Part shown: piece after piece, positions 1 to 64,000 of the stretch
Layout: every line of letters begins with the position of its first letter
Position numbering within the stretch: position 1 is the first letter of the stretch
Assembly (NCBI GenBank): GCA_001179505.1
Contig: CDMY01000288.1
Span: forward strand, 62,001 to 126,000
Reading direction: 5' to 3'
Origin: Vitrella brassicaformis CCMP3155
Taxonomy: Eukaryota; Protista; Chromerida
Length of the DNA: 64,000 nt
Notes under the pieces: generated by a model
Database searches by the model: none
The model's input: the letters and a program-made list of their open reading frames with translations, nothing else
Told to the model about the DNA's origin: nothing
Made by a program: the position numbers and the translations under genes

Positions 1-1296
1 ACACTGCACGAGTTCTTCTGCACGAGGTATGAGTGAATGGAGAAACACACGCACACACCACATCCGTGTGTGGCGGTTGACGCATACACACATACACACA
101 TACACACATTCTGTTCCTCAGGGTGAGTTTGGACGTCCCGATCGACATGGCCGAGACCTCGATCATCATTTTCGGCACCATCAGCGCGATTCACCACATG
201 CACCTCACCCTGTAAGCCACATAGTACACAACACCACACGGCAAACATCAACTCGAAGCGACATGATTGTGTGTATCGACCAGAGATCTCTACCATCGGG
301 ACCTGAAGCTCCAGAACATCATGGTCGCGGTGCGGTGGGAGGACAAGGTGAGGCGCGGCGGCCAGAAGGTGCGCTGCCCCGTGGTGGCTGAGGTGAAGAT
401 CCTCGACTTCGGCGGGGCTAAGTGCGACCGCCTCGGGTGCGCAAAGTGCAAAACACCCATCACACATACATACGCCGCACACACACACACACACACACAT
501 GTAGCTGCTCTGTCATCTGTGTGTGTGTGTGTGTGTGTGTTTGTGTCCCTTCCTTGACAGCATGTCGCCATTGGCCTACGGTACGTTCACCCTGTTTCCG
601 CCCGGGGTCAGGGAGTGGCGCGACCGCCGGGGTCAGTGGCCCCAGGTGGACAGCCACGGCATCGGGACGGTCCTGTTCGACTGCCTCCGCCTTGCCTCCT
701 TGCCGCCCTCTCCCACCTGCAGTGCGTCCCAGTACATCGCGCAGACACGCTGCGACCTGGTACGCTCTGGCCGCACGACACACCGATGGAGACTCTCACT
801 GCATGAACACCTGCGTGTCCGTGTCTGTGTCTGTGTCTGTGTGTCATTCATGTGTTGATTCATGCAGTCCAGGATCCTAGCGTTGCCTTTTGGCTATGAC
901 GTCGATGACTACCCCCACATGGTGACCTCGGTCATCCAGCGCCGTATCGATGAGGAGATCGACAAAGTCCGCAGGGAGTGCATCGTCTGGCCGGAGCAGA
1001 ACAACCAGAGCGAGGCGTTCAAGGTGCTCCTCGGGGTCGCGTCACTCTTGCTGCGGGCCGACCCGGCGCTCCGCTCGACGCCCTCACAGGTGTGCAGCAT
1101 CCGCACATAGATGGAGACACTCACACACTGACCCACTCGGCGTCTCTGACCTCTCTGCCTGCAGGTGTTGAGGGAGCTGTACACGGCATCTGTACCGCGA
1201 CAGCGCAGTGCGCTGGCTGTGCGAGCAATACGTCTTGCAGCAAGCCTTCCTGCCCGCGGGCCGCGGAATGGCCCACTGGCAGACACTGCGAGTTGA
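1..1296 (+). CDS. Divergent protein kinase, multi-exon, 5' part outside the window
   Basis: Spliced exons give HRDLKLQN (catalytic loop), VKILDFGG, DSHGIGTVLF (subdomain IX-like) and LLLRADPALRSTPSQV (subdomain XI-like). GT-AG introns contain CA/GT repeats. A second candidate last exon lies at 1375-1476. Confidence 0.75.
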
Positions 1297-2064
1297 CAGA
1301 GGCTTCGAGATACGCGTCGCCTCTGGCTCAGACACACGCCCCCCACCCACACAGCCCTCGGTGTCTGCCTGCAGGTGCTGCGTGAGCTGTTCACGGCAGC
1401 TGTGCGAGCACTTTGTGGCCCAGCACACACAGCTCGTACGTATGGGCGCACTGCAGGTATGTCTCGCTCGCACTGATCCCCCAGACATGTAGCAAGGTTC
1501 TCATGTCGCTTGCTGTGTGTATGTGTATATGTGTCAGCCCATCGCCGCCTACAATTTATATTTCCGTGTCTGTTTCCAGCTCAACGAATGCACAGCGCTT
1601 AGGCTTGTGCGCTGGGTGGATCTCGCGATGTTCCTCAAGACGGGCGGCAAAAGACGGACGGCCGGGAGCAAAACGCCATACCGGTAAAGAAGGCACGTGG
1701 CGTGCCCTTGTCTGAGGTAGGGGAGCCAGGGCATACCAGCACATCGAAGCGCCCTGCTCTCGACTGGCCGATGGATTCTTTCTCCACCCTTCTGTGCGTT
1801 GATTGATCGCTCAGTTCGTGTCGGGTGAGGGATTTCGCGGAGTATCCCTGATGATGGCTTTAGAAGCTGTCGATAGTGCGCCAGCTTCTGGAGGTCCTAA
1901 CCTTCCTGCATTCGTGACGGATCGTCCACCGAGACGTAAAGCCGTCAAACGGTACGGAAACGAGGGAGGGAGGGCAAAACATCGGTATGTCTCCTCGCCT
2001 CATCACTCCTGTGTATCCTTTGCTTACGTTGAGCGATATTCGATAGGAAGGCGGCCTGCGTCCC

Positions 2065-3260
2065 ATGATGTGGCGTGATCGCGCGACGCCTGTGCCGTGC
2101 TGCTACATGCCTTCTCCCAACCTGCAGATGCCTCAGATGCCCCAAAGCGGATCGGCTGCTATCCATCTGCCCCCGCCCATGCCTGCGATTCCCCTGCCGA
2201 ACCATGCGAATGCCGCGCCGGGCCGCGCGTTGGTCCAAGTCGACCCACTCAGCGACGTAGCAGGTCCGCACAGTTACTCATGCAATTTGCACTGCCTGTG
2301 CAGTCGTGCACGTGTCTGTTTGCTGTCCATGTATGTGTATCAGGCTGCAGAGAGGCCCAACAGGCCGTCAGATGGGACTCGTCCCCCTTCCCCATAGACT
2401 TGCCGCCCCGCCTGACAGCCATCTATCGGCTGCTGCACTCGGCGGCGGACGAGCTGCAGACCATCAGCGGCGGGGTGGGAGGGCTGGACGAGTTCATCGA
2501 GGACCACTGGCTGGCAGCCCTGGCTCGAGCGGCATGGCAGGCGTCGCCCAGGAGGGACGGGCAGGAAATCCTTCGCGGCCTGCTCTGTTGCCTGAGCCAG
2601 CTCATGAGCCTGCAGCGGTTCGCCGCCGACCAGTGCAGGCAACTGGGCGTGCCGGTGGTCACGCAGGGCAAGGGCATTGGCCGCCGGTTCCTTTGGCGGC
2701 GGCCATATCTTAAGGACGGCGGACCACTTCAGGAGGAGCTAATGGAGGGGATGAGGGATCGGGGCGGACGGGCACCGATCGTGTCTGACGTGCATGAGAC
2801 GACTGACCTCTATTCGGGTAGGTATACGGTGGGGCAGGAAGGAAGAGAGATAGGAGGAGCCTCACAATGTGTGGGACGTTGTTTGTGCTGCAGGCCGGGC
2901 AGTCATGTTCAAGACGCCCTGCCAGGAGTACACGGCCAACCGCAAGCCGCCATCGCAGTTCGGGGTCGGCGAGTGGGACGAGGGCAGGTGGGAGGAGCAG
3001 AAGCTCCTCACTGTCCTGAACGAAGCACGGTAAGCAAGAGCTACACGAAGGAAGTCCACACGCGTGTGCATCCATGTGTTGAATCAGGGTGCTGGGCCAC
3101 GTACGAGCGGCGGGCCGGCATCAGGGCATCATCGGCATCAGGGCGGTCCAGATTTGTTTAGACGGCAACGGCGTGTACATGGACAAGGCTGCTGGCTCGC
3201 CGCTGAATGAGGCAAGCAAGTGATCCGCTGCACGCACGGGACAGCATCCCATCTCTCTCT

Positions 3261-3291
<31 letters not shown>

Positions 3292-3572
3292 GCAGGTGTT
3301 GTTTGCTGAGGATGGGGACGTGCCGAGCCGCGTCGACCGACGGCAGCGGTTGGGTATCATCCGCCAGCTGCTGGAGGCCGTCGCCTTCCTTCACCAGAAT
3401 GGTGTCATCTACCGTGACATGAAGCCACATAACAGTGAGTGGGCAAGGGGGAAGCAACGACGCTGTGGTGTGTCATGTGTGTGTGTCTCTTGGCGGTCGG
3501 GCTGTGTTGGTTGCAGTTATGTACCATCGCCATGGCGCTGACTGCTGGGCCCCAACCAGGCCGACCAAGTGA
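2065..3572 (+). pseudogene. Lineage-specific kinase paralogue 1, internally deleted after the catalytic loop
   Basis: Exons splice in frame: N-terminal domain (FIEDHWLAALARAAW), VMFKTPC, LNEAR, VIYRDMKPHN. The next exon starts IMYHRH and then jumps to a tail shared with paralogue 2. DFG and the activation segment are missing; stop at 3570-3572. Confidence 0.7.
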
Positions 3573-3854
3573 TGAGCACGACCAGCGACGGGCGCATTGC
3601 AGGTGGGTTCGCTGCCGGATCGTAGTCATTCTTACACGCGAGACACGTACTAATATTCTCCTTCCGGTATGTGTCTCAGCCCATCGCCGCCTACATTTTA
3701 TATTCGGATGACTCATCTGCCCGCAACAATGTGTAGACAAGCAGCATGCTCAAGGAAGTCTGGTAGGTTATTGGGCCTCTACAGTCATACACTGTCTCTC
3801 TGATACCGGAGGTGGTCGTGGGGCTGGGAAGTACACCTACATTCTCTTCCTCAG

Positions 3855-5190
3855 ATCTGTGGCGACCTCTGGAACCTGCTTCAGCACCTTAGCCGGCTGA
3901 TCAGCTTCCAGAGGTCGGCGGCAAGTACCTGCCGCGGCCTGGGGGTGCTGGTGGTGGGGGAGGAGGGGAGCAGGGGCGGCCGGTCCGTGGCCGACACGAT
4001 CAAAGGGGCTGCAGCAGGAGCTGCTGGACAACATGAGGGCGGGCGGGAGAAGGGCGGCGGCCGTCATCTGCAACGTCGCACACGCACTCGACACGTCGGC
4101 AGGTATGTGCGTGTCAGTCAGGGACAGACATGAACATTTCACTACTGTCCGGACTCACTCCAATGTGTGCATGGCATGCAGGCGGCCAGGTGGTGGCGAA
4201 GACGCCCTGCGTAGGGTACACGGCGGAGAGGCATCTGCCGCCGCCAGAGACCATGAAGGGTCACGAGGAGTGGGACGGAGAGGGCTGGGAGGAGCAGAAG
4301 ATGCACTGTGTGCTGCATGAGGCCAGGTATCCAACAGACACGTACACGCAGACAGACAGACAGACAGACGTGCACAAACACGTCCTTCTGCGTGTTTCTT
4401 CCTTCAGAGTGCTCGGCCATATCAAGGCGGCGGGCGGCCATAAGAACGTCGTGGTCATCAGAGGCCCCCGGTTCCTTGTGGACTCGTGCGCCCTGTTCAT
4501 GGCCAAGGCCAAGGGCCGCTCGCTCGCCGAGGCAAGTAGAAACAAGACACACACTTGTACACACACGGATACATATTCATTTGTTAAGGTCTGCCTGAAC
4601 CCATGGGTGCTTATGTGCAGATATTGAATAGTAAGGGTGCCGTGGCGGCCGGCATCGCACTTCAGGAGAGGCTGGCCATCAACTGGCAGCTGTTCGAGGC
4701 CGTCGCCTTCATACACCGACACAGCGTTGTCTACCGGGACATGAAGCCGGGGAATCGTAAGCAGACATATATCATCCAGAGAGACACACACCATCAGTCA
4801 GCCAGATGGATGGACGCCCATTCACTCATGTCCATTTCTCTCTGTCTGTGTGAATGTGTGTGCAGTGGTGTATGATCGGCGGTCTCGGCAGCTGACGGTG
4901 GTGGACTTTGGCTCGGCGGCGGTGCTGGAGGGCTGCGACTTTGTCGACAGCAGCTGCTATGCAGCCGTCACGCCCCAGTACCAGTCGCCCGAGCTCACCA
5001 CCTCTCCGTGGCGGCACCTGCATCCCGATACCCCCCCTGACGATCTCATGGACAGCCACAGCGACGTGTGGGTGGCCGCTAAAATGAACATCGAGACCGA
5101 ACTGAGGGAATCGCGATATCGCCGACTGCTAGGCCCCAACCAGGCCGACCAAGTGATGAGCACGGCCAGCGGGCGCATTGTCGGTAGGTC
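3855..5190 (+). pseudogene. Lineage-specific kinase paralogue 2, 5'-truncated and frameshifted
   Basis: VVAKTPC, YRDMKPGN, VVDFGS (4904-4912), QYQSPE and SDVW are present. A net 20-nt deletion near 4005 relative to paralogue 3 shifts the frame, the first half of the N-terminal domain is absent, and the C-lobe is replaced after SDVWVAAK. Confidence 0.7.
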
Positions 5191-5697
5191 CGCTAAGCGC
5201 TTCACTCATAAGTACACGCGAGACACGTGTTTGTCTTGGATGTGTGTCTCAGTCCACACATCGCCGCCTACATTTTATATTCGCGTGACTCATTCCCCGC
5301 CGCGACCATGTGCGTGCCGCTCGACATGAACCCCATTCATTTCGATCTACCCCACTGCCTCAGCTTGCAAGAGGAGAGGGCGTCCAGAGCAGAGAGAAGC
5401 AGAACGCCATCGCCTGCCGCTGCTCTGCCTGTATGCGAGAGAGACGCCCATTGCGGAGGCAATCGCGTGATAATGGAAGGCCTTCCGCGGAGCTCAGTAG
5501 ACTTCTCAGTAGACAGCACCAGCTGGCGCCGCGAAGGCCTCCGCCGGAGGCCTAGCGCCACGGCACATCTTGAGAATGTGCTAGTGCTGCCCAACCCACT
5601 GGACCCACGCCAAGCTTAGTGTACAGCTGAACTGGCACCACATGTGCTCTGCTGTTTGCTCGCATTGCTGTGCTTGGTTGTGGTGCATCCACTGCAG

Positions 5698-7336
5698 GAC
5701 GGCAAGCGGCCAGCTACCCGGAGTACGTTGACGCCGAGCCGTTTTGGCTCCCTGCCGACGGCATGCCGCCCACCTTGCCTGCAGCCTATCGGCTGTTCCA
5801 CGAGGCGGCCCAGCTGCTCTACGGCCCCAGCCAGCCGGACGTCCAGTCCTTCAAGGACTTCGTCGAGGACCATTGGCTGGCGGGGCTCGTACGAGCAGCC
5901 TGGTCGGCGGCGCGGGGCGAGCGCTTCATTTGGAAGCTCCTGCACCGCCTTAGCGGCCTGATTAGTTTTCAGCGGTCGGCGGCCAACGTGTGCAGGGAGC
6001 TGGGGGTGCCGGTGGTGCAGGGGGAGGGCAGGAGTGGCCGACGGTATTCGGCCGACACGGGGGAGGGGATGCTTAGGGACGGGGAGCCCCTCCAGCAGTG
6101 TTTGATGGACGGGATGAGGGGTAGGCGCAACGGGACGGCGCCGCTCGTTTTCAATGTCGCACACGCACACGACAAGATGGCAGGTACGTGTTCGATTGCA
6201 CTGCATCGCATGCTGTCATTGAGGGATTGAGTCGTCTGGCTGGTCATTTGTGCAGGCGGTGTGGTCGTCAAGAAGACGCCCTGCAGGGCGTATACTGCCG
6301 ACAGGCAGCCGCCACAGGGGAGCATGGCCGACGACGAGTCAGACCCGGGCTACTGGGAGGAGCATGAGATAAACTGCGTCCTCAAGGAGGCCAGGTATGA
6401 TCATACTCAGCCGGATGGCGCATATCAATCAACAATGTGCACACCGGGTGCGGTGCTGTTTGCGCAGGGTGCTGGGCCGGGTGCGGGCGGCTGGGGGGCA
6501 TCGCCACATCGTGGCCATCAAAGCGGCCGAATTCTGCCTAGATGGCAGCGCCATCTACACCAAAAGGCCAACGGCCGCGCTCTCCATGAGGTGATCAGGA
6601 ACCACGCTAGTGGTGTGGTCGACACGCATATCCATTCTGAATGCATGGATGTGCAGATAGTGTTTGAGCAGGCTGGCATGACGAGGAGGGAGAGGCTGGC
6701 CATCGTCACACAGCTGCTGGAGGCCGTCGCCCACATGCACCGACTGGGAATGGTCTATCGCGACATGAAGCCCGACAACGGTGAGTGGGTGACGCCCCGT
6801 GTCTGCATGCCCGCTCACTATCTGTTTGACTGTCTGTGTGTGTCTGTGTGTGTCTGTGTGTGAATGTGTGTGCAGTGGTGTATGATCGGCGGTCTCGGCA
6901 GCTGACGGTGGTGGAGTTTGGCTCGGCGGCGGTGCTTGAGGGCTGCGACTTTGTCGACATCAGCGGCAGCTCGGCCGTCACCCTCCAGTACCAGCCGCCA
7001 GAGTTGATCGGCTCCCCCTGGGGCCATCTGCAGCCCGACGCGCCCCCCGACGGCCTGATGAACATGGCCAGCGACATCTGGATGGTGGCCAAGACCGCCG
7101 TCGAGATCGTCACTGGCCATTTCATCAAGGGCGGTGACGCCGACGACGATGACGACGACGGCGAGGACATCGAGGTGCCGCCCACCATCCCAGCCCCGCT
7201 CGCCGCCCTCCTCGCCGCCGCCATCACCAAACCCAGGGAGGAGAGGCCATCGGCGCACCAGCTGCTCAGGGCAGCGCGACAGGCCGAGGAGGAGGAGCAG
7301 AAACTATCGCCCTGGGGCTCACCCTCGGCCGAGTAG
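5698..7336 (+). pseudogene. Lineage-specific kinase paralogue 3, frameshifted, DFG changed to EFG
   Basis: FVEDHWLAGLVRAAW, VVVKKTPC, YRDMKPDN, VVEFGS (GAG at 6914-6916), QYQPPE, SDIWMVAK and a complete C-lobe. A 1-nt loss near 6558 puts the KANGRALHE segment out of frame before the GT donor at 6591. Confidence 0.7.
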
Positions 7337-8059
7337 ATCGCAAACCGGTACGACGGCGAAATCACAGCGACACAGCCAAGAGACACAAACATCAGCATCA
7401 TTCAGTGCGTCTGTGTGTCTTGGCCGTGTGTCTCTCGGTAGTGATCATCGCTGCTTACATTTTATATTTCGAAGACTTCTCTCGACCTTCCGGGCAGCTT
7501 CGTCTTCACCGTGAGTCGAATGAGGCCAAGCCCGTCTGCGCGCAGCCGTCAACCATTCCCTGTTCAGTCACCTGCTTGTATGGGCTGAAGATAGACCGTG
7601 AGGACGACGGGAGACGCTGGCAGACTGCAACGAGCTGCGGTGCGTCAAATACCAATGGACGTCCGTGGCTGTTGCACCGTTCGGATCGTCAGCAGCCTCT
7701 CAGAGCCTCAACAAAACACAACTTTCAGCTGTTTGCAGCAGCGTCCACCGGGCGTCATGGCGGCGACCATGAAGCGCCCTCGCAAATGCGTAGCCCCGCG
7801 CACCGCCCGCCTTCGCCAGAACCTCAACAGCATCATGCTGTGGCTGCCGCCGAAAGTTTGCGAGAGGTCGTCGCCGTCCGGCGGGCGTCGTGCCATTTTG
7901 AGCCGCTCGTTAGCAAGGGCGTCACACCTGTGCATCTCATCTTTGCCCTTCGTCGCCGCATAGACGATGTCGACGAGGCGTCGTCGCAAGTGCACCAGCT
8001 CCGCGCGCTTCTCTTGTTCCTGCTGGGCTGCATCGAGCTTGCGGTTGATCCTCTCGCGA

Positions 8060-9010
8060 CTCTCGGATTCAATCGGGCGGCCTGTCATAGCCCATTTCCT
8101 GGGAGAAGTCGTGGTTCGAGCTGCCGATCCAGCTGACCCGCCGCCATGTGGATTAGGTGGGGACAGTGCGGCAATTTTCGCTCATCGGCGGGCCAATGGC
8201 CGGGGTGGGGCTGGGCCCCAAGGAAGGCAGGGACACGGTGTTGGCGAGGAGGTCTGCGGCCGTGTGTACCACGATGCGCGCTACAGAGGCCCAGGGGCCA
8301 TTTGTGGACGTGTTTGACCCCAAAGACCCGCCATTCACTTGGGGTGAGTGGCCACTGGGAGGCACCTGCGTGTGTCATGGATGGAGGGATGGGTGTTGCC
8401 TTGATGTGCTTTCTCAGATTGTGATGGCCGACGCTGCCGACACTACGCTGCCTTCACGCACTTCGCGAAGCGCGTGTAAGACGAGCCGCACCACAGCACA
8501 CCATACGTGGCCCTCGATTGTCTGTCGTCTGTCAGGTTGTTCACGCCCTGGTTCGACAGACAGGAGCTCAGATGCGTGCCGGGCCTGGTGTCTGAGCCCT
8601 CGGCCACCGACAAGGCCTTCAAGAAGTTCGAGACCATCTCAGCACAGGCACGCTCTCCCAAGCACACCACCCACACTCACACAGCATCCTGTACAGTAAC
8701 CGTGTGTTGCCGCTGCTGCTGCTGCTGCTGCTCCTGCTGCTGCGTGCTCCTCAGGCGGTGGGCAAGGTTTGGGGCAGCGACTATGTGGTGACTCACGAGG
8801 AGGAGTGGCGAGAGCACTCCGGCAGACAGATACGCACCACTTGGGTGCTGCTGCCGGCGTCGGGAGCGGTGAATACAGCGATCTACCTGAAGCATGGCGC
8901 GGCTGTTGGCACCACCACCCCACCCACCCTGGCCTTCGCTCGTGCAGAGATATGGACGACCGAGACGCCGTTCCCCAACAGATCGGCTGACTCGCAGGCG
9001 GCCGCTACCC
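8060..9010 (+). pseudogene. Degenerate multi-exon fragment of a lineage-specific hypothetical family
   Basis: Exon-like pieces PFVDVFDPKDPPFTWG, CDGRRCRHYAAFTHFAKRV, LFTPWFDRQELRC...FETISAQ and AVGKVWGSDYVV...AEIWTTETPFP between splice-like sites. There is no clear start and the 5' frames are inconsistent. Confidence 0.4.
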
Positions 9011-9642
9011 AAGAGACACACGCACACGCAAGAGACACGAAATCAGCGGTGGCTATTATCGCTGCTTGCATTTTATATTTCCCGAGAGTGTTGTTCCTCA
9101 GCAGTGCATTCTGTGTTTTTTGGACGTGCTTGTGTACCATTGCTTCTGGAAATCTATGTAGCTACGACTCCAACTATCACGGTGAGACAGACAGATAGAC
9201 ACGCAGAAAGACACGCACAGATGCGCATACCGTCGGCCTTCGTGTGTTTGTGCCGTCGTGTGTGTGCGTGTGGACGAGGGCAGATCGGATGCGGGACATC
9301 ATGGAAGATGCGGCACCCAGAATGGGCGCTTGTGGTCGCGCGGTTGGTAGCTGATGTGGGTGTCTATCTGAATGTGGACGCATCGAACACGCACATAGGC
9401 GGTGGAGCTGTTGTGCTTTCAGCCTTTTGCTTGCAGGCTTGTGGCACTCGTGTTTGTCCATGTCCATTCACCATCCACGTGCCTCTGGACATTTCTGATA
9501 CGTCGCGTTGCAAGAAGTCATTGTGTGTGTCCGAACGGCGCATACGCACACGTGCAGGACTACACATAGAAAGGGCCGTTTGTCCTTCAACGGACTCGAC
9601 CTACCCACGCACAGGCCCACGCGACTGTCTGCCCGTCGTCAG

Positions 9643-10842
9643 CTACAGACCAGCAATCGCTTCAGCATTGTAGTGGATGTAGAACCGCCTTAACCTACTC
9701 CTCTCTTCCCCCGCCGTCAGCCATCCGTCGAGAGCCTCGATAAAGGCCAGCACGTCACCATCCACCACCGTCTTGTCCCCATTGCCGTTGAGCGATGTTC
9801 GGATGAATGCCGGTAGGTAGGACAGAGGTACACCCAAGCCCCCACAGCGGCTCAGCTTGGGGGCATCCGCAGCACGCTCAAGGCCGGCATGACGCCACTC
9901 TGACGGCCGGAAGACGTTTGTCAGGGCGAGGGTGCAGTCGATCTTGGCAGTCCGCATGTTGGCCTGCAGCTCCGGGTGGCCGTGTGGGTGTCTGCGGCAG
10001 TAGAGCTTGGCTATCGCACCGGCAGAAGTGCGGTCGTTCAGGCGCAGAGGGTAGCCCCACACGATGGTCGATGTGTCGTCGCCCGCCCCGTCCAGGAAGC
10101 CCCTGAGCGCGCCAGCATCCAGGCAACCGCCAGCCTCTCTCGCCAGCAGGGCCACAACGCCATCGACTACCGTGGCGGCACCTCGGTAGGAATCGAAGTC
10201 GAAATAGAGCAGGATGCGGGTCGACAGAAGGCATGAGGGGTCTCTGGCATTCACGTCGCCGCCGTAGCACGTCGTGAGGCTGCCAGGCAGGTCATCGAGG
10301 GGAAGAATGGTTGGAAGAAGACTGGCAGGAGCGGAGGGGATGAACGAAGTGACCAGACGCTGGTCGTCTGAGACCGTGATGCGCCTCACGAAAGGGCCGC
10401 ATTTGGTCTGGATGAGCTCATACTGCCGGGCGGCGAGGAGGGACATCTCCGTGGTCCTCAGTTGCAGCTTGAGCCCTCCGTCCATCGCATCGATGTCGTC
10501 ATCGGTGATGGTCAAAGGCAGCGCATCAATGTCACCCGTCCGATGAAGCATCGCCAAATAGCCAGACCATCGCTGGAGGCTCCTCTGCCTCTGTCGGTCC
10601 CGCAGCAGGCAATAGGCCACATAAGTAATGTTGGCCGGCAGCTGGACGCCGAAGCCGAGTGTGTTGCTGTCCTCGTCTTGGTTGAAAGCATCAATGATTT
10701 GCCTCAGCTCGGTCTCTGGCGCAATTCCGGTGCGGTAGTCTTGGCGAGCGACAGTTCGGAGCGTTGCGATGGAGTCAATCGGCAACAGCGCCAACACGGG
10801 AGTCTTCAGCACTTGAAGAATGTCAGCCAGAGTCATCGCCAT
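9643..10842 (-). CDS. Intronless lineage-specific hypothetical protein of about 400 aa with a possible F-box-like N-terminus
   Basis: Uninterrupted ORF MAMTLADILQVLKTPVLALLPIDSIATLRTV... with high-GC3 codon usage and no microsatellite interruption. Confidence 0.7.
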   Translation of the reverse strand: MAMTLADILQVLKTPVLALLPIDSIATLRTVARQDYRTGIAPETELRQIIDAFNQDEDSNTLGFGVQLPANITYVAYCLLRDRQRQRSLQRWSGYLAMLHRTGDIDALPLTITDDDIDAMDGGLKLQLRTTEMSLLAARQYELIQTKCGPFVRRITVSDDQRLVTSFIPSAPASLLPTILPLDDLPGSLTTCYGGDVNARDPSCLLSTRILLYFDFDSYRGAATVVDGVVALLAREAGGCLDAGALRGFLDGAGDDTSTIVWGYPLRLNDRTSAGAIAKLYCRRHPHGHPELQANMRTAKIDCTLALTNVFRPSEWRHAGLERAADAPKLSRCGGLGVPLSYLPAFIRTSLNGNGDKTVVDGDVLAFIEALDGWLTAGEERSRLRRFYIHYNAEAIAGL

Positions 10843-10874
10843 TGTCCTCGTGGTTTGACCAAACAATCCCATCC

Positions 10875-10896
10875 GCAGGGTTTCGGGTCAAGGGTT
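10875..10896 (-). promoter_or_regulatory. Telomere-like motif AACCCTTGACCCGAAACCCTGC in a divergent intergenic region; near-identical copies at 14131-14152 and 16517-16538 (+)
   Basis: 21/22 identity to the 14131 copy. It lies between ATG 10842 (-) and ATG 11033 (+). Confidence 0.45.
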
Positions 10897-11032
10897 TGGT
10901 CTAAGGCGCAGGCGAGCGCGGTTTCCTCCTCCTGGGGGAAAGGAGCATGTTTGGAGTGGCCTGAGTGACTGAGTGACTGGATCTTGCCGCATCTGCAATC
11001 TGATTATCGCTTATCGCATTCATCTGCAGCTG

Positions 11033-12442
11033 ATGCCGTTCGACGTCGACAAGTTGCTGGAGAAGGCGATGGCGTGCCAGCCCCTCGACGAGATGGCCAT
11101 CAGGCTGCTGTGCGAGCGGGTCAAGCGCATTCTAGCGGATGAGAGCAATGTCAAGACCGTGCCGACGCCAGTGACTCTTGTGGGCGACGTGCATGGGCAG
11201 TATTTCGATGTGCTGGAGCTGCTCAAGATTGGCGGCCAGGTGCCCTTCACCAACTACCTCTTCCTCGGTGAGGAAAGACCGACAGCAGGCATTCTCTGGT
11301 CGTGTGTGCATGTCTGTGTGTGATTGCGTTGATCAGGTGACTATGTGGACAGGGGTTCTCACAGTGTGGAGACCATCACACTGCTCCTCTGCCTGAAGCT
11401 CAGGCACCCGCACCGAATCACCCTACTCAGAGGTGACGACCAAAGACCAACACTTGCCCATAGTGGCTTGGTCGGTTGGTCATGCAGGCAACCACGAGTC
11501 CCGGCAGATAACCCAGGTGTATGGGTTTTACAACGAGTGTCACCGCAAGTACGGCAACGGGGTGGTGTGGCAGTGCTTCACCGACCTCTTCGACTACCTG
11601 CCCATCGCCGCACTCATCGACAACACATACCTGGCCGTGCACGGCGGGCTCAGCCCATCCATTCACACACTAGACCAAATACGGTGGGTGGTTGTTGAGG
11701 GGAGAGAGGGTGTGGGGCGTGCATTCCTCGTTTCATGGCTGTGCTGTTCCTTTGTTTGCGTCCGTCTGTCAGGATATTGGATCGGTTTACGGAGATCCCG
11801 CACGAGGGGCCGCTGGCAGACTTGATGTGGAGCGACCCAGACGACGACAAGGAGGGTAAGCAACGGCACACGCACACACACATACACCACGGACTCACTC
11901 ACCCGCCGTTTCCTGTGTGCAAAAATGAAGGTTTTTCGGTGTCGCCCCGCGGTGCCGGCTACGTGTTTGGCAAGGACATTGCCGCGACGTTCCTGGAGAT
12001 CAACGGCATCGAACAGCTCATACGGGCCCACCAACTCTGCCAAGAGGGATACCTGGTGCGTAGGCGACACATGGACGCACAGGCACTCTACTCGCCATGG
12101 GAGTCCCCTTGTCTTTGAATTGTGTCAGGTGTCATTGGGCGGTCGTGTGGTGACGGTGTGGAGTGCCCCCAACTACTGTTATCGCTTCAACAACGCCGCG
12201 TCGTGCCTGGAGATATACGAAGATAGAACCAAGTGAGCACGGCGGACCGACAGATGAGCTAATGGACGCAGTGTATCCCCTTTGCTGGTTGGTCAGGTTC
12301 TTCAATGTGTATGGCCCAGCTCCAGAGTCTGAGCGCGCGGCACCGCCGCCAGTGGCGCCGGTACGCGTGCATGATTGCATCACACCACCCACCATGAGCA
12401 TCCTTGTGTATTGCCTTTCAGCAACAGCAGCAACAGCAACAG

Positions 12443-12475
<33 letters not shown>

Positions 12476-12835
12476 AGCCAGCAGCAGCAGCAGCAGCAGG
12501 CGTCCGGCAGTAACCCATCGCAGCAATCGAGCAGCCCCCAGGGGAGCTCTCAGACAAGCCAGTCATCATGGCAGACCTCAGCGTCGCCCAGCAGCAGCAG
12601 CAGCAGCAGCAGCGGCGGCAGCGGCAGCGGTCCATCTCAGGGCGGCGGTGGCGGTGGACGGCAGATGCCCTCGCCCCCCGTGTGCCAGCCGCCGTCCGCG
12701 TCGCGTGAGGGCGGTGGAGTGCGGCGAAAGGGCGGCAATGGTGTGGGAGCGATGAGGAGGGGGCAGGTGCAGGTGGCCGACGGTGGCGGGGGCGGGATGG
12801 GCGGCACTGCGGTTGGGGTGAGGTACTTCACCTGA
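11033..12835 (+). CDS. PPP-family Ser/Thr phosphatase catalytic subunit, PP2A/PP4/PP6/Ppg1 subfamily, with a low-complexity C-terminal extension
   Basis: GDVHG, GDYVDRG, RGNHE, HGGLSP, DLMWSDP, RAHQ and SAPNYCYR across GT-AG-spliced exons. The last exon (12422-12835) encodes Q18-S-Q7, Ser/Gly runs and ends RYFT*. Confidence 0.93.
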
Positions 12836-13522
12836 TGAGATGTGATGGTACGGCATTCGTGTGTGGCCGGTGGGTGTACAGCGGAGGGGTGGCAGTCGTG
12901 TGGTGTCTATATGCGTGTGTGCAAGTGGAAGTGAGAGTGAGGTGGGTGTACTTTCTTCAGATCAGATCATCTGTGTCAGATACATGTGACCACTGCACAT
13001 GGCAGACAGATCGCCCGTTCGTTGACGCATTGCGCTTGTCCAGACCGTCCAGGCTGTGGCACACACAGTGCAATAAGCTCAGCTGTGGTTATCCATCTGC
13101 GGGCCGGATTCTCCATTTCCTCAACGCTCTCTCTCTCTCTGAAAGACAGCAGAGCGCAGAAGCCACCGGTGTGTGCCCTCTGCGCTCTGCTGTCAGTCAG
13201 AGAGAGAGAGAGAGAGAGGGGTCGGTTGAGGGAGGATGCGATAAGACAGTGTGAGCAGGTCAGACATACATACATGTGATGCGAATACGGGCAGAGGTCG
13301 TCTGAGTCTCACCCCATCTCTGAGTCTCACCCTATCTCTGCCCCTATTCACATCACATGTATGTATGTGCTAGGTATGGACACCAAAGGGTCTGTTTGTC
13401 ATTCCTGATATCATCAGAGTATGTATGGAAACAGTCAACACCCACATGCATTCTCGTCGCGGACAACGACAGGTGTACATGTCGCGACGGATGGAGAGAC
13501 CCAAAAATCTCGGCCACCCATG

Positions 13523-13588
13523 CCAACACAAAAAAAGTCGTTTACACGCAGTCTCGTCACTGCGTGTAAACGACTTTTTTTGTATTGG
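13523..13588. repeat. Perfect 25-bp inverted repeat with a 6-nt loop, extendable to 30 bp with one mismatch
   Basis: 13528-13552 ACAAAAAAAGTCGTTTACACGCAGT is the exact reverse complement of 13559-13583; the loop is CTCGTC. Confidence 0.9.
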
Positions 13589-14276
13589 TGTCTTAAGGTC
13601 GCTGTCTTCGTCTGTCTGGCTCAGTGAGATGCGGGTTTGTGAGCAGTGAAGGGAGGAGACCACTGCTCACAAGCCCGGCCATCTCTGCCTCACTGCCTGA
13701 CTTCCGTTAAGTCACCTCACGGCCTTTCGAGCATTCCAAAAGAAAGACAAGGCCGCACATCCCGTACAGGCAGTCCGTTCAACACACCGCCCATCACGCC
13801 GACACGCAGCATCCATCCACCATGACCTCGGCTGCCTGTCTGCCTGTCTGTTTGCCACCGGTGTGTGTGCCCTCTGCGCCGTGCTGTCTTAGAGAGAGAG
13901 AGAGAGAGAGAGAGAGGCGATAAGGCAGGGGGCAGCAGCAGGGAGTGAGCAGGTCTATTGGCACACACCGCCCAAAGGTAGGCAAAATGGCCGGCCAACA
14001 GACGGACAGAAAAACAGACAGACAGACAGACAGACAGACGGGCCGGCCAAGGTGATGCATGATGCATGTTGGTGTGACCGGTCAATTCTCATGGACACGG
14101 TGAACGGGCTGTTCGGCCGTTTTCTACCCCAACCCTTGACCCTAAACCCTGCTGGTCGGCACCGACGCAACACAGTCCCGACACAGGCAGCTGCCTGCAC
14201 GCCCACAGTCACTCACACAGCCACATATTGATGAGGAACAGTACTCACTGATTGCCTCTCTGGCTTGTGTGGAGCT

Positions 14277-14960
14277 CTAGCGCACCAACCAGTTTTCCCT
14301 GCAGACTTGGAGCACTTGGCGGACCCTCCAGTACTCAGGGCGATCCAGGTAGTGGTCCTGATGGATCAGAACGGCAACACACAAAGCCATCGGGGTGTGT
14401 GGATGGACTCACTACACATATCAGCCGATGTGTGTACCATGATGAGGTGGATCATGAAGGACGAGGGCGGGTGGCTCAGGAAGGCGTTGAAGGTTCGCAG
14501 CACCTGCGAGAGAGAAAGCAAGCAGCAGCAGACACTGCAGCTGCAGACGCATGACGTGAAGCGTGTTGGCCATGTTTGCGTGCGCACCTCCAGAGGTTCA
14601 TCGAGGTTGTCAGGCTGTGCAGTGAGTGTGAGCGCATTGCAATGAGTCTGTCGGCCGTCTGCGGGTGGTCGTGCGGCCGGCCCAGGTTGTAGTAGAGGTT
14701 CAGCGCCCACAGACCCACTCGGTAGTCATACTCATCCTGACACCTGAGGCGCACACACCAACCGCACAACACAGAGATGCCGTCCACTGCACATGTGCTC
14801 TGTGTATCTGTGTGCGCGCCTACACTCTCCAGACGCGAAAGAGGTGTTGCGGTCCGATCTGCGGCCACAGGTGCTGCCTGTGCAGGAGCGTCTCCTTGAG
14901 CTCTGACGCGGCCAACTCAGCCTTCGTCAGCTGACGCAACACAGTCTCGCCGGTCGGCAG
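14277..14960 (-). pseudogene. Possible degenerate small multi-exon gene
   Basis: Exon-like pieces ELKETLLHRQHLWPQIG, DEYDYRVGLWALNLYYNLGRP, VLRTFNAFLSHPPSSF and DHYLDRPEYWRVRQVL between splice-like sites. The frames do not join cleanly. Confidence 0.3.
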
Positions 14961-15429
14961 GCGGGCACGCAGACACCGAGATGTGTGCAGACTGCGCACT
15001 AGGGGGCAAGGCACACATACGTGATGAATGCATTGCCGCAGACAAGTGGAGTGCCTGCCCCGAAGGGCAGGCGTGTCCGTAAAACAGTAAAAGCGAATGT
15101 TTAGGAAATCTGTGAAACTGCAACAGATTGGCAAAATTCGTTTTCTTTTTTCCTCCGTCTCGTTTGGCTGCCGAACGACATGCGAATGGGATCAGAAGCG
15201 AGAGCATGCTGTCTAGTTTTGCTTAATCAAAATAGCTCTCGCGTGCGCTGCCTACACGCATCGGAATTCCACGAGGCCAAAATCCCGAAAATCAAATGCA
15301 CCCACTCAGAAAAAGCAATGTAATTGCGTTTCACGAAGGGTGGTTATGTTTGTCAGGCAGGACTTATAACCTTTTCCCAATGCGAGCTTGAAATGTGTCA
15401 GTGCTTGCACACCACAGCGTTGCCGGGGA

Positions 15430-16985
15430 CGACAGCGTATGTGGGAGTCGAGGGTAGGTAGTGGAGTCACACAGTGTGGTGGCGACCGGCGAGGCCGCTC
15501 CGTTGCGGAGAGCCGCGCGTGAAGTGTCCCTTTACGCAGATCTGAGGGAGTCAGATGGCCATCGGCAGATCAGGTGCTCAGCAGCGGTCAGGACGGTGTG
15601 ATCTCTGACCGACGAGGCGGCCTCGTCGCGGAGCGAAGCGTTCGGCCAAGAAACCCTGAACCCAAGAAGCCCTCCAGCCGTCACGCAGCCTTCTGGCACG
15701 CAGATCTGCTTGTCTGGGTGCTCCTGTGTCTGCCTGGCAGGTGTGTCGATGTTCCATTGAGCCGCATTGCTGCCCTCTCTATCGCCAGGTGAGCCGATGG
15801 CCGTCACGCCGCATTCTGGCATGCAGATCTGCTCGTCTGAGTGCTCTGTGTCTGCCTGGCNNNNNNNNNNNNNNNNNNNNNNNNNNNNNNNNNNNNNNNN
15901 NNNNNNNNNNNNNNNNNNNNNNNNNNNNNNNNNNNNNNNNNNNNNNNNNNNNNNNNNNNNNNNNNNNNNNNNNNNNNNNNNNNNNNNNNNNNNNNNNNNN
16001 NNNNNNNNNNNNNNNNNNNNNNNNNNNNNNNNNNNNNNNNNNNNNNNNNNNNNNNNNNNNNNNNNNNNNNNNNNNNNNNNNNNNNNNNNNNNNNNNNNNN
16101 NNNNNNNNNNNNNNNNNNNNNNNNNNNNNNNNNNNNNNNNNNNNNNNNNNNNNNNNNNNNTGACAGGCTGCTGCACAGACAGACTGCCGACAGGCGGATG
16201 ATAGACAGACCTGTTAGGATCTGCCCAACTGCCGATCAGGCGGAAAAGACAAACCAGATTGCTGCGCCCATGTAAGAATAGGTGGGAGAGAGTCGGGGAG
16301 AATGGTGAAGAGAGGATCTGCCGGGCGGTCAGTCCCGGATAAAGGATTAAGTCAATGCAACGTAAGGTCTGTGGATTTTGTGGAGAGTCCACGTAGGACA
16401 TGTAGTATGCGTCAGTCCATCCTGTCTGACGTCCTGTCCGCCATGGCCTGTCTCATGGAACGGACAAAGACTCAACAGCCGTCCTGTCTCACAGATCAGT
16501 GGATCGTCGGTCTATGAACCCTAGACCCTAAACCCTGGACCGACTTGCACTTCTGACAAGAAATGTTCCAGTTCTTGCGGACCAGCGCACGGTTCGGGAG
16601 GAACAGCGATGTGTCAGTCCAGCGGAGGTAGGCGAGTCTCACAGTGTGGTCGGCGGCCGGCGAGGCCGCTCCGTTGCGGAGAGCCGTGCGTGAAGTTTCT
16701 CTTTACGCAGATCCGGGGGAGTCAGATGGGCATCGACAGATCAGGTGCTCTGCAGCGGTCAGGATGGTGTGATCTCTGAGCGACGAGGCGGCCTCGTCGC
16801 GGAGCGAAGTCTTGGGTCAAGAAACCCTGAACCCAAGAAGAGAAACCCTCCGGCCGTCACGCAGCATAGATCTGCTCGTCTGGGTGCTCCTGTGTCTGCC
16901 TGGCAGGTGTGTTGATGTTTCGTTGAGCCGCATTGCCGCCCTCTCTATCGGCAGGTGAGCCGATGGCCGTCACGCGCATTCTGAC
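15430..16985 (+). repeat. Direct repeat pair (about 15430-15860 and 16620-16985) containing a 123-bp tandem unit that runs into the first gap
   Basis: Shared CACAGTGTGGT...GGCGAGGCCGCTCCGTTGCGGAGAGCC...AAGAAACCCTGAACCCAAGAAG. The unit CCGTCACGC... starts at 15678 and again at 15801. Confidence 0.8.
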
Positions 16986-18028
16986 ACGTGGCAGTGTGTG
17001 TATGTGGGTATGTCAGTAGCTCAACAGGAGGCGTACAGCCAGACAGGCTGTCTAAAAGTGTGTTGTCTGCATTGACGAACTTGGGGGTCACTGCAGACAA
17101 TTGAGGGGACACTGCGTATATCTCAGTTGACATATTGATGAATTCGTCTCCTGTCCGTCACGGCACACATGCGGGTACACCGACTCCATCCACACAACGA
17201 GGGAGGGGGCTGTACAAGCACACAATGATTGAGAAGTGACCCAGACAGTCAGTCCCCCATTGTCCGCGGCACTCACACCCACACTTAGGCAACCCGCAGG
17301 ACGCACAGATACAATCGACACGTATAGAGGGAGGGAGAGAAGGGGGGAGGGCCAGATACAGCACCATCCACCGATTGGCCTGACAAAGCGATTTGTGGCG
17401 CCCCGATGTGGCCCTGAGGCGGGCCGCCATGACAATGTCGGGCAGATGGCCTCGGCTCCCGACAAACAAGTGGTTGACGGGGTGCTCCTGGTTGCCCGCC
17501 TGCAGATCGCACACACACGTAACAAAGCAGATCGATACTCAAGCCATATCTGGTGCATGGCGGTCGGTTGTGTCAGACGCACCTGCTGCTGATGCTGCTC
17601 TTGCTGCGGGTGGCTGCGGGTCGATGCGACGCCGTGGCGGCCAGGCGAGGCACCGTATCTGCGCGCGCCACGCGCGCCACACAAACGAGACACAATGACA
17701 TCAATACAGTGCTGTGTTGGCGATTCTACTGGTCTTCTGACATGCTCACCCCTTTGGTAATCTGTGTGTCGCCCCACATGAGCCGCTGCATGCTCAACGC
17801 CGTCATGTTACACTCCAACGCCGCCTCACTCACCGAAATCTGACTCACAAGGGCCGCACTCTGACAATGAACAATCGGACACACAGGCCATGACACATGA
17901 TGCGAATCGCTATTTGGCTCTGGTTGGCCTTGCGTGTGACGTAGACGGCCATGGCAGCCAGCAGGCGGACATCGCACCCGACCAAATCGATGTGACAAAT
18001 CGACAAGAACTGCACAGGTAGACAGATA

Positions 18029-18060
<32 letters not shown>

Positions 18061-18282
18061 TAGAAAAACCATTCGACAGCTAGAGGTATTTGGCGAATGA
18101 GAACACAATTGTGAGAACAGGCGGCCGTGGGTGTTCATGCCGGCAGCAGTGAACAGCACCACACACCACCTGCACACACAGAGTCAGACAGACAGGCAGG
18201 TCGGCGCTGCACGGGTGTGCGCCGTGTGCGTGTCTGTGTCTGTGTGTCAATACCTGTGTGTGTGTGGGGTCATCCGGCATGT

Positions 18283-21200
18283 CGTCCATCAGCAGGTGTG
18301 GCTCCAGCCGCTTGACGCAGGCGGCCAGACACGCATCTGCTACCTGTGTGTCAGCAGCCCGCCAAGTGACACACACATTCCATGAGTCCTTAGTCTCTGT
18401 CTGTAATTGCCTGTCAGATAGATAGACGAACACCACGACAACGGCACTAGCGAGACGTATGTCCACGACCGACAGAGAGTCATACGACAGACCAACAGTG
18501 AAGACAGACAAAAGAGTAAAGAGCCGCCGGTTGATAGGAGGGCGACATAGCAGAGGAAGGCACTGACGGCCACTGAGGAGACGGACGGAAAGACACGACA
18601 TGTTGCAGAAAGGCAGCCTGACTAATACAGAGTACCCGTCCGCACGCTCTTCGCGTCCCCATCGCCACAATCAATGAATGACATCTCTTCTGCATGTACG
18701 ACAGCTACAACGACAGGCACTTCATAGCTGAATGACCCGAATCCGTCTTCTTACCACAGTAGCGATAGCTTGTCCGGCAGTGTCACAGGCCATTGGAAGG
18801 GGTGCCGAGGGCGCCAGTCGTTATCTGTCGGTCTGCACTGCACTACACAGTGTCACGTGAAGCAGTAATGTCCTTCTGAAAAAGTCATGGAAGGCAGACA
18901 CTTTCCACCATATTTCCACCTATCTGCCAGCTTGAGTCCATCAGTGCCCAAGCTCACCTTCCGCCCCNNNNNNNNNNNNNNNNNNNNNNNNNNNNNNNNN
19001 NNNNNNNNNNNNNNNNNNNNNNNNNNNNNNNNNNNNNNNNNNNNNNNNNNNNNNNNNNNNNNNNNNNNNNNNNNNNNNNNNNNNNNNNNNNNNNNNNNNN
19101 NNNNNNNNNNNNNNNNNNNNNNNNNNNNNNNNNNNNNNNNNNNNNNNNNNNNNNNNNNNNNNNNNNNNNNNNNNNNNNNNNNNNNNNNNNNNNNNNNNNN
19201 NNNNNNNNNNNNNNNNNNNNNNNNNNNNNNNNNNNNNNNNNNNNNNNNNNNNNNNNNNNNNNNNNNNCGTCCATCAGCAGGTGTGGCTCCAGCCGCTTGA
19301 CGCAGGCGGCCAGACACGCATCTGCTACCTGTGTGTCAGAAGCCCGCAAGTGACACACATTTCATGAGTCCTTAGTCTCTGTCTGTCATTGCCTGTCAGA
19401 TAGATAGACGAACACCACGACAACGGCACTAGCAAGACATATATTCACGACCGACAGAGAGTCATACGACAGACCAACAGTGAAGACAGACAAAAGAGTA
19501 AAGAGCCGCCAGTTGATAGGAGGGCGACATAGCAGAGGAAGGCACTGACGGCCACTGAGGAGACGGACGGAAAGACACGACATGTTGCAGAAAGGCAGCC
19601 TGACTAATACAGAGTACCCGTCCGCACGCTCTTCGCGTCCCCATCGCCACAATCAATGAATGACATCTCTTCTGCATGTACGACAGCTACAACGACAGGC
19701 ACTTCATAGCTGAATGACCCGAATCCGTCTTCTTACCACAGTAGCGATAGCTTGTCCGGCAGTGTCACAGGCCATTGGAAGGGGTGCCGAGGGCGCCAGT
19801 CGTTATCTGTCGGTCTGCACTGCACTACACAGTGTCACGTGAAGCAGTAATGTCCTTCTGAAAAAGTCATGGAAGGCAGACACTTTCCACCATATTTCCA
19901 CCTATCTGCCAGCTTGAGTCCATCAGTGCCCAAGCTCACCTTCCGCCCCGCCACATTCCGCTGGTACATGAATGCGTGCAGACACGCAGCATATGGTCAT
20001 CAGCCTGGTCTGCACACACAGTCACACACGCACACCGCATCCCACACCATCACATGATGATACAGCCGGTGGTCTCTCAATTCACATGGTATCCACATCC
20101 GAATGCGTACCAGTGTCATCCCCCGCTGTGCCTCTTGGAGTTCTACGACGCTCTGATTGGCCCGCAGCACCTCCGCCACCGTCCAATTGCCACCGACGTG
20201 AACGTGCCGTCCGTCCCTTCGCTCTGTCATCTTGGACCTCATTCTGCATTCACACACACATCACCGAATGTTCCATCCTGGCGGCATGCTCATCCGTCCG
20301 GCGCTCACCTTCGCACCGTCCTGCGCCAGGATATGAATGCGTGCAGACACGCACCGTCATCTTGAGCCTTCACCAGAGCTTCGCCCGGAAAGTTTCGCCC
20401 ACCCTCACGAGCTTTTCATTGCGACGCTCCCAACTTTCACCTTCCGACCTCACCCGCCTCGCAGCCTGACCGAGTGGGTGCACTCACACAAGCTTGTCTT
20501 GTGCCGTTGCGCTATGAGTTAATGTATGTTAGTCAGTCTTCCATGAATCCTGGTTGAGTGGCTTGAAAGGCATAGCGTCGTCCTCAAAAATCATGGCCAC
20601 ATCAACGTTGTCCTGCATAGAACGATCAGCTGCACATATGCTGCTAGTAAGAATGCCAAGCCCTCGCTTTCGGGATCGAAATGTCGTTATCCTCACGATG
20701 TCGAGTTCAGGGTATGCAGTGGCCCATTCTTTCCGAAAGCGAGAGTAACGCGCCGGTTCTCCCTCAGCTTCAGGCAATGTCATAACGTACGCACGACGTC
20801 TACTGTATGGCATAGATTCATGATCCTCGGAGAATCCACAGTCATTTTTGAAACCAGCCGGAGAGCGAATTATTTGCTTCTGCCAGGATTGCCAGCTTGG
20901 CAAGACGAACCACTGCGAGCTTGTGAGCTAGGGTATATTTCTGTGTAACGGGTGGAGAGAGAAGAAGACAAGGAAAGACAAGGAAAGCATTCTGAGGAGA
21001 CACGATCTTATCAGCCATCACCGAAGTGAGATCTGTGTTGACCACCCTTCATGATGCCATACATGGACAGAAACAACTTTGACTGACTGGTCAGTCCATC
21101 GGTCTTACTAAAGTANNNNNNNNNNNNNNNNNNNNNNNNNNNNNNNNNNNNNNNNNNNNNNNNNNNNNNNNNNNNNNNNNNNNNNNNNNNNNNNNNNNNN

Positions 21201-22587
21201 NNNNNNNNNNNNNNNNNNNNNNNNNNNNNNNNNNNNNNNNNNNNNNNNNNNNNNNNNNNNNNNNNNNNNNNNNNNNNNNNNNNNNNNNNNNNNNNNNNNN
21301 NNNNNNNNNNNNNNNNNNNNNNNNNNNNNNNNNNNNNNNNNNNNNNNNNNNNNNNNNNNNNNNNNNNNNNNNNNNNNNNNNNNNNNNNNNNNNNNNNNNN
21401 NNNNNNNNNNNNNNNGTCAGCAGCCCGCCAAGTGACACACACATTCCATGAGTCCTTAGTCTCTGTCTGTAATTGCCTGTCAGATAGATAGACGAACACC
21501 ACGACAACGGCACTAGCGAGACGTATGTCCACGACCGACAGAGAGTCATACAACAGACCAACAGTGAAGACAGACAAAAGAGTAAAGAGCCGCCGGTTGA
21601 TAGGAGGGCGACATGGGACAGGAGAGCACTGACGGCCACTGAGGAGACGGACGGAAAGACACGACATGTTGCAGAAAGGCAGCCTGACTAATACAGAGTA
21701 CCCGTCCGCACGCTCTTCGCGTCCCCATCGCCACAATCAATGAATGACATCTCTTCTGCATGTACGACAGCTACAACGACAGGCACTTCATAGCTGAACG
21801 ACCCGAATCCGTCTCCTTACCACGGTAGCGATAGCTTGGTCGGCAGTGTCACAGGCCATTGGAAGGGGTGCCGAGGGCGCCAGTCGTTATCTGTCGGTCT
21901 GCACTGCACCGCACAGTGTCAAGTGAAGCAGTACTGTCCTTCTGAAAAAGTCATGGAAGGCAGACACTTTCCACCTTATTTCCACCTATCTGCCGGCTTG
22001 AGTCCATCAGTGCCCAAGATCACCTTCCGCCCCGCCGCATTCCGCTGGTACATGAATGCGTGCAGACACGCAGCATATGGTTATCAGCCTGGTCTGCACA
22101 CACAGTCACACACGCACACCGCATCCCACACCATCACATGATGATACAGCCGGTGGTCTCTCAATTCACATAGTATCCACATCCGAATGCGTACCAGTAT
22201 CATCCCCCGCTGTGCCTCTTGGAGCTCTACGACGCTCTGATTGGCCCGCAGCACCTCCGCCACCGACCAATTGCCACCGACGTGAACGTGCCGTCCGTCC
22301 CTTCGCTCTGTCATCTTGGACCTCATTTGGCATTCACACACACATCACCGAATGTTCCATCCTGGCGGCATGCTCATCCGTCCGGCGCTCACCTTCGCAC
22401 CGTCCTGCGCCAGGATGTGAATGCGTGCAGACACGCACCGTCATCTTGAGCCTTCACCAGAGCTTCGCCCGGAAAGTTTCGCCCACCCTCACGAGCTTTT
22501 CATTGCGACGCTCCCAACTTTCACCTTCCGACCTCACCCCCCTCGCAGCCTGACCGAGTGGGTGCACTCACACAAGCTTGTCTTGTG
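18283..22587. repeat. Three near-identical copies of a segment of about 1.2 kb (18283-18967 cut by a gap, 19268-20503, 21416-22587)
   Basis: Collinear blocks differ by scattered substitutions. Copies 2 and 3 end at the same point, CACAAGCTTGTCTTGTG. The minus strand has splice-like signals but also stops. Confidence 0.9.
20529..20903 (-). pseudogene. Glycosyltransferase family 25-like fragment of atypical composition
   Basis: RRAYVMTLP...R...F...RGLGILTSS...DVAMIFEDDAMPF resembles the GT25 pattern (YVINL...R...GC..SH...ILEDD). About 48% GC by hand count over 20521-20880. Truncated shortly after EDD, with an in-frame TAG upstream. Confidence 0.55.
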
Positions 22588-22650
22588 TCCTAAAGTACGC
22601 TAACTCAGAGACCAACCATCGGCCATCCATTCTTCAGTCGAGAGTATAGG

Positions 22651-25600
22651 ATGAGTGAGTTTGAGGGCGGCGGCTTCGAGCAGGGCGAGGAATCCTCGGG
22701 CGACTTTGACTACGGCGAGTCGGGCGCCTTCGAGGGCGGCACCGACCTGGCGGGCGGCAGCGACGCCAAGGAGTGGCACAGGAGCCGCGAGGCGGTGCTG
22801 TTCGCCGTCGACTGCAGCGAGGCCATGTTTGACAAGAAGGACACGCCGGTGGAGGTCAGCGAGGGGCCCATCAAGACGCTGCGCAACGAAAAGAGAACCG
22901 TCTTCGAAGTGAGGCGGCTGGGCAGACAGATCTGATCTCACACACAGAGGGGGCAGACACACGAGCAGCGGGCCACTTGGTGTGGTGTGGTGTGTGATGC
23001 ATCAGGACGTGTTGAAGACGGTGTGTGAGTTCATGAAGACGCGCATCATCCGCGGCAGCCGCGACAAGGTGGGCGTCATGCTGTACAACATCGGAGCCAA
23101 ATGCGTGTTAGAACTGGGCGACGGCTTCAACGGTACGCACACCACCACCACCAGCACCCAAACCACCACCACCACCACACTCTCTCTCTCTGTGCTGGCA
23201 ACTTCAGGCATTCACGTGTTGAAGGCCGACGGCCAGGCTGGCGAGCTGCAGGTGCCCGACGCCGAGCGCGTGGCGGCCATCGAGAAGGTGGGCGACTGGA
23301 CGCTCGACAAGATCCACAGCGAGTTCAAGGAGTGCGACCCGAAGGCCAAGCTGGGCGAGGTGTTCTGGCTGGCCAGCACCCTGTTCAGCCGCACCGACAT
23401 CAAGAAGACCCACAACTGCCGCCTGCTCGTCTTCACCACCGAGGACGACCCCGTGGGGCGGCACAAGGCGGCATTCGATTTTGCAGTCCAACGGTGGGCG
23501 AGAGGGGGGGAGGGAGGGAGGGAGGGGGCTGTGTGTGCACTCGTGTGGTTTGTGTGCGTGCAGTGCCCAGGACTTGCAGGCAGAGGCCGACCTGGAACTC
23601 TTCCCCATGCAGCCAGATGGTACACACACACACACACACACATCCACACACATGTGTGCAGCCAGACATCCACCGCCCTTCTCACACTGACCACCCGTGT
23701 GTATGCGCCCTTCTGTGTGTGTGTGTGTGTCAGGCCGCGAGCCGTTCAACTTTGACACGTTTTGGAGCGACGTGCTGCAGGTGGGCGAGGAGGACCACCC
23801 CGAGCTCACCGCAGCCCTCAAGCTTGGCGACCTCAAACAGCGCATCTGGTCAGCCAGTCGGCAGACCGACACACTTACACACACATGGCCCAGCCATTGT
23901 GTGTGTGGTGTGTGTTGTGCAGGAGTCGTGAGTTCAAGCAGCGGACGTTGAACAGCCTGACGTTCGAGATCGCAGAAGGCGTAGAAGTAGCGGGTCGGCA
24001 CACACCACACCAACACACGCAACACACACATGCTCTTTGTGTCTGTCATGATCTCTGTCTGTGTGGTCATGTGTGTGTCAGTGTGCATGTTCACTGAGGT
24101 GCTCCCCCAGCGGCCGCCGACGGCCATCAAGATCTGCACCGACGACAACACAGAACTCAAACCCAAAAGAGTCATGTGCGGCCNNNNNNNNNNNNNNNNN
24201 NNNNNNNNNNNNNNNNNNNNNNNNNNNNNNNNNNNNNNNNNNNNNNNNNNNNNNNNNNNNNNNNNNNNNNNNNNNNNNNNNNNNNNNNNNNNNNNNNNNN
24301 NNNNNNNNNNNNNNNNNNNNNNNNNNNNNNNNNNNNNNNNNNNNNNNNNNNNNNNNNNNNNNNNNNNNNNNNNNNNNNNNNNNNNNNNNNNNNNNNNNNN
24401 NNNNNNNNNNNNNNNNNNNNNNNNNNNNNNNNNNNNNNNNNNNNNNNNNNNNNNNNNNNNNNNNNNNNNNNNNNNNNNNNNNNTCACACACACACAACAC
24501 AACGACGCCTGCACCCATTTGTGTGCTCTGTGTGTGTGTGTGTGTGCAGTACCGACCTATCTGGTGCGTCTGTGCTGCCTGAGAGCGTTGAGACCTACTT
24601 CGAGTACGGCGGAGAGCAGGTCAAGATCAGCAAACAGGAAATAGCTCAAATCAAGGTCACTAAGTCACTCAACGACACACACACACACACACACAAGGCC
24701 AAGATGGTTGACGGATGCGCCTCACTCTCTCGGTGTGTGTGTGTGTGTGTGCAGAAGTTCGACGAGCCCGGTATGAAGCTGCTGGGGTTCAAGCCCAAGT
24801 CGTCTATCAAACTCGACCACATCGTCGAAAACAGCAAATTCATGTAATCCATCCCCCCAACCCCCCTCCCCCAACACAGACGCCCCATCCGTCCATGTGT
24901 CGTGTGTCGTGTGTGTTGTCAGCTACCCGAACGAGAATCGCGTCAAGGGTTCCCGCGTCTTCTTCTCGGCGCTGCTCCGCAAGATGATCGAGAGGGACGT
25001 CGTGGCCATCGTCCGCCTCATCCCTCGCGCTAATGCCACACCGTACTTCGCCGCACTGGTGCCTCAGGTGAGCTCCTCCCCCCTCCGCTCTCCCCACCCA
25101 CAGCCCCCGCCCCCATCTGTGTGTTTGTGTGTGTCCTTCCACTCATCAGCGAGAGTCCAAGAAGCTGGTCAAGCACATCGAGCCGAGTGGCTTCCACCTG
25201 ATCGGTCTGCCGTGGGCCGAGGACATCCGCCATCTGCAGCTCGGCACCCACCACGTGGCCGTGATGGACTCGCAAGACGCCACCGAGGCCGACCAGGCCG
25301 ACCCACACGCCATCATCAAGGACCACGACGAGTGGCGCGAGCAGGTCAAGAACGCCAAAAAAATGATCAGAGGTGCCCTGGGAGGCAGGGAGGCAGGGAG
25401 GGGACACGTGTGTGTGTGTGTGTGTGTGTGTTGGTGCAGGTATGAAGATTGACGATTTCCATCCGCAGCAGATTCCCAACCCGATGCTGCAGCGACACTA
25501 CCAGGCCATAGAGGTACCTACACACACACACACGCCTATACGTCACCTCCAATGCCAATTTCTGTGTGTAATGCATGTCTATGTGTGTGTCATCAGAGTC

Positions 25601-26228
25601 TGGCGTTGGGTGACGAGTTGCCCAGCAGCATGTCCCAGGAGGTGCTGCCGCCCCCCCTCACAATGATGCAGGGCAGCCTCCCCGAGGACGCCATCAAATT
25701 CAGACAGAGGTACACACAACACGCCCATCCCTCCACCCACTCCCCCACCCCTCCATGTGTTGTGTTATGCAGTGTGTATGGCGACGAGTTGGTGCCCAAG
25801 CCGGCTGCCGGCAAGAAGCGGCCTGCCGGGGGCGGCGGCGGGGGCGGTGCCAAGAAGCCCAAGATCGACCCGGACTCACTCACCAAAGACAAGATGAAGG
25901 TCAGCTGCACCCTGGCTATTCGGATGTGGGCGGCCATGTGTATGTCTGTCTGTCTGTCTGTCTGTGTGTGTGTGTCTGTGTGTGTGTGGTGTGTGTTTCT
26001 CCGTCAACACCCAGGAGATGATAGCCGACGACAGCATTCAGACGCTCACCAACGACAACCTCAAGGCCTTCCTCCGCGAGAACAATCTGCCGGTCCGTCC
26101 GCACACAAAGCCGACGCAGCCAACCCATCGCCACAATGCATCACACGTGGCTGTCCTGTTGTCCACTGCCTCAGGTGAGCGGCACCAAGGCGGTGCTGGT
26201 GCAGCGCGTCAAGGACCTGCTCAAGTAG
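22651..26228 (+). CDS. XRCC6: Ku70 (NHEJ DNA end-binding subunit) with vWA, core and C-terminal SAP domains
   Basis: EAVLFAVDCS, LLVFTTEDDP, KLLGFKP, YPNENRVKGSRVFFSALL, YFAALVPQ, GFHLIGLPWAEDIR, IPNPMLQRHYQAIE and SAP-like LTNDNLKAFLRENNLPVSGTKAVLVQRVKDLLK*. The exons splice in frame across the gap. Confidence 0.92.
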
Positions 26229-26798
26229 ATGGGGGAGGGCGTTGGGGGGAGGGATGTGCGTGTAGGTGTAGCTGTAGACTATTGCAGACCTCCACGACAG
26301 CCGCTTGCCGAAACACACAGGCAGCCGGGCAGAGAGGGGTGGGGGAACAGTGGGTGGACGGATGGGTAGCCTCCATGCACTGAAATGATGTGATGCATGC
26401 GCATGTGGGTGTGGGTGTGCGTGTGGATGAGACGTAGCCCCTCCACCACCACTTTGGTGGCAAGTTCCGCCTGATAAATGAAATGATTGCGTGTGCAGTG
26501 ACGCCACGGATGCGCCAGTGGGCACTGCAGCTCAACATTGAAGGCTCAATGCACACACAGGGTCTGGGCGGGCCACTACTCGCATAGAGAAGTGACACAC
26601 AGACATCCGTCCGCCCATTGGTCCAGGCATGCGTCAAGAGAGTGTCTACAGACATGCAGAGGGCCGGCCATGCGGCAGCTACGTCTACGGTGCTGTCAGA
26701 CAGACAAACATCCGGACCACACACACACAGGCAGACACACAACGCGCGTGCCATGGACAAAGTTACAGTCAGCACAGTGTCGGTCTCTCTCACCCGTC

Positions 26799-29700
26799 TC
26801 ATCGGCCACTGAGCTTTGCCTGCACCACTATGTCTCCATTATCATCCGTTGTGCTAATTGAGAAGTCGCCGATTCTCGTATTTGGGAGCAGCTGCCGAAT
26901 GGCGTCGTGAAGGCCGCCATGCATCAGCAGCAGCACCCCTACGCGCCTCAGGCCGCGGACACCGGCGGTGAGCAAAGTTGACAGGCCGCTGCGGATGAGC
27001 TCGGCAGCAGCAAGGGGCTCCAACTCATCGGACACTGACGATGGCGGCACACAGACACAAACACATGATGAGCCGACGAGCACCTCGATTCACTCGCTGC
27101 AGGCATTCGCGGCATACCTTCTAAGTACATGCGTATCTCTCGAATAGATGGCAGACGACTCGACCCCCAGCCGTCAAAGGCACCGCCCTGCGTGAGACTG
27201 ACTGCCCTGACCTCACCCAACTCCACACCTACCCTGACAGTGTGCAGCCCTCCCCCCTCCCCCAGTCCTTCCAGCACACCGCGTCTGTCCTCTGCACTCA
27301 CACCTCTGCCAAATTCCACCCGCAACACCTCTCTGGGCATCTTCTCTGCCAGCAGCCGGCCCGCAGCTGCTGCGACCAGTCCGCTGTGGACACGCAGCTC
27401 TCTTGCCCGCGGGAACGGCGGGAGGTGGTTGATGATGGTCGGGATGGGTGGGGTGGTGCCGGGAGGGGGAACGAAGCCATCGGCATTGTGAACCGATACC
27501 CACTCCACCTTGGCGAATGTGAGGCTCTGTGCTATCTCGATGGCCGCCTCGCTGGGGCTGTTGAGGGGGTGGGTGATGTCATGCTCGCTCAGAAAGTTCC
27601 AATACACCTCGTCTGCCTGCCGTGCCGCCTCCTGGATGGCCGTCTTGATGAAGGGCGAGGGGCGAGGGGGGAACTCGACGGCGTAGAAGAGGGCCAGCTC
27701 GAAGGCCGTATCGCAAACAACGGTCACGGTGAGCGGGACGTCCGGCGAGGTGCAGCATGTGTTGATGAAGCCGTCAACAGCCAGCAGAGCAGAGAGGCTG
27801 TCATCGAAGTCGAATGGGCAGACCTCCACGTCGAGCCGTCTCAGCGACTTGCGGCAGCCACGCGATGTGAGCACATCCTTGAAAGAAACAAAGAGAGAAG
27901 ACCACCAGTGGATGATGCCTCGCCTGTGTAATAACTGCCTACCTGCAGTCGTCTGACTCCCCACTCGTCCCCGCGGAACCATTCGATCCCTCCGATGCGC
28001 TCCAGGTGTCTGAGCGGCCCTGGCTGCCCAGCGGGTGTGATGGGGAAGTGCTCAAACACACCCGCCCACTCGTCCCAGGTCCGCCGACGCCCCCCCACCT
28101 CTTTCAGCGATGACGACGAGCTGATGAATTGGCCCAGCTCATCGGCATCCCACCCGTCCTGATCCACATACTCGAGTGCGGGCATGCACCAGCCTTTGTG
28201 GGCAAGGACACTGTGGTGTCGGACGGCTCCTGTGACGGTCCTGAGGGAATGAAGGGTGGGGCTGAGGGCATGGAGGGTGGGGGGCGGGGCGGGGGGAGGA
28301 AGGCGAGAGGGGGGGCTGGGTCTGGTGGAGTTGAGCAATTGGCTGTCGGCGGTGGTGAAGTGGATGGTCTCCAGGCTGCCCTTCGGCATGTGCTGCTGGC
28401 CCTTCTTCTCGCACACCTCGCGCCGCCCGGCCGCATGGCCCTCGACGACGCTCATCATGGTGTCCAGACACCACAACCGGTCGCCGCGTGGCTGCACGAG
28501 GGTGATGGCCGTCAGGTTGACGAGCCGTTTGCCGAGCTGGAAGGCCTGCTCAGGCGTCATGCTCTCCCAGAAGTAACGGTCGTCCTCGTCGCTGCAGTCG
28601 ATAGTGATGTGTGTCTGCTGGTGAAGGGCTGCCGTGTGGATGGGGGAGAGGCTGCTCTGTGTGGCACCAAAGGATGATTGCTGCCCGAAGGCCGCACCGC
28701 CAAACATGCCGCCCCGAGCTGAGAATGACGGTCCACTGAATGAATTCGACGCCACCACAGCTGATCGTTCCACACACACAGACATGCAGCAGGAGATGGG
28801 CCCATCCATCCATCCATCTATCCATCCATCCATCCATGTGTGTGTTGCTCCGTGACGTCACACACTCACCAGTGCCGCCAGAGATGATGCTACCGCTGAA
28901 CGGGCCGAATATGCCGCCCGTCCCCGTGGCAGCCCCGCCCTGGCCAGACAGACTCCCTCTGCCAGTGCCGCTGAACGTGCCCCCCGACGCTGCCGCCCCG
29001 CCACCAAGCAGGTCGCCACCTCCTTTCCCTGTGGATGCCTTGCCGAGCTCGAATGGGCCGCTGGTGGGTGTGGTTGTCGACTGTGCTGCAGATGGTGGCA
29101 ATTTGGATGGTGCTTTGGCAGGCGCGAAGATGCTGCCGCCAAAGAGGTCTCCTGGGGCTATGATGGTGTTGGTGAGGCCGGCAGCCGAGGCGGGTGAAGG
29201 GGCGGCACTGATGCGCTTGGCGCGGGACCTTGGTTTGACGGCAGGTGTGGCTGCGCCAACTGTGAAGAGCAACGACGAGGGACCACCGCCAGATGACGCA
29301 GCTGCAGCTGCACTCGACAGGCCCCCTTGTCCCGTCGATGTGCCGATCAGAGATTGTCCGCCAAACAGAGAGAGTAGCGATGCCGCACCCGGCGGCGCCC
29401 CGTCGGCCGTGTCCTCTTTGGCCGCAGCTGTGGTCTGGCCCTTGAGGGGTCCGAAGGCGGCGCCCGCAAAGAGCGGACCGGCAGTGGTCGACGGCAGGGC
29501 CGAAGACGATGCCATGAGGGAGTCGGCGCTGCGAGGGGGTGGGAAGATGGCCGACAGCTCGCGAGGGGTCATGAAGCTACAGAGCGACGCCAGAAGGTCC
29601 TCGCCAAAACCAGCAGGAGCCTGAAGCAGAGAAGCGACAAAGGGAGACGAGAGGCTCCATGAGAGTGGAGGACATCGGTCGTGTGCTGTGTGTGGCTGTG

Positions 29701-30219
29701 TGTACCTTCTTGCTAACATTCCACACCTGCACACACATCACACAACACACCAAAGCACCAAGCATCACAGAGTGCTGTCCGGGAGCTTTTGTTGAGGTGT
29801 GTTTGCCTACCACGGGTGGCTGTGGGTTCGTGTGTGTGTCTGGATTGGTCTGGTGCGGCACCACCACTTTGAACTCCTCCCCCCATCCGCCGACCTCCCT
29901 CATGTAAAGCGCCGTCCCCTCGTGCAGAGTGCCCGCCTTCTCGTAGACCACGTGTGGGTCGATGTGATGTATGCTGGCCGTGACCCACACGTAGTCATTG
30001 GTCGGAGCCCTCTTGGTGCTCGACAGCAACACAACACGGGTGCCCTCCTGGTTACGACTACACGCAGAGGACGGCATCGCCTGACGAATGAAACAAACAA
30101 ACCACAAAGAAATGACCAAACAAATGAACGAATCATTTGCGCCTCACGGTTGTGTGTGCCTTGCTCACTTCTGCTTGAGGCCGAACAGACGAAGATGATG
30201 CTGCTGCCGCCGCTGCCAT
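26799..30219 (-). CDS. Lineage-specific F-box-like protein, copy A, with an FG/Gly/Ser-rich insertion of about 270 aa
   Basis: Collinear with copy B (HQQTHITID, FWESxTPEQAFQLGK, VEGHAAGRR, DVLTSRGCRKSLRRLDV, LLTAGVRGLRRV). The exons splice in frame. Confidence 0.75.
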
Positions 30220-30759
30220 GGGGCCACTCTCAAACGCGGCTGACGAGAAGAGGACAGTGGTAGGCATCACTCTCAGCATCTCTCTCGTCATTCGTGTGCG
30301 GCTTACCGGCGAGATCTGCCGAGCAGAATCCGATGAGCGATGGCCTCTGTGTCAGCCGAGGCTTACTATCGAGGAGGCCGACTCAATGAAGGCTAATTCG
30401 CTGTACAACGCATCCTATTCATCGAAGGGCGAGCTTATTCGCCAGCTCGCGATCTGCCAGGCGTCGTTTTCTATTCATGACCAAGCCGATTCATCACTGC
30501 AAATCGGACCACATCGACGTCAGCGACGACAATGGAGAAGAACCAAGCAGCCACAGACAGCCGACAGTCACGAGATTTGATGCCGCAAAGAGTTGACGTT
30601 ACGGTGGGCGGCAGAAAAGGACAAGTCCCTCATCCAGCCGTCGGCAACTTGAAGTGGCTGCTGCTGCTACCCCTCCCCCCGCCCCGCCACGAGTCGAGGG
30701 AATCGAAGATCTGCCGCGGGTAATGACGGGCGAGGCGGTGAGTGGCCTGGCGACGAGCC

Positions 30760-31035
30760 GATGGAGAGAGACTGACAGGGCGGCCTGGCCCAGCGGATCT
30801 GACGAGGAATGGCGGGGTCCTGTCAGATACCACCGGTCAGGGAGAGAGGGAGGGAGGGACAAGCAAATGGATGACGGCACAGAGGGGTGGCTTCCTTTGT
30901 TGCATTCAGGACTCAGCCGCGTTATGGCCTGACGGTGAGCGTCATCGGGCCGCCAGACACCGGTGCGCGGGACGTCCACATCAACCTGGACCAACAGCAC
31001 CTCACCGTCAAAAGCAAAGGGCAGACAGACAGGCA
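30760..31035 (+). pseudogene. NudC-type CS-domain remnant, copy 1
   Basis: Spliced RYHR|TQPRYGLTVSVIGPPDTGARDVHINLDQQHLTVKSKGQ resembles NudC YxWTQT...V.V.....K.KDV.V.I...HL.V..KGQ, with the Trp lost. No continuation was found. Confidence 0.45.
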
Positions 31036-31716
31036 CCCACCCGACACAACCACATATCCACAGAAATATCCACGACGACGAGGAGAGCGAGGAGACGAGA
31101 ACGCCCACTGACTGACTCATCTTCCTCTGTCCAGCCGCCGTCAGGGTGTGCACCCATCTACCTATGTGTCACACACAACCAGCAGACAGACAGACAGACT
31201 GGCATGGCAGGGGGATGTATCTTCCTCGCCTCGCCTTTGCTCTCTATGCGTACATAGTTGTGTTACATATATACGTTAGTGTTGTATCTATGTCGAATAC
31301 AGGACAGATTTGTACCGACCGGCTTCCACGTCCCTAAGGCCTTCTTGCGCGTGCACTGAGTCGCAAACATCTTTATTTGGGCCCTTCTTGTCAATCGTTC
31401 GCACAGCCTTTATGGAGAGAGGGTCATGCTTCTTGTGTGGCTTGTGAGCTGCGTTGCCATCACTGAAATGCAGTGTGTATCCATCTCAGTGTGTGGAGGG
31501 AAGGATTATTAACGAGTATTACATAAGGAGTCCCGCATCTTCAAACTGATCCATCCATCCATCCGTTCGTCCGTCCAGACATACAGATGGACCCGGCAGC
31601 AGCTACAGTACGATGCTGTCAGACAGACAGATTGCCTGGCCAAACCACACACACACACACACACGCAAATTGACAGCGGAACTACAGATAGTCTGCCTGT
31701 ATCTTGCTCTCACCGT

Positions 31717-34210
31717 CTAGGGGTCACGAGTTGCCACCACCATTGCAATGTACCCATCCTCAAAATCATCATCATCCCGTGTGTTGATGGTGAAGCCGCC
31801 CACTCGAGTGCCGTCGGGGAGCAGCTCACGAATGCCATCGACAAGATCGTCAGGCTCATCCGGCAGCCATACCCACACACGCCTCAGGCCGCGGACACCG
31901 GCGGTGAGCAGAGACGACAGGCCGTCGCGGATGATGTTCGCGGCGGCAGAGGCCTCCATCTCATGGGGCACTGAATGACGACACATAGACAAGGCGGATG
32001 GACACACACAGATGATGGAGCACATTCCTGCACTCACTGCCCTCCGGGCATACCTGCTAAGCGCATGCCTATGTTGCTGATCGATGGCAGACGATTCGAC
32101 CCCCAGCCGTCAAAGAGCTCTTCAGTGAGAGTGACCGGATCTACCTCGCCCACCGCATCCCCTAACCCGTCGATAATGCCCACCTCCCTCTCCTCCCCCA
32201 ATCCCTCCAGCACGCCGAGCCTGTCCTGTGCACTGACCGCTGCATGAAATACCACCCACTCCACCTCCATAGGCATCTTCTGCGCCAACAGCCGGCCCGC
32301 AGCACCGCCCACAGCGCTCCAGACACACAGCTCATGGACCCTTGGGATCGGCTGCAGGTGGTTGATGATGTCGGGGGCGGGTGGGGTGGTGCCGGGAGGG
32401 GGGTCGAAGCCATTGGCATCGTGAACCATCACGCTCGACACGTTGTCGAATGAGAGACTCGATGCGATCTCGCCGGCCGCCTGGCTGGGGCTGTCGATGG
32501 GGTGGGTGAGGTCATTCTGGCTGATGGTGTAGGTCACACCCGTCGTCTGCCGTGCCGCCTCCTGGATGGCCGCCTTGATGAAGGGGGAGGGGCGAAGGGG
32601 GAACTCGTCGGCGTAGAATAGGGACAGGTCGAATTCACTCGGCGTGACGTTCACGGTGAGCGGGACGTCCGGCGAGGTGCAGCATGTGTTGATGAAGTCG
32701 TCAACAGCCAGCAGGGCGGAGAGGCTGTGGTGGCCCTCAATTCGAGGGACACCCACGTCGAGCCGTCTCAGCGACTTGCGGCAGCCACGCGATGTGAGCA
32801 CATCCTACAAAGAAACAAAGAGAGAAGGACGCGATCCGTGTGTGTGTGCACAACAGATGAGGCCTCCCCTGTGTGATGATTGCCTACCTGCAGTCGTCTC
32901 ACTTCCCCCTCGAAGCCCTCATATGCGATCCCTCCGATGGTCTGCAGCTGTCTGAGCGGCCCCGGCTGGCGGGCGGATGCGATGGGGAAGTGCTCAAACA
33001 CAGCCGCCCACCACTCCCATGACCGCCGACGCCCCTCCACCTCTTTCAGCGACTGAGACGAGCTGACGAAGCGGCCGAGCTGCTTGGCATCCCACCCGTC
33101 CTGATGCACACGCTCGAGTGCGGGCATCTTCCAGCCCCTGTCGGCCAGCTTACCGTAATAGTGCTCGCCGACGGCACCAGTGACGGCCCTGAGGGCATGG
33201 ATGGTGGGGGGCTCGGTGGGGGGAGGAAGGCGAAAAACCGGGGGCCTGGGGCTGGTGGTGGAGTTGAGCAATTGGTCGGTGGCGGTGGTGAAGTCGATGG
33301 TCTCCAGCGATCCCTCCGCCATGAGCTGCTGCCCCTCCTTCTCGCACGCCGCCCGACGTCCGGCCGCATGGCCCTCCACGATGCTTATCATGCTGCCCAG
33401 ACACCACCACTGCTTGCGGCGCGGCTGCACGAGGGTGATGGCCGTCAGGTTGACAAGCCACTTGCCGAGCTGGAAGGCCTGCTCAGGCGTCAGGCTCTCC
33501 CAGAAGTGACGGTCGCCCTCGGTAGAAGAGTCGATGGTGATGTGTGTCTGCTGGTGGAAGGCCCCCTTGACTTGCGGCCACTGCTTGCAGAGGGTTGGCA
33601 CAGCCGACAGCTCTCGAGGGGTCATGAAGCTGAAGACACAGGACAGGTGGTCGTCGCCAAGACCACCAGGGGCCTGATTTAGGGAGAGCATGAGAGTGAG
33701 CCGCGTCACGAGTGTGGCTGTGTGTGTGTACCATTCTGTTATCATCCTGATCAGCAGAGTTCTTGTGAGTGAGGCGGAAGCCACCATGCCCCTGGACGTA
33801 CACACACCACACACATCCGGTGAGTGAGTGGACGTGTGGACGTCGCGTGTACCTGTTGGCCATGCGGTGATGTCGTGGTCTTGCTGTGTGGCACCACTTG
33901 TTTGAGCTCCTCTTGGTGTCCGCCCACCTCCCTCAAGTGAAGCGCCGTCCGTCCACTGCCCTCCTCGATGCGATACACGTCGGCCTTGACCCACCTCTGC
34001 TTGCCCTTCTCCCGCCCGTTGGTCACCATCTGCACACGACTGCCCTCTTTGTAACGGCACGGCGCAGAGGACGCCATTGCCTGACGAACCGAACAGTCAA
34101 GTGAAGGAGCGAATGAGTCAGCGATGCTCTGACATTGATGAGTGTGTGGTGGTTGTGCTTTGACTGACATCGTCGTCAGGCAAAGCAGACGAAGATGAAG
34201 CCGCTGCCAT
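31717..34210 (-). CDS. Lineage-specific F-box-like protein, copy B
   Basis: LGDDHLSCVFSFMTPRELSAVPTLCKQW matches the F-box pattern (L..E.L..IFSFL...DL....VCK.W). The multi-exon frame looks intact and the gene is paralogous to copy A. Confidence 0.78.
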
Positions 34211-34739
34211 GGCGACACTCTCAAACACGGCTGACAAGAAGGGCACACTGCCCGGCACAGAGCTGTGTGTGTGTGCATCTCTCTCGGCATCTATGTGCTG
34301 CTTACCAGAGAGATCTGTCGAGCAGAATCGAATGAGCAATGGCCTCTCTGACAGCCGAGGCGTCTATCGAGGGGGCCGACCTCCCCGGGGCACTCACGGA
34401 GTGCAATTCGCCGTACAACACTCCAATCCGTACATCAAAAGGCGAGCTTATTCGCGAGCTCGGCGATCTGCGCGGCGTCGCTTTCCATCCATGGCCAGGC
34501 CCATTGATCACTGCAAATCGGACCACCCGACGTGAGTGACGATAATTAAGAAGAAGCAAGCAGCCACAGACAGCCGACAGTCACGAGATTCGATGCGCAG
34601 ACGGTGGCGGCAGAAAGACAAGGCACTCCTCCGGCCGTCGGGGAGTGCTGCTACCCCTTCTCGCCTGGATGATGATAAGCGAAGCGATGAGTGGCCTGCC
34701 GAAGAGCTGATGGACATGGACAGGGGCCCTCCCACTGTG

Positions 34740-35150
34740 TACAAGGCCAGGCGGCCTGGCCAGCGGATCTGACGAGCAATGACGGGCCACTGACAGATAC
34801 TACTGGTCAGGGAGGGAGGGATGGACAGCATGACACAGATGCATGGTCCCTTTCCTTGCGGTCAGGTCTCAGTCGCCTTAATGGGCTGACAGTGAGTGTC
34901 ATTGGGCCGCCGGACACCGGTGCGCGGGATGTCCGCATCAAGATGGACGAGCAGCACCTCGCCGCCACGTGCAAAGGGCAGACAGACAGGTACCCACCCG
35001 ACACAACCACATATTCACACAGAGGGATCCGCACACTCTGTGTTCTCTCTTCCTCTCTGCTGCAGTGGTCGATGGACACTGGAGCATCGCGTCGTCAGGA
35101 CAGACGAGGACGGCTAGACGTGGAAAGTCATCGACTTTGAAGACCCCCAG
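34740..35150 (+). pseudogene. NudC-type CS-domain remnant, copy 2
   Basis: DRYY|WSQS, then a +1 frameshift, then GLTVSVIGPPDTGARDVRIKMDEQHLAATCKGQ. The next exon has VVDG...LEHRV..TDEDG*TW with a frameshift and a stop. Confidence 0.5.
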
Positions 35151-35938
35151 GCCCCCAACAGCAGCGCCTCGGCGTCGTCAGCCATCTCGGTGGCTGGTGC
35201 AGCTGAGTTTGCAGAAGAGCGAGCGAGTCGCCGAGCTCGGCTTGTCCGTCTGGTGGAGGTGCGTCTTACAGGAAAACCCCAAAATCGACACCGCCAGACG
35301 ATATCGATGGAAGGTGGCGTTGGGGGTGAGGAGTAGAGGGCTGCATAGGATTGCGTTGTTGAGTGGGTGGGCGGTGTTGTGATTTCTGATGCCATCGGCA
35401 AGCCTCGTGAGTCTGTTTCGTCAATCGTAGTCATTTCTTTGTCTGAGCGGGCGTGACCCTATGGGTGTGCTTGAAGGTTGCTCGTGTGTGTGTCTGTGTG
35501 TGTGTGTGTCTGCGCCTGTGAGTGTGACATACATTCCTTCGTGGTGAGAGTGAGTTCAACCAACGATACTGATTGACACACACGGACTGTACACTTGCGT
35601 CAATGAGGGTCGACACACATGCATGTTTGCAATCGGTTGGTCTCGCCACGCACAAACAACACACGACAAATAAGCCCATAAAAATGCTGCACGCGAACCT
35701 CCCCCATCAGCACCTCGCCCAATAAAGAGTCTCACGAAGAAATGCAAACGCTGAACGAATCCCCCATAAGAAACGGCAGCAACAGGCAACAGAGCAAAGC
35801 GCTGCCTGCGGCAGCTCGTCTGACTGCTTGGCGAGCACAATGGCCAGAGCAGACTGAGTGGAAACCCGCCGGAAGCCAGAAATCCAAGAGCAAGCAAAAG
35901 GCCCCATGGATGCAGGAGCGGCCGCCCACCTCTGAAGG

Positions 35939-38900
35939 TCAGTCATTGAGCATGCAAAGGAATGCGGCTCCCTTGAGCACCCAGTAGTCAGGGGGCTTCT
36001 CGGTCGGGATCTCAATAGCTATCACGAAATTGGTCGAATGACCTGACAAACACAGAACAGCACAGATATGGAGAGACACGTTCTCTCACCCACGTTGCCC
36101 TGTCCGTATGCTGTCATTTCACCTGTGGTGGACAGGGTGCCCGCTCGGACCGATGTCTTGTATAGTGGGCATGTGTAGTCCGACGGGTTGGGCTTGTAGT
36201 GCTCGCACGGCTGGAAGTGCACTATGGGTGCGGGCTCGTACATGACACCCGGCAGCTGGTCCTCAATCACCATCTTGTCGAAGTCCCACCTCGCGCCGTC
36301 GAAGAACATGCCGTAGATGTAGCAGCCCTCTTCCGGCGGCTCCTCGATCTCCCTGCGGACATACACAACGGCGAGATAATCACAAGGTCGATCAACAACT
36401 GCCTGTTCGCCTACTGTGCGTCCTGGAATTGCTGAGCAATAAACTCAAAGGAGAGGATGTCAATGGGCACCTGATACTTACGAGAGTAGGCCTGCAGCAC
36501 AGCTGTCAAAAACCTGCAGCCACAAACACACAAGAGAGAGACATGGAACGGAAACTCTCTGCAACGCTTTAACAGACCCTTGCGGGAAGAAAAATGACGA
36601 AATCCAAAAGGCACGCGGCTTCCCCGTCTCGATCCATGCAGCAAAGAACTTGACCTGTAGTACCAAATGGCAAGCAGCCATTACGATGGCCTGATGATGG
36701 CCGCTCACCCACCCGTTCAATGAGGTCTTCGAACCAGGACGTCAGTGGTTTGAGCGAAGGGTAGGCGACCTTGGACCACACAGACGGTACCTGGTTGTTG
36801 AGGAAGGCGCCGTACATGAGGTCGAGATCCTCCGACATGACGATCAGACCCTTGACGGCCTTCTTGAGCAGAGACAGGGAAGACGACATTTTCCTCAGCA
36901 GCCTGTGAAGGCAGCGAAACACATCATGTGTGTGTGCGTCTGGAGACCAGAAAAGGCTCCCTTACTTGTTGAATCGCTGCATTTCTTGTGTGAGACACGT
37001 GCCGAGCGACTCCATGATGCCCGTCTCTGCATTCTTAGCGAAGGCAGATGGGTGGGCACCCTCCTCACTCAGCAGCTGCACACATTGAGGCGCGACCAAT
37101 ATTATTGCCGATGGGTGATTGGGCCATATCGTTGTCCTTACTGCTGGCACTCGTCCTGAGATCGACTCGGCGACTTCCAGGACGATCTGGTCGGGCGATT
37201 TGCCCCCGCCGCCACCCCCCTCTCTAAGACGCATCGGCACACACATGAGAGGCGGACGCAATACACCCTACTCTGTGCTCTCGTCAGTGCCTACCTTGGC
37301 TGTATGGACAGCACAGTGGTCAGTACAGCGTCTGATTCCTGCTTTTGGAAGTTGATGTTGGCGTTGTCATGCATCCCGAATATCTCGGGGGAGTCGGACA
37401 GAGGCAGCTGCTCTACATAAGACACGTAGGCTGCAAGGTCGCCGTCGACTGGGGCTTTGTAGGTGCCTGATACGCATATGGAGAGACGAATCAGGAAACC
37501 ATAAGTCCCTGGTGCGAAGTGAACTCACCGGATTCTGAGAAGACATAGTCGTCCTCCAGGATGCTATTCGTGACGTATCTGTTGAGGATGCTCATCAGCA
37601 GCCGCCGATCGAGGTCATCCGTCACGCGACCCCCGTAGTTGATCTGACCGATGACGAAGAGCAGCGTGTCGAACGGCACTTTCTCGAAGGGCCCCTCGAG
37701 GATGTTCTTGAGCACAGTCACAGAAGTCTCCAGGTCGCTGTTGTTGAACTCATACCGCACGTTCCATCCGAGCGGCCCGAACTTCCTCCTCTCCTGCACG
37801 ATAGCGTGGAAGAACTGCAGGCCGAAGCGGATCTTCTTCCACTCGTGGATCCTCGAGCAACCTTCGAGCTCGGCCTCAGTGGTGTCCATCAGCGACCTCT
37901 TGACATTTGCGCGGATGCCCTTCGGCGGCTCGTTGGTGAGCTTGACGCCATTTTGCAGCACAGGGACCGGGAAGTATGGCGCAGGCATGGATGTGAGCCA
38001 CAGACGGAAGTCGGGGTGGAGTGTGGGGTCCTCAGGGAAGCCCTCAACGATCTTCTCCAGTTGTGGCATCCACGACTTGGCCAAGTGACAGTTCTGCAAC
38101 AGTACCCACGAGCCGTCTCTCGATGCCTGCTCGATGAGCTTCTTGGCCCGAGGGCCTTGCCCCTGTCCCAGCGAGATCTTGCCCAGCCGATCGTCAGGGA
38201 TACCCTTCTCCGATGCAAATCGAAGGAGCATGCCTGTGGGGTCAGCTCCCGTTGAGAGCACAAAGATGACCGGGGTGGCTGATGTGGTGTCGGCATAGAT
38301 CTCCTCCATCCGTGGCAGAGCCACCTCGACAAAGCTGCGACCCAGGCGCTTCTCGACCACTTGCGCGACGGCGAAAGAGACCTTTTCCTCCCTCAGCGCC
38401 TTGATGACCAAGAGCTTGTGGAAGGGCAACAACTCATTGACCTCCTCATATCTTGCCGGCAGTGGCACCTCTTGCGGCTCTGCGGCGGCAATCCACTCCC
38501 TCCAGGCCTCTAGGTTGTCCTTGATGTGTTGGCAGATGTCGGAGCAGCAAGTGGCCATGCACTGGGCGCCATAGAGGAAGAGCCAGCTCTTGTCAGAAAT
38601 GAGGGCTTGGTCGGGCTTCTTGGGCATGTCCTTGGTGCTGAGAAGACCTGGACCTCGCAGCAGGAGACTCCACTCCTGTGAAGAGCAAGAGACATGAGGC
38701 GATGTTTCCAGAAGCAGTTTGCTTGAGACGCCTACCGCTGCGTTGATCTTCTCTTCCTCCTGTCTCAGGATTTGCATGGCAATGATGAAGGAGAAGATGA
38801 GCTTGTGGCGCTCGAAGAGACCGCGACAGATGTTGCTGTAGATGACCGAGGTGATGTTTTCAACCAGAATGGCTAGCCGCTCCTCCAACACGTCACGCTT

Positions 38901-41900
38901 GGCCGACGAGTCAATGACTTTGTTGAAGAGGCGCGTGAAATAGGTTAGCGAGAACTGGTACATGGGGTCGATGTTGGCGAGATCAGCAATGACGAAGTAG
39001 AGAATGGAGCCGCGGATGGCCACTGGGGTGTATTGCTCACGAGCGCGCTTGATTTCGACCGCCATGATTTCTGACTCTTCTACTCGCTTGTTGATGTCGT
39101 TGGCAGTGACCTTGGACTGGCTGAGTGTGTTGATGAGCTCAATGTCGTCAAGGATCTCGCCAGATGACTCAGACAGGAGACGCAAGATGGTGTCCTCCTG
39201 AAAACACGAACAGAGAGACATCAAGAATCATACATCCGCTTTCTGATGTGGGAGTGTTACCAGTCCCTTGAGTGTGGCTTTGTCCTCGGCCATCTGTAGG
39301 ATCAATTTGGTGTTCCTCTCCTCTGTCTCGGGTATCTCCTTCTTGACCACATCACCCAGCAACTGCTGCGTCAGGCCGTCGTAGGTGACGGTGAAGTTAA
39401 TGACGGTCACCTTGATGCACACCTCCGGTAGATAGTGCGGGTTGGGCATCTTGGTCGTCATGTAAAACTTGAAATGCATGTCGTAATCCACGTCAGAGTC
39501 GCCTGAAGGAAAATTTGCACATTTGTTGAATAGGCTGGGACAGCCACGAAACCCTGCATGCTCACCGAGGTGTATCTGCAGCCGCCCATTGTTGTCGAAA
39601 ACCGCCTTTGCGAGCACTGGTTCCAAAGCGGGATCAAGCTGCTCACCGATGTCCTCAATCTGCAAGGCACTCACTGTTTTGATGGCTGTCGACATGTCTG
39701 TCTCTGTCAGCAGCGCACCAGCATGGGCTGTCCGAGTCTGATGCATGCCTCAAGGATGTTGAGCAGCCTGGGGTCTGCCAGCTTGGTGATCTTGATGCCG
39801 TTGGGTGACTCCATGTTCTTGATCCACTTGTTGGCCTGCGCTTGCGGGTCGATCATGAGAGGCCAGCGGGTGCCGCGTGACACCAAGATGCCGTTGTTGA
39901 GAGACACGTCATCAGAGGGAAGACCCTGGACACAGATTAAAACCAAACAAGGAGCTGCTGATCACCGTCTGCACGACTCATACCTTGATGTTCCAGTCTC
40001 TCAGCTCCACTGGATTGCCCATGATGCCCTTGAGGTCGAAGGAATCAGAGGCAGGGACGCTCTGCTCATGTGTCTTCTCCAGCCACTTGGCCACAATCTC
40101 ATCTCTGTACTGGCCTGTGAATGGGCCATAGTATGATATGCATGCAGCTGAGAGGAAGACATCGCCGATGAGGTTGCGAATCTGGCCGGCCATCATGTCC
40201 ACTGACTCCTTCCACCGCACCTGGACAAGAACATCATACGACATGCTCACAAGTGCGCCACACTCGAGCACGGTGTGGGCCTACTTGTTCGTCTGCAAGG
40301 CCGCCTGTCAGCTGCCCTGCTCTCACAAGCCGGGCCTCCGTGAGCTGGGCCTCGTGGATGAGTCTGTTCTTCTCATTGTTCGTGTCCTCCAGCTGCTTCT
40401 CCAGAGCAGCCACCTTGTCCAACACAGACTGCAGCTTCTCCTTTGCTTCCTTGAGCTTCGCGTTGGCAGCATCCAACTGACACACGCACGAGCCACAAAT
40501 CGAACAACTGATGTCAGTCCTTTGCCATCTCACACATACATACCTGAGCATTCATCTCCTCAAGCTTTCGCTTTTTGGGTTCGACCTCCTTGGCAACTTT
40601 TGAGTAGGTGTCCATAGCATGTGTCCACATGCACAGAGACTTCGCCGCCTTGGACTGCGCGCCGACGCTATCGGGAGAGTACTCCGGCTTCTGCACGTAC
40701 TTCTCGAGTTTCTTGAGGATCGGCTGCGGGATGTTGTCTTTGTCAAAGTTCTTGAGGCGGGCTAGGAAGCCGGTGTCGGAGAGGACCTTCTTGGCCGAGT
40801 CCCAGTCTGGCTTTTCACTGAGGAGGATGTTGACGGCCTCCATAGTCATCATGACCAGGGGTGGCGGCTTGGCGAAGGACTTGATCTCAGTGATGTCCTT
40901 CTTGTCCAGCGAATCGAGGGCAGCTGAGAAGAAACAGGAGAGACGAGAGGCCCGTCAGAAAGAAAAACACGTATCACCTTTTCTTCTGACCGAGTGCAGC
41001 GTTGAGTGCAGGCATGGCGACGTCCAGGTCCTTTTGAGCATCGGCCTGCAATGCTGCCACCTCCTCGGCCTGGGCTCCGACGATCTTGGCCTCTTCGTCG
41101 ACCTGGCAAGAAACAAGAAAGCAGCAGTTTTCGTGTCTCGTGCATGAAAATCCACATGCATGGTCTCTCACCTTTGCCTTCTCGATGTCGGCATTCTTTT
41201 GATCCTCGGTGACGACCACCAAGAGCTCCTCGGCCTCCTGCTTCTTCTGCTTCAGCACAGGCTCAAGCGCTGTCAACTCCTGTGGGAAAAAACGATGGCG
41301 TGAGTACGTACGAGGCTGTGCGATCGACTCTTCTTTGTTGGCGAGTACCGTTTTGAGATTGGCGACTTCTTTGTTGGTCTCTTCCAGCTTGGTCACGCCC
41401 ACTGCAAGGCGATTGCGCTGCGTGCTGAGCTGCTCTGTCTTCTCCTCAAGCATCTGATGAAGGCAGGCATTCTTGTATACAGACACTGGTCTTGCTGCTG
41501 TTGTCAGATGGGTATGTCGCTCGCCTTGAGATAGAGGCTGATGAGGTCCAGATAGGATTTGGGTGTGACGTAAACGTGTCTCCTCAGGCGCTCGAGGAAG
41601 ACATGCGACGTCTCGATCACAGACATATGGACAGTCTTGCACATGTCAATCAGACCGTGCTTGATCGGCTCATCAACCTGAAAACACACTCAGACAAAGC
41701 AATCACGAACAGATGACCGCGTAGGCGCCTTTGTTCGACCTGCAGGTTGGCGAGGAAACGCGTTGCGACACTCTTGAGGGCATCTTCTGGCCACGGATGG
41801 AACCAGTCGATAGTGCAGCAGTTGACGAGGGACGGGAACATGCGCATCCGGATACGGAGGGCATCGCCGACGGGGGACATGCACAGGACGATGTGGAGAT

Positions 41901-44900
41901 TCTCACGCACACGCTCGACGAAAAACTGATACACGGGATCCCGACCCTCAGACCTACAAACCATAACAATAAGACGAGACAAAAAGGTTGATGGAGAGCG
42001 TCCAATGACCGGCTTACCTTCCTTTTTCCTTTGCGATTGGTCTGAGATCATTGACGATGCGATCGACTTCATCGCTAGGGAAAAGGTTGGGCACCTCCCC
42101 TGCGTTGAGAATGTTGTTGATATCCTCAAGGAATGTCTCGTCGATTATCTGGCTGTCGGTGAAGAGAAATGTCGTGGGTTTGCCCTCACCCCCGCCCGCC
42201 TTCAGCATGAACTTCCTCTCGTCCTCGCGGAATAAATCCACACCATACCCCTTTACCACAGCCACCTCACACTAAAAGAGAAAAGTCAAAGGCCACCGAT
42301 TTTGCAAGTCTCTTCCGCCGTCGCTGCTTGATTACCGATTCCATTTCGGACAAGGAAGCAGCAAGCCGCGTCAAGGACTGCTTGCCTGAACCTCCGACAC
42401 CGACAAGCATGGCGTTGCCGCGTGGCTGTCTAAGGATGCGTGCGATGCGAGACACGTGCTCGATGGCGTCCTTGAAGAAGACCAGATTCATCGGCGTCGA
42501 GTGGGTCAAGTTGTACTCGTCGCAGTAATCTTCCAGCAGCTTCGCGACCTGTGGGTGGCACACATGGTGAAAGGGGCTGTGGCGTATTCGAAAAGCTGCT
42601 TTTCCGTGTCGACTCACCTTGCCCATGTCCTTGACTTCCTCATAAACGCGTTGATCAGCGCCAGGCCGCAGGTAGTCGCCCCACATGATGGTGTTGTTAA
42701 TGAATGTGTCATCGGCCGTCCACTGGAGGCGGAACTTGCCCTGCAGAAGCTTGATCATGGCGTCACGGAACCAGCCTAGCGCACGAACATTGAAACATAG
42801 ATACAGAACACACGTCCAAGGGCCCATGTGCTCACCTTTGTCGTTTTCGTCGATGAGGCGGTCATGGAAGACCCTCATTGTCTCGTGGATCCAAAGTCGC
42901 GTGAAGGCATCGGCTGATGTGGCGTGCATGGGCTTGACCATGAGCACCCCCTGGAAGACCTTGGACACGTCACGCAGGTTGAAGGTGTAGTGCGACCGGG
43001 CGGGCGTCGGCAGCAGCTCAGCACTGATCCGTGTGTAGATCTCTGACACAGAAGCCACACGGAGAGACATTGCAAATGTCTGCTTCTTGCCGCCACGGCT
43101 CCTTGGTGGCCTACCTACCGATGGTCGACTCCACGACTGGTCGAGACAGCAGCGCAACCTCTGACTTGAAGCCCTGCGCCAGGAAGCCCTGGATGATGTG
43201 CATGAAGATGACCGTCATGGCCTCCTCAGAGGTGGCCGGCATGCACAGGATGTGGGAGTGGCGGACGAACCGGGGTGTGAGTTCGTTGCGGCCACCACCG
43301 GGAGGCGCGGCACACAGAAGCAGCATGGTGTTCTCGATTTCCTTCCAGAACAGCTTCTTCCGGTCGTAGAAGCCCTTGAAGTCCTGGAACTGTCGCAGCA
43401 GCTCGATTGGAGGCTGTGCGCCGTATGTCTCGACGGCCGGCATGTTGACGTCATCCACGAAGACGACCACTTGATCCACACCCGGGGGAGCGCCGAGCTG
43501 TCAAGGACCGGAGAACAAAGTATGCTCGTCTGTCTGTGCCTGTGCCTGTGCCTGTGTCTGTGCAAAGTGGTTGGATCAGCCCTGCTTACCAGCGTCTTTC
43601 TCTTCTTCTCCAGTTTGCCTTCGATGGTGAGCTGGCTTTCGATGGCCTTGGTCTGTGCGGAGAAAGTCATGAAGATGGGCGACACCCTCCCGGCAGCCTT
43701 GAGCTTGTCCAGCAGGTTGGCCGCAATCACAGACTTGCCGATACCAGACACACCTGCACGACACGAGGGGGTAGAGTCACGGATCCACAAAGGAGTCTAG
43801 TCTCTGTTGTGTCGGATTGACCTGTGAAGAAGACGGACGCTCTCTGGTGTATCATTCGGTCTAAAACATAGGCGAAACGCACTGTGTCCTTGTTAGGGAC
43901 AAGAAGGCTGAAGTAGGATGCGTCAGGCGTGTAGTGGAAGGTTGGAAGTATTTCGTCCCAGGCTCGAATCTTGCCGAACTTGAGGTCCACGAAGCCGTCA
44001 TAGACACCTCCTCCCCTCGGCCATTGCACGCCCTGATCGATTATGAAATGCATCTCAGTAGCAAAAGTCGCTTTTGTGTCTTTTACCTCTCCCATTTGGT
44101 CTTCTGCAAACTTGGCGAACTTCTCCCGTGTCAGAGTGTCGAGCGATCCCCCGAGGGCCCACGTGTAGGCAAAGGCAAACACCATGGGAATTAGGCTCTC
44201 GACAAACTTCTCGCCACTCTTCGTCACATCCACTGCCGGCTTTCCGTCCTCTGCGTCGACTGAACACACCACACCAGCCATCAAGTGAAAGCGTTTGTGA
44301 CACATCAAAGTAAGACACCGCCTGTGGTCGCACCTGAGGCGATGCCGTTTGGAGTGCCGGCATTCGGATTGAGGACGGCGTGGAAGAGATTGCAGAGCGA
44401 GTAGACGAGATTGTTGTCCACCGATACCACGGGCTCGACGCAGTTCTTGCGGACGAACGCCAGACCTTTGTCAACATGCGCCTCAAAGAGATCCCATATC
44501 TTGGTCTTCAGATTTTCACTGAAGAGGCCTGTTGGGAGACTGCATTTAGGTGTAGAGACATGAAAACGATTTGATTCAACAAGTCCCTGGCAGCTGGCTG
44601 TCTGCTCTCTCACTTGTGCAGCCAAGTCTTGGCATACGGCCTCCATCCCAAGTCAGACGGCGTGAGGTAGACCATCCCACATCGGCTCACTGTAGCAGGG
44701 GAGGCCACAGCGAGGTCCTGCACCTCGAAGAGCATCCGCATCTCCTGCTTGAGCTTGATGCGCTCGCCATTGGCAAGACAGAGGGTCATGTTGTCGTCGA
44801 GTACGGTGTTCATGTTCTCGATCCAGATAGCGTCGACTGGCCCGTCAAAGATGGTCCACTTCTTGTCGGGAGTCTCCTCAGAGACATAGCCCCTGCAGCA

Positions 44901-47900
44901 GAGAAGAGAGGAATCGCCTGTATCTAGTCGTTGCGTCCAGTGCTTGCAGACCTCATAATAGTGGATCCAAGCCCATCGGTCCACTCCTGCGTGAGCTCGT
45001 TGAACTCGCCATAAAGCTCGCCCATGGTGATGCACTTGGGATTCAGCACACTGTAGTGCACAACCTGGTAGTCCTCCTTCGGGTGGCCCTCCTTCCTCAG
45101 CTTGGTCATGGCGCCGGCCAGCATCTTGTAGCACACTGTCTTGCCGCCAGTGGTGGGGCCAACGAGCATGACGCCGAAGCGCACGTTGAATGTCTCGTAC
45201 AGTTGGATGACCTTCTTGATGAGGGGCTCGTGCACCTGGTAGCCACCCTCCGCCATGCACGCCTCGATAGACGACTGAAGCTCGCCGTAGTCGATGAAAG
45301 GAACCTCAACGCCAGGGAAGAGATCCGACACAATGGCGTAGAAAAGAGGAAGGTCGTGCGCCAAAAACTTCGGTACATTAGAGTCACTGCATAGTCACAG
45401 TCCTGTACTCTCTCCTGTTAGCTGTCGTTTCTTCGTGTCTCTCACCGCATGGCTCTGATGAGCACGATGTCCTCTGACAGGTCCGGCTCAGCTCGCTTCA
45501 AAGCGCCGGCCATGACAAGCACCGACTTGACGGCACGCATACCGAAGTCATAGTGGTCCTGCTGTGAGAGCTGCTCGGAGGAGAGCTTGTACAGCTTGGT
45601 GAACTTGCCCGACAGTTTCTTGGCCTCCCCGAATCCCTCAGCGAACAGCATGATCTCGGCAATGAGTGTGTAGTCGGGCACCATCATGGACACTGGACGA
45701 AACAGCACCTGAGAGAAGAGAAAGCACTTGGCGTAGAGCAGCAGCAGCAGCAGCAAGAACGTATGGTGTCTGTGTACCTTGAGGTTATCCGGCAGCTCTG
45801 TTCTGCCTGCATAGCCAGGGTTCATAGTGATGAACACGCCCAATGTGGGTTTGAGCTTGAGCACACGGCCCTCGAACAGGAACTCGCTCTTGCCGTCCAG
45901 CAATGCCACACGGATCGTAAGCAGCTGCTGGGCAATGACGGACAGCACCTCAATGTCGATACGGTTGAACTCGTCAAGGCACGTCCACGCACCCGCAGTC
46001 ACCACACCTGCACACAGCAAAGGAAGGAGACACATACATCATCACACACTGCCCTTCCCTGAATCCGTGTTGGTCACCAGAGTAGAGCTTGGCCATCATT
46101 TTGTAGTCGATCTGGTCAGAGCAGTTGAAGACGACGCACTGCCTGGCGATGGCTTTGGCCAAGTCCTTCGTTGACTCTGTCTTGCCCGTCCCTGCAGGGC
46201 CCGCGGGCGCAGCTCCCAGCTTGATGTGAAGTGCTCCCGTGATGGTCAGCCAGCACCTGTCTGTCAGCGGGGTGATTACCAGACGGGACGTGGCGCCCTG
46301 GTACTCGTAGCCGAACCGGATGCGGGCGTCGACCTGCCGGATGATGCAGTCGTCTTCGTCGGTGTCCCAGTAGTACTTTAGCTGCTGCTGCCACTTGAAA
46401 CTGTTTGCAGGAAAAGACAGAGACAGACAGTGGTGATTGCATGAAGCAGGGAGAAAAGGCAAGGCAAAGGGACGACCTTACTTGTTGACGTCGGTGACTT
46501 GTGCCTTCCTGAGCTCGTCGACGATATCTCGATTGTGCACATCTTGGATGGCCAGGGCCACCACGCTCTTTCTCTGGATTGATGACAGCTTCCCTCGCAC
46601 CAAGGCCGTCAGGTCGCTCAGCTGCTCCACATTCTTGTCGAACCAATCGTTCATCTTATTTAGGGGATCGTCACCTGCACCACACAGACAGTGCTTCATT
46701 GCAAGGCATGGCATGTGCGTGTTCGTGCCTGCTTACTGTGCAGGACTTCTTCAGTTTCCGAGCACCACATGATTTGTGAGACACAGCTGACGACCTGTGC
46801 CTTCGAGTTAGCGACCCAGTCCTTGCGAGAGGGCATGGCGTATTCCTTCCAGCCGTTCTTGACGACCACCTGCAGCGACTTGACCATGTGGTCCTCCACC
46901 TCCAGCAGCCACTTCTCCACGGGACCTCGTGCCTTCATGACCTTGTAGAACTCCACCTCCTCACCCTCGCCTGATATCATTGCGTGAATGTCCTGCAGAT
47001 AAACGTCACATTGATGGACGTGAATCGGTGAAGCCAGTCGTTGGTTGCATACCGCGCTTCGTGCGTCGTCTCCCAATCGCAGCTTGACGAGGTTGTCGAA
47101 GCACTTGCGAAGGTGGGGCTGGACGGCCTGAGGTCGGCGTGCTTGCGCAAGGATCTCCAGCAGCTCGTCGTTGGAGAGGAAGAAGAAGCGGGGGAAGGCC
47201 TCACGCTTGCTCTGTGGACAACAGACACATGAAGGGCTACATATGTGTGAGTATTCACTGGAAGACGCACCTGCAGGTAGTCCTCAAGGCTCTTTTGTAT
47301 CTCATCGAGTGTCTCATTGAATTGTCTGAACAGCTCCAGCCTGCCGGTCTTGGTGCACGCCTTGAAGGCTACCCCATACTCGTTGGTCTCCTTCATGATG
47401 GCCTTCCACTGGGAGTCCACTGCAGAGAACTTCTGCGACTCAGACGGCAGCTGCTTGCGGATATCGCCCGCCGAGAAGATCGACTCGAGGTACATCCAGT
47501 TGCGCTGCACCTGCAGCCACTCGTCAAGCGTCTCCTGGAAGAGAATCAGGTTCTTCTGCCAGCCCTCGACCTCATCGCGGATCGGACCCACATAGCGCGA
47601 GCCGGCAATGGTCGAGATCGTGACGAGAGAGTCCTCGAGCGTGGCGATGACTTCGTCGACGCCTCCCAGAATGAAGACGTCTTTGGAGTCCTTGTAGGAG
47701 AGCACCGTGAGCTGTGTGTCCTGCCAGACGCCCTTGGCTTTGTCGAGCATTTCCTCCAGCGCCAGCTCTGCCGTGGCCTTGCCGCTGATGTCCTGGATGT
47801 CCTCGGTGTATTGTCCCACACCCATCTCCAGCAGACGTCCGAGAGTGAAGTCCTCGTTGTCGAGCTCCAATGTCTGGCCAATGAGCTCGTTGATTTTGGT

Positions 47901-50900
47901 CCAGTGTCTCTCTTTGAGGGCCTTGTTACGGAGGGCGAGCACGACTGGCATGGTATTCTTGAAGTTGATCACCACATCCTTCAGCTGGAAGACCACGGGA
48001 TTCTCAGGCATTGCCTTCTCGGACTGCAAAGCCACCTTGTTATAGACCTGCATGATGACCATAATGATACAACATATACACAAGTTTGAGCAACGTGATG
48101 TAGCTGAGCAGCTGATGTGTACCTGTATCTCCTTTTGGATGGTCTCGACATCGATTTCTGAGAATTGTGTGTCGTTCCAGACTTTGCTGAGCTTGTCCCA
48201 TGCGTCGATGGACCGCCAGAGCTTGGCCTTGACCTGGAAGCTGCCCTTCATGTCCTCGACCTCCTCAAATGGTGTCACATCCATCTTCAGCACCTCCTGG
48301 TACCTGCAACCCACACACGAAACACATACATGCATTATCGTGTCTCTTCATATATTGAGTTGCAGTGTACCTGTTGTATCTGACAGCATCGCTGCTGGCC
48401 GCCTTGACCATTTCTTCGATCTCCTCGATTCTTTCCAACACCTCAGCCCGCTTGGCCTTGGGGTTCTCGAAGATCTTGTCCTCAAGCCGCTCTGCGACGC
48501 GCTCCACGTCCTTGTACAGCTGTGGGATGTCATGCTGCAGCTCTTTGGAGAAGCGGGACACGTTGCTCTCAGATGACTCTTGCGAGAACTGCAGCTGGGT
48601 CCTGCAAATGAAAGAGGCGATTAGACACATCACTTTCCTTGATGGCATGCTAACCTCAGGGCGTTGACGGTGGTAGCGAGCTCGAAGAAGGCGTTTCTCT
48701 GTGTCGAGGTGATCCTGACCTCGTGCTGGTTGAGGAGCTCAAAGAGGTCGGCGATGTATTGGTATTTGCGGTCGGTGTCGGGCACGCCGTCCAGCACTTC
48801 GTTCAACAGAGACATGAACTCGACATACTAAGGCACAGATCGACAGAGGACAATGCAGCCATGATTACGGAAAAGCTTTATGAAGCCCGTCTACCTCATC
48901 GACGTTGCCAGGCAGCTGTGCCAGCTTTTCATTCGCTTCCTTCAGCTGCTGGGTCAGTTCAGCCGTCTTGTCCATCGCAAGCTGTATTAGCAAACCACAT
49001 ACACGCATCCATGAGGCAGACAGACGCTTTGTTCATGTGCAGCCGACTGACCTCAGGGATGTACTTGGTGAGGAGTTGCCAGCACCTCGTCGGTGATGGC
49101 ACCAGTGTCTTCTGCATTTCTGTGCCATCCAGCTGAAACAGACCCAAATCCACCTGCAGAGATTGTCAAAGGAAGGCACCAGTGGTCGATGCATCGAGCC
49201 CCAATCGCAGAGTGTAGCCATTCACGCACGCACTTGTGTCTGCAGAGCCTTGACGCTGTCTTGTTGGCTCTTGTATTTGTCAAGCGCCTTCCTGACCGTC
49301 GGCAACCAAGACCATCCATTCGGTATGGTGTCGATTAAAGTTCCATACATACGCAAATTCGAGCAGCTCGACGTCCTGGAAGTCACTAAGGGTCGTGCCT
49401 TCGTTCTCGACATACATAGTCACGAAGTCCTGGGGCAGAGACCAACGCCACGACAATGCATATCTTTGCACAAACGATCTTGGCTGAACGAGTCAGTTAC
49501 TTACCTGGTATTGCCTTGCATGTGCCACCAGCAGATGGAACAGCTCATCGAACCTCCTGCCGATGTCCCGCATGAGTTTCTTGAAGCTGGCGTCGGCCGT
49601 AATCTGCGAGAAAAGGTCGACAGTGGCCTCCTCGCCCCTGTCATCGCCCAGCTCTGCGAGAGGGGCGGTGAAGGGCTGGAAGTCATCCAGCTGCAGGAAT
49701 GTCGGGCAGCTGCACACTGTCCTCACGGCATCAAGAAGGACCGCTTCAATGGAAGCGCGGAAGTTGTGCCTGCAATACGGAAGGAAGAAGCGAATCAAGA
49801 ATATCTTAGGTCCCTTTCTGTATCTGCATGTGTGTGCATGTGCGTACCCCGAAGGATTGAAGTCGATGCCTGTTGGATCAAACACGACACTCACTACAAA
49901 TATCTGACAGACGATATGGAAATGAGACACGACGTGGCCAAGACATACACGCACCGGTCTGTCGGCCGAGGGTCCCTTCATAGGACCCTTGCCGCCCCGC
50001 AGGCTGGGCCGTCTCTTCTTGGTGAAGTCTTCGCTCCCGCCGGCCTCCTGTGGGCCCTGGTTCTCCAGCTCCCTCCTCTGCTGCTTCTCGATGAACATTA
50101 TCAAGGAATCCAAAAACCTAAAGACACAAGTGCCTCTCCTTTCTGTTGCATCGCTGTGCGCTTCTTTCCCATGTATACATGGTAGTCGAATTTCTCGCGA
50201 GGCTAGCAATGGCATCAGAGAAGAGATACTGCGCCGTCCTGATGAACTTGGTGAGCTTGCGGCACTGAGTCCGCGTGGTGGCCCTCTCGGTGTAAGACAT
50301 GTTGGAGTCGCCTCCCATGCCCATCTTGCCTTGGGTGGGCGGCGGGCGAGGGACAATCATCCCCGCACCACGACCGGCAGCAGGCACAATGGCACTTGTG
50401 TCGCCTCGCCGAGACTTGTTTGCTGAGAGACAGACAGATGGACAGATTGACAACACAAATTGTCGACAGACTGCAGTCTCTGCACATCTACCTGTGACGG
50501 CCCTTGAGGCCTCATGCGTGTCGTCAGGTCGTGACTCAGCGTCGAGGGCACGCGCACCAGGTCCGAATCCGTTGGCCTCGAGGAAGGCCTGGAGTGAGTA
50601 TGTACACGACTGCAGCACCTCGTCTCGGATTGCGGTCCAGATGGTGTTGAGCTCAGCCAATATCTCGCCACGCCTTCTCTGCTGCACGTCCAAAAACTCC
50701 TGTTGGTTGCAATGAGAGGAGAAAGACAAAGACATCATTGTTTGAATATCGCCCATTGCTCTGCGGGCTTACCTGGAGTGTGTATGTCCTGTCGAGGTCG
50801 TAGTGTATGAGCGGCCAGGAGGTGAGGCGGAAACACAAGGCGCGGACCTTCAGCAGAGAGCCGCGCAAGCTCGAATCCAATACAAATAGATTGGAGGTCA

Positions 50901-51956
50901 AAGTCTTGGCACACTTTCTGAAAAAGAGTACGCAAGAAATCATGCTTCTGCTTCCTCTTTTGGCCTGTCGTGTACGAGCTGACCTGAAGGAGTGGTCCCT
51001 CATGATTCTCTTCCAGACGGAGAACATCTTCCATTTGCGGTATTTCGCAAAGAACGAAATGGCAATGATCCGACGATACAGCTCCTGGTCCCTCTGCCAC
51101 TCCTGAGAGGCAGGCCAAAAGCTATCATTCTCCCGGGCCCGATGGATGTGTGTGTCGATGGTCGGTCACTTTCTGACCTGCAGTGTGGTGAATTCGACTT
51201 CCCCGTGGTGGTAGTGAGTCACCCCCCTCAGGCTGATAGTCATGTAGTCGTGCGGATTGATCTTCGAAAACGGGACGATCTGAAACTCATACGGACCTGA
51301 TCTGGGCAAACACACCAAGACAGACATTGCAGACATTGCAGCGTCCGTCCTTTGGTCACTTGCCTGTTCATGTAGCAAAACTCCTCTGTCAGCGACTCAT
51401 GGTTGAGAATGAACTCGACAAAATCGGCGGGATCAATCCAGTTGGGATCTTCCTTGAGGTTGGGCTCCTTCCTCTCCCCCGCCCCCTCCTCCTTCCCTTC
51501 AAGCTCCATTGGCGCCTCGCCCTCCCTCCTCCCAGGACTGACACTCCTCATCGCGCGAACACCGGTCGGCTCCCTTATCGGCAGCGGCTTGACGTTGGTG
51601 TGCGGCACGACCATAGAGGAAGGGGGGAGGGATGCCATCGGCGGCAGGGCGAGCGTCGTGGGAGCTCCTGTAGGGCCAGTTTGTGGCGAGAATGCGAGAA
51701 TCTTGCGGGGAGGGGAGGTGCTGTGTGGGTGAGGGGATAGCTTGCGTGGCTTGTGGCCGGCTTTGCCTCTCACGAGAGGCGATGTGGCCTGGCCCTGGCG
51801 GTACAGCCGCTGGCGCAGGTCCGGCGGGCAGGCGAATGTGCTGGTTGTCTGCATGAGGGACGTGAGGCCCGAGCTGGGGCCGCCGTCTTGTGTGCGGGAC
51901 GTCTGCTCCCATGTCTGTGGACCCTGCCGTTGAGCTGAAGGCTCGATTGGCGCCAT
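35939..51956 (-). CDS. DNAH6: Axonemal inner-arm dynein heavy chain, DNAH6-like
   Basis: Stem [11 protein letters not shown]...[15 protein letters not shown]; AAA1 [10 protein letters not shown]...CVVFNCSD...[17 protein letters not shown]; AAA2 GPTTGGKT; AAA3 GVSGIGKS; AAA4 GVGGSGKQS; stalk and microtubule-binding domain; C-terminus [23 protein letters not shown]...[15 protein letters not shown]. The subtype is assigned from recalled similarity. An in-frame upstream ATG near 52040 is possible. Confidence 0.92.
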
Positions 51957-52152
51957 CCTTTTCGCGATCTCGTGGGGGCGTCCTGGGGGCGCCGAAGGGA
52001 GACTGAAGGAAGCGCGCACGAGGAGCTGCATGCCCATCTGGTTCAGCAACGTGTCCGTCTGCAGCTGATTTCCTATAGCGGGATCTGTGTGCAGCGCTCT
52101 GCTTTGTGCAAAAGAGAGACGGCGGCAGAGACGGCTGTGACCCTGAAGCATC

Positions 52153-55100
52153 ATGCGGGCATACAAGAAGGACAGCTCCGCCACCAACCTGCAGACCGGC
52201 GGCACACAGTCCGACGATGGCAAGGTGAAAGCACGGCAGGCGGCCGACCTCGTCAAGGCGGCCCAGACGCTCATCAAGAAGGCCCAGAACCAGGCGGACT
52301 TCGAGCACATTATCTCCATCCTCACCGATGCCATCACACTGCGGCCGAACCGTGCTGCATACTACTTCACGAGAGGGAGGTGTTTCATCTCGATGGGTCA
52401 GTTTCAGAGGGCTCTCTTTGACTTCTCCATGGCCATTCGGCTGGAGAGCACTGTGGCCAAATACTATGGTAAGTGAGATGCGGGGAGGGATGGACGTGTC
52501 TGTTTGATGGTTGGTGGTTTGGTGATCTGCAGGGAGCCGTGGGTACTGTTTCAGGAAACTGGGGCGGATCCAAGAGGCCCTCAAGGTGACATTCTTGCAC
52601 ACAAAATCAGAAGGCCACGTCTCGCTGCACATGTATCATTTCGCAACGGCAGGATTATAACGACGCCGTGCGCTATGAGAAGGAGAACCCCGAGTACTAC
52701 TTTTCCCGTGCGCTGGTGTATTTCGACCTGGAGGACTTCCAGACCGCTATCAATGACTTCAGCCAGGCCCTCGACAAGCGCCTGTCTGCACCATTCAAGG
52801 CTTTCTTCCACAGGGGCATGTGTTATCGCAGGGTCAAGAGGCTGGACGAGAGTCTCAAGGACCTGAAGCACGCATTGTCCCTCGACAACAGCCATGCAGA
52901 GGCGCACAACCAGCTGGGGCTTTCACTGTGTGAGGCGAAGGACTATCAGACGGCCAGCAGCGAATTCACATCTGTGAGCAACGAGATAGAGAGAGAGGGA
53001 CACACCCTTCCTTCGCCACACAGCACTTTCCACTTTGCTCATGCAGGCGTTGGAGTTGCTGCATGAGACACAGCCGTCCGATGTGGCTCTCACGGCCAAG
53101 TACCACTCCAACAGAGGGCTGGCGCTTGACAAGATGGGCCAGCACCACCTTGCTCTAGACGACTTCACTGCGGCCATTGAGAGAGACGACACCGAGCCAC
53201 ACTACTTCTTCAACCGGGTGAGGCGGAGAGCCGGACATAGACACACGTGGCATTCATTTGTACTGCATGTCTGTCTTTCCTTTCCCGTCTTCGTGTAGGG
53301 CAACTGTCAGTATGCGTTGAAGGCCTTCGATGCGGCGATTGAGGACTACTCCGCCGCTGTCAAGCTTGACCCCAAAAAGGCAGTCTACTGGCACCACATC
53401 GGGCGAGAGGAGAGAGAGAGACACAGCACCTATGCAATGCCCTCTCTCTCATTGTTCTGTTGTCCCGGTTCTGTGCTGCCCGTAGGTTGGGGTATCAGGC
53501 GCTGGAGCAGATCGAGAGGGCCATACAGTACTTCCAGAAGGCCCTCGAGAAGGACACGGCACACCACCCATCTAGATTTCACATGGGGCTCATGTACCAC
53601 AGGGGAAAGGAGGTGAGATCGTGTAGACGTTCGGACCTCGGTGCTCATTCAAGTGTGTGTGTGTCAGTATGACAAGGCCCTGGAGGCATTTGCTGAGGTG
53701 CCAGCGACCGAGGCCTTGTACGAGGCCCGCGGTAAGGTGTACTGCGACATGAACACACAAGACGCCTACCAAAAGGTCGGCCGGGAGACAACCACACATC
53801 CGCCGCTGCAAACACCCTTTCCCCTCCTCCCGCTCTCACCCAGGCGTACGATGACTTCCACCTGGCCATATCTGTAAAGCCCCTGAACGCCTTGCACTAC
53901 TACAACCGCGGCACTGTGCTGCACCTGATGAAGAGACACCAGGACGCGCTGCAAGACTTCAACAAGGCCCTCATTCTAGGGGAGGGGGGCCAGCTGCCAA
54001 CCGAAGAGCCCGCAGAAAGGGATGAGAGGGCGGAGGCAGTTGAGGAGGAGAGGGAGAGGGAGAGGGCACCGAGTGTCGTGGCAAAAGAAGACAAAGACAA
54101 AGAGAAGGAGAAGGAGAGGGAGAAGGTGCCGACCCTGAGCAACAGGGAGCTGGCCAGGATATACAGCGACCGGGGGCTGGCATGGAGGTGAGTGAGGTGA
54201 CCTGAGGTGAGCTGCGTACAGATAGACAAGACATCACCCAAGTAGTGGCACAAATATTGTATATGTCTGTTTGTCTGTGTGCGGTGCGCGCCAGAGCATT
54301 GGGCAATCTGCCTCAGGCTGTTGAGGACCTCACAGTGGCTGTGGCCAAGTGCGGCCCTCTGGTGAGTGAAGACGGCACACCCCCATCGCCTGAGGTGACC
54401 GAGTACCTCGCTACAAGAGCACAGTGTTTCTTCGAACAGGTAAGCAAGCAACATTGAAACATTGAAAGGGACACACGCCGAGACACATGAAGACAGGGCA
54501 GATGTATGTGTGTTTGTATGTGCGTGTGTGTCAAGGGACTGTATGACCGTGGTGAGATGGACCTGACGACTGCCTTGGGCGTCAGCCCATCCGACCCCCA
54601 CCTCTCCTACAAACGGGGGCTCACACGGTCAGTCACAAAATAAAGTGCACGATCCATCCATGCGCACAGATAGATGGAGGGAAGCGTCTCTGTCGTGTTG
54701 GTCGTCCCTGCCTGTCTGCAGGTATGCCCAGGGCGAGCACCGGTATGTGCACGTGATAATGGATCTCAAGAGGGCCATTGCCAACAACCTCGCAGCACCC
54801 CACCAGGCCGACCTCTACTACCACATGGGACTCGCATACGCTAACCTTGGTGATGAGTAGGGAGGGAAATGCCATGCATGCCGCCGAGAGAGACACAAGG
54901 AAGCTGTGCGTGTGTGTGTGCATCAGGTAAGCATCCGCTCGCAGTGCCGTGTTTTGACGCCGCTGTGAAGCGGAGTGGGGACAAGCCACACTACATGCAC
55001 GAACGGGCCAAGAGCCTTCAGGTCACACACACACACACACACACCCCTATACGGTCACACGATGCCTAACACCACAGCACGTGTCAGGTCTCGCCATGTC

Positions 55101-55528
55101 TCACACTCAGGTTGTGGGTGACCATCTCCACGCGTTGGAGGACTTCACTCGTGTGCTGGAGGTGCAGCCGAGGAACGCCCGCGCACTGTTCAGGCGGGCC
55201 TTCTCATACAAAGCTCTCAAGGCATACGAAGAGGCTGCCGACGTACGTACTGTGCGTCGACTCACTGTCAGTGGTGTCAGGATGCTCAAATACGAATGTG
55301 TGTGTGTGTGCGTGTGTGTCTAAGGACTTTGAGTCCGCCAAGGAGTACGAGCCGTCCGACCCCCGGCTGGTGGTCAACTATCGTCAGGTGCACCACGTCA
55401 GGTGCATCGTGCTGGGCCCCGCGGGTCACGAAGACCCCTCCACTGCCATGCAGCACCAACAGGACGACAGCAAGGGTGTGGGGGTTGGCCAGTATGGTGG
55501 GGCGCAGCTTGTGACCACGGCCGCGTGA
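52153..55528 (+). CDS. Multi-TPR-repeat protein
   Basis: Many spliced TPR motifs: AAYYFTRGRCFISMGQFQRALFDFSMAIRL, YHSNRGLALDKMGQHHLALDDFTAAI, LHYYNRGTVLHLMKRHQDALQDFNKAL, ARALFRRAFSYKALKAYEEAADDF. Confidence 0.88.
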
Positions 55529-56077
55529 GTTTGTGTGTCGGTGTTGTGTTGTACAGTTGTGTGAAGGCAGAATAAGTTGATGTACTGGTGAACGCATGGC
55601 GGATGGTGGTCTGTCTGTTTGTCCAAGGCATACATGGCTACAGCCATGCACAAAACAGGCAATCAAGGAGGGCACGAGGAGGGAGGGTGCACGCAAAATC
55701 CAGCCAGCAAGCTTTGGTTGGCACCTCACGAAGCCACTCATTCACTCACTCTGTCTGCCGTATTCACACAACCTTCCTTCACTAGCAGCCAGCATGGAGG
55801 AAGGAATCGATGGGATGGATGAGTGAGTGAACGCTATACACACTGACTGACCGACCGACCGACCTACGCCAATACGTCAGCCAGCCAGCTTCGACTCAGA
55901 CAAGGGAGTAGCCAGGCAAAGGAGGCAAGTCCGTACCCAATTACACAGATAGATAATAGCATAGCATAGCGTAGCAGCATGGACCAGGTGCGTGAGCCAG
56001 CCAGAGCCCGACGGCCTTTCCCGGGCCTGGCAGGCCTCACACACGCGGTATGTACACACAGACACCTCCGGGTCGGG

Positions 56078-58937
56078 TCACAGCTCCGTCTTGAGCTTGA
56101 GAAGCTCCGGCTCTTTGTCGAGTTTGTTGGGCATGGAGTCGCCCCCGATGACCCCATCAATGAAGGAAGACAGCGCACCCGACTCCCAAGTGTCGCCCTC
56201 ATACAGCTGTGTGACAGACAGACAGACAGACAGACACATATGGGTTTGTGTGCTGCGCCATGGGTGAGGTGAGTGGGGTGAAAGCCACGTCAGTCAGTCA
56301 CCTTAAATTTCCGCCTCTTTGGCCTGTACGCGACGAATTTGTGGCACATTTCCGGCGAGCTGCTGTTGCACCCACTGGCCAACCCAAAGGCAGCGACAAA
56401 CTGGGGCTGATGGATGACCACACACATTACATTCAGAACACACCACACCACACACACCGTATTACCTACCGGCGAGTTGTGTGTGGTTTGTTGTATACGC
56501 ACCCACCTGTTGTGTCGCGTCGACCCAGACGACCTTGATAGGGTCTCGTTTGTACCGTTCCGCCAGCTTCTTGACCGTCTCGTGCACACCCTCATCCACA
56601 CTCCCGCCGTACTTGAACAAGATGAAACAATACTGCAGGCAGTAACGGACACACACACACACACACTTTGGTCATTTTCGTGGACCCAGCCCCTCCCTCA
56701 CCTGTCCATCTGATGGTGCGCACTCTCCGTTGGTGGTCCGCCTCTTCGTCAGCTCCCGGAAAGACCCTCCAGTGCCGCCGTACGGACCCTGAGACGCTCG
56801 TTGCTGCACACAGCCATACACAAAGGAAGGGAGACAGAGAGGGGGGCGTGACTTCCTCCTGCATTGTGTGTAAGTATCTTGCCGGCTCGTTGCTCACTTG
56901 TGCGACGATTCGGCTGAACGAGAGCGAGAGCACCTCACGATTCGCTGTCGCCTTGAGCCACTCACCCTGCACACCACCACACAACACAGTGGATGTCACA
57001 TCCACTCATGCTCCCTCCCTCCCTCCCTCCGTCCGACCGTCCGTCCGTCAGAGCGTACCGTCAGCTTGTCGAAGTCCTGCAGGTGCAAAATGCTGGGAAA
57101 CTTTGGCGGCTTGAACCGGTCCACCACGTCCTTGTCGCTGGCAAACACCACAGCCATCGACAGCCGCGGGGGCGTCTTGAACTCCTTTGCGAGGGCCTTG
57201 AAGAGAGGCGGGACGGCCTTTTTGTCGGTGAAGAGAACGACTTTAGCCAGTGATGAGTCGCTGTTGATGAAGTCGTTGATGTTTTTGGTGGTGAGGGTGG
57301 TGCTGTGGGAGGGGAGCCGGCGGGAGAGCCAGTGACCGATCGCTGCCGATGTCCTGCACACACAGAGAGAGAGAGAGAGAGACCGGCGAGTGGAGTCAAG
57401 TGGAGTGGAAAGGCTCTCTCTCTCTCTCTGTCTTTCTATCTCCGTGTGTGCGCCTGTGTGTGTGTGTGTACCTTTCGCCTTCGTATACAACTGGAGGTTT
57501 TTCTTTGTCTTCTGGGAAGAGGTACACCGTGGGGTAGCCCGTGACTTGCATCTCCTCACACACGTCCCGGTGCTTCTCGCAATTCACTGCCGCCACCTGC
57601 ACGGACGGATTTGATGTGTGCAGCCATGTAGAACAAAGAAGCGAGGATCCCTTGACATGCTCGTCGCGTGTGTGTGTGTGTGTGTCTGTGAGTGTGTGTG
57701 CCGACCGGCACGATTCCCTTCATCTTGGTTGCCAGCTTGGCGTAGTCATCCTTCATCTCTTTGCAGTGGCCGCACCATGGTGCGTAGAACTCTACCTGAA
57801 GAGTGACATCACACACAGCGTCAGTCAGGATGTGCCTCTGACTGAATGCTCTCCTACACGCGGAAGCTTCCACTCACCAGCATGACCCAGTCGCGGTCGT
57901 TGATTTCCTTCTCGAAGTTGCCGCTGCCCAGCTGCAGCACGTCTGTGTCGTCGTAGAGGTTGTGGCTCGGCCGCTGCTCCTGACGAGCACGCTGACGACC
58001 ACCACCACCACCACCACCAAACCCTACACACCGACACCGATATCAATCAGGCAATCACTGGCTACAGACAGACGCCGGTGTCCTGTCGTGTCAGTGTGAC
58101 TGACCTCCGAAGCCCCCTCCGCCTCCGCCGAACTGGAAATGGACCCGGCCACCACCGCCACCGAAAAACTGCCTGCAGTGCAGTGCAGTGCAGGGTAGAG
58201 CAGACAACACAGACAGACAACACAGACAGACACACGGATGGGATGGTCAGTCAAAGTGCTGGATGCATCGATGGGATGCATCCGATGACAAACTGCCTGA
58301 CTGACGTACTCGAAGACAGTGAAAGGGTCCTGGAACCCCTGTCCGCCGCCGCCGCCGTGCTGTTGCTGCTGCTTGAGGCCCTCCTCGCCATAGCGATCGT
58401 AGATCTGACGCTTCTCGCTGTCACTCAAAACCTGCACACGCAGTACGTGATGAATGAATAAAGGCAGGCAGAGAGGGAGAGAGGGAGATGTTGTCTGTGT
58501 GTCTGTCTGTCTGTCTGTCCGGTGTGTCGTTGCTGACTTCATATGCGTTGGCGAGGTCCATGAATTTCTCCTGCGCTTTGGGGTCGTCGGGATTCTTATC
58601 GGGATGCAGCTGCTTGGACTTCTCGCGATACGCCTGGGGGCATGACGGCATGACGGACGGCAGCATGAAACACACAGATCCCACACAGCAATGGAATAGA
58701 AGAATCAGAGATATCAGAGATGGTGTGACGTATAGGTGCTTCTCTGTGTGATGGGTGCTGCCTGACTGTCAGCGAGTGACTGGCTGACTGCCAGACCTTC
58801 TTCATTTCGTCATCAGTGGCCTTCCTGGACACGCCCAAAATGCGATAGTAGTCCCTGCCTCTCCCCTGACCCAACACGGGCGCCACAGCCACCAGCAGCA
58901 ACGACAACACTGACAGCACACTCCCAATCAGCTCCAT
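56078..58937 (-). CDS. ER-luminal J-domain plus thioredoxin protein (PfJ2/ERdj3A-like architecture)
   Basis: Signal peptide, DYYRILGV...LHPDKN J-domain, Gly/Phe-rich linker, [11 protein letters not shown] thioredoxin site, further thioredoxin-like folds without CxxC, and C-terminal KTEL*. Confidence 0.9.
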
Positions 58938-59512
58938 TGTTCGTTCTGAGCGATACTCTACGCCTTCATTCTCTCCCGCACAGACAGGCAGATGTCTGCA
59001 AACAAGCTTCTCGATCTCAGATGCGAAGCAATCTCACGCTGATGCGCTGCTCGACGCTGCCGAAAACGCTGCCTCTTTCTGTCTGTCGGTGACGTGTGAG
59101 TGGATCGACGATCCACTGGGGAAAAGAAGATGTCGCAAAGGGCCGCTTTTGCTTTGTGGAGCTTACGCAGCTGACACTCGAGTATAGAGGTACACCAGCA
59201 ACCTTCCGGGGGAGCGGAAAAGCTCCTGCTGGCCTAGCTCGCAGACGGTCGGCTGGAAAAAGGAGTCGGAGGGACATTGGAGGTACTACCGGGGAGGAAT
59301 CATCTTTGCGGGACGCTGAGTTGGCTTCTCTCATCACGGGAGGGCTGTCTGTGCCGGAGAAGACAGGTACTAAGAAGCGGAAAGACACTGGAGGAAGATC
59401 AAGATGCATGCCATGTGACTGCCATGTGGCAACTGACTGACACATATCCTTCTCTCCCTTTGTCGTTCAGCCACTTCTCTGCAGCTAGCCGGCCACACAG
59501 CTGACTGAGCGA

Positions 59513-61296
59513 ATGAACACCACCCGCCAGGGTCAGCCTCACCACCCGCCGTCCCAGTGGCGGCGCAAAGGCCCTGCAGCGGCAGCGCACCCTATCCCCC
59601 ACACACACCCACCGACACATCCGCCCACTCCTCAGCACACTCATGACGCCCACAGCGAGATGGTGAACGGCGCTCTGCCCAACGGCGTGCACCCCTACCC
59701 CATCCACGACGGCATCGTAGCGATGGAGGTGGCTGCCGGTGCGGGTCGAGGCGCCAAGAGCCGCGGGCGGAACAATCGCAGCAGGAAGAACAGGCGGGGA
59801 GGGAGGGGGGGCGCGGGAGCGGGTGGTCAGCAGGGGGTGGAGAATGGCCATGTGGGTGACGCCGCTGCTGCCGGTGGGCCTGTCGAGACGTCGGTGCTCC
59901 ACAACGGCCATGGCCTCAACGGCCACCCACCACAGCCCCCTCAGCACCACCAGCACGCAGAAGAAGAGGATGAGGAGGCTGCGGATGATGGCGAGGGTCA
60001 GGAGGGCGCCAACCCCATTAGCCGTCTGCCCATGCACCCCTCCAACTCGCACCATGATCGCTATCGCCGCGTGCAGGACGATGACCACGAAGAGATGTCC
60101 TTCTCCCGGCCATCCTCTTCGCCCAGCCCCATCTCACGGAGCAACGACCCATTGCACGGCGTGAGAGAGACGTTGCCCGAGACCTTCCAGGCCGTGGCTG
60201 CGCAGAACGGCGATCAGCAGCAGAGGGGGGCGGAGGGTGAGTTGAATCGCCTGCGTGTGCCGGGTGGTTTGACTGAGAGGCATTTGCGCCGCTCGCCGCC
60301 GAGTTTCCCGACGTCTGGTTCGTCGAATAAGCAGCACGAGCCTGAGGAGGAGCTGAGTCTCATGAACATCGCTGACTCCATGGAGAAGATCATCAAGGTG
60401 CGTGAGAGAGCGAGGGGAGGAGAGGAGAACAGGCCGGAGAAACAGAGAGAGGGTGAATGCCATCCATCCATTTGTGTGTGTGGTGGTGGGTCCGTCCACG
60501 CAGGAGTTGGGTGAGGATCCCAGCCGTGACGGTCTGTTGAAGACGCCCATGCGTTATGCAGAGTCGATGTCGTATCTCACGTCGGGATACAAGCAGAAGC
60601 TGGCAGGTAAGGAAGTGACGCGCAGAAAGCCACCAGAAGAACGCAAGAAGCGTGTGTGTTTGTGTGTGTGTGTGTGTGTTGGTTGTGGGATGGCTCGGAT
60701 GGATGGCCAGATGTGGTCAACGACGCCATCTTTGATGTGGACTGCAAGGAGATGGTCATAGTGCGGGACATCAACATATTCTCGCTCTGTGAGCACCACC
60801 TGCTGCCCTTCATGGGCAAATGCGACATCGGGTCGGCACACACACACATACACACACACACGGACACAGACAGACACACTCGCGCAGCGCATACTGACAA
60901 GAGAGAAATTAAGGCGAGTGGACGCGTGTGTGTGTGTGTGTGTGGTTGCAGGTATATTCCCAACGGGAAGGTGTTGGGCCTGTCGAAGCTTGCGAGGATC
61001 GCTGAAATGTTCTCCAGGAGGCTGCAGGTCAGCCAACGCATTCCATTCACCCGCCGTGTCCGGCCGGATGAGATGTCGGTGTTGTGTTGTGTTCTGCTTG
61101 TGCGTGTGCAGGTGCAGGAGCGTCTGTGCAAGGAGATTGCCGAGGCCATCGACGAGGCCGTCAAGCCCCTGGGCGTGGGCGTCGTCATACGCGCCACGTA
61201 CGAACGGAACCGACCGACCGACAAAACCATAAGCTAGACAGACAGCGGCCGACACACACACACACATCCACACACATCGACACAAACTTGTGTGCA

Positions 61297-61328
<32 letters not shown>

Positions 61329-61573
61329 TTCAGGCACATGTGCATGGTGATGCGTGGCGTGTCGAAGCCGGGCGCTCTCACCATCACCAGCGCCGTCCTC
61401 GGCTGCTTCAGGTGGGTGGGTGGGTACACGACGCCATCCATCCATCCATCCATCCACCCACCATGGCTCTGTCTGTCTGTCTGTCTGTGTGTGTGATTGT
61501 CAGGCGTCAGCACAAGACCCGTGCCGAGTTTTTGAACCTGATCGCCCAGGACAGACGGGACATCTTCTCATAG
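59513..61573 (+). CDS. GCH1: GTP cyclohydrolase I with a long low-complexity N-terminal extension
   Basis: [52 protein letters not shown]...[18 protein letters not shown] and KTRAEFL across GT-AG-spliced exons. Confidence 0.95.
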
Positions 61574-62856
61574 GCAGGCAGGCAGGCAGACACACCACCA
61601 TGATGACATACATGGCTGCATCCATCGTGTCGGCCCCTTTTCCTCCACGAGGAGGCACGGACCGGACGGTCACATCGCACACAACGGAGACAGACAGGAG
61701 AGAGAGGTGGGGGCTCGTCTCGTCCGTGCTGTAGGCAGAGAAGAGAGAGAGAGGTGTCATGGTTCGATTGGGCCGGGGGTTCGGATTTTTCAACTGAGTT
61801 GCGGGCTGTCTGTGTGTCTGACTGTTTGCCATAATCACATCAATGATCTCATCGGTTTTGCACTCACTGGCCCGCATGAGCACGTGTGTGTGTAGATACT
61901 CCTCACTATCTCACTTTCCCGCCTTCGAGCCGTTGCTGTCAATAGTGTCACCCACCACTATCGTCTGATGCCGCTTGCTCTTGGTTGCTCGTCTTTCTAG
62001 GCCCTCTGTCGCCTGACACGGTACGGTGCTGCTCCAGCAGAAGAACCGATGCAGGCCTGGGGCCGGATTGGCCTGTATTCTCTCTCTCTCTCTCTCTCAT
62101 CGCTGCGTGTGGTGTGTTGTGCTTGGATGCACTGCATGCGAAAGAGCTGCACGTCATGTTTGTTGCGGTCAGCCGCCCGCTGCATGTCGTGTGGATGGAC
62201 GGACATGCCTTTCTGCCTGCCGGAGAAAGAGTTTTCAAGTGAGGATTTTGTCGTCGAGCGCGTGTACGTGTGCGTGTGCGTGTGCGTGGCAATGACAGTG
62301 ACAATGACACAATGGAAATCAGGGCTCGGAGCGTGATATAGAGGCTGATGATATACTTATAAAGGGAAGCATCCACACGGAGGTCTTGAAGGCATAGAGC
62401 TATTGCAACACACACACACACACACACATGAAAGATGTAAGAGTGTCCTGTTACCACCCAACCACCCCACCCGCCCTCCGTCCCGCCGATACATCTGTAT
62501 GCACACGCGTAGATAGAGAGGGTATACAAATATGAACGAACCAGCCAAGCCAGAGTGGATAAAATATCGTTGCCTTGCCAGAGGCAAAAAGTTGAATCCG
62601 CTTCATCGATCTCGCTCCACCAGCCAGCCCTTTCCCAGCCAGCACACATACATATCAGAAGATAGGCAGAGCCATCCTTCCTAAGGAATTGGCCACACCC
62701 TCCTGCACTAACGAAGATCCCCCAACCATAGCTACCAAAACCGATAGATCATCGAGAGAAAAACAAAACCTGGGCAGGGCATCACGCCCTCACGCACCGT
62801 TCGCCCGCCTGACTGCCCCCATGTGGTCTGCCCGTGTGGTGTGTCGGTGTCGGTGC

Positions 62857-64000
62857 TCACGCAAGGCCACGGATACACCTGAGGGATTATTGCAAACACA
62901 CAATCCAACGAGTGTGTGCTGTACATCTTTCTCTGTTTCTGGGTCAATCGACTGTATGCTCGCTTACAGCTGAAGGTGGCGCTTCATTTCGTGTGCCGGT
63001 ACGGGCTTGTTGCACCGGGGGCAGCATCCCGGCTCGCTTTTCGCACGCTTGGCAGGAGGCGTATTGGCGACGGCCTCAGGATGCTGGTCGTCCTGCTCAC
63101 GCTTGATGGCCACCCCACCGCCGCCACCGAGGGGGATGCCCGCACCACCAAACGCCGGAAACGCGCCACCCACCGGTCCGCTAGCACGTCCGCCCCGCCC
63201 CCGGCCCGACGCACGACGTCCGCGGCCACGACCCGACACACCACCACCGCCCCCATCACCACCACCGGCAGCAGCAGCAGCGCCCGACGCACGACCAGCA
63301 GAGCTCGATACGGCAACACCTGAATGAAGTGACAGTGCAGACATCGTTGAAGGAGGGGAGGGAAGGGGAGGGGAGGGGAGGCGACTTTTTGTTGTGTTAT
63401 CTCACCTATGAGGGGTCGGCCGGCAGGTGTGTTGATGAGGTCCCAGGTGCCACTGCAGAGGGTCTGGTGGGTTTTGAACCACTTCTCCCCGTTGCTGCCG
63501 GGGGGATTGTTGCTCTGCTTCCAGTGCAACTCGCCACATCGCTGCACACGCGCACCCATGCCAACCCAATACGGCGTTTGGCGTCTGTGTGTGGTAGTGG
63601 TTGCGTACGTTGCACTGCCACACGTAGCAGCGTTTGATATCCGGGTCGTCGAGGCCCACCAGAGGGTTCACGCTCACACTAAGATCTGCACACACAGACA
63701 TGATGCCGACACACACACACACACACACACATGCGCACAGCCATTCAGGTGTTGACCGTTGTGTGAGTGTGTGTGCCCGTTTGGCCTGCCTGACCGTCCT
63801 TGCGAGTATCGGGGTGGTTGTTGATTTCTTCCATCTTGGTGAGAAACGCCTGTGTAAGCAGGTGGGTGAGTGAGTGGAAAGATGGCTGCCTGCGTGGCGT
63901 GGCATTGCTTTGCTTTACCATACCTGTGTGTGTACGTTGGATTTGTCGCCGTACTTGACGTAGAGGTGCGCGTGGATCATGAGATGCAGCAACACTTCCT
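62857..64000 (-). CDS. SPRTN: Spartan/SprT-like protein, 3' part (5' end beyond the window), with a UBZ4-type zinc finger; HExxH reads HLMIH
   Basis: EVLLHLMIHAHLYV...NVHTQ|AFLTKMEEIN...YVWQCN|RCG...NNPP...WFKTHQTLCSGTW parallels the SPRTN protease and zinc-binding subdomains. An RG-rich linker follows. An 89-nt GT-AG intron (62879-62967) completes CPRC-x11-HLQLC. Confidence 0.8.

What the first reader, a model, noticed from the sequence alone, without database searches (positions are those of the whole stretch)
63972..63998. Spartan-like protein lacking the catalytic glutamate: HEMIH changed to HLMIH
Seen: the minus strand reads GAA GTG TTG CTG CAT CTC ATG ATC CAC (EVLLHLMIH), with Leu at 63981-63983. 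The likely third Zn ligand (NVH), the Cys/His zinc-binding subdomain and a C-terminal UBZ are retained, and no frame disruption is visible in the window. Known: SPRTN cleaves DNA-protein crosslinks through the HExxH Glu (human E112), and E112 mutants are inactive. Glu to CTC needs at least two base changes, so a single sequencing error is unlikely. Inference: a conserved pseudoprotease that may act as a DNA/ubiquitin-binding adaptor or a regulator of an active paralogue.
Basis: partly seen in the sequence, partly recalled or inferred. Interest (0 to 1): 0.75.

Follow-up and report, generated by a model that had tools for sequence, protein, structure and literature searches.

The report
Catalytically dead SPRTN duplicate, 5' frame-broken
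The alga Vitrella brassicaformis carries, beside a normal SPRTN DNA-protein-crosslink protease gene, a much-diverged second copy that is transcribed and spliced but has lost the catalytic glutamate and whose real mRNA no longer joins the start codon to the protease domain. It is therefore either a non-cutting adaptor protein or a gene on its way out.

Summary
The minus strand at 63972-63998 reads EVLLHLMIH, with CTC (Leu) at 63981-63983. Two RNA-seq assemblies and an MMETSP transcript carry the same codon.

The gene is Vitrella brassicaformis CEL99777.1/A0A0G4EQN6. It is a nine-exon SPRTN homologue: PF10263 at 50-59 bits, human SPRTN 6MDW as best sequence and fold match.

It keeps three catalytic-site His, four ZBD ligands, an SHP box (FGGAGIPLG) and a complete UBZ4, whose last Cys lies in a mini-exon.

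- Loss is wider than the Glu. This copy keeps 25 of 38 columns at least 90% conserved in 54 canonical SPRTNs. The intact paralogue on contig C340 (HEMIH) keeps 37.
- No orthologue was found, so "conserved" is unsupported.
- Just outside the window, every transcript assembly splices intron 1 so that the ATG-initiated exon-1 ORF (92 codons) is out of frame with the SprT ORF. The first in-frame ATG there is "MVNIKW", inside the domain. The annotated 385-aa model relies on a donor no assembled transcript uses.

Coding signature remains strong (GC3 0.80 against 0.54 in introns; no stops). My best reading is a long-lived pseudoprotease, possibly a Cdc48/ubiquitin adaptor, now translationally crippled. 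The rival is a decaying duplicate.

The parts
63972..63998 (-). EVLLHLMIH: the zinc-binding helix motif with Leu in place of the catalytic Glu (HExxH changed to HLxxH)
   Evidence: The identical string is in RNA-seq contigs L009 and L010. It aligns to ETLLHEMIH of human SPRTN 6MDW/6MDX.
63981..63983 (-). CTC Leu codon at the position of the SPRTN catalytic Glu; it differs from GAA/GAG at all three bases
   Evidence: The column is E in 59 of 59 canonical homologues.
63924..63998 (-). Exon 4 (25 codons), holding HLMIH and the third zinc ligand His (NVH, codon 63930-63932). A GC-AG intron lies upstream, with its 3' end at 63999-64000.
   Evidence: Exon boundaries come from mapping the transcript to the genome. 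PF10263 E 8.9e-4 for this exon alone.
63795..63849 (-). Exon 5 (AFLTKMEEINNHPDTRKD plus the first base of the next codon)
   Evidence: the spliced protein P0001.
63609..63685 (-). Exon 6. It is the degenerate counterpart of the conserved 'ITVYHxFHDEV' block, followed by the first ZBD Cys (WQCN).
63406..63541 (-). Exon 7, the SPRTN-type zinc-binding subdomain (second Cys, then HQTLC)
   Evidence: PF22934 E 7.1e-4 for the exon alone. Invariant C142, C145, H168 and C172 are kept. AF2 pLDDT is 70-89.
62968..63319 (-). Exon 8, a disordered Gly/Arg-rich (RG-repeat) tail with the SHP box, a KRAK basic patch and the first three UBZ4 ligands
   Evidence: AF2 pLDDT is below 50 over residues 191-278.
63126..63152 (-). 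SHP-box consensus FGGAGIPLG (FxGxGxxLG), the p97/Cdc48-binding motif of SPRTN
   Evidence: A regex over six frames finds it only here, not in the C340 or C334 loci. Motif function comes from PMC9127365. Binding was not tested.
62875..63023 (-). UBZ4 zinc finger C-x2-C-x11-H-x3-C, split by the 89-nt intron at 62879-62967
   Evidence: zf_UBZ (PF18439) scores 14-16 bits, below its cut-off. AF2 pLDDT is 78-93 with strand-strand-helix. The paralogue C340 has an intron at the same place.
62857..62878 (-). Terminal mini-exon 9 (CIRGLA plus the TGA stop), supplying the fourth UBZ4 ligand
   Evidence: Spliced in L009, L010, P0001 and P0005.

Best explanation
This is a lineage-restricted, strongly diverged duplicate of the SPRTN DNA-protein-crosslink protease gene of Vitrella brassicaformis, and it can no longer cut. 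The general-base Glu of HExxH is Leu, and a third of the otherwise near-invariant SPRTN positions have changed.

What it keeps is everything needed to fold and to bind: three active-site His, the four ZBD zinc ligands, an RG-rich basic tail, an SHP box and a complete UBZ4.

The most likely working model (inferred) is that, for most of its history, it acted as a non-proteolytic adaptor. It would bind DNA through the ZBD and RG tail, ubiquitin through UBZ4 and Cdc48/p97 through the SHP box. It would work beside the canonical protease encoded on contig C340, which has a PIP-like box and a UBZ4 but no SHP box.

In the sequenced culture, the dominant mRNA is frame-broken at its 5' end. A 92-codon ORF starts at the ancestral ATG and carries a SIM-like VIDLLSSDEDE and an MIU/UIM-like motif. 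It ends 2 nt before the first ATG of the SprT frame. So at most an N-terminally truncated 283-aa protein lacking helix alpha-1 can be made, or a minor in-frame splice isoform.

Shown here: the sequence, the splicing, the expression at RNA level, family membership, the loss of Glu and the frame break. Inferred: the adaptor function, and that any protein is made.
For: Identity and family:
- PF10263 scores 50.4-59.1 bits.
- phmmer to human SPRTN 6MDW gives E 1.4e-12 over the SprT and ZBD regions.
- The AF2 model is confident for the protease subdomain (pLDDT 80-97), the ZBD and the UBZ. Foldseek's top hits are 6mdw/6mdx at E 1e-10.

Dead catalysis:
- HLMIH against HEMIH in 59 of 59 homologues.
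- E112Q abolishes SPRTN proteolysis (PMC9127365).

Long persistence under selection:
- The SprT frame has 0 stops in 312 codons, against 8 and 7 in the other frames.
- GC3 is 0.72-0.88 in exons 2-7, against 0.54 in introns and the UTR. That is at least as high as the intact paralogue (0.75).
- All eight introns, including a GC-AG one, are spliced.
- All 7 metal ligands among the 38 conserved columns are kept although 13 columns changed (hypergeometric P = 0.038). The four UBZ4 ligands are kept as well.
- The Glu codon differs at three bases, so the loss is old while the ORF stayed open.

Paralogy:
- By my reading, five intron positions are shared with C340: after Y-P/Y-Q, before E[VT]LLH, after HTQ/HGP, a phase-1 intron before exon 6, and one inside UBZ4.
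- Exon-wise identity is about 38%.

Motif split: the SHP box is only in this copy, and the PIP-like QGTLDAFV is only in C340.

Frame break:
- L009 and L010 both join ...ACAAG to TATTTC....
- Read across that junction, the SprT frame scores 59.1 bits on profile positions 2-99. The annotated model scores 54.1.
- That reading aligns QALLQGYNHKYFGGEL to human QALFVQFNDQFFWGQL.
- Position-specific composition also favours that frame (log2 LR about +5).
Against: - No orthologue was found, so purifying selection could not be measured.
- The main ORF sits behind five upstream AUGs and a 92-codon ORF. That would normally prevent efficient translation and invite nonsense-mediated decay.
- The only AUG-initiated SprT product lacks helix alpha-1, which is confidently packed in the model.
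- 13 of 38 near-invariant positions are lost, which fits relaxed constraint equally well.
- The SHP, UBZ4 and SIM assignments rest on short motifs. zf_UBZ and SPRTN_ZBD score below their Pfam cut-offs.
- The ORF's Gly-rich part has low GC3 (0.47).
- The similarity of the N-terminal ORF to the paralogue's N-terminus is not significant (E 0.48).
- All three transcript sets may come from the same or nearly the same culture (0 differences in 3.5 kb).
Confidence: 0.5

Rival explanations
1. It is an expressed but functionless duplicate in decay. After duplication the copy lost catalysis, drifted, and has now suffered a 1-nt-type frame break in exon 1 that uncouples the start codon from the domain. 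The transcript is noise or an NMD substrate, and no useful protein is made.
For: - A frame break is present in the genome and in all transcript assemblies.
- The in-frame annotated product is absent from transcript contigs.
- Five upstream AUGs precede the SprT ORF.
- 13 of 38 near-invariant columns are lost, including the catalytic Glu.
- No orthologue was found anywhere.
- The genome has many other DPC proteases that could make it dispensable: a canonical SPRTN, a GCNA-like gene and about six WLM loci.
- GC3 of the exon-1 segment upstream of Met324, read in the SprT frame, is only 0.50 (P = 0.004 against 0.8).
Against: - There are no stops in 312 codons, against 7-8 in the other frames. GC3 is 0.72-0.88 in exons 2-7, far above the intron background of 0.54.
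- All eight introns are still spliced.
- All 11 metal ligands and the SHP consensus are kept.
- About 62% protein divergence from the paralogue with an intact ORF means that most of the divergence happened under selection.
- The Glu codon changed at three bases without the ORF collapsing.
- Any decay would therefore have to be very recent.
Confidence: 0.35
2. One reading: an intact, full-length 385-aa pseudoprotease (CEL99777.1) made from an in-frame splice isoform, which acts as a regulator of the active paralogue.
For: - In-frame alternative GT donors exist 7, 25 and 31 nt downstream of the donor actually used. They look no weaker than other donors of this gene.
- The Augustus model with RNA-seq hints chose the +25 donor (P0005; method in PMC4501334).
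- The active paralogue exists.
Against: - Two RNA-seq assemblies and the MMETSP ORF all use the frame-breaking donor.
- The 385-aa product is not on record in any transcript contig.
- The annotated junction inserts residues with no counterpart in SPRTN and scores 5 bits lower on PF10263 than the transcript junction read in the SprT frame.
Confidence: 0.1
3. It is still an active metalloprotease that uses another residue or a water network in place of the HExxH Glu.
For: All three His zinc ligands are kept and the fold is predicted with confidence.
Against: - Leu cannot act as a general base.
- Even the conservative E112Q change abolishes SPRTN proteolysis (PMC9127365).
- Glu is invariant in 59 of 59 homologues.
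- Other conserved active-site-proximal blocks are degenerate as well.
Confidence: 0.03
4. It is a sequencing or assembly artefact, at the Leu codon or at the frame break.
For: None was found.
Against: - The genome assembly and two RNA-seq assemblies agree base for base.
- The codon differs at three bases.
- There is no homopolymer of 4 or more near the frame switch.
Confidence: 0.01

Closest known systems
SPRTN / Spartan / DVC1 (human SPRTN, structures 6MDW and 6MDX; Pfam PF10263 plus PF22934)
   Same: - The domain order matches: SprT protease subdomain, ZBD, basic/disordered region, SHP box, C-terminal UBZ4.
- It is the best sequence and fold match.
- The three His and the ZBD ligands are conserved.
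   Different: - The catalytic Glu is replaced by Leu.
- 13 of 38 near-invariant columns are changed.
- There is no PIP box.
- The ZBD is shortened (C-x2-C instead of C-x4-C, and a deletion after it).
- In the real mRNA, the SprT domain is not joined in frame to the start codon.
The canonical Vitrella SPRTN paralogue on contig C340 (about C340:106900-108900)
   Same: It is in the same genome, shares five intron positions (including the one inside UBZ4), and has a UBZ4 and acidic SIM-like motifs.
   Different: C340 has HEMIH, keeps 37 of 38 conserved columns and has a PIP-like QGTLDAFV, but has no SHP box in any frame. The two copies are only about 38% identical exon by exon.
The early 'DVC1/C1orf124 as p97 adaptor' view of SPRTN, and pseudoenzymes in general (for example iRhom pseudoproteases). 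This comparison is from my own knowledge.
   Same: Both show a catalysis-independent use of binding modules (SHP for p97, UBZ for ubiquitin) on a protease scaffold, with the fold and metal sites retained and the catalytic residue lost.
   Different: No binding or phenotype data exist for this protein. Well-studied pseudoenzymes are conserved across species, and this one has no known orthologue.
Wss1 (WLM domain) and GCNA/ACRC, the other SprT-related DPC proteases
   Same: They are distantly related minigluzincin-type folds. Wss1 also uses SHP and SIM motifs.
   Different: This protein matches SprT-like and SPRTN_ZBD, not WLM. The Vitrella WLM loci and the GCNA-like HECCH gene are separate genes.

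Membership tests
SPRTN (SprT-like DNA-dependent metalloprotease) | SprT-like protease domain (Pfam PF10263) above the curated cut-off | tested here: met
   P0001 scores 50.4 bits, P0005 54.1 bits and the transcript read in the SprT frame 59.1 bits, against a cut-off of 25.6. 6MDW gives E 1.4e-12. Foldseek 6mdw gives E 8.8e-11.
SPRTN (SprT-like DNA-dependent metalloprotease) | HExxH with the catalytic Glu (human E112) | tested here: not met
   HLMIH, from codon CTC, in the genome and the transcripts. Glu is present in 59 of 59 homologues.
SPRTN (SprT-like DNA-dependent metalloprotease) | Three His zinc ligands (HxxxH plus a downstream His) | tested here: met
   H79, H83 and H97 of the alignment are kept.
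SPRTN (SprT-like DNA-dependent metalloprotease) | SPRTN-type zinc-binding subdomain (PF22934) | tested here: inconclusive
   Pfam scores of 13-20 bits are below the cut-off of 27. However, the four Cys/His columns are kept, the 6MDW alignment runs through the ZBD, and AF2 folds it with pLDDT 70-89.
SPRTN (SprT-like DNA-dependent metalloprotease) | SHP box for p97/Cdc48 | tested here: met
   FGGAGIPLG fits FxGxGxxLG. This is at motif level only; binding was not tested.
SPRTN (SprT-like DNA-dependent metalloprotease) | C-terminal UBZ4 zinc finger | tested here: met
   C-x2-C-x11-H-x3-C is complete after splicing of the last intron. zf_UBZ scores 14-16 bits, below its cut-off. AF2 pLDDT is 78-93.
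SPRTN (SprT-like DNA-dependent metalloprotease) | PIP box | tested here: not met
   There is no Qxx[LIMV]xx[FYHW][FYVLW] match in this protein. One is present in the C340 paralogue.
SPRTN (SprT-like DNA-dependent metalloprotease) | DNA-dependent proteolysis | not testable with these tools
   This needs a biochemical assay.
Pseudoenzyme (pseudoprotease) | The fold of an active enzyme family with an essential catalytic residue missing | tested here: met
Pseudoenzyme (pseudoprotease) | Maintained by selection (conserved orthologues, dN/dS below 1) | tested here: inconclusive
   No orthologue was found. Indirect support comes from the open frame, GC3 of 0.8, the kept ligands and the intact splicing.
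Pseudoenzyme (pseudoprotease) | The protein is actually produced | not testable with these tools
   RNA is present and spliced. The main ORF lies behind a 92-codon ORF and five AUGs.
Pseudogene | A disabling lesion in the ancestral reading frame | tested here: met
   The exon-1 ATG ORF and the SprT frame are in different frames on the real transcript. The SprT frame is closed by a TGA 29 codons before its first ATG.
Pseudogene | Loss of coding signature or accumulation of further lesions | tested here: not met
   There are 0 stops in 312 codons, and GC3 is 0.72-0.88 in exons 2-7.

The most novel reading that the evidence does not exclude
SPRTN's two jobs have been split between paralogues in a chromerid. 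The canonical copy (C340) keeps proteolysis and a PIP-like box but has lost the SHP box. This copy has given up catalysis and specialised as the Cdc48/p97- and ubiquitin-binding adaptor (SHP plus UBZ4 plus ZBD/RG tail). It would be expressed from an mRNA that also encodes a separate 92-aa SIM/MIU-type peptide ending 2 nt before the main start codon. That would be a natural separation-of-function experiment on the long-debated protease-versus-p97-adaptor roles of SPRTN.
Probability: 0.2. Interest if true: 0.65.

Novelty: new variant of a known kind. Interest (0 to 1): 0.4.

Why it matters
SPRTN is essential for DNA-protein-crosslink repair. Its non-proteolytic roles (p97 recruitment, ubiquitin reading) have been hard to separate from catalysis, because they can only be studied with engineered E112 mutants.

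A naturally dead paralogue that keeps the SHP box, UBZ4 and ZBD, while the catalytic paralogue lacks the SHP box, would be a natural separation-of-function allele. I found no described SprT/SPRTN pseudoenzyme in the searched literature.

The case also shows that a public gene model (CEL99777.1/A0A0G4EQN6) is held in frame by a splice donor that no assembled transcript uses. That matters to anyone using the protein in comparative work.

If the gene is simply decaying, it is an ordinary example of duplicate loss, caught early.

Tried and rejected
- **Sequencing error at the codon or the frame break.** Rejected. The genome and two RNA-seq assemblies agree, the codon differs at three bases, and there is no homopolymer near the switch.
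- **Programmed -1 ribosomal frameshift joining the two ORFs.** There is no X XXY YYZ heptamer anywhere in the 82-nt overlap.
- **An extra intron inside exon 1 that would restore the frame.** None is spliced in either transcript contig. The candidate GT/AG pairs I checked by eye either keep the TGA or have the wrong phase.
- **An upstream ATG or near-cognate start in the SprT frame.** There is no ATG between the TGA and Met324.
- **Using GC3 alone to decide the frame of the last 54 nt of exon 1.** This is ambiguous, because frame 1's third position is frame 3's first. A position-specific composition model and the Pfam score both favour the SprT frame.
- **Homology of the 92-aa N-terminal ORF to the paralogue's N-terminus.** BLASTP is not significant (E 0.48), and there is no Pfam hit. 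The SIM-like and MIU-like motifs are by eye only.
- **Orthologue hunting.** The whole-protein word search was swamped by the Gly-rich tail. The SprT-region word search, the ZBD-exon exhaustive search and the metagenome scan found nothing beyond the protein itself and canonical SPRTNs. Distant orthologues, for example in Chromera, could still have been missed.
- **A tree including the C340 paralogue.** Not made.

Full report
**What is there**

The window is G000:C288:62001-126000 of a 72.7-Mb, 1064-scaffold assembly. The protein look-up identifies the organism as Vitrella brassicaformis CCMP3155. That matches the published assembly statistics (PMC4501334).

On the minus strand, 63924-63998 translates to EVLLHLMIHAHLYVKYGDKSNVHTQ, with CTC (Leu) at 63981-63983. 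The coordinates and reading of the first-stage note are exact.

The gene has introns and runs off the window. I fetched C288:124500-132000 (L004) and read the 5' exons there.

**How the spliced model was handled**

I did not build or submit a joined sequence.

The one exhaustive protein search, run with the ZBD exon alone (window:63407-63541:-), returned a spliced protein already in the public collection: P0001, 283 aa, an MMETSP transcript ORF. Its cluster mate is the annotated protein CEL99777.1 / A0A0G4EQN6 (P0005, 385 aa).

An exact look-up of P0001 returned two RNA-seq contigs: L009 from SRR646408 and L010 from ERR558152. All full-length analyses used these referenced sequences.

For the paralogue on contig C340 I had no referenced spliced protein. 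It was therefore compared exon by exon only. In one search its exon fragments were aligned as separate rows and merely printed on one display line. Nothing joined was saved or searched. No tree including C340 was made.

**Gene structure**

Mapping L009 onto the genome gives nine exons. In window numbering:
- E4 63924-63998
- E5 63795-63849
- E6 63609-63685
- E7 63406-63541
- E8 62968-63319
- E9 62857-62878

E1-E3 lie beyond the window, at C288:126455-126744, 126282-126374 and 126088-126162.

Intron 3 is GC-AG. The last intron (62879-62967) splits the UBZ4 finger. Unspliced, the frame would stop right after ...HLQL. Spliced, it continues CIRGLA* and supplies the fourth ligand, giving an exact C-x2-C-x11-H-x3-C.

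**Family assignment**

- Exon by exon: E4 hits SprT-like (E 8.9e-4), E7 hits SPRTN_ZBD (E 7.1e-4) and E8 hits zf_UBZ (E 6.6e-3), in SPRTN order.
- The spliced protein hits PF10263 at 50.4 bits.
- phmmer against the PDB finds only human SPRTN (6MDW, E 1.4e-12), aligned through both the protease and ZBD parts.
- An AF2 model built with 38 homologues is confident for the protease subdomain (pLDDT 80-97), the ZBD (70-89) and the UBZ (78-93), with a disordered tail between.
- Foldseek's top hits are 6mdw/6mdx (E about 1e-10, probability 1.00), followed by minigluzincins and Wss1.

**How unusual is the Leu, and what else changed**

All 59 canonical SPRTN homologues collected (animals, Mucorales, Tetrahymena, green algae) have HEMIH. 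E112Q abolishes SPRTN proteolysis (PMC9127365). CTC differs from GAA/GAG at all three bases.

The divergence is much wider than one residue. Thirty-eight columns are at least 90% conserved among 54 canonical sequences. The Vitrella paralogue on C340 keeps 37 of them and this gene keeps only 25. Losses include the T of TLLH, the G of HGP, the VYHxFHDEV block and the H of HWW.

All 7 metal ligands among those columns are kept (P = 0.038 for that by chance), as are the four UBZ4 ligands. The sibling first-stage note's wording, 'only the catalytic Glu is lost', is therefore wrong.

**Paralogues**

A six-frame Pfam search of the genome finds three SprT loci:
- this one;
- C340, which reads ETLLHEMIHAYLF... 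and is a textbook SPRTN;
- C334, with HECCH, a GCNA/ACRC-like SprT.

There are also about six WLM/Wss1-type loci and no second copy of the C288 type.

By my reading, C288 and C340 share five intron positions, including the one inside UBZ4. They are only about 38% identical exon by exon.

The motif content differs between them. C288 has an SHP box (FGGAGIPLG) and no PIP box. C340 has a PIP-like QGTLDAFV and no SHP box in any frame.

**The 5' end, the main new result**

Both RNA-seq contigs join exon 1 to exon 2 as ...ACAAG|TATTTC.... With that junction:
- The ORF starting at the exon-1 ATG (MAQQDVIDLLSSDEDE...) is 92 codons long.
- It ends at a TGA two nucleotides before the ATG of the SprT ORF (TGAccATGg).
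- It is in a different frame from the SprT ORF.
- The SprT frame is closed by a TGA 29 codons upstream of that ATG and has no other ATG.

The annotated 385-aa model keeps the frame by using a donor 25 nt further downstream, which adds ...RCAVRLQCT. That product is not on record in any transcript contig. The MMETSP ORF also starts at MVNIKW.

The transcript junction is the ancestral one. Read in the SprT frame across it, PF10263 rises to 59.1 bits and reaches profile position 2. The annotated model scores 54.1. That stretch, QALLQGYNHKYFGGEL, aligns without gaps to human QALFVQFNDQFFWGQL. A position-specific composition model agrees (log2 LR about +5).

So the start codon and the domain were once in one frame, and a frame switch now lies near transcript positions 225-237. 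There is no slippery heptamer and no homopolymer there. Five AUGs precede the SprT ORF's start.

**Is it alive?**

For continued or very recent selection:
- 0 stops in 312 codons, against 8 and 7 in the other frames;
- GC3 of 0.72-0.88 in exons 2-7, against 0.54 in introns and the UTR, at least as high as the intact paralogue;
- correct splicing of eight introns in independent libraries;
- the kept ligands and SHP consensus.

With about 62% protein divergence from the paralogue, a neutral history would have destroyed the frame. Most of the divergence, and probably the Glu loss (three base changes), therefore happened while the ORF was maintained.

Against:
- the frame break, the upstream AUGs and the loss of helix alpha-1 from any AUG-initiated product;
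- the absence of any orthologue;
- low GC3 (0.50) in the now untranslated SprT-frame part of exon 1.

The three transcript data sets show no differences over 3.5 kb. They may therefore represent one culture lineage.

**Verdict**

- Best reading (about 0.5): a long-lived, catalytically dead SPRTN paralogue that kept its binding modules and worked as a non-proteolytic Cdc48/ubiquitin/DNA adaptor. It is now translationally crippled in the sequenced strain, or is made as a truncated or minor isoform.
- Main rival (about 0.35): a duplicate caught early in decay.

I found no paper describing a dead SprT/SPRTN paralogue, and none linking SPRTN to chromerids. I rate it a new variant of a known kind, with moderate interest.

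Noticed in passing
window 60402-61237 (+): A GTP cyclohydrolase I gene (PF01227, 108 bits) lies convergent to the SPRTN-like gene. The RNA-seq contigs L009 and L010 run from the SPRTN-like transcript into this gene on the opposite strand, so the 3' ends of the two transcripts overlap or abut.
   Followed up: partly
G000:C340:106900-108900 (L005:952-2950): This is the canonical Vitrella SPRTN (ETLLHEMIH, ZBD at 51 and 37 bits). It has a PIP-like QGTLDAFV, a SIM-like VVDLTDDSES and a UBZ4 split by an intron at the same place as in C288. It has no SHP box in any frame.
   Followed up: partly
G000:C334:16964-17476 (L006:1363-1875): A third SprT-family gene carries HECCH (PF10263, 35.9 bits). It is GCNA/ACRC-like and lies next to a run of N in the assembly.
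   Followed up: partly
G000 contigs C280, C1064, C260, C603, C466, C265: About six loci have WLM (Wss1-type) protease domains above the Pfam cut-off. That is a large DPC-protease repertoire for a 72.7-Mb genome.
   Followed up: no
window 63999-64000 and beyond (C288:126000-126087): Intron 3 of the gene is a GC-AG intron (GCACGC...GTGCAG). It is spliced correctly in both RNA-seq contigs.
   Followed up: yes
P0004 (Octopus vulgaris, 487 aa): This octopus SPRTN-like protein has a second copy of the ZBD-like block (WQCYGPC...EKWF...CGGSF) at its extreme C-terminus, in addition to the normal one.
   Followed up: no
L004:4641-4930 (C288:129140-129429): An assembly gap (a run of N) lies about 2.4 kb upstream of the gene's start.
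   Followed up: no
window 61290-62450 and the gene's introns: Many (CA)n, (GA)n and (CAGA)n microsatellites occur in introns and the 3' UTR. They create long spurious ORFs in several frames, so an open frame alone is weak evidence of coding in this genome.
   Followed up: partly
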